Under the pieces are notes generated by a model, which was not told where the DNA came from, did not search any database, and saw only the letters and a program-made list of their open reading frames with translations. A stretch of DNA of 64,000 nucleotides from Eledone cirrhosa (taxonomy: Eukaryota), in assembly GCA_964016885.1 (NCBI GenBank), contig OZ024740.1:174778001-174842000 (forward strand), read 5' to 3'. The position numbers and the translations under genes are program-made. Positions 1-64,000 of the stretch are shown here, in pieces. Positions within the stretch are counted from its first letter, which is position 1. Every line of letters begins with the position of its first letter.

Positions 1-95
1 TGTTTTTGTGTGTGTTTTTGTGTGAACAGACACAAAAACAAGATGGCGTAGGACAAAACAAAGGAGAGGCACAAAAACAAAGAAAAGAATCCCCA

Positions 96-138
96 GTCAC
101 TGAAGAGGTCACAGAATGTGTGACGAAAGAACTTTGAC
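96..138 (+). ncRNA. Minimal type I hammerhead ribozyme motif (slightly degenerate), PLE-associated
   Basis: GTCA-CTGAAGA-G-GTCACA(gaatg)TGTGAC-GAAA-gaac-TT-TGAC: stem I GTCA/TGAC, core CUGAAGA, 6-bp stem II, GAAA, UH. Followed by a ~150-nt tail ending in (TA)n. Confidence 0.7.
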
Positions 139-360
139 AATATATAAACAATCATCTGGTTGTGGAACCAACCAACCAACCGGAAATTTATAAATTCCTA
201 AATTTATGAATTTATTATAATAAATTGAAGTGAAAGCAACTGGCGCGTGTGTTTCTTATTGGCAACATGACCCTCCCAAAGTATAACAATATATATATAT
301 ATATGAAAAATATGGGGAGAAGAATACTGCATGGTTGCACATGGATAACATGTTATAAAA

Positions 361-410
<50 letters not shown>

Positions 411-459
411 AAGTAATTAAGTCAAATATTTAAGATTTGGCTTCGTTTATTAAAGATGT

Positions 460-514
460 ACTGCTATATATATTTCGGTGACAGCCGTCATTTGCTGTGA
501 CCTCTTCAGGCAGT
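460..514 (-). ncRNA. Minimal type I hammerhead ribozyme
   Basis: Minus strand ACTGC-CTGAAGA-GGTCACAGC(aaatgacg)GCTGTCACC-GAAA-TATATA-TA-GCAGT: 5-bp stem I, 8/9-bp stem II, palindromic stem III, AUA triplet. Confidence 0.85.
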
Positions 515-1471
515 TCGAATTGGTGTGGTAGAGACAGGTATACATGTTGTTAAAGTCTTTTACTCCGTCAATACTCCGATATGTCCAGCTCCTGGTTGGG
601 TTGTTATTTCTCTGAGGAACTGGAATCATATGAATTCGAACAAATGAATTTCGGCATCATAGGACACTCTCTCCTCCCATTGGTCAGTTGTGAGAACATT
701 CATCAGTCAAAAATCTATAGAATTTTTTTTGAGGCAAGACAATCTGTTGTGGTTGTTTTTGTACAGCTGACCTCCTCCCTTGTGTTTATTGGTGTTAGGG
801 AGTCAGCTGGCAGGTCAGCCTTAGTTCTACTGCTGCTGTCTTTAGAAGAATGAGTGTGTGTGGGTTGGCATCAATCCTACCACCCCTTCACGTGGTGGGA
901 GGGGGGGGCAAACAGATAATGGAATCAGATAGGGTAAAATGAAGAAATAAAATATAAAAAAATAAGATAAAATAAATAATAAAATAATAAGATACGATAT
1001 AATAAAATGAAGAAGTAAAAAAATAAATAAATAAATGAATAAAATAGAATAAAATGCGTGTTTGTTATAGCCAATATCAAATATCAAAGAAGAATAAAGT
1101 GCGTGTGTGTTATAGCCAATATTAAAGTTTGAAAGATTTGGAAAATATTGACTGAAGTATAAAGGCTATGTGTCAGAATTGGGAAATGCAAAGGATTACG
1201 ATCTTTACACTATCATGGGGTGGTGCGTTTAAGAGCAAATGAGGCAAGAGTGGAGTGTAAAACACCATAACCTGAATGTCAAAATCCGGAAATGCAGAGG
1301 ACTACAGTTTTTAATTCGGTATAGAGTACATATGCGTGTATGTCAACCCACATCGTTGCAATCCCACACGCACCAACACGGGCCCAGGTGCATCCCATAT
1401 TCCCACACACCCACAGATTATACAAACACACACACACCCACATATATATATGTATATATATACTCGCACAC

Positions 1472-1536
<65 letters not shown>

Positions 1537-1692
1537 ATGTAAGTATCAGTGCATGTACAATCTTAAATAACAGGATCTATGTATGGACATATGCATAAGT
1601 CTGTGCTGCCATAGGAGTCGATCGAGGCAAGGGTAGGGATGGTGAAAGTGTAGGGGGTGGTTTACCGTGCGCTCGGTGTTGCGGGGCTACTG

Positions 1693-1990
1693 TTCCTATA
1701 GCTTGAGGGAAGTTCCCTTCCCCAATGCGTTGTTGTTGCCCATATAGCTAGAGGAAGGTCCCGGCCCTGGGGTGTCTACATGTCCCGGGGAAGTCCCTAT
1801 AGCTTGAGGGAAGTTCCCATCCCAAAGTGTTGTTATTGTTCATATAGCTTGAGGAAGGTCCGGGCCTGGGATGTCTGCATGTCCCGGAGAAGTCCCTATA
1901 GCTTGAAGGAAGTTCCCTCCCAGTGTGTTGTTATTGTCCATATAGCTCGAGGAAGGTCCCGGCCCTGAGGTGTCTACATGTCCCGAAGAA
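1693..1990 (-). repeat. ~100-bp tandem triplication of the PLE ORF 3' end
   Basis: CCTATAGCTTGAGGGAAGTTCCC...CATATAGCT.GAGGAAGGTCC recurs at ~1695, ~1796 and ~1896. Confidence 0.85.
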
Positions 1991-2400
1991 GTCAGTCCTG
2001 AGGTTTATCAGGCTGCTTCCACCGCTGAGTATCTCGAGGGTCTTGCTCAGACATAGTTTGCAGATGCCAGATCCCCATTTATCAGGTGGTACTTTCCTGA
2101 TTTTGGACCAGGCCAGAGAGTATGGGGTCCTGTCCAGCTTGAGTTTCCAGATCAGTTCGGAAAGAGCCGTACTTTTCCTTTTGTCCTCCCTGTTAAAGGA
2201 ATGGCGATGGTTATACCATCGGTCCTTAAAGCTCGTTAATGTGGCTCCTATGTAGAGGTGTTCAGAGTTAGGGGTTTTACTCAACATCCGTATATTAAAT
2301 TCTTCTTTAGGCATTCATTACTAAGGGGGCATAATGCTGGGTTTCTGCAGTTGCAGGAGGTGGTCGACCTCCGCGTGTCTAATGTGGGGTTCCCGTTGGG
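1931..2400 (-). pseudogene. Penelope-like GIY-YIG endonuclease C-terminal remnant (frameshifted)
   Basis: Cys linker SCNCRNPALCPLSNECL-KKNLIYGC in one frame, then LYIGATLTSFKDRWYNHRHSF...TALSELIW...CKLCL...LINLR...CRH, typical of Neptune-type PLE ORFs. Confidence 0.85.
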
Positions 2401-2484
2401 TATTATCTGAAGAGGTCACAGTCAATTTAATCCAGAAATAGCCGTCGAAACGGCTTGAGCTCTGCCGTCGGGGCCATACTTTTT

Positions 2485-2520
<36 letters not shown>

Positions 2521-2564
2521 TAACCACTAATATATATATATATATATTTTTTTTTTATATATAC

Positions 2565-2592
<28 letters not shown>

Positions 2593-2601
<9 letters not shown>

Positions 2602-3155
2602 TAAAAAAATAATGAATAAAACAATGAAACAGTTCCTTATATTAAACAAAAAAAGTTCATTATTTAACGATCGTTTCTAGGATATATATGTGTTAGAATT
2701 GGCATGCATATTCAACAGATCTATGTACAAAATTATACAAAATTATACAAACTATCAAGATTAAATATACATACCAAACACACATATATGCCGTCTTCAG
2801 AAATAAGATTATTTCTGAAGACGGCATATATGTGTGTTTGGTATGTATATTTAATCTTGATAGTTTGTATAATTTTGTATAATTTTGTACATAGATCTGT
2901 TGAATATGCATGCCAATTCTAACACATATATATCCTAGAAACGATCGTTAAATAATGAACTTTTTTTGTTTAATATAAGGAACTGTTTTATTGTTTTATT
3001 CATTATTTTTTTAATATTTTATCTTGACTCTGTATTCCGTTTATCTTTCACCGAAAGTGATTTTTCATTGCATCTCTTCTTTCCATGATATCCGGACTAC
3101 ATTGAGTTCTTCATACGGATTGGACACTACCGTAAACTCTTGGTAGATTTATCTA
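2593..3155. mobile_element. Fold-back HHR element: 214-bp inverted arms (2593-2806 / 2809-3022) plus ~130-bp unique tail, in (TA)n
   Basis: Arms are reverse complements with one visible mismatch and a 2-nt spacer (GA). Confidence 0.9.
2809..2955 (+). ncRNA. Type I HHR with ~115-nt extended stem II (mirror copy 2660-2806 on -)
   Basis: TTATTT-CTGAAGA-[long hairpin]-GAAA-CGATCG-TT-AAATAA. Stem III palindrome ACGATCGT; stem II pairs ATATATGTGTGTT/AACACATATATAT and GGTATGTATATTTA/TGAATATGCATGCC with G-U wobbles. Confidence 0.8.
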
Positions 3156-3417
3156 CATATATATATATATATATATATATATAAACAAACGAACAAAGCG
3201 GCGTTATAATAAACGTCGGCTAAACTGATGCGTGCATATATGTATGTGTACCTGTATGCATATGTGTATATATATATGTATATATATATATATGTATATA
3301 TATGCATGCTACTGTACGTCTGTATACATATATGTATGTACGTATACATACATACTTACATTTAAGTAAGTGCCATACTAAGAGTGAGAAATGAAATTTC
3401 GTTTTCATTTTTTTCAA

Positions 3418-3491
<74 letters not shown>

Positions 3492-3917
3492 TGGTTAAAG
3501 AGAGAGAGAGAGAGAGGGAGAGAGAACGACAGTATATCAAACGTAAAGTTTGGTTGCTTGGTCACCTTAAAAATGCGTTGCTACCTTCTGTGTAATTAAT
3601 TAATTTATTTCATCTAAATTAATTGATAGTTAAACAGTATTATTGTTATTGATAACAGATAATTAATGGCAAACATTCAAATGAGAAATTTATTTAATTT
3701 AGTTTTATTTTAATTTAATAAATTTGTTTATTTTGAGAATTAGGTCTATATTTCATTAACCCGATGAATTATGAAAGAAATAAAATTATATATATATATA
3801 TATAAATATATATATATATGGGATGGCGTTATCTTATGGCGTTATCTTATCGCTAAAACAGCACGACATGGTGTGACCAGCGGCACCGATTGGCGCCCGA
3901 CAGTCTGGTCGGTCAAG

Positions 3918-3959
<42 letters not shown>

Positions 3960-3964
<5 letters not shown>

Positions 3965-4731
3965 GAGAAAGCTTTAAGTAATACTCCGACCGGCTTCCGT
4001 CTCACTCAACAAACATTAGGATATACCTTAGTATAATCCCAATTATACGTTTGGGGGGGGGGCTAACTATACGTATTTTGCGGATAGCCAGTTGTATTAT
4101 TTTATATGAGACATAATTAAAATACATCTCTCTTTCCAAACGATCGTTTCATTATAAGTTTTCTATAAATTGGGATAATTATGTCCAGGTTATGTAGAAG
4201 CCTACACATAGTCCGTAGGAATATATGTAGGTGGGCACTTATAAATCATCAGTGGATGCCCGACAAATATCGATATAAAAAAACCTTACCGATATTAATA
4301 TTCAGCGATGGTACCCCTCCGTGCTAGAATGACCGCCAAATTTGAAATTCCAACAGTCTCACAATGAGAAATCTCACACTGCCATCAAGCGGAAAGGGGA
4401 GATCATCGCAAAACATAAAAGAATAAAATAATATGCACGCGGGTCAATTAATTCTTTCAATAATTTTAACCATGCGTGAAGAACTCAATTGGATATAAAA
4501 AAAATAACTATATGCATGTATTATTTATACACGCATATAGGTATTTTCTTAGGCTAAAAATAGAGATAAGATACCGGAAGAACAATCAATATTTCATACA
4601 AAGAATAAATATGGAAAGTCATACCTAAAAAATATCTGGAAATATTCATCCCTGGCCAAATCAAGAGTATAATATTTAACACATTAACAGAGAAAGCTTT
4701 AAGCAATACTCCGACCGGCCTCCGTCTCACT

Positions 4732-4738
<7 letters not shown>
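3960..4738 (-). mobile_element. ~725-bp HHR-bearing non-coding element with ~54-bp terminal redundancy, in (TA)n
   Basis: TAACAGAGAAAGCTTTAAG...CTCACTCAACAAA at 3960-4013 and 4685-4738; internal HHR. Confidence 0.8.
4135..4256 (-). ncRNA. Type I HHR with long stem II insertion
   Basis: Minus strand TCCA-CTGATGA-T-TTATAAGT...ACTTATAA-T-GAAA-CGATCG-TT-TGGA; insert contains hairpin CCTACATAT...ATGTGTAGG. Confidence 0.8.
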
Positions 4739-4801
<63 letters not shown>

Positions 4802-4807
<6 letters not shown>

Positions 4808-5726
4808 AAGTCATATCTAGTAACATATATATACATACAGATGCATATCAATGCTAGCAAATATATAGGTTTTGTCTTAATAACAGTGTGGTTCAATGCA
4901 TGGGGTTGCAGAACAATAATATAAGAGACGTAAAATAAGAAAATTATAAAATTAACTTACTTACTAAAATATCACTTCCAACTAATTAGTTTCTGGAATG
5001 GAGTAAATATATTTTCCGAAGAATAATTTAGAGAAGCATTCCGTCGTCAGGAAAGTCTATTCTCATGTAAGTTTCCAGGCAAAGCGAGGACACTGGAAAC
5101 TTATTAAAAAATAATTCAGTGGATAGGAAATAGCGATGCGTGGACTGAATTCCAAGCCATTGAGAAAATCACTGCCTCTACGTCTGTGGCAAATTCAAAA
5201 AGAATCGAACACGTGACAACGAGGTCAATCAGTGGAAAGTGGTTTGCTAATAAGACAGCGGCCTGCCTACAACCGTAGCAGCAGTCATGGCCAATATTGC
5301 TCGACAAATAATTTGGAGATAATAATAAAGAATTCATATCTAGTAACATATATATACATACAGATGCATATCAATGCTAGCAAATATATAGGTTTTGTCT
5401 TAATAACAGTGTGGTTCAATGCATGGGGCTGCAGAACAATAATATAAGAGACGTAAAATAAGAAAATTATAAAATTAACTTACAGTTTCCAGTGTCCTCG
5501 CTTTGCCTGGAAACTTACATGAGAATAGACTTTCCTGACGACGGAATGCTTCTCTATATTATTCTTCGGAAAATATATTTACTCCATTCCAGAAACCAAT
5601 TAGTTGGAAGTGATATTTTAGTAAGTAAGTTAATTTTATAATTTTCTCATTTTACGTCTCTTATATATATATATATGTGATATTTTAGTAAGTAAGTTAA
5701 TTTTATAATTTTCTTATTTTACGTCT

Positions 5727-5731
<5 letters not shown>
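4802..5731 (-). mobile_element. 523-bp HHR monomer, ~1.3 tandem copies plus inverted segment (5484-5665), in (TA)n
   Basis: 4802-4960 repeats at 5325-5483; 5484-5665 is the reverse complement of ~4920-5101; short re-duplication at 5677-5731. Confidence 0.85.
4974..5056 (-). ncRNA. Type I HHR (mirror copy 5529-5611 on +)
   Basis: ACTTTC-CTGACGA-C-GGAATG...TTC(TTCG)GAA...CATTCC-A-GAAA-CTAATTAG-TT-GGAAGT; palindromic stem III ACTAATTAGT. Confidence 0.8.
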
Positions 5732-5816
<85 letters not shown>

Positions 5817-5839
5817 GATATATATAAATATATATATAA

Positions 5840-5997
<158 letters not shown>

Positions 5998-6003
5998 ATA
6001 TAC

Positions 6004-6069
<66 letters not shown>

Positions 6070-6070
<1 letters not shown>

Positions 6071-6190
6071 ATGCGCGTGGCTGAGTGGTTAGAGAATTGG
6101 ATTCACAATCTTGAGTTTGTGAGTTCGATTCCTGGACCGGGCGATGCGTTATGTCATTGAGCAAGACACTTTATTTCACGTTGCTCCTTC
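6070..6190 (+). mobile_element. tRNA-derived SINE 5' part
   Basis: A box TGGCTGAGTGG, B box GTTCGATTCC, then TTGAGCAAGACACTTTATTTCACG (CORE-like). Confidence 0.7.
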
Positions 6191-6429
6191 TACCTGGAGC
6201 TGCGACGGATAGATAGTATTAGCAACTGGAAAGACCGACGAAAAGATTGTTTCCGCGGTCCGATTTGACGAAAGTCGATCGATATATATATCATATTATT
6301 ATATGCAAAATATATCTATATCTGTCCTATCTATTTATCGCTCACCATATATGTATATATGTGTGTAAACGGATATATAGATTTACACACGCATGCATGC
6401 ACATATATATATATACACACGCACACGCG

Positions 6430-6583
<154 letters not shown>

Positions 6584-6805
6584 CACGCAGTATATGCCTG
6601 TCTGCGAACGCCAAACCTGCAGTAATGATCCAGAAGTACGGCGGAAATTGTATTTGGTTGCCAGCTAAAGCCGATTATCTGATCAATACTCTCTTATCAG
6701 TGAGTGATTGGATTCGATCGACGATATCATATTGGAAGACTATAATTGATCACTTTGCTTCCGCGCTTTGAACTTTGCCTTTTAGATGAAATTGGGAAAG
6801 AAGAG

Positions 6806-6875
<70 letters not shown>

Positions 6876-6899
6876 ATTTGTGTGTGTGTGTGTGTGTGT

Positions 6900-6971
<72 letters not shown>

Positions 6972-6973
6972 GT

Positions 6974-7031
<58 letters not shown>

Positions 7032-7053
7032 ACATATATATATATATATGTAT

Positions 7054-7087
<34 letters not shown>

Positions 7088-7582
7088 GCATACACACATA
7101 TATATATATATTGGTAAACGGAATAGAAAATGCTGACAAATTGTTCACAGTTGAAAAATGGTTTAATTAGGAATAAAAGAGTATTAGTGATTGTATGGGT
7201 TAGTATTCAGTTGTGGTTTTAAGTTTTTAAGTTTTTACCGGTTGCGCATTTCTAAATACTTTTCAAAAATAATTTTGAGATAGAGTGTCCGTGTTGTTTG
7301 CTCTGATCTGATTAGTTTTGGGAATTCTACCTGTTTTTATGTTAAAAAAGTGGCTCCAGCGCTACTTTGGTGTTACAAAAATTCTTGTGGTCAAAACAAT
7401 TTTGATTGGTCGGTAGAGGTCGTGTGAATAAAAAATTGATTTTGCGCCAAGACTGAGAAATGACTCTTTCACAACAAATATGTGTGTGTGTCTGTGTGTG
7501 TGTGTGTGTGTAGTAGTAGTAGTAAGGTGTTCGATGTTGTGATAATGGTTAGCAGGGATGTGTGTCAAATGGCGATTAAGAT

Positions 7583-7682
<100 letters not shown>

Positions 7683-7870
7683 CAGCGTAATTCGTGGTAG
7701 CAGGGATGGTCAGTAGGAATGTGTCTGTAAGCAGTGGGGGATATTTTAGCATGTTAAAAGATATTTTTCAGCTTTTGTCTTATACAGAGAAGTGTGTGTG
7801 TGTGTGTGTGTGTGTATAAGTCTCTTTGTATGTTAATGTACGCGTGCGTATGTGTGTGTGTGTGTGTGTG

Positions 7871-7910
<40 letters not shown>

Positions 7911-8229
7911 AATGTGTGTGTGGGGGTGGGGGTGGACCAGTATTTTTCCCCCTGGTAAAATGGTGTACATTATTCGATTTTTTCACTAAAATCGGTTCTC
8001 TTAATAGAACATCAAAAATCTTAACAATAAAAGGTGTGAAATGATATTCACTATATATATATATATATTCACTATATATATATATATATACACATATATT
8101 TTTTTGTGTTGCACCATAGAGCATGTGTGTTTACGTATGTCATTGTGTTTATATGTGGGTAGAGATGTGTGCTGACGTAGGTATGTATGTTGACGTGTGT
8201 ATGTTGTGGGTTCGTCTTAGGGAGAAAAT

Positions 8230-10090
8230 CAGCTAGACGTAACGCCTCAAAAAAGCCCCAAAAAGCTGAAAAAAAATAAAGTTTTTCACCTAATGCGGGC
8301 CCTAGGCCATAAAAAATTTGGATTTTCTTTGCTCACGGTATGAAGAAGAGACTGACTAATACATAGTTACAATTTCAAGGAAATCGGTCTGACGTAACGC
8401 CTCAAAAAAACCCTAAAAAGCTGGAAAAAACGCAGTTTTAAACCTAATGCGGGCCCTAGGGGATCAAAAAGTTAAATTTTTTTATGTGCATAACACTCCC
8501 TGAAATATAAGTAATACACATGTAAAGTTTGAAAAAAATCGGTTGGGTACTTCTCGGCTTTCACACACACACACACACACATACACACATACATACATGG
8601 TGGCTGCCAACTCGTTTTCGAGTACGGCCACTACTTTATATCCATGTAGGAGAACCCCTACCGATGCGCTGAACGAGTGTGACATTTTAGTCCAGCCAGC
8701 GACTTGAAAACTCTGGTAAAAACACTACACTTATGACAATTATTGACACATAGTGCTGGGCCCATGGTACAATGTGACGACAAGTGCAGAGAGATCTCCA
8801 GATATAAAGCAATGCCTGTGCCGTGAAGCTTTTATAGTGAGCAAAGGCACTGCACAAAGCCAGTCCCACTCTCTTAACCAAGATGATATTTACCAAAAAG
8901 AAGAACAAGTCAACATCATTGGATACCATCAGGGTTGCAGGTGTTATATCAGAGTTTTCCTTCTCCTAGAATTCTGCCTTGACAAAGGCTAAGGGGTCAT
9001 CTCTCCCGGTGATTTTGGATGGCCATTGACTCTTAAGAGCACCTTTTCCCCTTGACAGGTTTTGTGTTTAGTCCTGCAGGATGTCCAAAGTCACCCTCCT
9101 CACCAAGAAACCTTGTTGGGGTTGCCAGTTTAGTCACCAACGACCCGACCATGGGACAGGTTGTACTGGAATACATGTTACCAGTAGCACCATACATACA
9201 TACATGGTGGCTGCCAACTCGTTTTCGAGTACGGCCACTACTTTATATCCATGTAGGAGAACCCCTACCAATGCGCTGAACGAATGTGACTTTTTAGTCC
9301 AGCCAGCGACTTGAAAACTCTGGTACAAACACTACACTTGTGACAATTATTGACACATAGTGCTGGGCCCATGGTACCATGTGACGACAAGTGCAGAGAG
9401 ATCTCCAGATATAAAGCAATGCCTGTGCTGTGAAGCTTTTATAGTGAGCAAAGGCACTGCACAAAGCCAGTCCCACATACATACATACATACATACATAC
9501 ATACATACATACATACATACATACATACATACATACATACGTACATACGTACATACATACATACATACATACATACATACATACGTACGTACATACATAC
9601 ATACATACATACATACATACATACATACATACATACATACATACATACATACATACATGGTGGCTGTCAACTCGTTTTCGAGTAAGGCCACTACTTTATA
9701 TCCATGTAGGAGAACCCCTACCGATGCGCTGAACGAGTGTGACTTTTTAGTCCAGCCAGCGACTTGAAAACTCTGGTACAAACACTACATTTGTGACAAT
9801 TGTTGACACATAGTGCTGGGACCATGGTACCATGTGATGACAAGTGCAAAGAGATCTCCAGATATAAAGCAATGCCTGTGCCGTGAAACTTTTATAGTGA
9901 GCAAAGGCACTGCACAAAGCCAGTCTCAGTACAACCTGTCTCATGGTCGGGTCGTTGGCGACTAAACTGGCAACCCCACCAAGGTTTCTTGGTGAGGAGG
10001 GTGACTTTGGACATCCTGCAGAACTAAAAACATACATACATACATATATACATACATACATCCGTCATCAGTTTTATATATATACATATA
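8230..10090 (+). mobile_element. Probable Helitron-like non-autonomous element whose internal microsatellite hosts three retroposon copies
   Basis: Internal direct repeats GACGTAACGCCTCAAAAAA...ACCTAATGCGG (~8236, ~8391); AAGTTTGAAAAAAATCGG followed by (CA)n; resumes as CATCAGTTTTATATA at ~10066. Related end at 10450-10540. Class assignment by resemblance only. Confidence 0.4.
8597..10030 (-). mobile_element. Three tandem copies of a ~590-bp non-autonomous retroposon with (TATG)n tails and an RTE-like UTR motif
   Basis: Copies 8597-9190 (full), 9205-9476 (5'-truncated), 9657-10030 (5' part inverted from ~9925). Minus strand carries CTAGGAGAAGGAAAACTCTGA; 3' stem-loop. Confidence 0.75.
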
Positions 10091-10093
10091 TAG

Positions 10094-10310
10094 ATTAAAA
10101 TAACAGATTAAAGTTTAAGCAAAGAATCGTTGCTTTCACCCTTAACGGGATCTTCTGAAACTAAAAACATCAATCTGTGAACGCAGAATTAAATATTTCG
10201 AAAAACATTGCAACCGAAACACGATACTTTGGTTCGTGAAGACGTTCCCTGGCAATGAACGGATAATAGCGAACATAATACGTCATCAATGTTCGACAGA
10301 ATGTCGTAAT
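10094..10310 (-). mobile_element. Fragment of the CAGAAGA-core HHR element family
   Basis: Matches the reverse complement of ~48660-48860 and ~49840-50013; HHR-like fold at 10112-10162. Confidence 0.8.
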
Positions 10311-10549
10311 GCAGACAGCTAGGCATACACACAGATATTATAAGAGCGCGACGGAGATGGATAACCGGCGCCTAACACCCCTTTAACAACAGAAAATTGA
10401 AAAATAAAAGCTGCAGTTAATATCTTTAGACCGCTAGGAATATATAAATGCAAGTTTGAAGTCAATCGGAGTAGAAATGTGGATTTGTATAGACTTTGCA
10501 AAAATGAGGACACACACACAGGCAACATCAGTTATATATATATATATAT

Positions 10550-10940
10550 ATATAAAATCAAAAGATGGTTAAAAGAGTTCCGTGTATTTTATTATGCGCA
10601 TTTCAAAAACAAATATCATCATGGGATGATATTTGCGTTCTCATCAGATAAAATAGGGAGACATGATATGAAGCTTAAAAAACACTTGCGAGCAGTGAAG
10701 TGTTAAATCAACAAGTGTTTTTAAGCTTCATATCATGTCTCCCTATTTTATCTGATGAGAACGCAAATATCATCCCATGATGATATTTGTTTTTGAAATG
10801 CGCATAATAAAATACATGGAACTCTTTTAACCATCTTTTGATTTTATATTATTTATACTCCAGTCCTATAAACTGTTGAGTGCTACTTATCCGATATTTG
10901 CATTGCTTTATTGTGCTACAATAAAACTCACCTCCTACAT
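10550..10940. mobile_element. Fold-back HHR element: ~138-bp inverted arms (10550-10688 / 10712-10849) plus ~90-bp tail, in (TA)n
   Basis: Arms are near-perfect reverse complements with a ~23-nt spacer. Confidence 0.9.
10744..10814 (+). ncRNA. Type I HHR (mirror copy 10585-10655 on -)
   Basis: TATTTTAT-CTGATGA-gaacg-CAAATATCATC(ccat)GATGATATTTG-ttttt-GAAA-TGCGCA-TA-ATAAAATA: 8-bp stem I, palindromic stem III, AUA triplet. Confidence 0.9.
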
Positions 10941-11132
10941 TATATATATATATATACACATATATATATATATATTGGAATAAATGCTCTGAAATAGCGA
11001 TATATATGTGAATATAGACATAGAATATTCGAAAATATTCTGTATGTTTATAATAAACATTTTGAAGACCTAATCGCTATAGAATAGAATACGTCACGTA
11101 TTACAATTAGATTCTCGATAAAAGCAAGGGAA

Positions 11133-11175
11133 GTAATCTACGCGTTTCATTCTTGTTAGAAATCTTCAGGACTAC
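11133..11175 (-). ncRNA. Minimal type I HHR of the 310-bp unit (also 11443-11485, 11753-11795)
   Basis: Reverse complement of the motif at 12354-12396. Confidence 0.88.
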
Positions 11176-12353
11176 ATATCCAGTGCTTTTATCGAGAATG
11201 ACACAGCTAGAGACTTATAGAATACTTAGCTGTGTACAGGAACTGGTTTGAAAGAGCGGTTGCCGGTCCGGCAGAAATTAGAAATTGGAATAAATGCTCT
11301 GAAATAGCGATATATATGTGAATATAGACATAGAATATTCGAAAATATTCTGTATGTTTATAATAAACATTTTGAAGACCTAATCGCTATAGAATAGAAT
11401 ACGTCACGTATTACAATTAGATTCTCGATAAAAGCAAGGGAAGTAATCTACGCGTTTCATTCTTGTTAGAAATCTTCAGGACTACATATCCAGTGCTTTT
11501 ATCGAGAATGACACAGCTAGAGACTTATAGAATACTTAGCTGTGTACAGGAACTGGTTTGAAAGAGCGGTTGCCGGTCCGGCAGAAATTAGAAATTGGAA
11601 TAAATGCTCTGAAATAGCGATATATATGTGAATATAGACATAGAATATTCGAAAATATTCTGTATGTTTATAATAAACATTTTGAAGACCTAATCGCTAT
11701 AGAATAGAATACGTCACGTATTACAATTAGATTCTCGATAAAAGCAAGGGAAGTAATCTACGCGTTTCATTCTTGTTAGAAATCTTCAGGACTACATATC
11801 CAGTGCTTTTATCGAGAATGACACAGCTAGAGACTTATAGAATACTTAGCTGTGTACAGGAACTGGTTTGAAAGAGCGGTTGCCGGTCCGGCAGAAATTA
11901 GAAATTGGAATAAATGCTCTGAAATAGCGATATATATGTGAATATAGACATAGAATATTCGAAAATATTCTGTATGTTTATAATAAACATTTTGAAGACC
12001 TAATCGCTATAGAATAGAATACGTCACGTATTACAATTAGATTCTCGATAAAAGCAAGGGAAGTAATCTACGCGTTTCATTCTTGTTATAAAGACCTTTA
12101 TCGAGAATCTAATTGTAATACGTGACGTATTCTATTCTATAGCGATTAGGTCTTCAAAATGTTTATTATAAACATACAGAATATTTTCGAATATTCTATG
12201 TCTATATTCACATATATATCGCTATTTCAGAGCATTTATTCCAATTTCTAATTTCTGCCGGACCGGCAACCGCTCTTTCAAACCAGTTCCTGTACACAGC
12301 TAAGTATTCTATAAGTCTCTAGCTGTGTCATTCTCGATAAAAGCACTGGATAT

Positions 12354-12396
12354 GTAGTCCTGAAGATTTCTAACAAGAATGAAACGCGTAGATTAC
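12354..12396 (+). ncRNA. Minimal type I HHR of the 310-bp unit (also 12664-12706, 12974-13016)
   Basis: GTAGTC-CTGAAGA-T-TTCT(aaca)AGAA-T-GAAA-CGCG-TA-GATTAC: GUA triplet, palindromic stem III ACGCGT, flanked by 16-bp distal helix ATTCTCGATAAAAGCA/TGCTTTTATCGAGAAT. Confidence 0.9.
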
Positions 12397-13136
12397 TTCC
12401 CTTGCTTTTATCGAGAATATAATTGTAATACGTGACGTATTCTATTCTATAGCGATTATGTCTTCAAAATGTTTATTATAAACATACAGAATATTTTCGA
12501 ATATTCTATGTCTATATTCACATATATATCGCTATTTCAGAGCATTTCTTCCAATTTCTAATTTCTGCCGGACCGGCAACCGCTCTTTCAAACCAGTTCC
12601 TGTACACAGCTAAGTATTCTATAAGTCTCTAGCTGTGTCATTCTCGATAAAAGCACTGGATATGTAGTCCTGAAGATTTCTAACAAGAATGAAACGCGTA
12701 GATTACTTCCCTTGCTTTTATCGAGAATCTAATTGTAATACGTGACGTATTCTATTCTATAGCGATTAGGTCTTCAAAATGTTTATTATAAACATACAGA
12801 ATATTTTCGAATATTCTATGTCTATATTCACATATATATCGCTATTTCAGAGCATTTATTCCAATTTCTAATTTCTGCCGGACCGGCAACCGCTCTTTCA
12901 AACCAGTTCCTGTACACAGCTAAGTATTCTATAAGTCTCTAGCTGTGTCATTCTCGATAAAAGCACTGGATATGTAGTCCTGAAGATTTCTAACAAGAAT
13001 GAAACGCGTAGATTACTTCCCTTGCTTTTATCGAGAATCTAATTGTAATACGTGACGTATTCTATTCTATAGCGATTAGGTCTTCAAAATGTTTATTATA
13101 AACATACAGAATATTTTCGAATATTCTATGTCTATA

Positions 13137-13194
<58 letters not shown>

Positions 13195-13196
13195 AA

Positions 13197-13378
13197 TAAT
13201 TGTTTCTACTATTGGCACAAGGCCAGAAATTACCCAGTAGATTACTGGTACTTTATTTTATCGACCCCGTAAGGATGAAAGGCAAAGTTAACCTCGGCGG
13301 GATTTGAACTCAGAATGGCAAGGGCCGTAACTCTATGCGTCAAAGCATGGCGTCCGACCCTCTACCGATACTGCCAAA
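13197..13378 (-). mobile_element. tRNA-derived SINE with Meta/MESC-like central domain
   Basis: Reverse complement of TTGGCAGTATCGGTAGAG...GAGTTCAAATCCCGCCGAGGTTAACTTTGCCTTTCATCCTTACGGGGTCGATAAAATAAAGTACCAG. Many further copies, e.g. 17525-17690, 18865-19025, 23057-23300, 23616-23890, 32220-32430, 34030-34180. Confidence 0.85.
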
Positions 13379-13383
13379 TATAG

Positions 13384-13721
<338 letters not shown>

Positions 13722-14030
13722 AAGAAAGCTGGAAAGACATGTGTTTATTTGTGTCTTGAAAATGTACTTTTATTTCTTCATCACACCAAAAATATATTTT
13801 TTTGATTTTGTAATTCGGTTCATGTATAGCTGCAGTAATCCTTATATATGATTTTTTTTTTTTTTTAATAACGTTGCTATTAATAGGTTATGGCCATAAG
13901 GCAAAATTTAGAAACTTATGCCTTGCTATACCTCTGCTTGCTAAATCTCTACATTTAGTGGGATAACATATTATTGTCTCACCAGAACTAATTTTGCACC
14001 ATATGATCAGGCTTATATAAAATAACATAT

Positions 14031-14085
<55 letters not shown>

Positions 14086-14307
14086 CTCTCATAAATAATA
14101 TAATCCTCATGATTGGCTAAAAGAAATCTTTGATATTTCATTTTCAGGTATACATATAGTATACATATACACACCAGTAAGGCATTAAATTGATGGTATC
14201 ATCAGAACATCACTTTGAGTTCAAAACCGGTTGAGATCAACTTCGCTTGTCATCCGTTCAGGGTCAATATATAAAATACGAGCTCAGTACTGAGATTGAT
14301 TCTTTTT

Positions 14308-14357
<50 letters not shown>

Positions 14358-14626
14358 ATTATCTCACTTTCTCTCTCTGATGAAGGTACACATGTGCAGT
14401 TCCCATTTGTCTCAAGGTTTGTAATGGTTTATCTCATGTACTAGAAGCTCAATACGTTGAGTCCACGTTTTCTGTATAGTTGGCTCCAATATTCATTCCT
14501 CAATCTATTTTCTTTACATGTATGACTTCTGCATGTTTTTGGAACACTGTGCATTAGGAATTGCACTATTTCTAAAGTCTGATACTTTCTCCGCGGGGTA
14601 TTTTGATTTGTGTCTCAATATCTATT

Positions 14627-14756
<130 letters not shown>

Positions 14757-15404
14757 AAGAGGGGGGAGAAAGAGAGGCAGACGTACAGAGAGAGATAGAT
14801 TGATAGAAATATATAGATGTACATACATGTGTGATATATATTTTAAGCGAATTAATTTAATATCTTTATTTTATGTCATCTATTTATTTTACCGTCTCTT
14901 GTTGCATATGCTTCTTTGTGTTTCGTACATATTTTTCTCTGAAATCTTCATTTCTTCATCTTTGTAAATTAGATTAATGTATTCTGACCAACTTCCAAGA
15001 CTTCCAAGACTTCTGCTATATTGTTACATTGTTTTAATTGATGACCTCTTAATTGAAGAAGACTGCTTGCTATATAGTTTCTCGGTGTTCGTATGTAGGG
15101 TTTTCTTTTATTCACTCTTTATATGATGTAGGTTTATGTCATCCTATAATTTACTTAATGATGGTTGTTTCATTGTTTTAAATTTCTCCGCCATCAATTT
15201 ATTCTGATTCTTTCATAATCTTTTCCTTTTATCTGTGTTCTTTCTTCCATGTGTTCTAATATTTATTCTGTCATACAGTTCTTTTTTTTCCGCCTTTTAA
15301 TTGGAGTTTAATTTTTGCTTCTTTTGCAGACTTACATATCACACAAAGTAAAGGCGCACCCGACCTTGTGGTTAGGGTGTAGGACTCACGATCATAGAGT
15401 AGGG

Positions 15405-15612
15405 CAGGCATGATAAACATGCGGTCCACAGGCTACATGCGGCCCTTTACAAGCACACCTCCGGTCCGCATAAAGGTTTTTAACGCAAGCAGAGCATGTT
15501 TTATCTTCGTAAAATTAGTTGTAATGTGCGCAATTAGTTGTCGTGTGTGGCCCTCAAACAACACATATGTGACCCATGTGGCCCTCGGGGGACTCTCAGT
15601 TTCACATGCCTG
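15405..15612. mobile_element. hAT (Buster/Charlie-type) MITE inserted in a tRNA-SINE head
   Basis: TIRs CAGGCATGATAAAC / GTTTCACATGCCTG; 8-bp TSD GAGTAGGG / GAGTAAGG with central TA; subterminal ATGCGGCCC/GTGGCCC motifs. Confidence 0.8.
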
Positions 15613-16769
15613 GAGTAAGGAATTCGATGCTCAGACGTATGTTGTACAACTCACTTCATTTCACGTTGCTCCCTTTTAATCAACTGAAAGTTAGTACCAG
15701 CTGCAGGAGAAGGTCAACCGTGCGACAGACTGGCGCCCGTCTGAGTCAAGTCTTTTAGGAAAATGGCAAAAGACCACCACTCAGATCTTTGTAAATAATA
15801 AAATAGATAATAAAAATTAAAATAATGTTGCCAATTTGGACATTTAATTTGTTTTGTTTTTGTGTTGTTTTTTTATTTGACATTAAATCCCATAATAGAA
15901 GCTTGTAAAAATTATAAATTCATACTGTTTTAGCCTCAAAATATATTAAAGTCAGAAAATTGGATCAATAAAATTATCAAATTATTGTATTCCCATTTCG
16001 ATTCATAACATCGCACATAATGGACTTTTGTTCTCATGGATTGTAGTCAAATGAATACAATAGTAATTGTATTACAATTATAAATTAGTCCATGTTACAA
16101 AATCAATGACATTATATAAATACTTCCATTGATATGTAGATGATGTACATAATAGAATGTCGTGCCCTAGATGCCTTATGATCCGTTGTTCGCTGCCTTG
16201 TTGTTTGTTGTCCTAATTTTAAATCCCATCGGTGACGATTATTGCCCTTTTATCATTACGTGGATCGATGACATACCAAATAAATACGGGAATTGATCCA
16301 CTCAACTAAATAGCTATTGCAACATGTTATTTTTCTTTAAGCGTTAGAGCGTCGACATTTTAGCATTTGTTCTGGTTATCTACACTCTAAGTTCAAATCC
16401 AGCCGAGATCAAATTCACCTTTCATCTTTTCGGAGTTTCTCATTCATTACTCCAAAGAAATTCAGTGGTGCAATTTCAACTGAAAGTGAATATTCTTAGC
16501 TTGCTTGGTTCGGTTGGAGGGGAGATATAAAACTTGAGAGGAGGGTAGCTCCTTGTAATTTTCGAAATGTATGTGCGCCAGTAATCTTCCATTGTCTTCC
16601 AGAACCAATAATTATTTACATTCTCGACAAAAATGTACGTATTTCTCAAAGTCTGACATATATTTTATCGATCTTTTTTATCGAAATGATGAATTACAAA
16701 CAAAGACGCGGACACACTCAAACACACAAATATATAGAGAGATAGGGAGAGACAGAAAGAGAGAGAGAG

Positions 16770-16828
<59 letters not shown>

Positions 16829-18394
16829 GACGACGTGCTTAAAATTTCCGTTTACCAAATTTCATTCACAAGGCATTGGTCAAACCATGGCTGTAGTAGA
16901 AAACACCTGCACAAGCTGCTGGTTGAGCAGCTCAACTCCTTGGTCACACAGTCAACGCTTACATCTAAAAAAAAAACGACTTAAAACGATTTGTTTTTCT
17001 TTTAGAATCATAAAAGTAACACCCGATGTTTTACGATCTGCATGAAAGGATATGGTAACAATCGGGAATCGAAACCGAAAATATGAATAAATTGTATATA
17101 TGATGATAATTAGAGCGTACGTTATAAAGCCTTGTGGTATCAGTTCTGGATCTCTTCACACTGAATCCAAATCCTACCGAGTTCAACTTTGCTTTTCATC
17201 CTTTCATGGTCGATAAATAAAGTGCAAAACAAGGTTGGTTGAATGGCTGAACTATTAGAGCATCAAATGGGATGCCTTGTGGTATCTGCATCAGCTCTTT
17301 GCGTTCTGAGTTCAAATTTCGCCAATGATCAGGGCTAAACAATCGACCACGGGAGCACACTGTCCATCCAACAGTTGACCAGCGTGAACAGGTGGACCTA
17401 AGACAAATATAGATGTTGAACCTCTTTCAGCTGTAGATCGGAAATAGCCATATGGAATAGTGATGGTGACGGGGTAAATAAAATGACATATCTACGAGTT
17501 AACGAATGTTATAGTATATTTTGAACGGTAGATTGGCAGTATCAGTAGAGAGTCGGACGCCATGCTTTGACACATAGAGTTACGGCCCTTGCCATTCTGA
17601 GTTCAAATCCCGCCGAGGTTAACTTTGCCTTTCATCCTTACGAGGTCGATAAAATAATTGCTGACCTTGTGCCAAAAGTAGATACAGTTATAGTATATTT
17701 TTGAACAATTTTTACTTGTTTCTATCATTCAAATCATTCCAATTATTGTTTTTTAGCATAGGCCCAAGACCACATAGGGGTAAGGGAATAGTTGATTTTA
17801 TCGACTCCAGTACTTAACTCTTAATATTTTTAATTAATTCTGAAAGGATGAGATACAAAGTTGCTTATGATAGGATTTGAACTCAGTATGTAAAAGGTCA
17901 TAACTAAATACCATACGGCATTTTGTCCAATGCTCTACTGATTCTGCCAATTCATCACCCTGTATTAGCTACGATAACACGAACTAAGAAGATTACCTCT
18001 GCGATTACTGTTGGACCTGCTAGAAGTAGCAGCAAAATATCTCCGCCGTCAAATCACACCCCAACGTCATAAAGCAGAAAAAAGAACACATTTATAGTTC
18101 TAGATATCTCAAAAAAAAAGACGGGATGTCCATGGTCGGAATGCCTTTGGTCATAGACCTGCTCAATCATAAATGACCTGGAGATAAATAACAACCACAA
18201 TGAAAACAAAACCAACCATGAAAGAAATACCATCAATACAAACAGTTATCTAATAATTTCCGAGCTACATAATTATTTGATGTATGTATTCATTCAACTT
18301 GGTGGACCGAGAACAATGTCTCCTTCCCCCTTTATTTCTTTCCTTTACTTAAACTCTCTTTCTCTCTTTCTCTCTTTCTCTCTTTCTCTCTCCT

Positions 18395-18480
<86 letters not shown>

Positions 18481-20177
18481 ATGTACACACACACACACTT
18501 TCTCAAGTCCGCTTGCTCTTTAGGCTATACGGTAAATAATTTGGTGAGGTTCACTGGTATGTGCTATTATATCATTTAAATATATTCTACACCTCATAAT
18601 CTTTTAAATGTCCTTGACATACAAACGGTTCTTCTAATTCTACTACCATGGACTGGTTTAGACTCTGTTTCTATATTTTCATTCGTAGTCTAAATTATAA
18701 AAGAATTGCTAATGCACGTAGTATGGACTTGTAATTACTGATGGAGTTGTAGTGACGCCATCATGGCATATGATGTGTCTCGGGCATTGTAAACCTGATA
18801 GAGCCGGTTCTTCTCCATGTCTGAACAGAGAATGAAAGATAGTGATAGAGAAGAAGTTATAGAGGAAGAATCGATCTCAGTACTTGACTGATACTTTTCT
18901 ATCGACCATGAAAGGATAAAAGGCAAAGTTGATCTTGGCGGTATTTGAATTCAGAGCACAAAGCGACCGAACGAATACCACAAAACATTCTATCTGACGT
19001 TCTAACGGTTTTGCCAATTCACTGCTTTGAAGTACTAATATAACTACTAAATAAATATTTTCTCGAATCGTATTCATCCATAGGTGAGCGATGAAAGCTT
19101 TGACTTCAACAACGCAGCATTTCAATGGAGAAAGCAGCGCCGCGAGGAAACCACTTGAGCCCTTACAAACGAGAAAACTACAGGCAGAAGTGACAATATT
19201 TCTTTATCACAGAAAATTCCGCATAAGTTGGGCTCAATTCGTCGCTTTGCGGGACCTAATAATAACTCTCTTGTCCTGAATTATTTGGCTCAAGCGGTAT
19301 GATATGGTAAGGTCGGTTGGTGATGAAACTGCATGAAAAAAATGTCAGTGAATTGGTAAACTTTCGTTATAAACTGTCTGCGGAGCTCCACTCCAAAATT
19401 TCAACCAGGACTTTTTCTCTTAACCTTCTGATATACATTGGATTCGCAAGACAGTGAGACTATTTGACCCTTAGTTGGTGGTTTGTGAATAGCTGTCATG
19501 TGTGACAGCCTTACGGCAAAATCATTGGGGTTTGGATTTGGAATTGTCAATCTAGATGGATGATCTGGCTAGAACTAGGAGTCCAACTCTCAAAGTAGTT
19601 TTATTGTGCGCTCGGTCACCAATTCGATTATTTCTATGTCCCCCGAAAACTATTGGTAGATAGCCGGCCGTCCCCACACATCGTCAATCATACTGAATTC
19701 GTTCAGCTTTTTGACAGGTCTTACTTTCGTTTTGCTGGGTTTCTAGGACCCTTATCACAACATTAGCCTCTTTCAAGTCAACGACGAACACGTTGTTCTG
19801 AATTACAAGTTGCCAGTAGCACTCTTGGGTCAGCCGACACTCTCGAATAATGCTTTATAGTGCTGAATACCTGAAACATATATCACCACGTTGGAGGATA
19901 AACAGGCCAATACAGATAAGATAATAATAATAACAAAGAAAGTTTTGATTGGTTCCCGTAAATTCGATATGCCAGTATCCTGCTTTGTTGCCGGTCGATC
20001 AAACCTGACAGAGGCAACTAGCAACAGCACCACCGCATCACCTTCATCATAACAATCACCGCTACGCTCAATAAGACTACATTTGACCATGTGAGTACAT
20101 GTAAGCATGCATGCGAATGCAGCCCAAAGAATACAAAATGTCGACATTTAATAATTTAGCCTCTATTATCTCCCTCT

Positions 20178-20265
<88 letters not shown>

Positions 20266-20669
20266 TTGCTCTCTCTTACTCTCTCTCTCTCTTTCTCTCT
20301 GCTCTCTTGCTCTCTCACTGCACCCCCTTTCTCTCTCTCTCATTCTCTTTATCCCCCTTTCGATCTATCGACTATCTTCTCTGCTCGCAGTAGTCTGTTG
20401 AAGAGAAGAGTCGATCAGCTGTACTATAAAACACACATCTTGAAATGCCGAGACTTTGGTAATTTTCCAATTACTCTGCCATAGACCTATCGATTTTAAC
20501 TGTGTATATTGGTAGTCTGCAAGGAAATGTTCCGATGCCAAACCAATCGTCACAACAGCAATACCGTTGAATGCAAGCCTATAGAGAAATATTCAAAAAT
20601 AGTCAGCCAATGTTGAGATATAGCATTTGATCTACATATATTTACTCATGACGATACATTGAGAGATAG

Positions 20670-20724
<55 letters not shown>

Positions 20725-20830
20725 GTGTGTGTGTGTGTGTGTAAGTGTGTGTGTGTGGGTGGGTGTGGGTATAAATGTGTGTGTGGGTGTGGGTGTGTGT
20801 GTGTGTGTGGGTGTAAGTGTGAATGTGTGG

Positions 20831-20889
<59 letters not shown>

Positions 20890-21039
20890 TGAGCGTAGAA
20901 GAGTGTAGATGAAAAAGGAAGAGAGTATACAAGTTGCGGTGCTTATACATTCATTTAATAGCAGCTAAATCTCCACTTTGTTACGACGTCAAGTTTCTGG
21001 TTAGGTGTTTCATATCGCGTAAGCACATGCGCATGTAAG

Positions 21040-21126
<87 letters not shown>

Positions 21127-22137
21127 ACACACACACACACGCACGCATGCACGTGATGCTCGCATGCATATATGTAATAAGTAGGCAGTGCTTACTCTGA
21201 CTAAAGATATCAATATTAATTATTAAAACATAAAATGTAAAAAATTTGTACAAAATGCCTGTGATGAGTAATTACGGCGTTTTACGTCCTAACTTCAAAT
21301 CCTGTCATAATCAACTTTGCTTTTCCTTCTTTGGAGGTCGATAATATAAAGCACCAGTCAAAACCCAAATTGAGATCAAGCCTTAGCTACTGAATACAAC
21401 TCTCCTCTCATGCTCCTACTTACACAACCAGTAACTGCATTCATTTCTCCTTCACTTCCACCCTATCACTCGACCTCTACAACGCGGCGTTCTCTGCAAT
21501 TGCTGTTTTCCGGTAATTTGTTCCAGCTATTTCTCCCACATTCTGGAATTCACCTATCATCACATACGCAATCTTCTGGTCAGAAGTTCCATCGCTTCTT
21601 CTGCTCATTCTACCAGGATCATCTGCTTCTTCTGGCTCTCATTGTAACACTGGTTATTTTATTCCTAATGTTACTATGTTGAACGAACCTAGGTCTATCT
21701 AAGTCATGGGCCGTTTCAGCTGTACCTCTGGTCATGCTAGTTAATACCTAAAATGCCAACTTTTCAGTGCTTTGTAAATAGATGAGACTAATTTCTTTTC
21801 AGTTCTATTGCTTTCCGACTCAAGTCCCCCAGCTCTTCTAAAGCTGTTGCACTGTATTTCAACACTATTGGTCACTTCCACTACCACATGTATGTCTACA
21901 AAAGCACCAGGTCACCACTACCACCACGAGTAAAAATAATTATTTATCTGTTAAGGATTTTCTCCCGCGCTGAAAAACCGACTCATTTTCTTTTAATTCC
22001 TACCTTTCAATTCTTCAACTCCTTGCTCATACAGACGTGCTCATACTCGCACAATATTCCACTTGCACATACATACATACATACATACATACATACATAC
22101 ATACATACATACATACATACATACATACATACATACA

Positions 22138-22488
22138 TGATGGCTGCCCCCTCGTTATCGAGTATGGCCATTGCACAATATAACATTATCAATAATTATC
22201 AATTAATGCTATCGTGCAATGCCTGTGCGTGAAGATTTATTTTTAAAGTTGGGAAAGACTGTGCACTGAGCCAATTCCACTCTCTGAGCGACAGTAGCTA
22301 TAACCGGAAAAGAAGAAAAGATCAACACTATCGGTAACTACTGAGCCGCAGGTTTTATGTCGGAGTTATCCCAGTTTCCTGCGTTGCCTTCTCCTAGACG
22401 AATGCCCTGACAAAGGCTAGAGGTCCTTCACTCCCAATGGTTTAACTGTGTGATCGGGTATCCAGCCCGGTTATTTCTATATCCCCGC
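22138..22488 (-). mobile_element. Diverged subfamily of the (TATG)n-tailed retroposon
   Basis: Begins ATGATGGCTGCCCCCTCGTTATCGAGTATGGCCAT; shares TTCTCCTAGA...GACAAAGGCTA with the 8597 family; (CATA)n on both sides. Confidence 0.75.
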
Positions 22489-23238
22489 ACATATACATAC
22501 ACATACACACATACATACATACATACATACATACATACATACATACATACATACATACATACATACATACATACATACATACATACATACATACATACAT
22601 GTGTGCTCACACACGATGACTAAGATCCACCTGCTACTGCTGCTAATTATGAAGGGAGAGTAAGGACGAAGAGATATAATTAAATGTTTTTTTTAAATAT
22701 TAATTTGGTAGTGGGGGAGTGATGCTTATAAGGGAATCGTGGGAATGTGTGTCAGTATGCGCGTGAGTGTGTGCACATTTTTTAAAGTTTTAGTGTAGAG
22801 CTGAGAGAAGGAAATAATATAGCGGGACAAAGTAACTGGACGAGAAGAATTATTTAATAGAAAGTCAGTAGGGAAAGAAAGGAAGTTATATCACTGAAAT
22901 AAGGGCAGCTGTGTGTAAGGTCGATATAAGGGGTATGGACATGCTTCAACATGCTGGTGCGCACGCGCATATTTATCCTGGCTCTCTCACAAGTGAAAAG
23001 GTTGAAGGAAAGCTTTATAAATGAGTTATGTTTGAATAGGATTATAAAAGGCCCAAGGGCGGTGGATTGGCAGTATCGGTAGAGTCAGTCACCATGCTTT
23101 GCAGCATAGAGTTATGGTTCTTTACGGTCTGCTTTCAAATCCCGCCGAGGTTAACTTTACCTTTCATCCTTACGGGGTCGATAAAATAAAGCACCAGTAA
23201 CGTACTGGGGTCGATTTAATCGACCCCCGCCCCCTCTC

Positions 23239-23269
<31 letters not shown>

Positions 23270-24255
23270 CTGACCTTGTGCCTATACTAGGAATCATTAT
23301 AAAAGGCCAAATCGTTCGTTTACGCCTGTTGAAGAAGTAACGATAAATCGATTCCCCTTGCGTTTACGGGAATACCAAGTCCGCTGTGTGTAGAAACTCG
23401 TGACACTGAGAGGAGTTAGTCACTGGGAGTGGCTGGATGAATTAAAACGTTGGGCTATTAGTTTGCCTTGTACAGTACTTACTGAGACATCTGCGGTAAT
23501 GCAACTGAAAGTTTTAATGTCTTGATAATGGAATGTTGAACTGATTAATCCTGTAATGTTAGAAATGGACTGAAGGACAGTGTCGGACAAAATGCTTAGC
23601 GTTATTTATGTTTGAGGGCGGTGGATTGGCAGTATCGGTAATGGGTCGGACGCCATGCTTTGCAACATAGAATTACGACCCTTTGCGGTCTGAGTTCAAA
23701 TCTCGCCAAAATTATTTCTTCTTCTTGAGGGTCGGACGCCATGCTTTCCAGCATAGTTACGTTCCTTTACGTTCTGAATTCAAATCCGGCCGAGGTTAAC
23801 TTTGCCTTTCTTCCTTACGGGGTCGATAAAATAAAGTACCAGTAATGCACTGGGATAATTGCTGGCCTTGTGCCAAAGGTAGAAACAGCTATTTATTCCA
23901 GCTCTTTAACATTCTGTGTTCAAATTCCTCCGAAGTAAACTTTGCATTTTATCCTTCCGGGATCGATAAGATAAAATACCAGTCACGTACTGAGGTTGCC
24001 TTTCCCCAAAATTTACTGCGTTTATGCCTAAATTAGAAATTGATATTAGAAATGAAGTGATAAATGCTACAAGAACGACGAGTGCATTGGAGTGAGTCTG
24101 GATGGGTAAGGGAGCTAAGGGACTTCTAAACAAAGTTAGAAGAGAATCCGAAATCTTTTCACGTAATTCCGAATTCTATTCTTCAGTAAACATCAACTTG
24201 AGAAGTTGTCTTTTATTGCTTCAAGTAAATCAAAATGTATGTATGTATGTATGTA

Positions 24256-24334
<79 letters not shown>

Positions 24335-24355
24335 ATGTATGTATGTATGTATGTA

Positions 24356-24390
<35 letters not shown>

Positions 24391-27300
24391 TTTCTCTTTC
24401 TCTTAATTTTGAGTATATTTTTTGACCGGCCACCTTCCTGGTGGCAAGGTTGTAAAAGAAAAGAAATTGTCATCCCTTGAATCGCAAGAATGTTTTGCAA
24501 ATTTTGAAGGTGCCAGCTATCGCAGCCATTTGTAGACTATGAATTAGGGAGCTGCGCTTTTTGTCCGCAAATCCAAGTTCAGTCATACTTTGGTCCAAGC
24601 GGGTTGGTATATAACCAGTAGCACTAATAATGATGGGTATGAAGCTAAAGGTGTATCTTGGATACTGGATTTGTAAACTCCTCATCAATGGTCCGTAGAT
24701 GTCCTCCTTCTCCTGTATTTTTCTGACAACGTTTACATCAAGTGGGCAGCTGATCTCCACAACAGAACACGTTTTCAATGTGTGGTCCCAAACTACAATA
24801 TCAGGCCGGTTGTGCTTTAATTTGGTGGCAGTTTTTTATTTTCAGGTTCCACCAGTATTCCTTAGTGCCATCTGTCTCAATATATTCTTCCTCGTTTGTT
24901 GTTGATTTTGTTTTCCGAAGTGCGTTCCAGATGGTTCTAGCTATCCCATCGTGTCTCGTGGGGAGGTAGTAGCGAGATGACATTCTTTCGCAGCTGGCAA
25001 CAATGTGGCTTACATCCTCGATCTTTGTTTTACATAGCCTACATTTATTGTCAGCTGCTGGCCCTCCTCTTTTGTGCAGCAGATATTTGGTTGGGAGTTC
25101 TTGTTCCTGTATTGCATAGAGATATCCCTCAAGGTGTGATGTCATAAACTTGTCGGAACTCCATGCCAGGCTTTTTGAGTGGTTTATCCCCTCTATGGTC
25201 TGTGTTTTACGCCTCAAGTATCCATGCACAACTTTTTCTGTAAATTGGTCAATTTTTTTTTTCTTGTTTGAACATTGAATAGGATCTTCCGATTTCTCTG
25301 GGTGAGAGATTTATATCAGGCTTTATTCCATATCTCTCCTCCAGATCAGTCGCTATTCTAATGATATTTCTTTTTTCATGGTCATAAACCTGGGCAAGAT
25401 GGTTGCCAACCTTTTTCCTCTGTTGAAGGTGTTGCTTCAGTGTCACTATCCGGGTCTCATATGTTGTTAATATTGATTTTAGACCCCGGCCACCTTCCTT
25501 GCGTGAGAAGTATAGCCTATCCACATCACCATTGATGTTAAAGTTCCCAGTAACACTGAGAAGTTTTCGAGTTCTAACATCCATCTCACTTAGTTCTTGC
25601 AATGACCAGTTCAGTAGGCCAAATGTTGGCGTTAGAATTGGCACAGCATAAGTATTGTGGGCAATGTATTTGTTGTATGCTGACAGTTCTGATGACCATA
25701 TTTTCTTTACTCTTCTGAGGTATTCAGTTCTGGTTCTCTCCTTATTTATGGGTCCATCATATCTGACATTCTCATCCTGTCCAAGATATCTGTAGTTGTC
25801 ACCTGACTGCAGAGGTTGTATTGTCAGGCCGTTCATCTCTAGATTTCTAGAGGAGAGCACAGCTCTTCCACGTTTTACTGCCAAATATGCACACTTGGAC
25901 TCACCAAATTTCATTTTGATGTCGGTTGAAAATTGTGTAATGAGGTCCAATTGTTTCTTGATGTCATTGATATTTGGCCCATACAACTTCAGGTCATCAA
26001 CAAAGAAAAGATGGGAGATACTTCTGGTCCCACTTCTTTGTCGACCTTGTTTCCTGAGTAGGTAAGATAGTGGATTCAGTGACAGAACGAAGAGTAGCAC
26101 TGACAAGCTATCACCCTGAAAGATGCCCTTCTGGTAATGTATCTTATCAGTCTTAACCTGCTCCTTCTCACCTCTAAGGATCAAACTGGTGTACCAGTTC
26201 TTGGTCAGGCGTTCAACAGCAGCTACCAATGGTTGTGGGACTTTAGCTAACTGTAAAGCCTTAACAATCCACCCATGAGGTACACTATCAAATGCTTTTT
26301 GATAGTCCAGCCACACGACAGTCATGTTTCTGCGATTCTTTGTTGTTTTTTCCTGAATCATTTTGTTAGTTAGTAGGTGATCTATGCAACCCCACACCTC
26401 CCTCTTTCCACCAGCTTGCTCAGGTGTTATGATGTTGTTGGTAGCACAGTGATCCTGTAAGAACAGGTTAAGGCACCCAGTATATAATTTATACATGATG
26501 TTTTGGCAGGCAATTGGGCGGTAATTTTTAGCAAGGGTGGTTTGGCTATTTTGGGGAATGAGGAGAGTAGAGGCAGTTGATAACCATCTGGGCAGTTCTT
26601 GTGTGCCCTTAATGGTTTCTGTAAACAGTCGTATGAGATCTTGCCGATAGAAAGTGAAATTCTTCAACCAGTATCCTGTAATGAGGTCTGGGCCTGGCGA
26701 TTTCCTATTCGACATTTTCTGTAGAGCTGTTTCCAGTATTGACCCATCTATGTCATATTGTTTTGTCTGGACATGTTGGCAGTAGTCCTGTTCCAGTTAT
26801 TTTAGCCAATTAGCTTGTCTGTTGAATCCGTCATCCGTTTCCCATACAGATCTCCAGTAGCTCTCAACCTGTTCTTTTGAAGGGGTGTCATTTACAGAGA
26901 TTGAGCTTTTGCCACCGAAGCTGCGATAAACTGATTTAGGATCTCTGGCAAACAATCTATTTAGCACTTGTCGTTTATGTGCTGTTGACTTATATTTTAG
27001 TCTTTCTGTTGTAGCTGTGAGTTGTTGTTTCAACTGGTGTAATTTGGAGTTCAAAGTTTTAAATTTTGTATCTCCAAATCTTCTCTCTAACATTTTCTTT
27101 AGGTCTTCCTGGTGTTGTGTGAAGTTGCTCTCTATGTTGCATTTCATAACGACTGCGATGTGTGAGATACTTCGTCTCAGGGACAAAATTTTGGTTTTTA
27201 AATTTCGCATCCACGCTGGTTCAGGCTTTCTGTTTGTATCTTGATTGCGTGGTTTTAGATGTGTGTTATATGCTAGCAATGTGACAGCTGAAACATATAA

Positions 27301-28420
27301 CAAAACATTAAGCGTTTCAAATGTCGTTTCTACACCTTTAGATCGTATAGCCTTCAGATAATTGCCAGCTATTTCGTTCACCGCTTCCAATTCCAATTTA
27401 GTGGGTTCTTTACTGACTCTAGTGTTGTATGGTCTGTCACTCACATTAAGGCTGTGTATCTCTTGAAACATATCATTCCATATCACTTGTAGGGAGCCCA
27501 CAAGTTTTTGGTGCTCTGTTTGTTCAGTAGAGTCATGAATTTCAGCCTCGTTGTTGATGTGGTGACAATTACTACTAGAGTCAGCTGACCTTTCTCGCTG
27601 TTCTTCAGTGGAAGTGGGATGAATTTCAGCAAAATTGTTGGTGAGCTGTTCACTGTTAGATTTAGCTGGCCATTCTCTTTGTCTGTCAGTGGAGGTGGGG
27701 TGGTTGTCTACAAGGGCTGTATTTGTAGTATCACTCGATTCCGTTAGATGTATCAATTTACATCTAATGATACGTTTTGCCTGTTCATTTAAATGCTTTG
27801 GAGAAAAGTCTAATTCTGGGTGTTTGGAGTTCCATAAAGTTTTTAGCCGTTGCATAAAACCGAACTTTTTGGGTTCAGATTGTTTGTATGCTTCATATAA
27901 TACTTTGTTAAGCTCGTAGGTCCACTGTGTACAACGGTTGTAATTGCGATTTGGTCGAAGGAGACTTGTACTTTTTGCCATGATGAGTTCGTCTATTCAC
28001 TAATATTTCGTATTTATTTTTCAAAATAGTCGATGATCTTCTTTAAAAGTTACGACAAAGTTCTGTCAGAATCAAATTTAAAGTTATTCACAGCTTGAGT
28101 AATATTTCTTTTCAGTTAGTTTTTAATTCTACAGCTGTGTTTTATATAAATGTAATATTTCTTTATAAATGTAATATAACAACGTTGCATTTATATGTTA
28201 AAGTGTATGTATCGTTCATATATCATAAGTGTATGTATCGTTCATATAAATAGGTGTTTTACAACACACTTACAGTTCAAACACTTATGTAGAATTATTG
28301 TATGTAATCTTACCGCGTAATGTAGCTCAACTTTTTCCAATATATGGTATGTTGCCTTCATGTAAGCCGTAATTACACACGTCCGATTATCGGACACTGA
28401 CCACAACGGTCGCCATTTTG
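24391..28420 (-). mobile_element. Near full-length R4/Dong-clade non-LTR retrotransposon (RT plus restriction-like endonuclease) in (TATG)n
   Basis: Single long ORF with ~440-nt 5' UTR, short 3' UTR with hairpin GCCACC(aggaa)GGTGGC, TATG/TG microsatellite on both flanks. Confidence 0.9.
24470..27981 (-). pseudogene. R4-type RT/RLE polyprotein with one in-frame stop (26797) and two frameshifts (~25255, ~24833)
   Basis: KSPGPD, YRPIAC, WLDYQKAFDSVPH, GIFQGDSLS, HLFFVDDLKLY, YRYLG; CCHC CRLC...HIVASC; RHD; NRPDIVVWD...VVEISCP nuclease motif; R4-type N-terminus QWTYELNKVL...GFMQRLKTLW. Confidence 0.9.
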
Positions 28421-28430
28421 TATATATGTA

Positions 28431-28461
<31 letters not shown>

Positions 28462-28884
28462 ATGTATGTATGTATGTATGTATGTATGTATGTATGTATG
28501 TATGTGTATGTATGTATGTATGTATGTATGTATGTATGTATGTATGTATGTATGTATGTGTGTGCGTGTGTGTGTGTATGTATGTATGTATGTATGTATG
28601 TATGTATGTATGTATGTATGTATGTGTGTGCGTGTGTGTATGTATGTATGTATGTATGTATGTATGTATGTATGTATGTATGTATGTATGTATGTGTGTG
28701 TGTGCGTGTGTGTGTGTATGTATGTATGTATGTATGTATGTATGTGCTACTGGTAACATGAAACCCTGTAAAACCTGTCACATAGTCTTGTCGTCAGAGA
28801 CTAAACCGACAACCCTATTAAGCTTGCTTGGTAAAGAGGGTGGCATAAGACACCCTGTGGGGTGAAAAACAAAACACAACAAAA

Positions 28885-29160
28885 GGGTAGAGGAACTTTC
28901 AATTAGAAGATTTCTGGTGAGGAAAAACATTCCCACTCTTCCACATCCTCCATATAACCCAGATCTTGTCCCGTGGATTTCTACCTTTTCCCTAATTTGA
29001 AATCGAAGTTGAAGAGTTATCATTTTGGAACTGTGGAAAACGTACATGAAATTGTAACTGACGATTTAAGGACTCTCACAGAAAATGTCTTCCGATACTG
29101 ATATAACCAATGGAAAACATTTTGGAACCACTGTGTGATTTCCCAAGCGTCGTATTTCAA
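28885..29160 (+). mobile_element. Mariner transposase C-terminal fragment
   Basis: LPHPPYNPDLVP..FYLFPNLK corresponds to the YSPDLAPxD motif region. Confidence 0.75.
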
Positions 29161-29946
29161 CAATTTCGAGTCTTTAACAATTCCGCCAATCCACTCTACC
29201 TCGTCTATATATAGGGAAGTACTAAACATGCTTTGTGGAATTTATAAGAGTGTGAATGCAGTAATGTTTCCTTAGTGAATGCAGTCAAGCAATATATGAC
29301 TGGAACATATGAGTGTAAATAACAAATCAGATTTTAATATAAATCGTTAGTTTTTATGAGAGACAACTGGAAAGATACTACGCATATGTTTTATGCTCTC
29401 TATGTCAGTTACATGGTTTTCATTTTTAAATTGCACGAAGTCGTCTCTATGTGAGTCTGTATGTGAAAATGTGTGTGTGCGTGTATATTATAGTGTTTGT
29501 ATGCAAGTGTAATTGTGGGAGGACAAGATAGATATGACTAAGTTATGCATTAATGGTTGGCAATATGTATATTATGTTTATCCACTGATAGTATGATGGC
29601 TAATGTATATAATCACACATATATACGATTATATATGGATGTGTGCAAGAACGTGTGTGTCTCGGTATATTTAACTGTGTTCATATGAATATTTGATCAG
29701 ATGATATGATGACATGCGTTATCATGCTAATAGTGCATCAGTCCAAATTCATAAGTATAAGTGAATTTGAAAATCAAATTAAGTTCTTCTCACCACATTC
29801 ATTATAACCATATTTAGGTCATCTAGATTTAACTAATTCAGATCACGTTCACTTGTGCGAGTATTAAATATTACTAGCAGTAGTACTTGTCATTTCTCGG
29901 GTTTATTAATATTTAAATACATGAGTTCAGTATAATTTGAATAAAA

Positions 29947-31780
29947 TATTAGGTTGGACAGAAAGTTCCCGTCGTTTTTCAAATGTTTATTGACTTTGGC
30001 GTTTTTTAACATTAGAAGAATTTTAACATTTAGCCTCCTAAGGCCGTGTTCACGAGTGATGGAAGGCAAGAGGCTGAATTAAGTGCAAGAATTGCAGGAA
30101 CTAATGCAGTAATGCGCCAGCTTCAGCATTGGGTAATCAGAGGTAGGGAGGTAGGTGTAAAAGTCAAACTCGCTATCTTCAATTCAGTATTCATGCCAAC
30201 CTTTATCTATGGTCATGAATTTTGGGTAATGACAGAAAGAATACGATCGCGAATACAAGTGGCCGAAATGGGATTCCTCCGAAGGGTCTTTGGAGTAACG
30301 TTACTCGAAGAGTGCATAGCTCGGAGATCAGAGAGTCACTCCAGGTTCAGCCGCAACTTCTCCGAATTGAGAGATCACAGCTCCGATACTATGAGCATGG
30401 GGTTAGAATGTCTCAGGAAAGAATCGCTGGAGAGCTTTTACGGACAAAACCAAACAGCAGGCAACCCAGGGGTAGACCCCGAGCAAGATGAATGGATAAC
30501 ATCCATGAGCTTGGCTGGTCTTGCTTGGGGATCCAGACGGATCAGTTGGAGACGGTTGCTTCTGACAGGACCCGCTGGAAGGAGTGTTTGAGGACTCTGC
30601 CCCAACGACCCTCACAGGAATAAGTGGGCGAAGAAGAAGAAGAAGAAGAAGAAGAAGAAGAAGAAGAAGAAGAAGAAGAAGAAGAAGAAGAAGAAGAAGA
30701 AGAAGAAGAAGAAGAAGAAGAAGAAGAAGAAGAAGAAGAAGAAGAAGAAGAAGAAGAAGAAGAAGATTTTACAAGTCATTATTTGCGATTCCCGTCTGCC
30801 ATCGTTTATTAGTCACATGATTCCATCCGTAGAATTCTTTTGACTTCGATACAAAGAATTCCATCAGCCACTGATTTAACTGGTCTTCATTGGTGAAGAT
30901 CTTTGCATTGCATTGCTCATTGAGAGAAAAGGGTGATAGTATATAGGTGGGAGGTCAGGCTGATAGAGCAGAACCTCCCAACCTAGCTCCAGCAGCTTCT
31001 CACAGATCATCCTTGATGTATGTGGCTGAGTGTTATCATGAAGGAATCGAACAGGACTATGGTGTGGATGCGCCTGTGCGATTTTCGCTGCTAATCTGTC
31101 AAGTTGTTAGAAAAATGCGTCAGTGTTTATGCTAGTGTTCGATGAGAACAGCTCGTAGGGGGTGACACCTTCCCAGTCCCACCAGACGCTCAGAAGGGCC
31201 TTGCAAGAGTGAAGGCCAGCCTTTGCTTGCCGTTGTGGCCCACTCTCTTTATCAGCTCATAATCACTTGCGCTTGACATTAATGTAGAGACGCCATTTTT
31301 CATCACCAGTGACAATGCAACGTAGCCAGTCATTCCCGATTACAGTTAGTCAGATTGTGGGGCATCCATTGGTCTAACATGGACACCTTCCCTATTACAT
31401 GCAAGTGTTTGAGGATCGTTGTTTTCGATGCCCCAAGTGCTTTGGAAAATGTAAGTGATGTCTAGAGTGGGTTGTCTTCCACCAGCTCACGCAGTTTATC
31501 GTCATTGAAGTTGGATGGACGTCATGCACGAGGTTGATCTTCAAAGCTGTAATCACCGGAACGGAAGCTAGATTTGAAGTCAAAAAGTAAACAGTTACCA
31601 ATAAACGGTTTAGATAGATTCATATTGATTCCCCATTGACGCCGTAATAGAAAAGAAATTCATATAGTGCATACCAACGTTCTTATATATGTGCGCAAGC
31701 GCAACCTTTAACATTTCCAGAAAACTCTAGAAAAATACCGCTTTTTGAAAAATGATGAGAACTTTCTATCCAACCCAATA
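29947..31780 (-). mobile_element. Degenerate mariner element with both TIRs, interrupted by an RTE insertion
   Basis: TATTAGGTTGGACAGAAAGTTCCCGTCGTTTTTCAAA versus reverse complement of 31744-31780; TA flanks; minus-strand WMPHNL, TGDEKW, HDNTQPH, LGWEVL..PDL motifs. Confidence 0.88.
30035..30765 (+). mobile_element. 5'-truncated RTE-clade LINE with long (GAA)n tail
   Basis: YGHEFWVMTERIRSRIQVAEMGFLRR and QPRGRPR motifs; (GAA)n at 30630-30765. Confidence 0.9.
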
Positions 31781-34700
31781 CTTTTAAAGGATGCTAATGA
31801 TCTTCTGGTCTGGGAATGCTAATCAACCAAGTCAGAAAATCGATCAAGTTGAACTTGAATATTAAATCCGAAAGTTACATCACCTATGACCTTTTTTATT
31901 CCATAGTTAACATATTACTCAAACCTTAAAGTATTGAGCAAACAAGGAAACCTCTACACCATCATTCAATATGCTAAAAATAGCAACCAAATTTACCGCC
32001 CCCAAACCACAACGAACCATCTTAAAAGAAAAAGGGTACGTTAGACAATACAGTCCTAGATATATTTTTTAAAAAACAACAACTGGGTGGTCAAAACTGA
32101 TATATTTTTGATCATAAGTAGACTTTGGTTTAAGCAACAAAAACAAAAACAACAACAAACAACAACTTACCATTTACACTAATTCTCAATTACATTTACA
32201 CTAATCCTCAGAAATAAATATTTCTAACATTGGCACGAGGCCAGTAATGGGTGGGAGAGGGAAGTCGATTATATTGATTCCAGTACTTAATTGGTATTTT
32301 ATTTTATCGACTCCGGAAAGATGAAAAGCAAAGTCGACTTCGACGGGATTTGCACTCATTTGAAAGTGGTAACTAAATACGTCACAGCATTTTGGCAGAC
32401 GTTATAATAATATTACCAATCCACCGCCTTCTAATTCTCAAAAATAGTGATTTTCTGGTTCATATTAAGGTCGTCACACATAGATTATTTGGCGTTGGAA
32501 TCGCGACAGGATGACGATCTCTGCGTTGAAACCCGTGATTACCATGGGCGCTCGGCATCTCTTTACGGTGCGGTGAATTGACTGGCTAAAGCCCACTCAA
32601 CCCATTCCGAGTGAACAGAGGTACAGTAAGCAAGCAAAATATTTCAGTGAGAACAATGTATTAACAAAAATTGAAAACCATTGAACTCAATATCTGACGG
32701 TCTTCTCTATATTCTGAATTCAAACCTCATCAACGTGAGCTTTAATTTTTCATACCTCCAGAACTGATAAAATAGGGATCAGTACCTGATAAGATTATGG
32801 CGGCGAAATGACAGAGTCGTTAACGCCTCGGATTCAATGTACCCTCGTATTTGTTCCGGTTGAAACTGCGTTTCAAGTTCCCATCCCGCCGAGGTCAACT
32901 CTGCCTTTCACTCTTTTGATGTCGATAAATAAAGTACCAGTCCAGGGCTGATGTCGATTTTCTCTAGCTATAGAAGATATTGTCTGTGTTCCGACCTAGA
33001 AAGGATGGACTCCGCAACACACATCTTGCATCAGGGCGGTCCTTTACCTACATATTATCATGATGGATGTTCTGTTGGTCGAATCAAAGCTAAGGTAAAA
33101 GACATTTACCCAAAATGCCAAGCAATGGGATCGAATCCGCAACCCCAGGATTGTGAAGCGAACTTCTTAACCACTCAGCCATGCTGCGTCCAATACATGT
33201 TATATGATTTAATTGATTCATTCAACTACTTCCCTCGCCTTCAACAACTAGTTTTCAGCATCAAGTTTCTTGTAACTTCAACGTACTCTATATAATAACA
33301 TACTCAGTATAATGAGTTTCAATTGGTAAAGTTGATAGGTGACTGGTCAACTGAATGATCACTATTTCATTCGTTCATCATGAGACCAGACGACAAAACT
33401 ATGCAAATATATCTTAATTCTCAATGTAAATAAAGATTAATCAAAGGTTCTGTTTAGCATTTACGCTGAACAGTAGAATAGTGTTGGCTAGTAGGCTTAC
33501 AATGTGGGTTGACATGCAATATCCATTTGTCAAATTAGGTTAATGTCACAATAGTTCAGCTAGTGTTATCATATTTGATGGATAACTGAAGGGTGAAGGG
33601 GTGGCAGAATTGATAGAACGCCGGATAAAAGGCGATTGTGGTATTTCATCTTTGCTTTTCATAATTTTAGTGGTCGAAAAAATAAAGTACCAGTTAAATA
33701 CTGAAGCTGATTTAATCAACAATTCCTTTCCCCTAAATTTGCTGACCTTATGTCTGAATTAGGAATCAATATAGAACACCTTGCGACATTTATTCTGGAT
33801 CTTCACATTCTGCGTTCAAAGCCAATTGAGGTGGATTTGCCTGTCACCTATTGTATGTATGGACCTGTAACTCCTGCTACAGTCATCGGGTGTTGTCGTG
33901 ACATACGGCGTGTCTTGAGCATTTTAGACCCGGCGGAGCTAATCCCCTCTCCATGTCTGAAAACAGCCGTCATCTTCTAGAGAGAGAGAGAATGAAAGAG
34001 AGAGAAAGTGAAAAAGAGATGTAGAGGAAGAATCGGTCCCAGTACTGGATTGATACATTATTATCGACCCTGAATGGATGAAAGGCAAAGTTGACTTCGG
34101 CGGGATTTGAATTCAATGTACAGAGAGCTGGAACAAATACCGTAAAGTGTTCTATCCGACGTTCTAACAATTCGCCACACATTCTATCCTTTCTGGATCG
34201 ATAAATAAAGTACAAATCGAAAGCGATAGATTGGCGAAATTGTTAGAGCATTAAGTGAGATACCATGTGGTACATTCTCCGAAATTACGCCCTAGTATGT
34301 ATGGACATGACTTACGGGTGATAAGCCCTAGCCATTGTTCAGTCCGCAGTTGCCCAATGTAGACATGTAGCACTACAACCAACGTAGATTAACCAGTAAC
34401 GACATGTTTGGGCTCCATTCAGTAGTGGATGGAGAATGATTGAATGGAAATCAATTCCTGGCAGCTAGATTAACTGAAGGAGTGGATAATGAAACATTCT
34501 GTTCAGGCGATGAATTAACAAAGTCGTTAGGATGTAGGAGAAAATGCATTGTGGTATTTGTTTCGACCCTCTGCGCTCCCAATTCAAATCCCGCTGAAGT
34601 CAAATTGCCTTTCATCACTTCAGTGGTCAATAAAATAAAATACCATCCCTGAGAAGTGTATTGGCGGAAAATTGGGGGTGTCGAACGAGATGCTTTTCGG

Positions 34701-36009
34701 TATTTTCCCGGGGTTTTTTTTCTTTTGCGTCTAAACTCAAATCACGCCAAAGCTTATTTGAGTGGTAAACTTAATCAACACTACCTTTGGGTCCTTTTAG
34801 TGGCATCCAATTGGACACAAGTATTCAACGAGATCTCTGGTCTCATGAAAACTTTCTCCCTCGCACCAGTTATGGAAGCTCTAAAATGGGTCATAGGCAA
34901 TGCCCTTTCCTGACTAAACGGTAAAAGTACTCGTCACAAAATACCTGCACTGGATTCCAACTCACTATTGGTGGGAAGTTAGTTCACAAGCTAACAAAAA
35001 TGCTGCTTTGTTTTTCAGTTTCTTTTTATTTTATACTTATTTGCATCCCGTTGACCTTATTTGTCTTTTTTTTCTTTCGTTGTCTCTTGCTTTTGTTTCT
35101 TAACTGTAAGCTGTACTAGATACCCCATCCCACCCCACCCCACCTAGTCTGTCATGGTTTACTAACTCTAGACGGACGTTTAAATTAAATAAATGAATAA
35201 ATAGATATGTCACAACTGGAATACTGTGTAATTATAGATCAATTTCTGTTCAACCACGGTTAACCTGGGGTTTAAAAACAACTTGGCCATCTCTATTTTA
35301 TACACATAAACATATTTTAATATATTGTTCAAGTTTCATATTGGTTTCAGAAGAAGACACTAGAAGTTGTGGCGTTAATACTTTTCGAGGGGAAGCATTA
35401 GCAGTATATTGAAGTGACATGAAATATTAACCAGAACTTGAACCTGTAATCACAAAGTTCAGCTTAGCTCACCAGGACTTCCACATATTAAGTTCTATGA
35501 CATTTGCCACACTATTTGCATTTAGTGTTCAGTATATGTGTACCTTCTAGTGTTCAATGCAGTTTTTTCTGTCTTAGTTAATAATAATAATAAAAATAAT
35601 AATAATAATAATATTAATAAAGGTAGAGGGAGGGAACATAACTTTCACCTTGGGTTCAAAAGCAACAAGCACAATTTTACTAGAGGGTCATTCCCCAGTG
35701 CGTGCTTAATAAAATTAGACCTTCAGAGACAAGGTAGAAGTGGGAAGGAAAGGTCACGTTACCAGAATACACGGATAATCTATTAGTAATGTGATAATTC
35801 AAGAAAATAGCTCTACTGTATTGAGGACATAAGCGAGAAAACAAAACAATTTACCCTTTCGCAAATGTTGACAAATGTCACTAGATTTACGAATCAATGG
35901 CTGGAAGGTTTAGGGCGGGGTGAATTTCAGAGAAGAATGTCATTATAATGCATCTCTCTTATTCTTCATATCAGTAACTCCCACCCATTTGTGTGTTTAT
36001 TTGTCTCTC

Positions 36010-36121
<112 letters not shown>

Positions 36122-36187
36122 CACACACACACATACATACACATATATATATATATTTATATATATATGTATATATGCATACATATG

Positions 36188-36299
<112 letters not shown>

Positions 36300-36736
36300 C
36301 ATATATGATGGCTGCCCCCTCGTTATCGAGTACGGCCATTTCACGATATACCATTATTAATAACACCGTGTAACAAAAAAAAAATGTTTCTCTGTTCCTG
36401 GCTTGTAATCACTTTTTTGTGTTGCTTAGTCCCAAATAAATAAAAAAGTGCTATTAAACAGTTAAAAGTTTGGGTTTGTAAAAATTCTAAGCTATTCACT
36501 AGAATTATTTGTATGCTAAATTTTACGTTGTATGTAAGTTTAATTTGCTTATGTTAAATGATGTTTTTATATATATGTTTCAGGTTAAATTAAAATTATA
36601 AAATAAAGAGTAATACCTAAAGCAAATTATAAAAGTCCAATAAAGTATAAAATTGTTAAAAAGTGGATTAAAGACAATTATTGATACTGGGTTTTCGCAC
36701 CCTGAATAAAGGGTAAGTTGTGTTTTAAGCATTCGT

Positions 36737-36919
36737 CTCCAGGATGAAGCAGTGGAACTTGGTCAAGGAGGAAGTGCAGGTGATAAGTCATAGAATCGAC
36801 ACGAACCTTTCTCGGGTTTTTACACTCTTAGGGATGGCCTCTGCTTCTGCTATGACGTGCCTGGACTGTTTGACGTTATTGGGGTGCCGTTTGTGCCCAA
36901 GGAGTGGCGGCTATTTATA
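36737..36919 (+). mobile_element. DNA transposase fragment, Chapaev3-like
   Basis: SRMKQWNLV...(frameshift) RHEPFSGFYTLRDGLCFCYDVPGLF...KEWRLFI; family assignment from recalled motif. Confidence 0.6.
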
Positions 36920-37148
36920 GGTAATCAGGTAATCAGGTAATCAGGTAATCAGGTAATACATACATCTAGGACCACATACAACACATAAGGAGGTAATACA
37001 TACATCTAGGACCACATACAACACATAAGGAGGTAATACATACATCTAGGACCACATACAACACACAAGCAGGTAATATATACATCTAGGACTACATACA
37101 ACACACAGGCTGGTAATAAATACATCTAGGACCACATACAACACACAT
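36920..37148 (+). repeat. Minisatellite: (GGTAATCA)x4, then 40-bp unit x5
   Basis: GGTAATACATACATCTAGGACCACATACAACACATAAGGA repeated. Confidence 0.9.
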
Positions 37149-38877
37149 TGTATCATGTGCTACGGAAGACGCAAGAGCAATGGTCGGCCAACATAAGGGT
37201 TTCGTCTCTCTTCTGAAGAGAGAAAATCTATCTGTATTTGCTGTTCATTGTGTCATTCATCGACAACACTTGGCTGTGAAGAAACTCAGCAAGCCCCTGA
37301 GCAAGTCCTTGCAGGTGGCCATTGATGTCATCAATTTTATCAAACGGCATTCCCTCAATGAATGAATTTTCCGGCAACTGTGCCAAGATAATGACGAAGA
37401 ATTCATCAAGTTGCTCCTTCATACTGAAGTGAGGTGGCTTTCAAAGGGCAAGTACCTTACTCACTTCTTTGAACTGTTCGACTCTATCATTGAGTTTCTG
37501 CGAGGACGCAACACAGAACTGTACAAGAAAACCTTCGATGTGAGGCAAGATTCTCACCTACCTCGCTGACATCTTCGATAAATGCAATAGCGTCATTTTG
37601 GCTTTGCAGGGGAAGAAGATCACCTTGCTTAAAGCAAGGAATGCTGTGAAAACATTCCTGGCCAAATTGAATGTCATCGAAAGAAATCTTTGTTGGCGGG
37701 AATTCTATAATTTTGCTAGTGTCGCCAATGTTCAAAACATTGTAAGCGATGACCAACTCCAAATTTATACCACTCACCTCCGTGCACTACAAGACAACAT
37801 AAGAGAATGGTGTGTCGACCTTTTGCCGATGGACATCCCAATGTGGATAGCAGATCCCTTCATAGCTAACGTCGACGATTTGGACGTTAAATTTCAGGAA
37901 ATATTCATTGAACTTCAAGCAGATGACATGATCAAAATTAGATTTCCCAAAATAGGTGAACCCCTTTTTTGGGATGCAAGAGGAAATTCAGCGTCGATTT
38001 CCACTCCTACATGCAGAGGCTAAGAGATTTGCTCTGCCTTTTCCAAGCTCATACTTAGTCGAGAGGAGATTTGGTGCTGTTTCCAGACTGCACAGTAAGG
38101 CTCACAACCGCTACAATGTAATTACACGTGGAGATCTCTGGCTACATCTTACGAAAATTCAGCCTCACGTCAAAGAGTTAGCTAGACTCCATGAAGCTCA
38201 AGGGTCCCATTGAAATGAGGTCAAAGTTAAAGTAAGTTGATTTATCCGAAAAGTTGGATATGCTATCGTTACAAAGCAAACTAACAATTTTTTATTTGTA
38301 GTTGCAGTCTTACTGGACTGGAAACCATCTACTACAATTCACTTACTCATTTGTTGTATATATTTTACCACTTACTAATAAATATACCCTTTTATATGGT
38401 CATGAAAACCCTCTTCCATGGTCTCTAAGCTCACAAAGCGGGGTGGGGGGCATTAAGTTAGATATCAACATTTATTCTGGCCGTTTCATTAAAGGGAAAA
38501 TTGGAGAGCTTTGAAATGATATAATTGCCACTTTCTTCCAGATAAGAGCACTCTTTGGATAGACAGAGTTGCTCTTGTATAAATGTTCAAAATAGCTGGT
38601 TTCGCCTGGTGGGAATATAATTCAACTGCTCCTTATTCATAAAAAAGAACATTTGTATTCCTTTTTTTTGAAATTTATATATTTCCTTTCAAGGAATGTA
38701 TTTATACTCTCAGCTGCCTGCAATGGTATCTTTGGAATATTGTTAATTAATTTTTTAGTAATCGACTGATATCAAAATCAGTAGTATATTGAAAAATGGA
38801 AAAATAGTGTAGGGAGGCGTTTCGTGATTTCGAGGGGGAAAAGGGGGCGTTTGGCCTAAATGGGTTGAGAACCTGTG
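37148..38877 (+). mobile_element. hAT Buster/Charlie (ZBED5-like) transposon, right part with degenerate transposase
   Basis: HCVIHRQHL, LLHTEVRWLSKG, FPSSYLVERRF...HEAQGSH; right TIR GGTTGAGAACCTGTG followed by target TCCTAGAA. Confidence 0.9.
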
Positions 38878-39214
38878 TCCTAGAAGAATGCCCTGACAAA
38901 GGCTAGGGGTCCTTCACTCCCAGTGATTTAACCGCGCGATCGCGTATTTCTATGTCCTCGCGCATATACACAAACATACATATGTATATACATATTTACA
39001 CATTTTTGGATGACCGTTGACTATCATGAGTTCTTCCGCCCTTTGTCAGGTTTTGTTTTTTGTCTTGCAGGGTGTCCCAAATCATCCTCCTCTCCATGTA
39101 AACTTGGTGGGGTTGCCGGTTTAGTCGCCGACGACCCCACCATGCAACAGGTTGTACTGAGTTACATGTTACCAGTAGCACTCAAGAGTGACCCGACATA
39201 TATACATACATGTA

Positions 39215-39905
39215 GAGGGTCCTGTCAGACGCTATTGTCTCCAATTGATCCGGCTGGAGCCCTAAACGAGACCAGCCAAGCTCATGGATGTTATCCAGCC
39301 ATCTTTCTCGGGGTCTATCCATGGGTCCCCTGCCGACTGGTTTTACCCGTAAAAATCTGTCGAGCACTTCTTTCATGAGACATTCTTACCACGTGTCCGT
39401 AATATCGGAGTTGTGATCTCTCAATTCGGAGAAGTAGTGGTTCTACCTAGAGCGATTCTCTAGTTAAAGCCACTATGGAGGAATCCCATTTCGGCCGCTT
39501 GTATTCGCGATCGTATTTTTTCGGTCATATCCCAAGATTCATGACCATAGGCAAGGGTTAGCACGAATACAGAATTGAAAATAGTGAGTTTGGCTTTTAC
39601 GCCTCCCTCCCTTCTTCTGATTACTGAATCAAACCTATCGAGTGCATCTTCTGTCCAGTTAAGTAGCACCATGTAGTCTGCAAATTCCAGCCGACTAATT
39701 TTACACCGCCAAGCTGGCAACACATGTCAATCCTGTTCATATAAATAATTGTTTCTACGTTTGGAACAAGGCCAGCAATTATCCCAGTGTATTACTGGTG
39801 CTTTATTTTATCGACCCCGTAAGGATGTAAATAATGAACAGGAGAGGTGACAGTACGCACTCGTGGCGGAGTCCAACTCCCATATTAAATACATCTGAGT
39901 TTTGT
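39215..39905 (-). mobile_element. RTE LINE fragment (internally deleted) with SINE piece at ~39750-39830
   Basis: LEFADY, YGHESWDMTEKIRSRIQAAEMGFL; homologous to 30035-30630. Confidence 0.8.
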
Positions 39906-40699
39906 GTCAAAATGTGTGTAAAAGCGTAATGTATATTTGTTTGTGTTGATGTATGTGTTTTGTGTGTCTGTATTTATCATTTAGACTGGTGAGTTGAAAG
40001 TGTTTATGATACTTGATCCTTTTTAAAGGCCCCCAAGACTGGTGGGAAGGACTATCTATCTTCAAACCGGAGACAAAGACCGATGCTTGCAACAGACACA
40101 CTACATAAATTAATGTCCACTTTCCCTGATAACAAGGGTTGAGCAGGTCTTCACAGTCCAACCCAGTACTAACCTCCCAGGGATCTGTATCTCACATTCA
40201 GTCCCACGCTCTACCAAGTGCATTTTATCATGGCATCAGCGTTAAAGAGGTTGTCATGTGTTTGACACAACTGAAGGGTCCATCCAACCCTTTGTTTGGC
40301 AAGCTTTCTACGACTGGATGCCCTTCTTACAGCATGCAGTGGGTTCATTTTATATTTTGGAAAATAAACCTCATTTGGTCACATTCCATGAAAGCATTTT
40401 GGTCAGCCTATGGGCTTCTCAGGCGATCATCGTAATACTATTATGTTACATCAACATGACTACGATAATTCAAAAATGTTTCGGGTAAGATAAATCAATA
40501 ATAACCTTGAGGACACTAAAGATGACCTTTTAATTGAAGAAAACTACTCTTCTGATTCCCAGGGCGTGTATGACCTTGACGTGTATGACAACGTTTGTTA
40601 ATATCTTCAACATTACGAATTTGTAGACTTTGAAAATTTGTAAAAAGGCCTTTTATTTTTGTCAGTTTTATAGGGAATAGAAAATAGAGTAGACTCTTC

Positions 40700-43600
40700 C
40701 GAATATTTTAGAATGTACTTTGCGCGATGTAGGGTGTTAATAAATAAATGATGTAGAAATGACCAAAATATTTTTTTAATATTTTAGTTATCCCCACCCC
40801 CATCCAACCATTTTCTTTTTAAATTTCTATAACGTAAGCCTTTTTTTTTATTCATAAGCTTCAGATTTAGTTATAGCGACACTGAGACACTGAATTTGAA
40901 AGGTTTTCGAATACAACCAATGTAAAAGATGCAACACGCATAATATGTACTTCACTTTATTGGTGTTTTCAGTAATCATGTATATGTGAGAAACCAACTA
41001 CACACTTCATTAAAGATAAAAGGCAAGAAGAAACGAAATTTTCAAGCATCAGAAGCTAAATACCAAGTGCCTTTATGATGCAATTGTTAAAACAAGCTCG
41101 TCTTTCATCAGCATTAATTGCATTAGAAATAAGTGTATCTCCACCCACCTGTGTATCAGAAAGAGAACTGAATTATCTTTCAAGAACTAGACGTGTCTTA
41201 CAATGCGACAGAAGATACTACAACTTTAAATATTGAAAAACAGGAAAATACAACACAGCCTATAGCAAGCGCGATTCAGCATCAAGATGTAAGTTTCTTT
41301 GATTTTGATTTAAAAAAATAGAAAAATGTAATTTTACAAACGCCCTGCGGACAGAAGTATTTTCTGGCTTCTAAGTATTTTCAAAATAGCAAAGAACTAT
41401 TTGTTCCTACACAAAACCGATCAATGAATGAAAGATGGGTTAAAAGAATGCTGGGAAATGAATATAGAGAAAAAAAGTTTGATGCTCATGGCCTGTTTAT
41501 TCTCTAGAAAAAAAAAATCAGCTTTCTATTTTTGTTTTTGTTTTTACTATTTTCAAAAAACACCATTCTGTCTTCATTGGAACAAGAAAATGGATGCAAT
41601 CATTAGAAAGTACTAGAAACGCTTAGTACACATGAAAAGCAAAAAGAAAAATCATCTTCTATACTGCTTCACTCAAGGGAAGGAAATGGAAAGAAATCGT
41701 TTTGGAAATAGAAGAATCGTTGACACAGAGCTTCAAGTTCAAATTGCATCAGAAAAAACAAAAATATCGAGATATTTTCCACAAAATTTTTATTGCAAAA
41801 AATGTTTAGCAACTCAAATTCTTGCATTGTGTGCCCACAAAGAATCCCATAGACAGGAAAAAGAAATCAAATTTGAAATTTGGAGGGACTGTTAAAATTG
41901 TGGGCAAACTTCGATCGTTGTAATAAAAGAACATCTTAAAAATGAGAAAAACAACTCTGAAAACATATATTTATTTTCGTTAATACAAATATAATGTATT
42001 AAATTGATGTCTGTTCCGCTAGAGAGCGGGTCGCAGGTGGCAGATAGTCATGCGGCTGACAGATATGATGGATAGCTGAGATCTAAGTGGGCTCCTGCCG
42101 GACGAATAAGTAACACTGGACCAACAGTGGTAATCTACTAAGGGAGATGGAGCAGTAACACTGTTAGCTCCCAAGAAAACTCTTAGAACCCAGTGATGTA
42201 GCTGCGACGAGGCGAGTAAAGGCCGCCACTAGTCTTTGCGGGTCTGGTAAAAGTACCAAATTGCTGACTGGCGCAAATAATACCACCAAAACACGGCAAT
42301 GTGGCTAAACACAATGAAGGTATTCATACCGCATCGTCCTTCACTCTAGATAACAAGGGACAAGCTCATGCCTTAGGTAGTGGGGCGTGTTTGAAAAATA
42401 GATTGTAGTCCATCTAATGCTGCAAGAACTGGTGATGGGCCTGCGAACTGATCTGTGAAGCCACATAAAGGTTACGTATCCCGAAGCTCCAAAGGTCCGG
42501 AATGGAGCAAACCTTGATAATTGGTAACTGGAATGTTACAATCACTGTAAGTAAAGAGCAGGAACTAGTGGAAGAGGCCAGATGCTACCAGCTAGATATA
42601 GTCGAGGTTTCCTCAACACAGTTCCGTGGATCTAGTACTGTAGATTTGCGTGGAGAAGGGTAACTACACTATTCAGGTGTGGCGCCAGTAATGACTGCAT
42701 ACGCGGGAGCGAGGATATTCACAAGTCCCTGGTTGTCAGAATGTTGTGGACTGGATTCTGAGAACTCCCTGAAACGTAGTGGAGATTTTTCAGCTCGGCA
42801 GTTTCCGCTTCAGCTGTTAAATGATGCGGGTGATGCGGGCGAAAGCGGCTTGGTGAGGTCAAAAATGCCATCCAAGCAAAGAAGGAGGCATACAAAGCTT
42901 GGCTTGGAAATAAGTCGTCCGTCTTGCACCTACAGTACAAGCAGGCGCGAAAGGTTATAGCAAAGACAGTAAAGGCGTCCAAAGTTAAGATATAGGATGA
43001 CTTTGGGGTTAAGCTGGAATCCGTCTTCAGGGCAGCAAATAAAGCATTCTGGCAAACCATCTCCCTACTTCATAAGAAGTCCTCCTCCATACCTGCTGTC
43101 AGGAATGCGTCTGGCGTTCTCCTCTCTTCAAAGAGGTGCGTTCTCGTGAGGTAGAGAGAATATTTTGCTGATCCCCTAAACCCGGACACAACATCTCCTG
43201 ATGTGCATGAGATGCATCAGGAAGCGGTGACTAACATTTCGAAGGCTGAGATCACAAGGGCTCAAATGTTGCAAGTCCCCTGAAGGATGAAATTCGATCC
43301 GAGATGCTAAAAGCTTGGCTGGCCTTCTGTGAGGCCATATCTCACAAATTTTTTTAGCGTTTCTTAAGCCTTATCTGTTGTTTCATGTGTGTCGTTTATC
43401 AATATGTCTTGGTGAGATAAAATCTAGCCATGCTTCTTATTCGATGGGCTTCCAGACAGTTTCTGTCTACCAAATTCCACTCACAAGACTTTAGAGAAGG
43501 TATTCTATGGCTGACTCGTATGTGCCGGGTAGTCTGGATCTCTGTAAAGGCACCTAAGCAATGGCAATTGGAAGTAGTAATTCCAATTTTCAAAAAGGGA

Positions 43601-46150
43601 AAGAAATCAAATTTGAAGTTATTGAGATACCTCGTTGTTAAGCCTCCCCGGTAAAGTCCATGCTAAGTTTCTGGCAAAGAGATGTAGGGAGATTATCGAG
43701 TCCGTTTTCGCCTCGGATGCAGCACACCGACCAAATATTCACGCAGTGGCAGCTCTTTCAGAAATCGTGGGAGTATTGCCAAGAGGTATATGCTTGTTTC
43801 GTAGACCTCAAAGGGGCATCTGTCCGCGTTCCAGGGGACCTGCTGTAACAGCTTTTGCAGAAGAATGAGATATATGGACAGCTTCATTCTAGTCTGATGT
43901 CTCGATACGAATGCCCTAGTATTTGTGTTCGGATAAATAGTGCTAAGTTGAAACCATTCAATGTCGGTGTCTGTTGGAATTTGCGGACGACATAGTATTA
44001 CTTAATTCGTCAGAAGGCTATTTCCGATATAGACTTAATAAGTTTACGGCTGAATGCTTTTCATGGAAAATATGAAAATCAGTGTTGCGAAGACTGAAAC
44101 ACTCGTCCTCCAAGCGAAGCCTGCGCAGTGCATTCTACATGTGAGTGGAGTGCCACTGAAGCAGGTGTAGAAGTTCAAGTATCTCGAAGCCGTGCTCGCG
44201 AGTGACGGAAGGCAGGATGCTAAATTAAGTACAAGAATTGCAGTAATGCGCTAGCTTCAGCATTCAGTCATCGGGAGAAGGGTGGTGTGTGTAAAGGCCA
44301 AATTTGCTATCTTCAATTCGGTATTCGTGCCAACCCTGACCTGTGGTCACGAATCTTGGGTAATGACCGAAAGAATATGATCGGGAAAGCAAGCAGCCGA
44401 ATAGGGTTCCTCAGAAAGATCTTTGGAGTAAGGTTACCCGATAAAATGCGTAGTTCAGAGATAAGAGAGTCGCTCTAGGTAGAGCCACTACTTCTCCGAA
44501 TTGAGAGATCACAATACTATGGGCTGGTCTCGCTTAAGGTTCCAGTTGGATCAATTGGAGACAGTTGCTTATGACAGGACCCTCTGAAAGGCCTGCTTAA
44601 AAGGACTCTGTCCCCATGACTCTCCCAGGAATAAGTGGACGACGAAGGAGAAGAAATTGATGGTTTCTACTGTGCACCATAAACTGTTACATAACATTCA
44701 TAACGCTAAAAATGTTGGTATCATTTTTTATTTTAAACGAGTCAAGAAAATTGAGCGCAATTGCCAGAAACATTGCATTATATTGATATTAATTATAAGA
44801 GAAAATGTTTTACAAAAGAGACTTTATTCTATATATTTAGTTAGAAAGAGAGGACGCTGAAAACATAGTGGAAGTAATTTTGGAAATACCGTTAGAAAAC
44901 ACTTTATCTCAATACTATAATAAATCCCGTAGTTATATAAGTGGTATTTAAGGGAAAGCACTTTTGCAAATTAGGACAATAATTCTTTGAAAATAGTTAG
45001 ATTGCATGCTGCTAACCATGAAATATTTATGGTAACTTTTTTTTACAAGTCAGTTGCTTTATTCATTCTTTTTCTGCTCAACTGTCCGTTGGCAATAACC
45101 AACAGTTATAAAATTTGCATCTGAAACACGATGCCGTTCTAGAACAGAGACTGTGAAACCAATTCATCAATAATTTGATATCATAAACGAACAAAATGAA
45201 AGTGCTTATATAAGGGGTTCATGCAAGACAAGCACTGAATCACATTTTGACTTATTATTCTTTTATATCCCTTTTATTTTGGAATAAAATTCTCATTTCA
45301 AAAACAAAACTACTCCAATATCATACCATGAAGTTTTGCGATGCTGCTTTTGATTTAAAATCCTTTAAGATTATTTTCAAGCCGTTTAAAATTATTTGAC
45401 TAGTAATTCACTTTAAGCTGGACTGAAACTGTGTGATGAAGAAAGACACTCCAGAAAGAAACACATATATCTTGTGAAAAAGCCAAGAATATAGGTTTAA
45501 CTGCAAAAGAAGAAATTACGAGAATAATGAAATAAACTATTGATCGTCTCCATAATGAAATGGAAGGAAGATTTGTCCGTCTCCATGACTGGAATTTAAA
45601 ATTTAAATTTCATTTAGATGCTAGAGAATTACTGTTTGACTGAAATAAAAGCGACAACGACCGAAACGTATATATATATTAAGACAATTGTTACAGCCTT
45701 GGACTATAGCACTAATAAATACGGATCTGATCTTTATGAAGAAATCTTGGATCGTACGATACTTCTGAAAATTTGCCCAAACATTCAGATTTCCAAGATT
45801 TAGGAATTCTTCGAGTTTATTAATCAGTGTGGAGACGAAAATATTTTTTCAAATTTAAGTGTAGCTAATCACATAATGCTCACTATTGCAATATCAGTTG
45901 TCAGCTCTGGGCAGTCTTTCGGTAAGTTGAAATTGATCTGATCATAATTGGGAGCTTCAATGAATCGAAGAAGACATTCGGCTTTAGTCTTACTCAACGT
46001 TAAACGTGAGAAAACTAAGAACACAAGTTTTGATGATATTGATGAATTTCCATAGTCAAAATAAGAAGATTAGAGTTTACAATGAAATTCAAAATTATTC
46101 ATAAAAACAAATAAAAATAGGTGCAAACAAAGCATCTCTTTTAAAATTCC
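40700..46150 (+). mobile_element. Highly decayed hAT (Ac/ZMYM1-like) transposon interrupted by an RTE
   Basis: ~45840-45940 reads IFSNLSVA..IMLTIAISVVSSGQSFGKLKLI (hATC ERSFSKLKLI-like). Limits approximate. Confidence 0.55.
42010..44653 (+). mobile_element. RTE-clade LINE, 5'-to-3' complete but internally deleted and decayed
   Basis: APE start LIIGNWNV, DEIRSEMLKAL, VVIPIFKKG, VYACFVDL, 3' end homologous to 30035-30630, GAA tail; 9-bp TSD AAATTGATG at 42001-42009 and 44654-44662. Confidence 0.88.
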
Positions 46151-46311
46151 ATATAATTTAATTTCCATAAATATTCAAACATTTTTGTATTGTTTTACTT
46201 GTAAATATATAAATATATTTTATATATATATTTTATTTTGTTTCGAGTAAAAATATTGATTACCTTAATAGAAATTAAGATTGTAAAAAATGACTATCTT
46301 TGTCGGTTGTT

Positions 46312-46485
46312 TGTGTTATGATATTGTTGTTATTGTCTTGTGATATTGTTGTTATTATGTTGTGATATTGTTGCTATTGTGTTGTGATATTGTTGTTATT
46401 ATGTTGTGATATTGTTGTTATTGTGTTGTGATATTGTTGTTATTGTGTTGTGATATTGTTGTTATTGTGTTGTGATATTGTTATT
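46312..46485 (+). repeat. 22-bp minisatellite x~8
   Basis: GTGTTGTGATATTGTTGTTATT repeated. Confidence 0.9.
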
Positions 46486-47201
46486 ACAGCTCCACATACG
46501 TATGCTTGGTTGGCCTTCTGTGAGGCCATATCTCACAAATTTGTTTAGTGTTTCTTAAGCCTTATCTGTTGTTTCATGTGTGTCGTTTATCAATATGTGT
46601 CTAGGTGAGATAAAATCTAGCTATGCCTCTTATTCGATGGGCTTCAAGACAGTTTCTGTCTACCAAATTCCACTCACAAGACTTTGATCGATGCGAGGCT
46701 ATGCTAGAAAACACTTAACCATGGTGCCACGCAATGGGTACGAATGAATTCAATTATTGGGCAACACTTCATTGTGGTGTACTGAAACGAATTTACCATT
46801 TAATTAGTTCCAGGCTCATAAGCCAAGTTGATCTATGGACTAAAACTGAGGAAACTCTCATTAGAATTTCGGAAAAATATTTTTCAGCATATGCTTCGGC
46901 TTTTTACGTTCTGGGTTCAAATACTACTAAGATCAACTTCACTTTTCGTTCTTTAGGATGTCGGTAAATATTACATTAGTCAAGTACATATGCCGTTCTA
47001 ATTCATTCCTTCTACCACCACAACCACCAAACTGAGCCAGTGGGAATTAAATAGTGTTGCAAGGAATTTTCCAGAGATTTTATAATCACCCAGTTCTCTC
47101 TCATTTTATGAACCCCGTTCCTTGCTTACACTGTCCTCAGTGATGGTGGATTGGGCCTTTCAGAATTAAATATATTTTCCAGGGCTATACAATAAATGTT
47201 A

Positions 47202-47343
<142 letters not shown>

Positions 47344-47404
47344 AGTTTTATAAACAAATATTGACATACCCTTATCAGGGAGCTTCCAACAGACATGGTC
47401 GCAT

Positions 47405-48341
<937 letters not shown>

Positions 48342-48998
48342 TAAAATAACAGATTAAAGTTTAAGCAAAGAATACTTCTGTATTGTATTTATTTACTTTG
48401 TTCTTAACTCTGTAGCGGAGATTCATTTGGTCTCCTAGTTAGAATTTTAGTCTACGATTTCTGCTATACCATTTACGTGGTTTTGTCTTTGCGTGCTATT
48501 GTTCTCTACGCTCCATATATGACTTATTATCTTCGTTTTTTCGTTCATTGCCAGAGAACGTCTCTATGCACCACCTAAGAGAACATTAGTCTACGACCTC
48601 TTTTATACCATAAACGTGGTTTTGTCTTTGCGCGTAATTGTTTTTCACCGCTCCTATTAATGACGTATTATTCGTTTTTTCCCGTTCTTTGCCAGCGAAC
48701 GTTACCACGAACCAAAGTATCGTCTTCCTGTCTTCCTCCGGTTGCAACGTTTTTTGAAATATCCAGTTCTGCGTTTACAGATTGACTTTGTTAGTTTCAG
48801 AAGATCCCGTTAAGGGTGAAAGCAGCGATTCTTTGCTTAAACTTTAATCTGTTATTTTAATAAATTTTTGCTCTACGGTTCTTATATATTTGATATATAT
48901 TTTCCTTATCGAGCCCTCTTTGGATTTTAGTCTTCAATTTTATTATTATTACTATATATATATAAGAGTGGGAAATGAAATATCGTTTCATTTTTTCC

Positions 48999-49045
<47 letters not shown>

Positions 49046-49176
49046 TATATGTATGTATATATGTATATATATATATATATGTATATGTATATATATATAT
49101 GTATGTATATATGTATATATATATATATATGTATATGTATATATATATATGTATATATATATATATGTATATATAT

Positions 49177-49243
<67 letters not shown>

Positions 49244-49639
49244 ACATGGCGGGTGTTTTCGCGTATGCATGTGTATGTACGTATATGGATGCGTGTATGT
49301 ATATATTTAATTTTTGTTGATTTCAATTACCTCTGTAATTTATTTACATTATTCTTAACTCTGAAGCCGAGAATCATTCGGTTTCCTAAATAGAATTTTA
49401 GTCTACGACTTCAGTTATACCATAAACGTGGCTTTCTCTTTGCGTGTAATTGTTCTTAACGCTCCACATTATGACGTATTATCTTCGTTTTTTCCATTAA
49501 TTGCCATAGAACGTCTCCACGAACCACCTAATAGAATATTAGTCTACGACTTCATTTATACCATAAATGTGGTTTTATCTTTGCGTGTAATTGTTTTCAT
49601 CGTATCAAATAATGACGTATTATCTTCGTTTTTTCCGTT

Positions 49640-49817
49640 GGGTTGGCAGTATCGGTAGAGGGTCGGACGCCATGCTTTGCAACACAGTTACGTCCCTTTA
49701 CGGACTGAGTTCAAATCCCGCCGAGGTTAACTTTACCTTTCATCCTTACGGGTCGATAAAATAAAGTATCAGTAATACACTGCGATAATTGCTGGCCTTG
49801 TGCCAAAAGTAGAAACA
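49640..49817 (+). mobile_element. Young tRNA-derived SINE with ~21-bp TSD inside an HHR element
   Basis: ATTATCTTCGTTTTTTCCGTT at 49619-49639 and 49818-49838. Confidence 0.9.
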
Positions 49818-49945
49818 ATTATCTTCGTTTTTTCCGTTCTTTGCCAGGGAACGTTTCCACGAACCAAATTATCGTCTTCCTGTCTTCCTTCGGTTGCAAC
49901 GTTTTTCGAAATATTTACTTCTGCGTTCACAGATTGATTTTTTTT

Positions 49946-49996
49946 AGTTTCAGAAGATCCCGTTAAGGGTGAAAGCCGCGATTCTTTGCTTAAACT
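49946..49996 (+). ncRNA. Variant type I HHR fold with CAGAAGA core (also 48793-48843, 13544-13593, and 10112-10162 on -)
   Basis: AGTTT-CAGAAGA-T-CCC(gttaa)GGG-T-GAA-AGC(A/C)G...TTGCT-T-AAACT plus distal helix ACAGATTGA/TTAATCTGT. Confidence 0.65.
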
Positions 49997-50103
49997 TTAA
50001 TCTGTTATTTTAATAAATATTTGCTCTACGGTTCTTATATATTTGATATATATCTATCCTTATTGAGCCCTCTTTGGATTTTAGTCTTCAAATTTATTAT
50101 TAT

Positions 50104-50151
<48 letters not shown>

Positions 50152-51856
50152 TTCTCTATATTCACTGTTCCTCTCTGAGGTAAGTGCATTTCATTAAAGC
50201 TTTCCCATAGATTTTGCAAAAAAACTGAAAACATTTGGGGGTGACAGAGACCCAAACAGTTAGAGAAAGGGATGTTGTAGCATTCATGCCCCTTTTAATA
50301 GTTTAATAAGGGAAGTAAAATACATTCAACCAAGAATCGTAACTGGGTCATAAAATGGCTCCAGTGGAAGCTTAGCCCTCTAGAATTTTCAATAAAATCT
50401 CAAGTGGTATACTTTATACCTCGCCCGGTTTAACACTACGTGCCTTTAGTAGAATCCATTCTGTTTGCGAGCATTCGGACGAGGCCTTTGGTTTGAAGAT
50501 GACAAAATGTAATATGCAACCCTTACCCCCTTGATAAAAAAAGGAAGGGAGCTGATTGCCAGTTCGAACCAAGGAAACGATGTTTCCATAGGTCTGATAC
50601 TATCTGCCGGTCGCAACTTCTAGCAGGAGGTTAGATTTAAACTCAGAATACTCACAACTAGGTCATTTACTGCAAGGCACTCTGTCCAATTCTTTTATAA
50701 TTTCGTTAGCCTACCACCTCCTGTTTTATTTATCGACTCCGAAAAAATGAAAGGCACTATTGACCTTGGTAGAATTTGAACTCAAACCACAGTGAGCTGA
50801 TGCATTTAATCCGACACTCTAATGACTGTGTCGATTCGCCTTCTAAACACGAAAAAAAGGTTTTAAAAAGATTAAAGACTACAAAACTTCATTGAGCTAA
50901 ATGAAATCCTATATAAATTATATAATCATATCTACATTTCTTTTATGCCGAATTGTCCTCTCTGAAACATGTTTCAGACAAATTTTATTGTTAGTTTGCC
51001 TGTTCGTTACTCGCCATTTTGTATTTCCTGTATGTAAATTTTTTGTTTATCAAAAAAAAAAAAACCTAGTTTTCCATTACTAACTAACGTGACAACCTGA
51101 AAATTAGCTCAATAGGTAAGTAGCAAGGTAGATTGGTATATGGTAAGACAGGTAGGTCAATGGGTAATAGGTTGGTTGTGAGGTTGATAAATAGCTAGAT
51201 AATTACGTAAATAGGTGTATTAAGTAGCTGGATAGGCAAACATGTATGTATGTAGGTAGGTTAAGAGGGAGGGGGGAGAGATGCAGGTAGACAGGCAGGT
51301 ATGTAGCAAGCTTGTCAGCTAACTTGCTTGGTGTATAGCTAGCTAAAATAAATAGATAGAAAGATAGATATGTTGATACGTAAATAGGAATTAACGAAAT
51401 GATTTTTAAAAAAACTTTTTTTTTTTATAAAAGTGAAAGAAAGACCTCATATAAGGAAAAGAATTAATTAATAATTAATTTGATTTAAATGCTTCGACTA
51501 GATACATTTTTTTTTTCAAATAGGAAAAAAGGTGCCGTATATTATCGTCTTTCTCACAGAGCGAAGCAGACGAAGTTTTCAAGCACATGCTATATGAATA
51601 ATGAAGCATTTTTTTTTTTTTTATCTTCTATTTTCGGTCTGTTGTTGGAATAAACTATTTATAAATATTTTAAATTTGATCATTCGTCTAATTTATTTTC
51701 TACCTCAGAAATAAATAACATAACATAAAAATATCTCCACTTCCATTTCTGCAACGAGGAGATAGATGAATATATATATATATATAAATTATAAAGCGTG
51801 GGGACTCGACGGTTGAGCTCTTGCCTTTTCAACAGTTAGTTCCAGTCTCTCTCTCC

Positions 51857-51906
<50 letters not shown>

Positions 51907-52199
51907 AAGAGAGAGACGATAGAAAGCAAAAGAGCGAGAGTGAAGAAAAGACAGGGGTAGAAAGATAGGCAGACACAGACGGACAGAGAGAAGACAGAAA
52001 AGGAGAAAGAAAGAGAAAGAAAGCTGAGGGGGAAAAGATGTGAAGAACGATCAAGTGAAAGGGACAGAGAGAGAATCAATGTTAATTCCATCTGAGTAGG
52101 GGAAAACTATGAAAAATCCAGTTTATGTTATCGGCTGTGCCCCCATTTTGCAACAGTGAGAGATCGAATTATAAGAAACCCTAGAAGCTCATTTGAATA

Positions 52200-52220
52200 T
52201 CACGTGGTGAGCACGTGACC
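52200..52220. promoter_or_regulatory. Paired CACGTG E-boxes ~1 kb upstream of the ATPase start codon
   Basis: TCACGTGGTGAGCACGTGAC in non-repetitive sequence; function inferred only. Confidence 0.35.
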
Positions 52221-52800
52221 AGCATCCTCCTCTTCTTTTACTCCCTCACCTACCGCTTTCGCAACTCCAACGCCGCCACCAACACCCACTACCTATAGCA
52301 CTATCATCAGCAGCAGCAGAAGTATCACTGTTATACAACAAAACTCACCTACTCTATTTGATGTCGCTTGCATTTAATAAACTAATTTTTTTTTAAATAC
52401 AGATTTTATAGATATTATTAAATAATTAAATAATTGAAAAACACTGTATATATCACACACATATAATATACTTTATGCAGCTTAAAACACACCTTAATTA
52501 CCCGAGCACTAGAGTTTCGTATATATATATATAGAGAGAGAAGGGGGTGAGGGTGCACACAGTGGAGAAAACAAGATTATGAATATATTTCTTTACGATC
52601 AAACTATTAAATTTAGCAAGTTAAATCCATTGGACCCTCTTTGCGATTATTTGTTGCTTTCGTTTTGTTTTGATTGTTGCTTACAAAATATGAAAGAAAT
52701 AAAGAAAAGACAAATATAATTGTGTATATGTAAATATGAATATATAATTACTCATATATATAGACACATATATATATATATATAGACACACACACACAAC

Positions 52801-52868
<68 letters not shown>

Positions 52869-53273
52869 GAATCACATCTAGTTATATTTAGAGACATATT
52901 TCTGTAATACATATATATAGAGATAGATAGATAGATATAGATATATATTGGCAATAGAGAGAGCGGTAGTGTGCAACAAGAAAGCCGAATAGAGAGAGAG
53001 GGGGAGGCAGAGGCAGAGGCAAATGTACAGAAAGAGAGGGAGAAAGAGAAATGGGGAGAAAGAGAGCGACCCTCGCCGCCGTATCTTCCTAAGTGTAAGC
53101 TAGCTATCTTCGGTATATTCCGTCAGTCGCCGGAACGCTTGTCCCCACCCTCTTCTTATACCTTCGCTACTATTAGCACGATTACGTTTGTCGATCGCTA
53201 CGGAAAATACCGATCATTACCGATATCTAAATTACATTACTTCTACATTTATTCGTCATTCTTACACTTAGAG

Positions 53274-53303
53274 ATGGCGTCTAGTAAGGTGAAGTCTCAG
53301 CAG
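53274..53303 (+). CDS. ATP1A: Na+/K+-ATPase alpha exon 1 ([10 protein letters not shown])
   Basis: GAGATGG Kozak context, CAG|GTAAGT donor, phase 0 matches exon 2. Confidence 0.8.
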
Positions 53304-54018
53304 GTAAGTGTCTTTTACAGATATTTCGACATTATCATAACTTTAAAAGCGAATAATTCCCTATTGAATCTCTATTTACATAATAGGATCTTCAATTTTT
53401 AATATTTTCTCTACAGTTTGCTACTGTAGAGGCTTGTCTGTAATTTTGTCCTTCGTTAGGTCATAGTTAGCCGTTACCCTACTTCAATGGGACGGCCTAG
53501 CAAGAAATGGCTTCTCTCATTCGATCTTTTTTTTTAAATTTTCTCCCCCTATTTTATACATGAATTCCATATACATTGCCTTAATTAGATTAACTCAAGA
53601 AAATAATTAAAATCTAAAATTAAAACTTTCTACGTCTATCACTCTGTCGTCTAACAAGTAGTGTATCTCATTTCGTTGGATAGTGGAAAATTTTTACTAT
53701 AAAGCGGAACGCATTCAGAAAAATTTTCCATGCCCGTTATAACCTTAAATTTACTTCGTTCAAATACTATTGTTCTTTTCTACTAATATATATATATATA
53801 TTATATAATGTATATATATTTATATAATGTATATATAATCGGTAGTTTTTGTGTCAAATTCGAAATATTAAATATTTATATACCATCTGTATCAAATGTG
53901 TGTGTGCCACATAAGCTAGCTATAGATATGTAAACCTACGCCCTTAAAAATAATTAAGATATAGTGTCAGATTGTTTTTTTAGGGGGGGGGGGGGGGGGG
54001 GTTGTGTGTGTGTATGTA

Positions 54019-54063
<45 letters not shown>

Positions 54064-54351
54064 TAGAGTCGGTCTGTATATCTTACTAGCTAGTACATTA
54101 ACGGCTGCTGCTGGTGTATATATATTACTTAAACCAGTTACTGCTACTATTTAGTCTCTAGGTTTTAATAGAAGTATCAAGATTACGATTTTTGTGAGGC
54201 CGTCAGAGCATCTATGTTGATTCACTTCTGACGTCAACCTTTTGACTATTTCAGTAATATATGTGTGTATTTGTGCATGCTTATAGGTGTGTACATACAT
54301 ACATATATATATATATTGATAGATAGATAGATAGATCGCATGTATATATAC

Positions 54352-54398
<47 letters not shown>

Positions 54399-56579
54399 AG
54401 GGTTGTAACTTGATATTTCACTATGTATGTATGCATATATATATATACACACAACCGTACGTGTGTAACCTTCTGTAGTGACAGAATACAGTACATTTTT
54501 GCCGGCCGATGTACAGGAGATCAGATCTCTTAGTATAAAGTCATTTCTGTAAGGTGACATTTCATGCGAACGACCCTATCCATTTCTCTTTCTACTTCTG
54601 TTATAGTGATGGATCAACTGACAATAAATAAATGTCATTGCATATCTCTCATCTGTTTATCTATATATATGTGTATATATGTATATATATATAGCTGGAT
54701 ATATATAAATGTGTGTGTGTATATATATATATATATATAGGTTGTTTACGGGTTTGTTTTTGTCAACCGGGTGACCTTAAGTTTTTTTTTTTGTTTTTTT
54801 TACAAAATGTATCCACGACGTCCTTAACCTTTCTTTCTCTCTCACACTAGTTTATTTCCTATCTTTTCACTAAAATTTGTTAAAGCGCTCCTCTAATATG
54901 ATACTGTGGTCGTGGGTGGGTTTTATGTCACTTATGAACTCGAAAAACATTTATGAAATAAATGGAGAATTTTCGTGTGTGTGTGTATTCGAAGTACGAG
55001 CGATTGTGTTTTTCATCACTACATATTAACATAACCTGAACTTTAATATATGAAGACATACATGTTTGGAAATATTTTCATCTGATTTTTGGTTGGTAAC
55101 TGTCATTTCTGATAGATGAATTGTTTCTCGTCTCACGTGTGCATTTATTATAGCTTCACAATCGTCCACTTATAATTAACGCAGTTATTAGATGTTTTAC
55201 CAACCTTGAATACTGACAGTTCGTTTTTCTTCCCCTGTAATATGTTGAACTGATAGACGACAGTCGTGTTCTTATGAATTGCTAATCACCATTATTGTTG
55301 TTGTTATATCGTGGTAGTTGTGTGAAATGGCATCAAACTCTATTCTATTTTCCTAAAAATTGATTCTTTCCTCCGCTTCTACATACTACATCTTGTTTGT
55401 CTTTAAAGTGATAACCTTATTTTCACCGGAGCCTTTAAATCAATACCTGTCTGTGTTGCTTTTCAACCCAGGGAGGAAAAATCACTGTATTCTGTGCTAA
55501 CTTTTTGTTTCCATATCTATTTTCGGTTTCTCTGGAATTTTTTTTTATATTCCATGTCATTCACTCCAACTTAGCCATCACGTTTCTTTATTTCCTTTTT
55601 CTTTGATGCCGGTGCTACCTTGATTGATACGAGATTTACTGATAAAGTCCAGCATCTTTTATTAGAAATGCCCCTGGCAACATTTTGTGAAATAGGTCAT
55701 GGTGTCAATGCACTTTATCTAACAGGTGGAACCTTTCAGCTCTTTTTTTTACACCAGTAACACTTAATTTATACTTTTCACATTTTCCCATTTTGATTTA
55801 GATGTGGAAATTTATTTTTCTGTTGTCTTACATTCTAAATGTTATCGTAACACAAATAGATCTGCAAATTTTGAGCACAATAAGGATCAAGATATTTTAA
55901 TAGTTGATTTTCACTCGATTTATTTTATTCCCTAAACACCTTAAACCCATATTGTTATTAACGGTGGTCGTAAAAATAAGACTTCTATTTAAATTTATAG
56001 CATTTGAATACCTTCACAATCATGTACAAGAGTTGTCTGTCACCTTCACAAAAATGACTGTCATAGTGGTGGTGATATCGCTGAGAGGCAATCGTGTCTG
56101 ATTTAATGGTTAATTTGTATTGTAAATTATTGGTCCGTTCACTAGTACGTAGCGAGCTAGTTGAATATGTTGTATCTACTGTAGTAACATTATTACCTGC
56201 CTTTACGATCTGAGTTCAAATCCCGCCGAGGTTGACTTTGCCTTTCATCCTTACGGGGTCGATAAAATAAAGTACCAGTAATGCACTGGGTAATTGCTGG
56301 CCTTGTGCCTAAAGTAGAAACAATTATCTACCTGTCGTCACTTTTTTAACGTCTTTTTCTGCTATCATACCACCCACCCACCATATTGACACATCCTGTC
56401 GTTCTAAATTTTCTTATTAAAGACTGTCATTTCGCTGTCTTTCATTTAACAGATGTCATAGCTATTTATTAGAAGAAATGTATTTTCAATGAAAATCTTA
56501 TTTTCCATTTTTATCTTCAGATGCTAGCACAATTTTATTACTTCCGTATAACATAGAATACTTGGTTTTTAACCTCAAT

Positions 56580-56610
<31 letters not shown>

Positions 56611-59082
56611 AGTTCATTAAGCCTAAACGTTTTAAAATTTTTGTTATTTTGTATTTTATTTTTCTCTGTGTATCTGATTATACCCATACCGGTTTCCTCC
56701 AAATCTCGGTGTTTCATTATCTTACCTTATTGCTGTAAGCCGTCTAGTTAATTTAAAGTTTCTTTTCATGTATTGAAAGATGTTGCGACACTTCAGTTTC
56801 TTCTCCCTTAAGAAAGTCACCAGTTTCATGTGTTTTTTAGAATATTATTATTGTTTTTTTGTTTTTTTTTATTATTATTAAAATATTACTACTTTGATAT
56901 GTTGAAAAAAAAAATGTTGCCTACCTCTTAAGTTCAACACTGTTTCGTCCTGACCTTCTAATGACCTTTCTAAAGTGGCACAGCCTAAAAATCCTATGTA
57001 ACAATCTGACGCCTGCTGCTAACTGGTTGGCTAGAAAACGTTGAGCTTGTCCAGTTGTAGCACCTGTTATTTTATTTTCGTTTTACACCACCATCTCACT
57101 TTTGTTTTTATGGATTTAACCTTTCTTAGCTTATTCCCTTCCCTCTAATCTCCATTGAATTTTATCTTTGCATCTCTATTAATTTGTTAGTCATAATTTT
57201 AGATTTTCTTCTTTTTTTTATGTATATTTCTTGTAACCTTGACCTAAGATAACCTGTGTATAATAACTTTTGAATGTTATATAGCTTAAATTGGTTCGCT
57301 AATGTGGGGGGGGGGGGGGGGTCATTAAAAGGTAGCTGAATGAATGTTGTGTGCTATCGAGATTTTGTCTTTTACTTAATCTCTCTGGGATCGCGAAAAT
57401 AATTGCCAGTAATATGGGGTAGTATCAAAACATTCGATTATACTTCATTTAGAAAATTGGTCCAGTGTTTAATAAAACTAAATGATCTTAGTAAAAATTA
57501 GTTGCAGTTTTAATGTAGTGATATATTTCAAAATCCAAAAGAAAAAAAATGTTTTCATCACATTCTCATTTAAAATCATAAGCAATAAATATTTATTTTT
57601 CTTTACAATGTTTCATATATGATGGTTGAAGGCTATTAATGCTCTGGACATATGCCTGTCGATGACAGGTTTAAACATAACTACAGATGTTGGTTGAGCC
57701 CCTAACCTTAAGCAAAGCAGGGTAGAGAATCCTAAATAATTTATTGGTTGTACGCAGTATCTCTTCATTCGGCGAACGAGCGAGTCGCTAAGTGGTCACT
57801 TGTTCTGTTAAAAATAGCAGCCAAATTTCACTCAAAACATTCTACTGCTTTAAATAAATGACACATTAGACAATGTAGTCCAAGATAATGGTCACGATTG
57901 GAATGCCTTTGATCAGGTTGACCTGGAGGACAAAAATGAGCAATCGTTCCATGGTTTTGCTGCAATATCTATATTTGTAGAAGTATCCAACACACGATGA
58001 AAATGGATTTCAAATGTATATTGTTGTTAGTCTTCATAGAACATAAACATGATTTTCAACTTTTTTTTTTAATTCCCTTCAAATAAACCGGTAACATCTA
58101 AATAGTATTATGTTGCCTCTTATTTTACATATGATAATAATTATTGTATTAGTATTTATGATATTGATTCAATCAATTTCATTGCCCTAGTTAAGTGAAA
58201 TTGGGGGGAATTTGGCTTTGGTTAGCTAGCTTCAATTTTACTAAATTGTGTTTATATAGTTGAGAAACAGATTTACCTAATATATTTAACTAATAGTTTT
58301 GGTTCCTGAATATTCTTATATATTTTTGAAATCACTTAAAATAAATGATAGTGTGTTAAAAATGGTACTACTGCAATGTAAGACAGCTAAATATTGATTA
58401 GTGTTTCTGCTGCTGCATTAACAGCAGCAGCATCTCAGTAACGCTTATGGATTCCTGTTTTGCCAACTACAATTATCTTAACTGCTTAATGTTTAGCATC
58501 TTAAGACTGGATAACTTCAATTTACAATTAAAAATCTGCTGATGAATCAAAAAAATGTTATGAAATCATCTGTTTGCCCTCGGCCCTTTCCATTCTGAGT
58601 TCAAATACCGCCGAGGTCAACTTTGCCTTTCATCCTTACGATGTCGATAAAATAAAGTACCAGTAATGTACTGAGTAATCGCTGGCCTTGTGCCAAAAGT
58701 AGAAACAATTATTATCATCATTCCTCTTTTCTTTAGCTACTGCTTCTAGTTCTACTCCTTGCTGACAGATTTTGTCACTGGTATGAAATGTATAGTGTCA
58801 GTGAACTGTTGAAGCAACACATTTTTCTTATTGTGTTCGTTGCATAACATAAAAAGTAAACCTATTATTGTTGGCCTACTGGTCTTTTGGTGGGATTAAC
58901 CTTTTAGTGAGTGCATGCTTAGTTGCTGTCCATTGTAATGGATTATAGCAGTCATTTAATGAAATTCGTGTCTATCTATAATAACCAATTAACATAACGA
59001 ATTATTGTAACATTTAAGTTTCTACTTGATCACTTCAGCAAGAACATAAAATATTGTAACAATCCTATCAAATATTCAATTT

Positions 59083-59118
<36 letters not shown>

Positions 59119-62100
59119 TAAATACTACTTGAAATTTCAGTTCATATGTACTAAATATGAAATGTGTGGAAAGCCTCATTTTCTGCATATGTTTGTAGCT
59201 TCTCAGTTACAGCAGTGGCAGCCACAATAGTGACTACTACTGTTTGCAATAAAACCTCTTCACAGCTCTAGTGATTCTGTTGGCTTTGCTTTTACTGCTT
59301 GTCAAGAAAATCAATAAAATTGTAGCTATCAGGAAAAGAAGCCATTATTCAGTTCAGTGCTACCATAATGCTGCTATTACTAACAATGTCGTTGTCGTAT
59401 AGCCTACTAGACTGGACAGGCTTCTTCTAAACCTGTCCAACTGTATATATATATATATCTACATATGTCTGCAATTTTTCATTTAATATTTAACATATCA
59501 GCTCCTTTTTCTTACTCATTTAGTCCTCTAACATCTGAAGGACATAAAGTGTTAATTAGACTTTTTTAAACTTTTGATGTCTTAATTCTCACTGATGCTT
59601 TAAAAGCAGATATATTGCCTCATACTCATACCAGTATTGATTAGGTGTGAAGAAGGCTGGAGGCTTACAGAAAATGTATATGACCTTCAAAAGTTCTTAA
59701 TATTTCTAAACTCAGTGTATCATATTTTTCATTATTATATCTTGAATATATTGGAACTGAATTCTTATGCATTTTTACATGGAAAGTGATTTAACTGCTG
59801 AAATTTAAAAGCTAATTCTGCTGCAAAGGTTTGCTTTAGTGTTTGCATAAGTAAACTTGTTTTAAACCAATTGTAATGCTGGTTAATACTTCAATTGGCA
59901 CACAATGTGCATCTATAAATAATCAGTGTTAAGTATGACTTTTTATCTATAATTATACCATTTCAAAGTATTTGACTCTAGCCAGAAGCAGCTACTTAAT
60001 CTGCTTCATCCTTGATAAAGTCTAACTACTGACAGACAGGTTAGTGTCAGTTGGTTGGGATAATGGGGGATCAGAGCAACTCTTAATATCAGTGGCTCAC
60101 TGCTTTATTTTCGTACTACCCGAGTGAAATCTATCAAACACTACCAGTTGATCATATACATCAGTTGATTACTCAAGGATCTAAGGAGTACAAAATTCCA
60201 TTTGGATTACTTTTAAAAATTATTGCTTGGAAAATTGCATTATTACTATGATTCTCTCTTGGAGTATTATTTCACTGTGATGTCAAACTAATTTGCTCTC
60301 TACCAATTATGTCTGAAGGAGACAAGAAACCCATAATGGTCACTAATAACCAGGTTAGATTTTATCTTTTATCTAATGGCACATTGAAAAAAACTGATTT
60401 GAGAAATTTTTTTTTTCTCTTTAACATTGGAAGATTAGATTTTTGTTGGTAAAACATCTTTATTCATTTCAATACAGACTCCAGATCACCTTGTGTTTTG
60501 ATATTTTAAAAATGTTTTCTAAGTCATGTTTTATTTTATTTTTAGGGTCCTCGGGCTGAGAGCTACCGATATGCTGTCACCCCAGGAGGCCAGGAGAAGA
60601 AGAAGGGGAAGAAGAAGGGGGAAGATCTCGATGAACTTAAACAGGAATTGGATATGGTAAATTGATTGATTTTTAATTGTTCTTTAATGTAATGGCATTT
60701 TCTTGTCTACATCACAATTGACTATATAATGTTATATTTCCAGCTTGTCATAATGTAAAAGTTGCTCTTTGAAATAATCCAAATAAGTATATGTCTGTAT
60801 ATTATTACTTTGTAGTTTTAAATAATTCTGCTGGAATATTTTCAATATTATAAAATATCATTGAGCCCAATTTTTGCTTTATTGACATGAATATATTATG
60901 GTTGAAAGCATTATTTTCAGAATATTTGTGAAAAGTTGTGTAAATTTAAATTTGTAGCATACAACATAAAATATTTCTCAATTGTTCATAAATTTGAGTT
61001 ATGTTGCTTTTCAATTAAGCTTTTCAATTCACAAGAATTGATCATTTTACTGCTGCAAGTACTTACGAACTTTATTTCCCCTTAATATTTATTTGGTTCA
61101 TTGTTTTTATACATAATTAATATTCTGCTTGTATTCTTTCCTGTTGGGAGTAGCTTTTCAAATGTTTGGTGCAACTGATTTAACAACTAGAAAAGCACAA
61201 TCCAATGTTTACAATAGTGAAACCCTGAGTATCTGACCAATAGAACAGGACCATAGCATCACTATGGCTGCTCTTTAACTCACTACGACTGCTCTCTTAC
61301 TTAGGTATATTGGTAAATTCATCTGGAAGTGTTAGTCAATTTTAACCATTTAAAAATTTTAAATTTAATAATTTTCTGACATTTATAATCTTTGAAAATC
61401 GTATTTTGTTAAGTATAAGGTCTTTTTTTTTTTTTTTTTTTTTTTTCCTTTTATTTAAATGATTTGACTTTTGCTTCATCATTTAACTTCCATTTTCTAC
61501 GTTAGCATGGGTTAGACGGGTTGCCCCGTTGTGAGATAAGCTAGGTCTAATGACCATGACTCCCTCATACAGGACTGGTTTTACAATTAAATATCTGTAC
61601 TGTGATATAATAATTTTAATCGCACTATATATTTGCCTGTGTTTTATTATTAGAAATCTGGATGTTTTGGTTGGCTTATTTCTTATATGTTCACTCAATT
61701 TCTCATTTTTTACACCAATACTCTTATTTTTTTTTAAAAAAAGAATTTATTTTTTATTTTTTAGGATGAACATAAAGTAGCCATTGAAGAACTTTACCAA
61801 AGGTTAGGAACAGACCCAGCACGAGTAAGTGCAATTATACTAAGAAAACTTAATTTTACTTTTGCTATAAGTTTTAAATTGCTTTGAGTTTTTTTTGGTT
61901 TTTATTTTATCTTAGCAATTAGTTTATTGCATAAAAAGCCAAACTTGCTGTCTTCAATTCAGTATTCATGCCAACCCTTACTTATGGTCATGAATCTTGT
62001 GTAAAGATTGAAAGCAGCTGGAATGGGGTTGCTTTAAAGGATCTTTGGAGTAAAATTACTTGATAGAGTGCATAGCTTAGAGATGAGTCACTCCAGGTAG

Positions 62101-64000
62101 AGCTGCTACTTCTCTGAATTGAGAGATCACAGCTCTGATACTATGGTCATGTGGTTAGACTGTCTCGGGAAAGAATTGCTGGACAGATTTTATGGGCAGG
62201 CGACCCAGGGGTAGACCCCAAGCAAGATGATTGGATAACATCCATGACCTTGGCTGGTCTTGCTTGGGGATCCAGTTGGAGACAGTTGCTTCTGACAGGA
62301 CCCACTGGAAGGAGTGTTGAGGACTCTGCTCCCACGGTCTTCTCAGGAATAAGTGGGCAAAGAAGTATAATAGATTTGATTTTTATCTACATGATTATTA
62401 TAAAATTATCTTTTTTTCTTAATTTTAGGGTCTCAGTCCAGAACGGGCTAAAGAAGTTCTCTTGCGTGATGGACCGAATTGCCTTACCCCACCAAAAACT
62501 ACACCAGAATGGGTCAAGTTTTGCAAAACACTATTTGGTGGTTTCTCGATGTTGCTGTGGATTGGAGCTATATTATGTTTTATTGCCTATGGTATTCAAG
62601 CAGGGACTTATGATGACCCACCCGGCGATAATGTGAGTGTTCTGTGCTGTGCCTCAGTTAAAAATTTACTGGAATGGGATTCGTAGCTGAAATTTTAATA
62701 TTTTTGTTGTTCTTTTATGTAGAATGTATTTACATATTTTTTGTCTTGTTTATTTGCAGAAGAAAATAAATATTAGAATAATTGCTGCTTGACTTTAAAT
62801 GCCTGTGCATATTCTTTTATTCTTTTACTTATTCCAGTCATTAGACTGCAACAATGCCGGTGCACCACCTTGATTTAGTCGAACATTTTGACTTCAGTGC
62901 TTTTTTTTAAAGTCTGGTACTTATTTTATTGATATCTTTCCTGTTGAATTACAGGAAACAGACATACTTATAAATGTGTGTGTGTGTATATATATATATA
63001 TACCAAATCCCACTCACAAGGTTTTAGGTCAGCCTGGTGTTATACTAAAAGCCACTTGCCTAAGGTGCTGTGCAGCATGACTGAATCCAAAACTATATGG
63101 TTTCGAAATGTTGTTTATGACAATCAATCATTGTATTATTGCAATGTTCAAATCAATCCAATCCACTTTGTAAAGTACTTTGGTACAATTTATCTGTGAA
63201 GCAATAAGGCTTGTAGTCAGCATTGATAATAAACATCAGTATGTCACTATCTTTCAATGGTTTCGACTCAGAAGTTTATATATATAACTACATTTTATTA
63301 TTTTCACTAAAATTAAAGATATCATTATTATTTTCATTAAAACTAAAGAAATCATTAATATTTTTACTAATGCAAAATTTCTTTTTTTTTTTTAGTTATA
63401 CCTAGGTATTGTGCTGACTGCTGTAGTAGTTGTCACAGGCATATTTTCCTACTATCAAGAGGCTAAAAGTTCTAGAATTATGGACTCCTTCAAAAACATG
63501 GTACCACAAGTAAGTACTAAAGTTTTTTCTTTTCAGGCTAACTTTGAATTGAATAGTGGTAGATGTAACATGTAACTTCTAAGTTAATGTTTTGATTAGA
63601 CTTGGCATTCATAAAGTTTTTAATTATTTTTCTCTTTATAGTATGCTGTTGTTTTAAGAAGTGGAGAAAAGTTAAACGTACATGCTGAAGACCTTGTAGT
63701 TGGAGACGTAGTAGATGTGAAATTTGGAGATCGTGTCCCAGCTGATATCCGTGTCATTAGTGCTCACAGTTTTAAGGTAGTTTGACTTTCTAGTTTTTCT
63801 TTCCCTTTTAATTTATATAATCTGATTTTTTAGTTTTACTTGTTCACAATGTCACTGAATTGTGTAATTTTCTATTTTCAGGTAGACAACTCATCACTTA
63901 CTGGAGAATCTGAACCACAATCAAGATCAGCTGAGTTCACTAACGAGAACCCATTAGAAACAAAGAATTTAGCTTTTTTCTCAACCAATGCTGTAGAGGG
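53274..64000 (+). CDS. ATP1A: Na+/K+-transporting ATPase alpha subunit, 5' part (coding exons 1-7; gene continues beyond window)
   Basis: Spliced GT-AG exons give [20 protein letters not shown]...[15 protein letters not shown]...[19 protein letters not shown]...(TM1, TM2)...YYQEAKSS...GDRVPADIR...[14 protein letters not shown]...FFSTNAVEG. Confidence 0.97.
60546..60656 (+). CDS. ATP1A: Na+/K+-ATPase alpha exon 2
   Basis: tttag|GGT...ATG|gtaaat; [37 protein letters not shown]. Confidence 0.95.
61765..61824 (+). CDS. ATP1A: Na+/K+-ATPase alpha exon 3
   Basis: [20 protein letters not shown]; ag/gtaagt borders. Confidence 0.95.
61935..62362 (+). mobile_element. RTE LINE 3' fragment in ATPase intron 3
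   Basis: Homologous to 30165-30630 (GACCCAGGGGTAGACCC...CAGGAATAAGTGGGC). Confidence 0.88.
62429..62632 (+). CDS. ATP1A: Na+/K+-ATPase alpha exon 4 (TM1, H1-H2 loop)
   Basis: [22 protein letters not shown]...[16 protein letters not shown]; gtgagt donor. Confidence 0.97.
63396..63509 (+). CDS. ATP1A: Na+/K+-ATPase alpha exon 5 (TM2)
   Basis: [38 protein letters not shown]. Confidence 0.97.
63642..63776 (+). CDS. ATP1A: Na+/K+-ATPase alpha exon 6
   Basis: [10 protein letters not shown]...[20 protein letters not shown]. Confidence 0.97.
63882..63999 (+). CDS. ATP1A: Na+/K+-ATPase alpha exon 7 (A-domain TGES)
   Basis: [40 protein letters not shown]; 3' border at the window edge, so inferred. 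Confidence 0.95.

What the first reader, a model, noticed from the sequence alone, without database searches (positions are those of the whole stretch)
10975..13140. Retrozyme-like 310-bp hammerhead concatemer folded into a ~1-kb-armed palindrome
Seen: a non-coding 310-bp unit, nearly identical between copies, with one minimal type I HHR per unit (CUGAAGA...GAAA-CGCG-UA), six intact copies in total. ~3.6 units face left and ~3.4 face right, joined head-to-head by 8 unmatched nt (TAAAGACC), inside (TA)n. The left arm fully contains the right arm's sequence plus ~35 nt at each end. Known: animal non-LTR retrozymes are short tandem HHR repeats that yield circular RNAs, and minimal HHRs with palindromic stem III cleave as dimers. 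Inference: this is a recent rolling-circle reverse transcript of a 310-nt circRNA, inserted by a Penelope-type RT with fold-back or twin priming. Read-through transcription would give either 310-nt monomers or a >1-kb dsRNA. I do not recognise this family or this inverted-concatemer form as described.
Basis: partly seen in the sequence, partly recalled or inferred. Interest (0 to 1): 0.9.

Follow-up and report, generated by a model that had tools for sequence, protein, structure and literature searches.

The report
Double-primed hammerhead retrozyme insertions
A 310-base repeat with a predicted self-cutting RNA motif occurs in over 5,000 copies in this animal genome, at most sites examined as a mirror-image pair of arrays whose outer ends stop at two different fixed points, which likely records a Penelope-type retrotransposon enzyme copying one small RNA circle from both strands of the cut DNA at once.

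Summary
The unit belongs to a young family with at least 5,368 hammerhead cores in this 3.0-Gb genome. Of 66 insertions examined, 57 have the same head-to-head two-arm form. In 56 of those 57, one arm ends at unit position 156-172 and the other at 120-139: the 30-40-bp one-sided 'tail' known from Penelope-like elements (PLEs). An autonomous PLE in the same genome follows the same rule (17 of 17). Arm lengths and inner ends are independent, so fold-back is not supported. Thirty-seven variants are fixed in every unit of both arms and none is discordant, pointing to one unit-length template, likely a circle. Not shown: cleavage, the RNA itself, the partner PLE. A few in-register shared variants keep an uncleaved linear multimer alive as a rival. 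Inverted copy plus tail is published for PLEs, and retrozymes as PLE derivatives is published from homology; this family-scale insertion signature on a retrozyme was not found in six literature searches. The scan noted similar PLE marks on other DNA (e1-7881736, e1-7858806). Verdict: new variant of a known kind, interest 0.64.

The parts
10941..10975 (.). Left (TA)n target tract; it is also the flank at the long end of an older PLE stub (10541-10940)
10974..12088 (-). Left arm, 3.60 identical units; outer (RNA 3') end at unit position 165 = 'long' start site; inner end at unit 291. Unit position 1 = window 12701, the base after a predicted cut
10974..11008 (-). 35-nt 'tail' (unit 131-165) present at the end of this arm only
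   Evidence: matches the 30-40-bp one-sided PLE tail in PMC8557442
11134..11174 (-). Type I hammerhead motif, copy 1 (predicted)
11444..11484 (-). Type I hammerhead motif, copy 2 (predicted)
11754..11794 (-). Type I hammerhead motif, copy 3 (predicted)
12089..12096 (.). 8-nt unmatched insert at the head-to-head junction of the two arms
   Evidence: 10 of 43 junctions carry inserts, 28 of the other 33 have 1-8 nt microhomology
12097..13140 (+). Right arm, 3.37 units; inner end at unit 17; outer end at unit 130 = 'short' start site, in the AU-rich stretch 127-139; one unit has 3 substitutions
12355..12395 (+). Type I hammerhead motif, copy 4: 5-bp stem I (extended by a 16-bp helix), CUGAAGA, weak stem II with U.U at its base, GAAA, one-pair stem III with self-complementary ACGCGU, predicted cut after GUA (12390)
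12665..12705 (+). Type I hammerhead motif, copy 5; predicted cut after 12700
12755..12915 (+). Cassette (unit about 55-215) conserved at 67-79% in at least three other retrozyme-like families of this genome; spans both start sites; likely the RT binding and initiation signal (inferred)
12975..13015 (+). Type I hammerhead motif, copy 6; predicted cut after 13010
13140..13189 (.). Right (AT)25 target tract

Best explanation
This is one insertion of a young, non-coding 310-bp hammerhead-motif repeat family whose arrays sit head-to-head in (TA)n with one long and one short outer end, and it was likely made by a Penelope-like RT/endonuclease acting in trans, priming from both strands of the cut target at two fixed sites on one template RNA, likely a unit-length circle. 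Steps: (1) array transcripts would self-cleave, probably as dimers, and be ligated to 310-nt circles (inferred from known retrozymes; untested here). (2) A PLE protein, predicted dimeric in PMC11167929, would bind the conserved cassette and nick both strands of AT-rich DNA about 13-16 nt apart (TSDs of 15-16 nt seen at 2 non-microsatellite loci). (3) One 3'-OH would start at unit ~165 and the other at ~130-139 (end positions shown; assignment to RT starts inferred). (4) Each RT would run round the template for an independent distance (independence shown). (5) The two cDNA ends would join by 1-3 nt microhomology or a short insert (junctions shown), giving antisense-then-sense arms. Arrays later change by local duplication (shown at several loci).
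For: 57 of 66 insertions two-armed, all minus-then-plus; 56 of 57 long+short (one search gives 55 of 56, p=8e-16; L049 added by hand), including 11 of 11 in a held-out set taken in order along contig C1. Autonomous PLE family (894-aa frame; GIY-YIG E=6e-4 below cut-off, Atlas neighbours with GIY-YIG/HTH_animal): 17 of 17 two-armed insertions long+short. On the first 43 two-armed loci: length correlation rho 0.04, short-end arm longer in 21, inner offsets uniform (Rayleigh p 0.13; within 40 nt 11 vs 11.2 expected), microhomology of 1 nt or more in 28 of 33 vs 47% expected (p=7e-6), no shared junctions. 37 variants in 17 loci fixed in every covered unit of both arms, 0 fixed in one arm and absent from the other; two of three haplotypes searched genome-wide have no other carrier on the same background. 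0 of 92 inner ends within 10 nt of the cut site (5.9 expected; window chosen after looking). The main subfamily difference is N7 of the core (A in 861, U in 4,507); related families carry U3-A8 in place of C3-G8. Circle MFE -67.8 kcal/mol, z -4.8 against 60 shuffles. PLE protein cuts and extends both strands and starts at two internal RNA sites that define the tail (PMC11167929). Three runs of three other studies each hold the unit as one closed 340-nt (310+30) contig, which fits a circle or a tandem array equally.
Against: No RNA, cleavage or circle shown. No PLE with sequence homology to the unit or cassette in 140 loci/1.05 Mb, 115 of which have PLE protein hits, nor in 30 further loci; the intact autonomous PLE examined has a ~100-nt tail and a different end sequence, so it is a control, not a proven partner. 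Three variants are shared between arms without being fixed (L171 204T in register, L216b 13C, L230 2G), which a monomer circle does not explain without arm-to-arm conversion. Variants repeated in non-adjacent units (L044, L046, L172, L218) show arrays also grow locally or inherit multimer patterns. PMC11167929 found uncleaved RNA to be the dominant substrate and no strand difference in start site in vitro. Stem II is weak (pair probability about 0.17) and Rfam does not recognise the motif; 8 of 9 predicted retrozyme dimers did not cleave in the 2026 preprint. One locus (L053) breaks the rule; 7 loci are single-armed and 2 are gap-interrupted.
Confidence: 0.66

Rival explanations
1. Same PLE double priming, but on an uncleaved linear multimeric transcript of a donor array; hammerhead cleavage and circles play little or no part.
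For: Uncleaved RNA was the dominant PLE substrate in vitro (PMC11167929). L171 carries 204T in the matching single unit of each arm; L216b has 13C in one unit of each arm. Weak stem II.
Against: Variants fixed in all units of both arms need a single-unit bottleneck at some step; for L171 (85C) and L174 (262G) no donor with that haplotype exists in the assembly (a donor may be missing from a haploid assembly). No copied donor junction among 43 loci. The large C14 cluster is an older subfamily, not a source.
Confidence: 0.22
2. PLE-type stubs of about one unit were inserted and the concatemers arose afterwards by local unequal exchange and conversion between the palindromic arms (satellite-style growth).
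For: Repeated variants in neighbouring or periodic units (L044, L046, L047, L172, L216b, L218); a satellite-like higher-order cluster of an older subfamily on C14; this is the model favoured in 10.64898/2026.07.22.740005.
Against: 74 of 86 arms exceed one unit although singleton divergence is only 0.085%; fixed variants span both arms while singletons beside them stay unspread (L215, L232).
Confidence: 0.08
3. One cDNA folded back (or an antisense transcript self-primed, as proposed in PMC3846280) and was copied to make the second arm.
For: This locus and L038, L065, L171, L178 have arms within 80 nt of each other (5 of 43); L065 has a perfect palindromic centre.
Against: Inner offsets are uniform round the unit, small offsets are not enriched (11 vs 11.2), the short-end arm is the longer one in 21 of 43, lengths are uncorrelated. 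It may explain a minority of loci.
Confidence: 0.03
4. Assembly or fold-back read chimera.
For: Perfect long palindromes are a known long-read artefact (recalled).
Against: Arms are not mirror copies: different lengths, different flanks, two fixed and unequal outer ends, 15-16-nt TSDs, the same rule in 56 of 57 loci and in an autonomous PLE; another sample shows (AT)n loose ends at unit 139 (9 contigs) and 170.
Confidence: 0.01

Closest known systems
Animal non-LTR retrozymes (Cervera and de la Pena 2020, PMC7229834; Li, Clavereau and Pollet 2026, 10.64898/2026.07.22.740005)
   Same: Tandem 150-450-bp non-coding AT-rich unit, one type I hammerhead per unit, no LTR or ORF, dispersed high copy number, co-existing PLEs; weak stem III with palindromic loop and U.U-based stem II as in axolotl HHR_Amex1/2.
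   Different: Those papers describe direct tandem arrays: 'inverted', 'head-to-head', 'microsatellite' occur 0 times in PMC7229834; 'tail', 'palindrom', 'target site' 0 times in the preprint. They link retrozymes to PLEs by hypothesis, co-occurrence and pLTR homology; here the link is the insertion anatomy, and pLTR homology was not found. Cleavage and circles were shown there, not here.
Insertions of EN+ Penelope-like elements with inverted 5'-truncated copy and one-sided tail (PMC8557442 Fig. 2 legend; PMC3846280)
   Same: Head-to-head inverted copy, 30-40-bp tail at one end, (TA)n target, microhomology junctions, mobilisation in trans through cis sequences.
   Different: No RT/GIY-YIG ORF; both arms are multi-unit concatemers (up to about 19 units); the tail is at exactly one end in 56 of 57 rather than 'often'; the data argue against the self-priming explanation offered in PMC3846280.
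Anolis Poseidon PAc in vitro mechanism (Frangieh et al. 2024, PMC11167929)
   Same: AT-rich target, both strands cut and extended, two internal RT start sites downstream of the hammerhead that define the tail, predicted dimer.
   Different: Autonomous element, linear RNA; no strand difference in start site was seen and no link to inverted insertions, circles or retrozymes is made. The one-site-per-strand rule is the addition here.
L1 twin priming (recalled, no call)
   Same: Two target strands prime on one RNA and give a head-to-head inversion joined by microhomology.
   Different: L1 primes first at the poly(A) tail and second at variable internal sites, giving non-overlapping segments of a linear RNA; here both sites are fixed, about 30 nt apart, and both arms are repeated laps.

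Membership tests
Animal non-LTR retrozyme | Tandem 150-450-bp units, at least two consecutive units each with a type I hammerhead motif | tested here: met
   310 bp, three consecutive cores per arm; motif-based, no Rfam hit
Animal non-LTR retrozyme | Non-coding, no LTR, GC below 50% | tested here: met
   No ORF of 120 aa or more over the element; GC about 0.33; ends are internal unit positions
Animal non-LTR retrozyme | Dispersed multi-locus family | tested here: met
   861 + 4,507 exact core matches, reversed-pattern control 0; 66 insertions examined
Animal non-LTR retrozyme | TSDs longer than 4 bp where visible | tested here: met
   16 nt (L041) and 15 nt (L215) at non-microsatellite sites, microhomology included; not readable in pure (TA)n, including this locus
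Animal non-LTR retrozyme | Stable predicted circle structure with the ribozyme core left open | tested here: met
   Circular MFE -67.8 kcal/mol, z -4.8 (60 shuffles); stem I formed, core unpaired; prediction only
Animal non-LTR retrozyme | Self-cleavage (monomer or dimer) | not testable with these tools
   Core intact, N7 is the main variable site, U3-A8 covariation in relatives; stem II weak
Animal non-LTR retrozyme | Expressed as linear and circular monomer RNA | tested here: inconclusive
   Runs of unrecorded kind give a closed 310-nt cycle, which a tandem array also gives
Animal non-LTR retrozyme | Homology to a PLE pLTR (found for 24 of 57 Xenopus families in the 2026 preprint) | tested here: inconclusive
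   None in 140 + 30 loci sampled; only a small sample of the genome's PLE families
PLE-type insertion (works like) | Inverted 5'-truncated copy, head-to-head | tested here: met
   57 of 66
PLE-type insertion (works like) | 30-40-bp tail at one end only | tested here: met
   56 of 57; modal ends 165 and 130 or 139
PLE-type insertion (works like) | AT-rich or (TA)n target | tested here: met
   Flanks printed
Autonomous Penelope-like element | ORF with RT and GIY-YIG endonuclease | tested here: not met
   No ORF in the element; such ORFs lie elsewhere in the genome
Fold-back or self-primed palindrome | Inner ends of the arms nearly coincide and the second arm is no longer than the first | tested here: not met
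   Offsets uniform; short-end arm longer in 21 of 43

The most novel reading that the evidence does not exclude
Each insertion is a fossil of two reverse transcriptases of one PLE dimer rolling round the same 310-nt self-cleaved RNA circle from two fixed sites, one per target strand. That would be direct genomic evidence that ribozyme circles are retrotransposition templates, and would explain the inverted-copy-plus-one-tail structure of Penelope elements in general as obligate asymmetric double priming rather than self-priming.
Probability: 0.5. Interest if true: 0.82.

Novelty: new variant of a known kind. Interest (0 to 1): 0.64.

Why it matters
Two open points in the papers read become testable with one small substrate. 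First, who mobilises animal retrozymes and from what template: so far hypothesis, co-occurrence and pLTR homology. Second, how PLEs make inverted copies with a tail at one end: called undefined in PMC8557442 and ascribed to self-priming in PMC3846280. Because the unit is short, young (0.085% singleton divergence) and present in thousands of copies, variants tag the template molecule and arm phases discriminate the models. A side effect (inferred): read-through from either side makes the antisense arm first and the sense arm second, so such loci would give long double-stranded RNA and would tend to mask their own ribozymes; only excess unpaired units should yield monomers.

Tried and rejected
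Rfam: no hit at gathering score over the window or at E up to 5 over two units. RNA evidence: no RNA holder listed among 6 runs; contigs of 4 of the 6 runs laid, none of the listed pieces spans this locus's own junction (a hole proves nothing). Partner search: blastn and a profile of the conserved cassette over 140 loci/1.05 Mb and 30 more loci found only further retrozyme-like copies, none joined to a PLE ORF without an intervening (TA)n; weak hits (L033, L125, L037/L049/L067) led to SINE-adjacent fragments or another non-coding tandem family. A DNA search with the cassette alone returned nothing because common words are skipped. Early reading that the CUGAUGA type is a minor subfamily was wrong: it is 84% of exact cores; the first 50 loci are therefore biased to the CUGAAGA type, and 10 CUGAUGA insertions were added. 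Idea that the C14:25.0-25.3 Mb cluster is a master array donating monomers: rejected, it is an older subfamily and the shared variants are on another background. Reading the X2/X6 contigs as a given subfamily: dropped, positions of their differences are not given. Tail length of the L167 PLE family could not be read (output swamped by microsatellite hits). No earlier scan notes on this sequence or genome.

Full report
OBSERVATION. The element is as described: a minus-strand arm of 3.60 units (10974-12088), 8 unmatched nt, a plus-strand arm of 3.37 units (12097-13140), (TA)n on both sides, six hammerhead cores, 3 mismatches between arms. I number the unit from the base after the predicted cut (window 12701 = 1). 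The motif has a well-paired stem I (probability 0.78-1.0) continued by a 16-bp helix, a weak stem II (about 0.17) with U.U at its base, and a one-pair stem III whose ACGCGU can pair between two copies (-7.5 kcal/mol). Rfam does not recognise it. Support for function is indirect: the commonest family difference sits at core position N7, the tolerant one (recalled), with A in 861 and U in 4,507 exact 32-nt matches, control 0, and related families replace C3-G8 by U3-A8.

FAMILY. The genome is 3.0 Gb in 1,796 contigs; the organism was not determined (it resembles a cephalopod by recall only). At least 5,368 cores exist; the first 100 hits of each search fall in 20 and 10 insertions, so roughly 600 insertions is an extrapolation, and older subfamilies are not counted. 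I examined 66 insertions: the window, 37 loci from the 150 listed rows, the 12 not yet seen among the 20 on contig C1, the first 10 CUGAUGA insertions and 6 from variant searches. The C14 cluster stretches were left out of this count. 57 are two-armed (56 by script, plus L049 by hand), all minus-then-plus; 7 are single-armed and 2 are cut by gaps. In 56 of 57 one outer end is at 156-172 (mode 165) and the other at 120-139 (modes 130, 139); L053 (164/74) is the exception. The held-out C1 set gave 11 of 11. Two loci outside microsatellite show 15-16-nt target duplications. At least three related families (67-79% identity over unit about 55-215) have inverted copies and similar end points in the loci seen; their conserved part spans the two end sites, while the hammerhead region differs.

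WHAT MADE IT. PLEs are abundant here: 115 of 140 loci have PLE protein hits; RT plus C-terminal GIY-YIG frames were found. One young family (about 99% identical copies, 894-aa open frame at L100) shows the same anatomy: 17 of 17 two-armed insertions among 20 regions have one long and one short end about 100 nt apart (L101, L102, L115 show one terminus, L118 holds two older copies). The two small palindromes beside the element (10541-10940, 13380-13617) are stubs of two further PLE families, again with unequal ends. Inverted 5'-truncated copies, a 30-40-bp tail often at one end only and (TA)n targets are the published marks of PLE insertions (PMC8557442, passages; PMC3846280, passages). In vitro a PLE protein cuts and extends both strands of AT-rich DNA and starts at two internal RNA sites that bound the tail (PMC11167929, parts 1-2 of 4). 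So mobilisation in trans by a PLE enzyme is strongly inferred (about 0.9). The partner is not identified: no PLE end homologous to the cassette was found. Hammerheads of two RT-GIY-YIG families (L153, L167) share the U.U-based stem II and palindromic tetraloop, a lead only.

HOW. On the first 43 two-armed loci: arm lengths are uncorrelated (rho 0.04), medians equal (656 vs 719), the short-end arm is longer in 21, inner-end offsets are uniform round the unit, no junction recurs, 28 of 33 insert-free junctions have 1 nt or more of microhomology (47% expected, p=7e-6) and 10 carry inserts. Fold-back or self-priming needs near-zero offsets; these are at chance level (11 vs 11.2), though 5 loci, this one included, have near-equal arms. 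Priming from both target strands predicts exactly the minus-then-plus order seen. Both arms come from the same template type: 37 variants in 17 loci are fixed in every covered unit of both arms and none is fixed in one arm and absent from the other, although CUGAAGA is only 16% of cores. Of three such variants searched genome-wide, 85C (L171) and 262G (L174) recur only on older backgrounds and 174A (L175) has one sister locus. A variant fixed in all units needs a single-unit bottleneck, which rolling-circle copying gives. No inner end of 92 lies within 10 nt of the cut site (5.9 expected; window chosen after looking), so run-off from cleaved linear ends is not seen. Against a pure monomer circle: three variants shared but not fixed and variants repeated in non-adjacent units, which need multimer templates, conversion or local duplication. 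I put the circle at about 0.65-0.7 given PLE double priming.

OTHER SAMPLES. Six runs of four studies hold the unit, kind unrecorded. Of four laid, X1 gives 550 contigs with (AT)n loose ends at unit 139 and 170, an independent sight of both end classes; X2, X3, X6 each give one 340-nt contig that closes the 310-nt cycle. Contigs cannot tell circle from tandem array.

COMPARISON AND NOVELTY. It meets the sequence criteria for an animal non-LTR retrozyme (PMC7229834, parts 2-4 of 6 and a term search; 10.64898/2026.07.22.740005, parts 1-3 of 5 and a term search); cleavage and circles are untested. Those papers propose PLE mobilisation but describe no inverted form or tail; a 2024 review repeats the hypothesis (PMC11722881, passages). 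Six searches of the held library showed no paper on this form in a retrozyme or on a one-site-per-strand rule. The library lacks most subscription papers; Arkhipova 2006 and Lunse 2017 were seen only as references, and supplements (the model figure of PMC7229834, the preprint's tables) were not read and may bear on this. Two unchecked earlier notes of this scan report PLE-type marks on other genomes; my reading was stated before I saw them, and one gave the lead to PMC3846280.

VERDICT. Real, ordinary in its parts, informative in their combination: a new variant of a known kind. Interest 0.64; most novel reading (two RTs on one circle) probability 0.5, interest 0.82 if true.

Noticed in passing
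window 10541-10940 and 13380-13617: Small palindromes flanking the element are stub insertions of the 3' ends of two PLE families (L060/L118 type, with hammerhead cores at 10647 minus and 10752 plus; L068/L046/L047 type), each with one short and one long end about 90 nt apart.
   Followed up: partly
window 4739-5826, 2593-3022, 100-509: Further inverted structures, with hammerhead-like cores at 5050 minus/5535 plus and 100 plus/509 minus; 2593-3022 is a 430-bp 99% palindrome.
   Followed up: no
window 1931-2487: PLE fragment: GIY-YIG-like frame on the minus strand (Pfam E 0.0026, below cut-off) with an inverted hammerhead-bearing end on the plus strand; 52,196 first-look candidates genome-wide.
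   Followed up: yes
L100 4304-8492 (G000:C2:291.94 Mb): Young autonomous PLE with an 894-aa open frame and many about 99% identical copies; tail about 100 nt rather than 30-40; a good candidate protein for in vitro work.
   Followed up: partly
G000:C14:25.03-25.35 Mb (L222-L226, L239, L240): Satellite-like higher-order cluster of an older subfamily of the same unit, nearly all on one strand, interleaved with microsatellite.
   Followed up: partly
L037 1934-2637, L049 1-755, L160 7783-10000, window 3256-3474: Another non-coding tandem family of about 480 bp with a hammerhead-like core and a similar hairpin, also in inverted forms.
   Followed up: no
window 60600-63780: Coding exons of a Na+/K+-ATPase alpha subunit-like gene on the plus strand, about 47 kb downstream (name from recalled motifs); whether the element lies in a long first intron was not tested.
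   Followed up: no
window 24470-27996: Non-LTR retrotransposon on the minus strand with RVT_1 (E 2e-24) and a downstream zinc-knuckle/nuclease-like frame.
   Followed up: no
unit position 29 (window 12419, L031, L215): The same C>A change recurs in single units of three unrelated loci and is fixed in three others; possible RT error or mutation hotspot.
   Followed up: no
L218 3099-3370: A 272-nt unrelated insert lies between the two arms of one insertion, perhaps a captured RNA or DNA at the junction.
   Followed up: no
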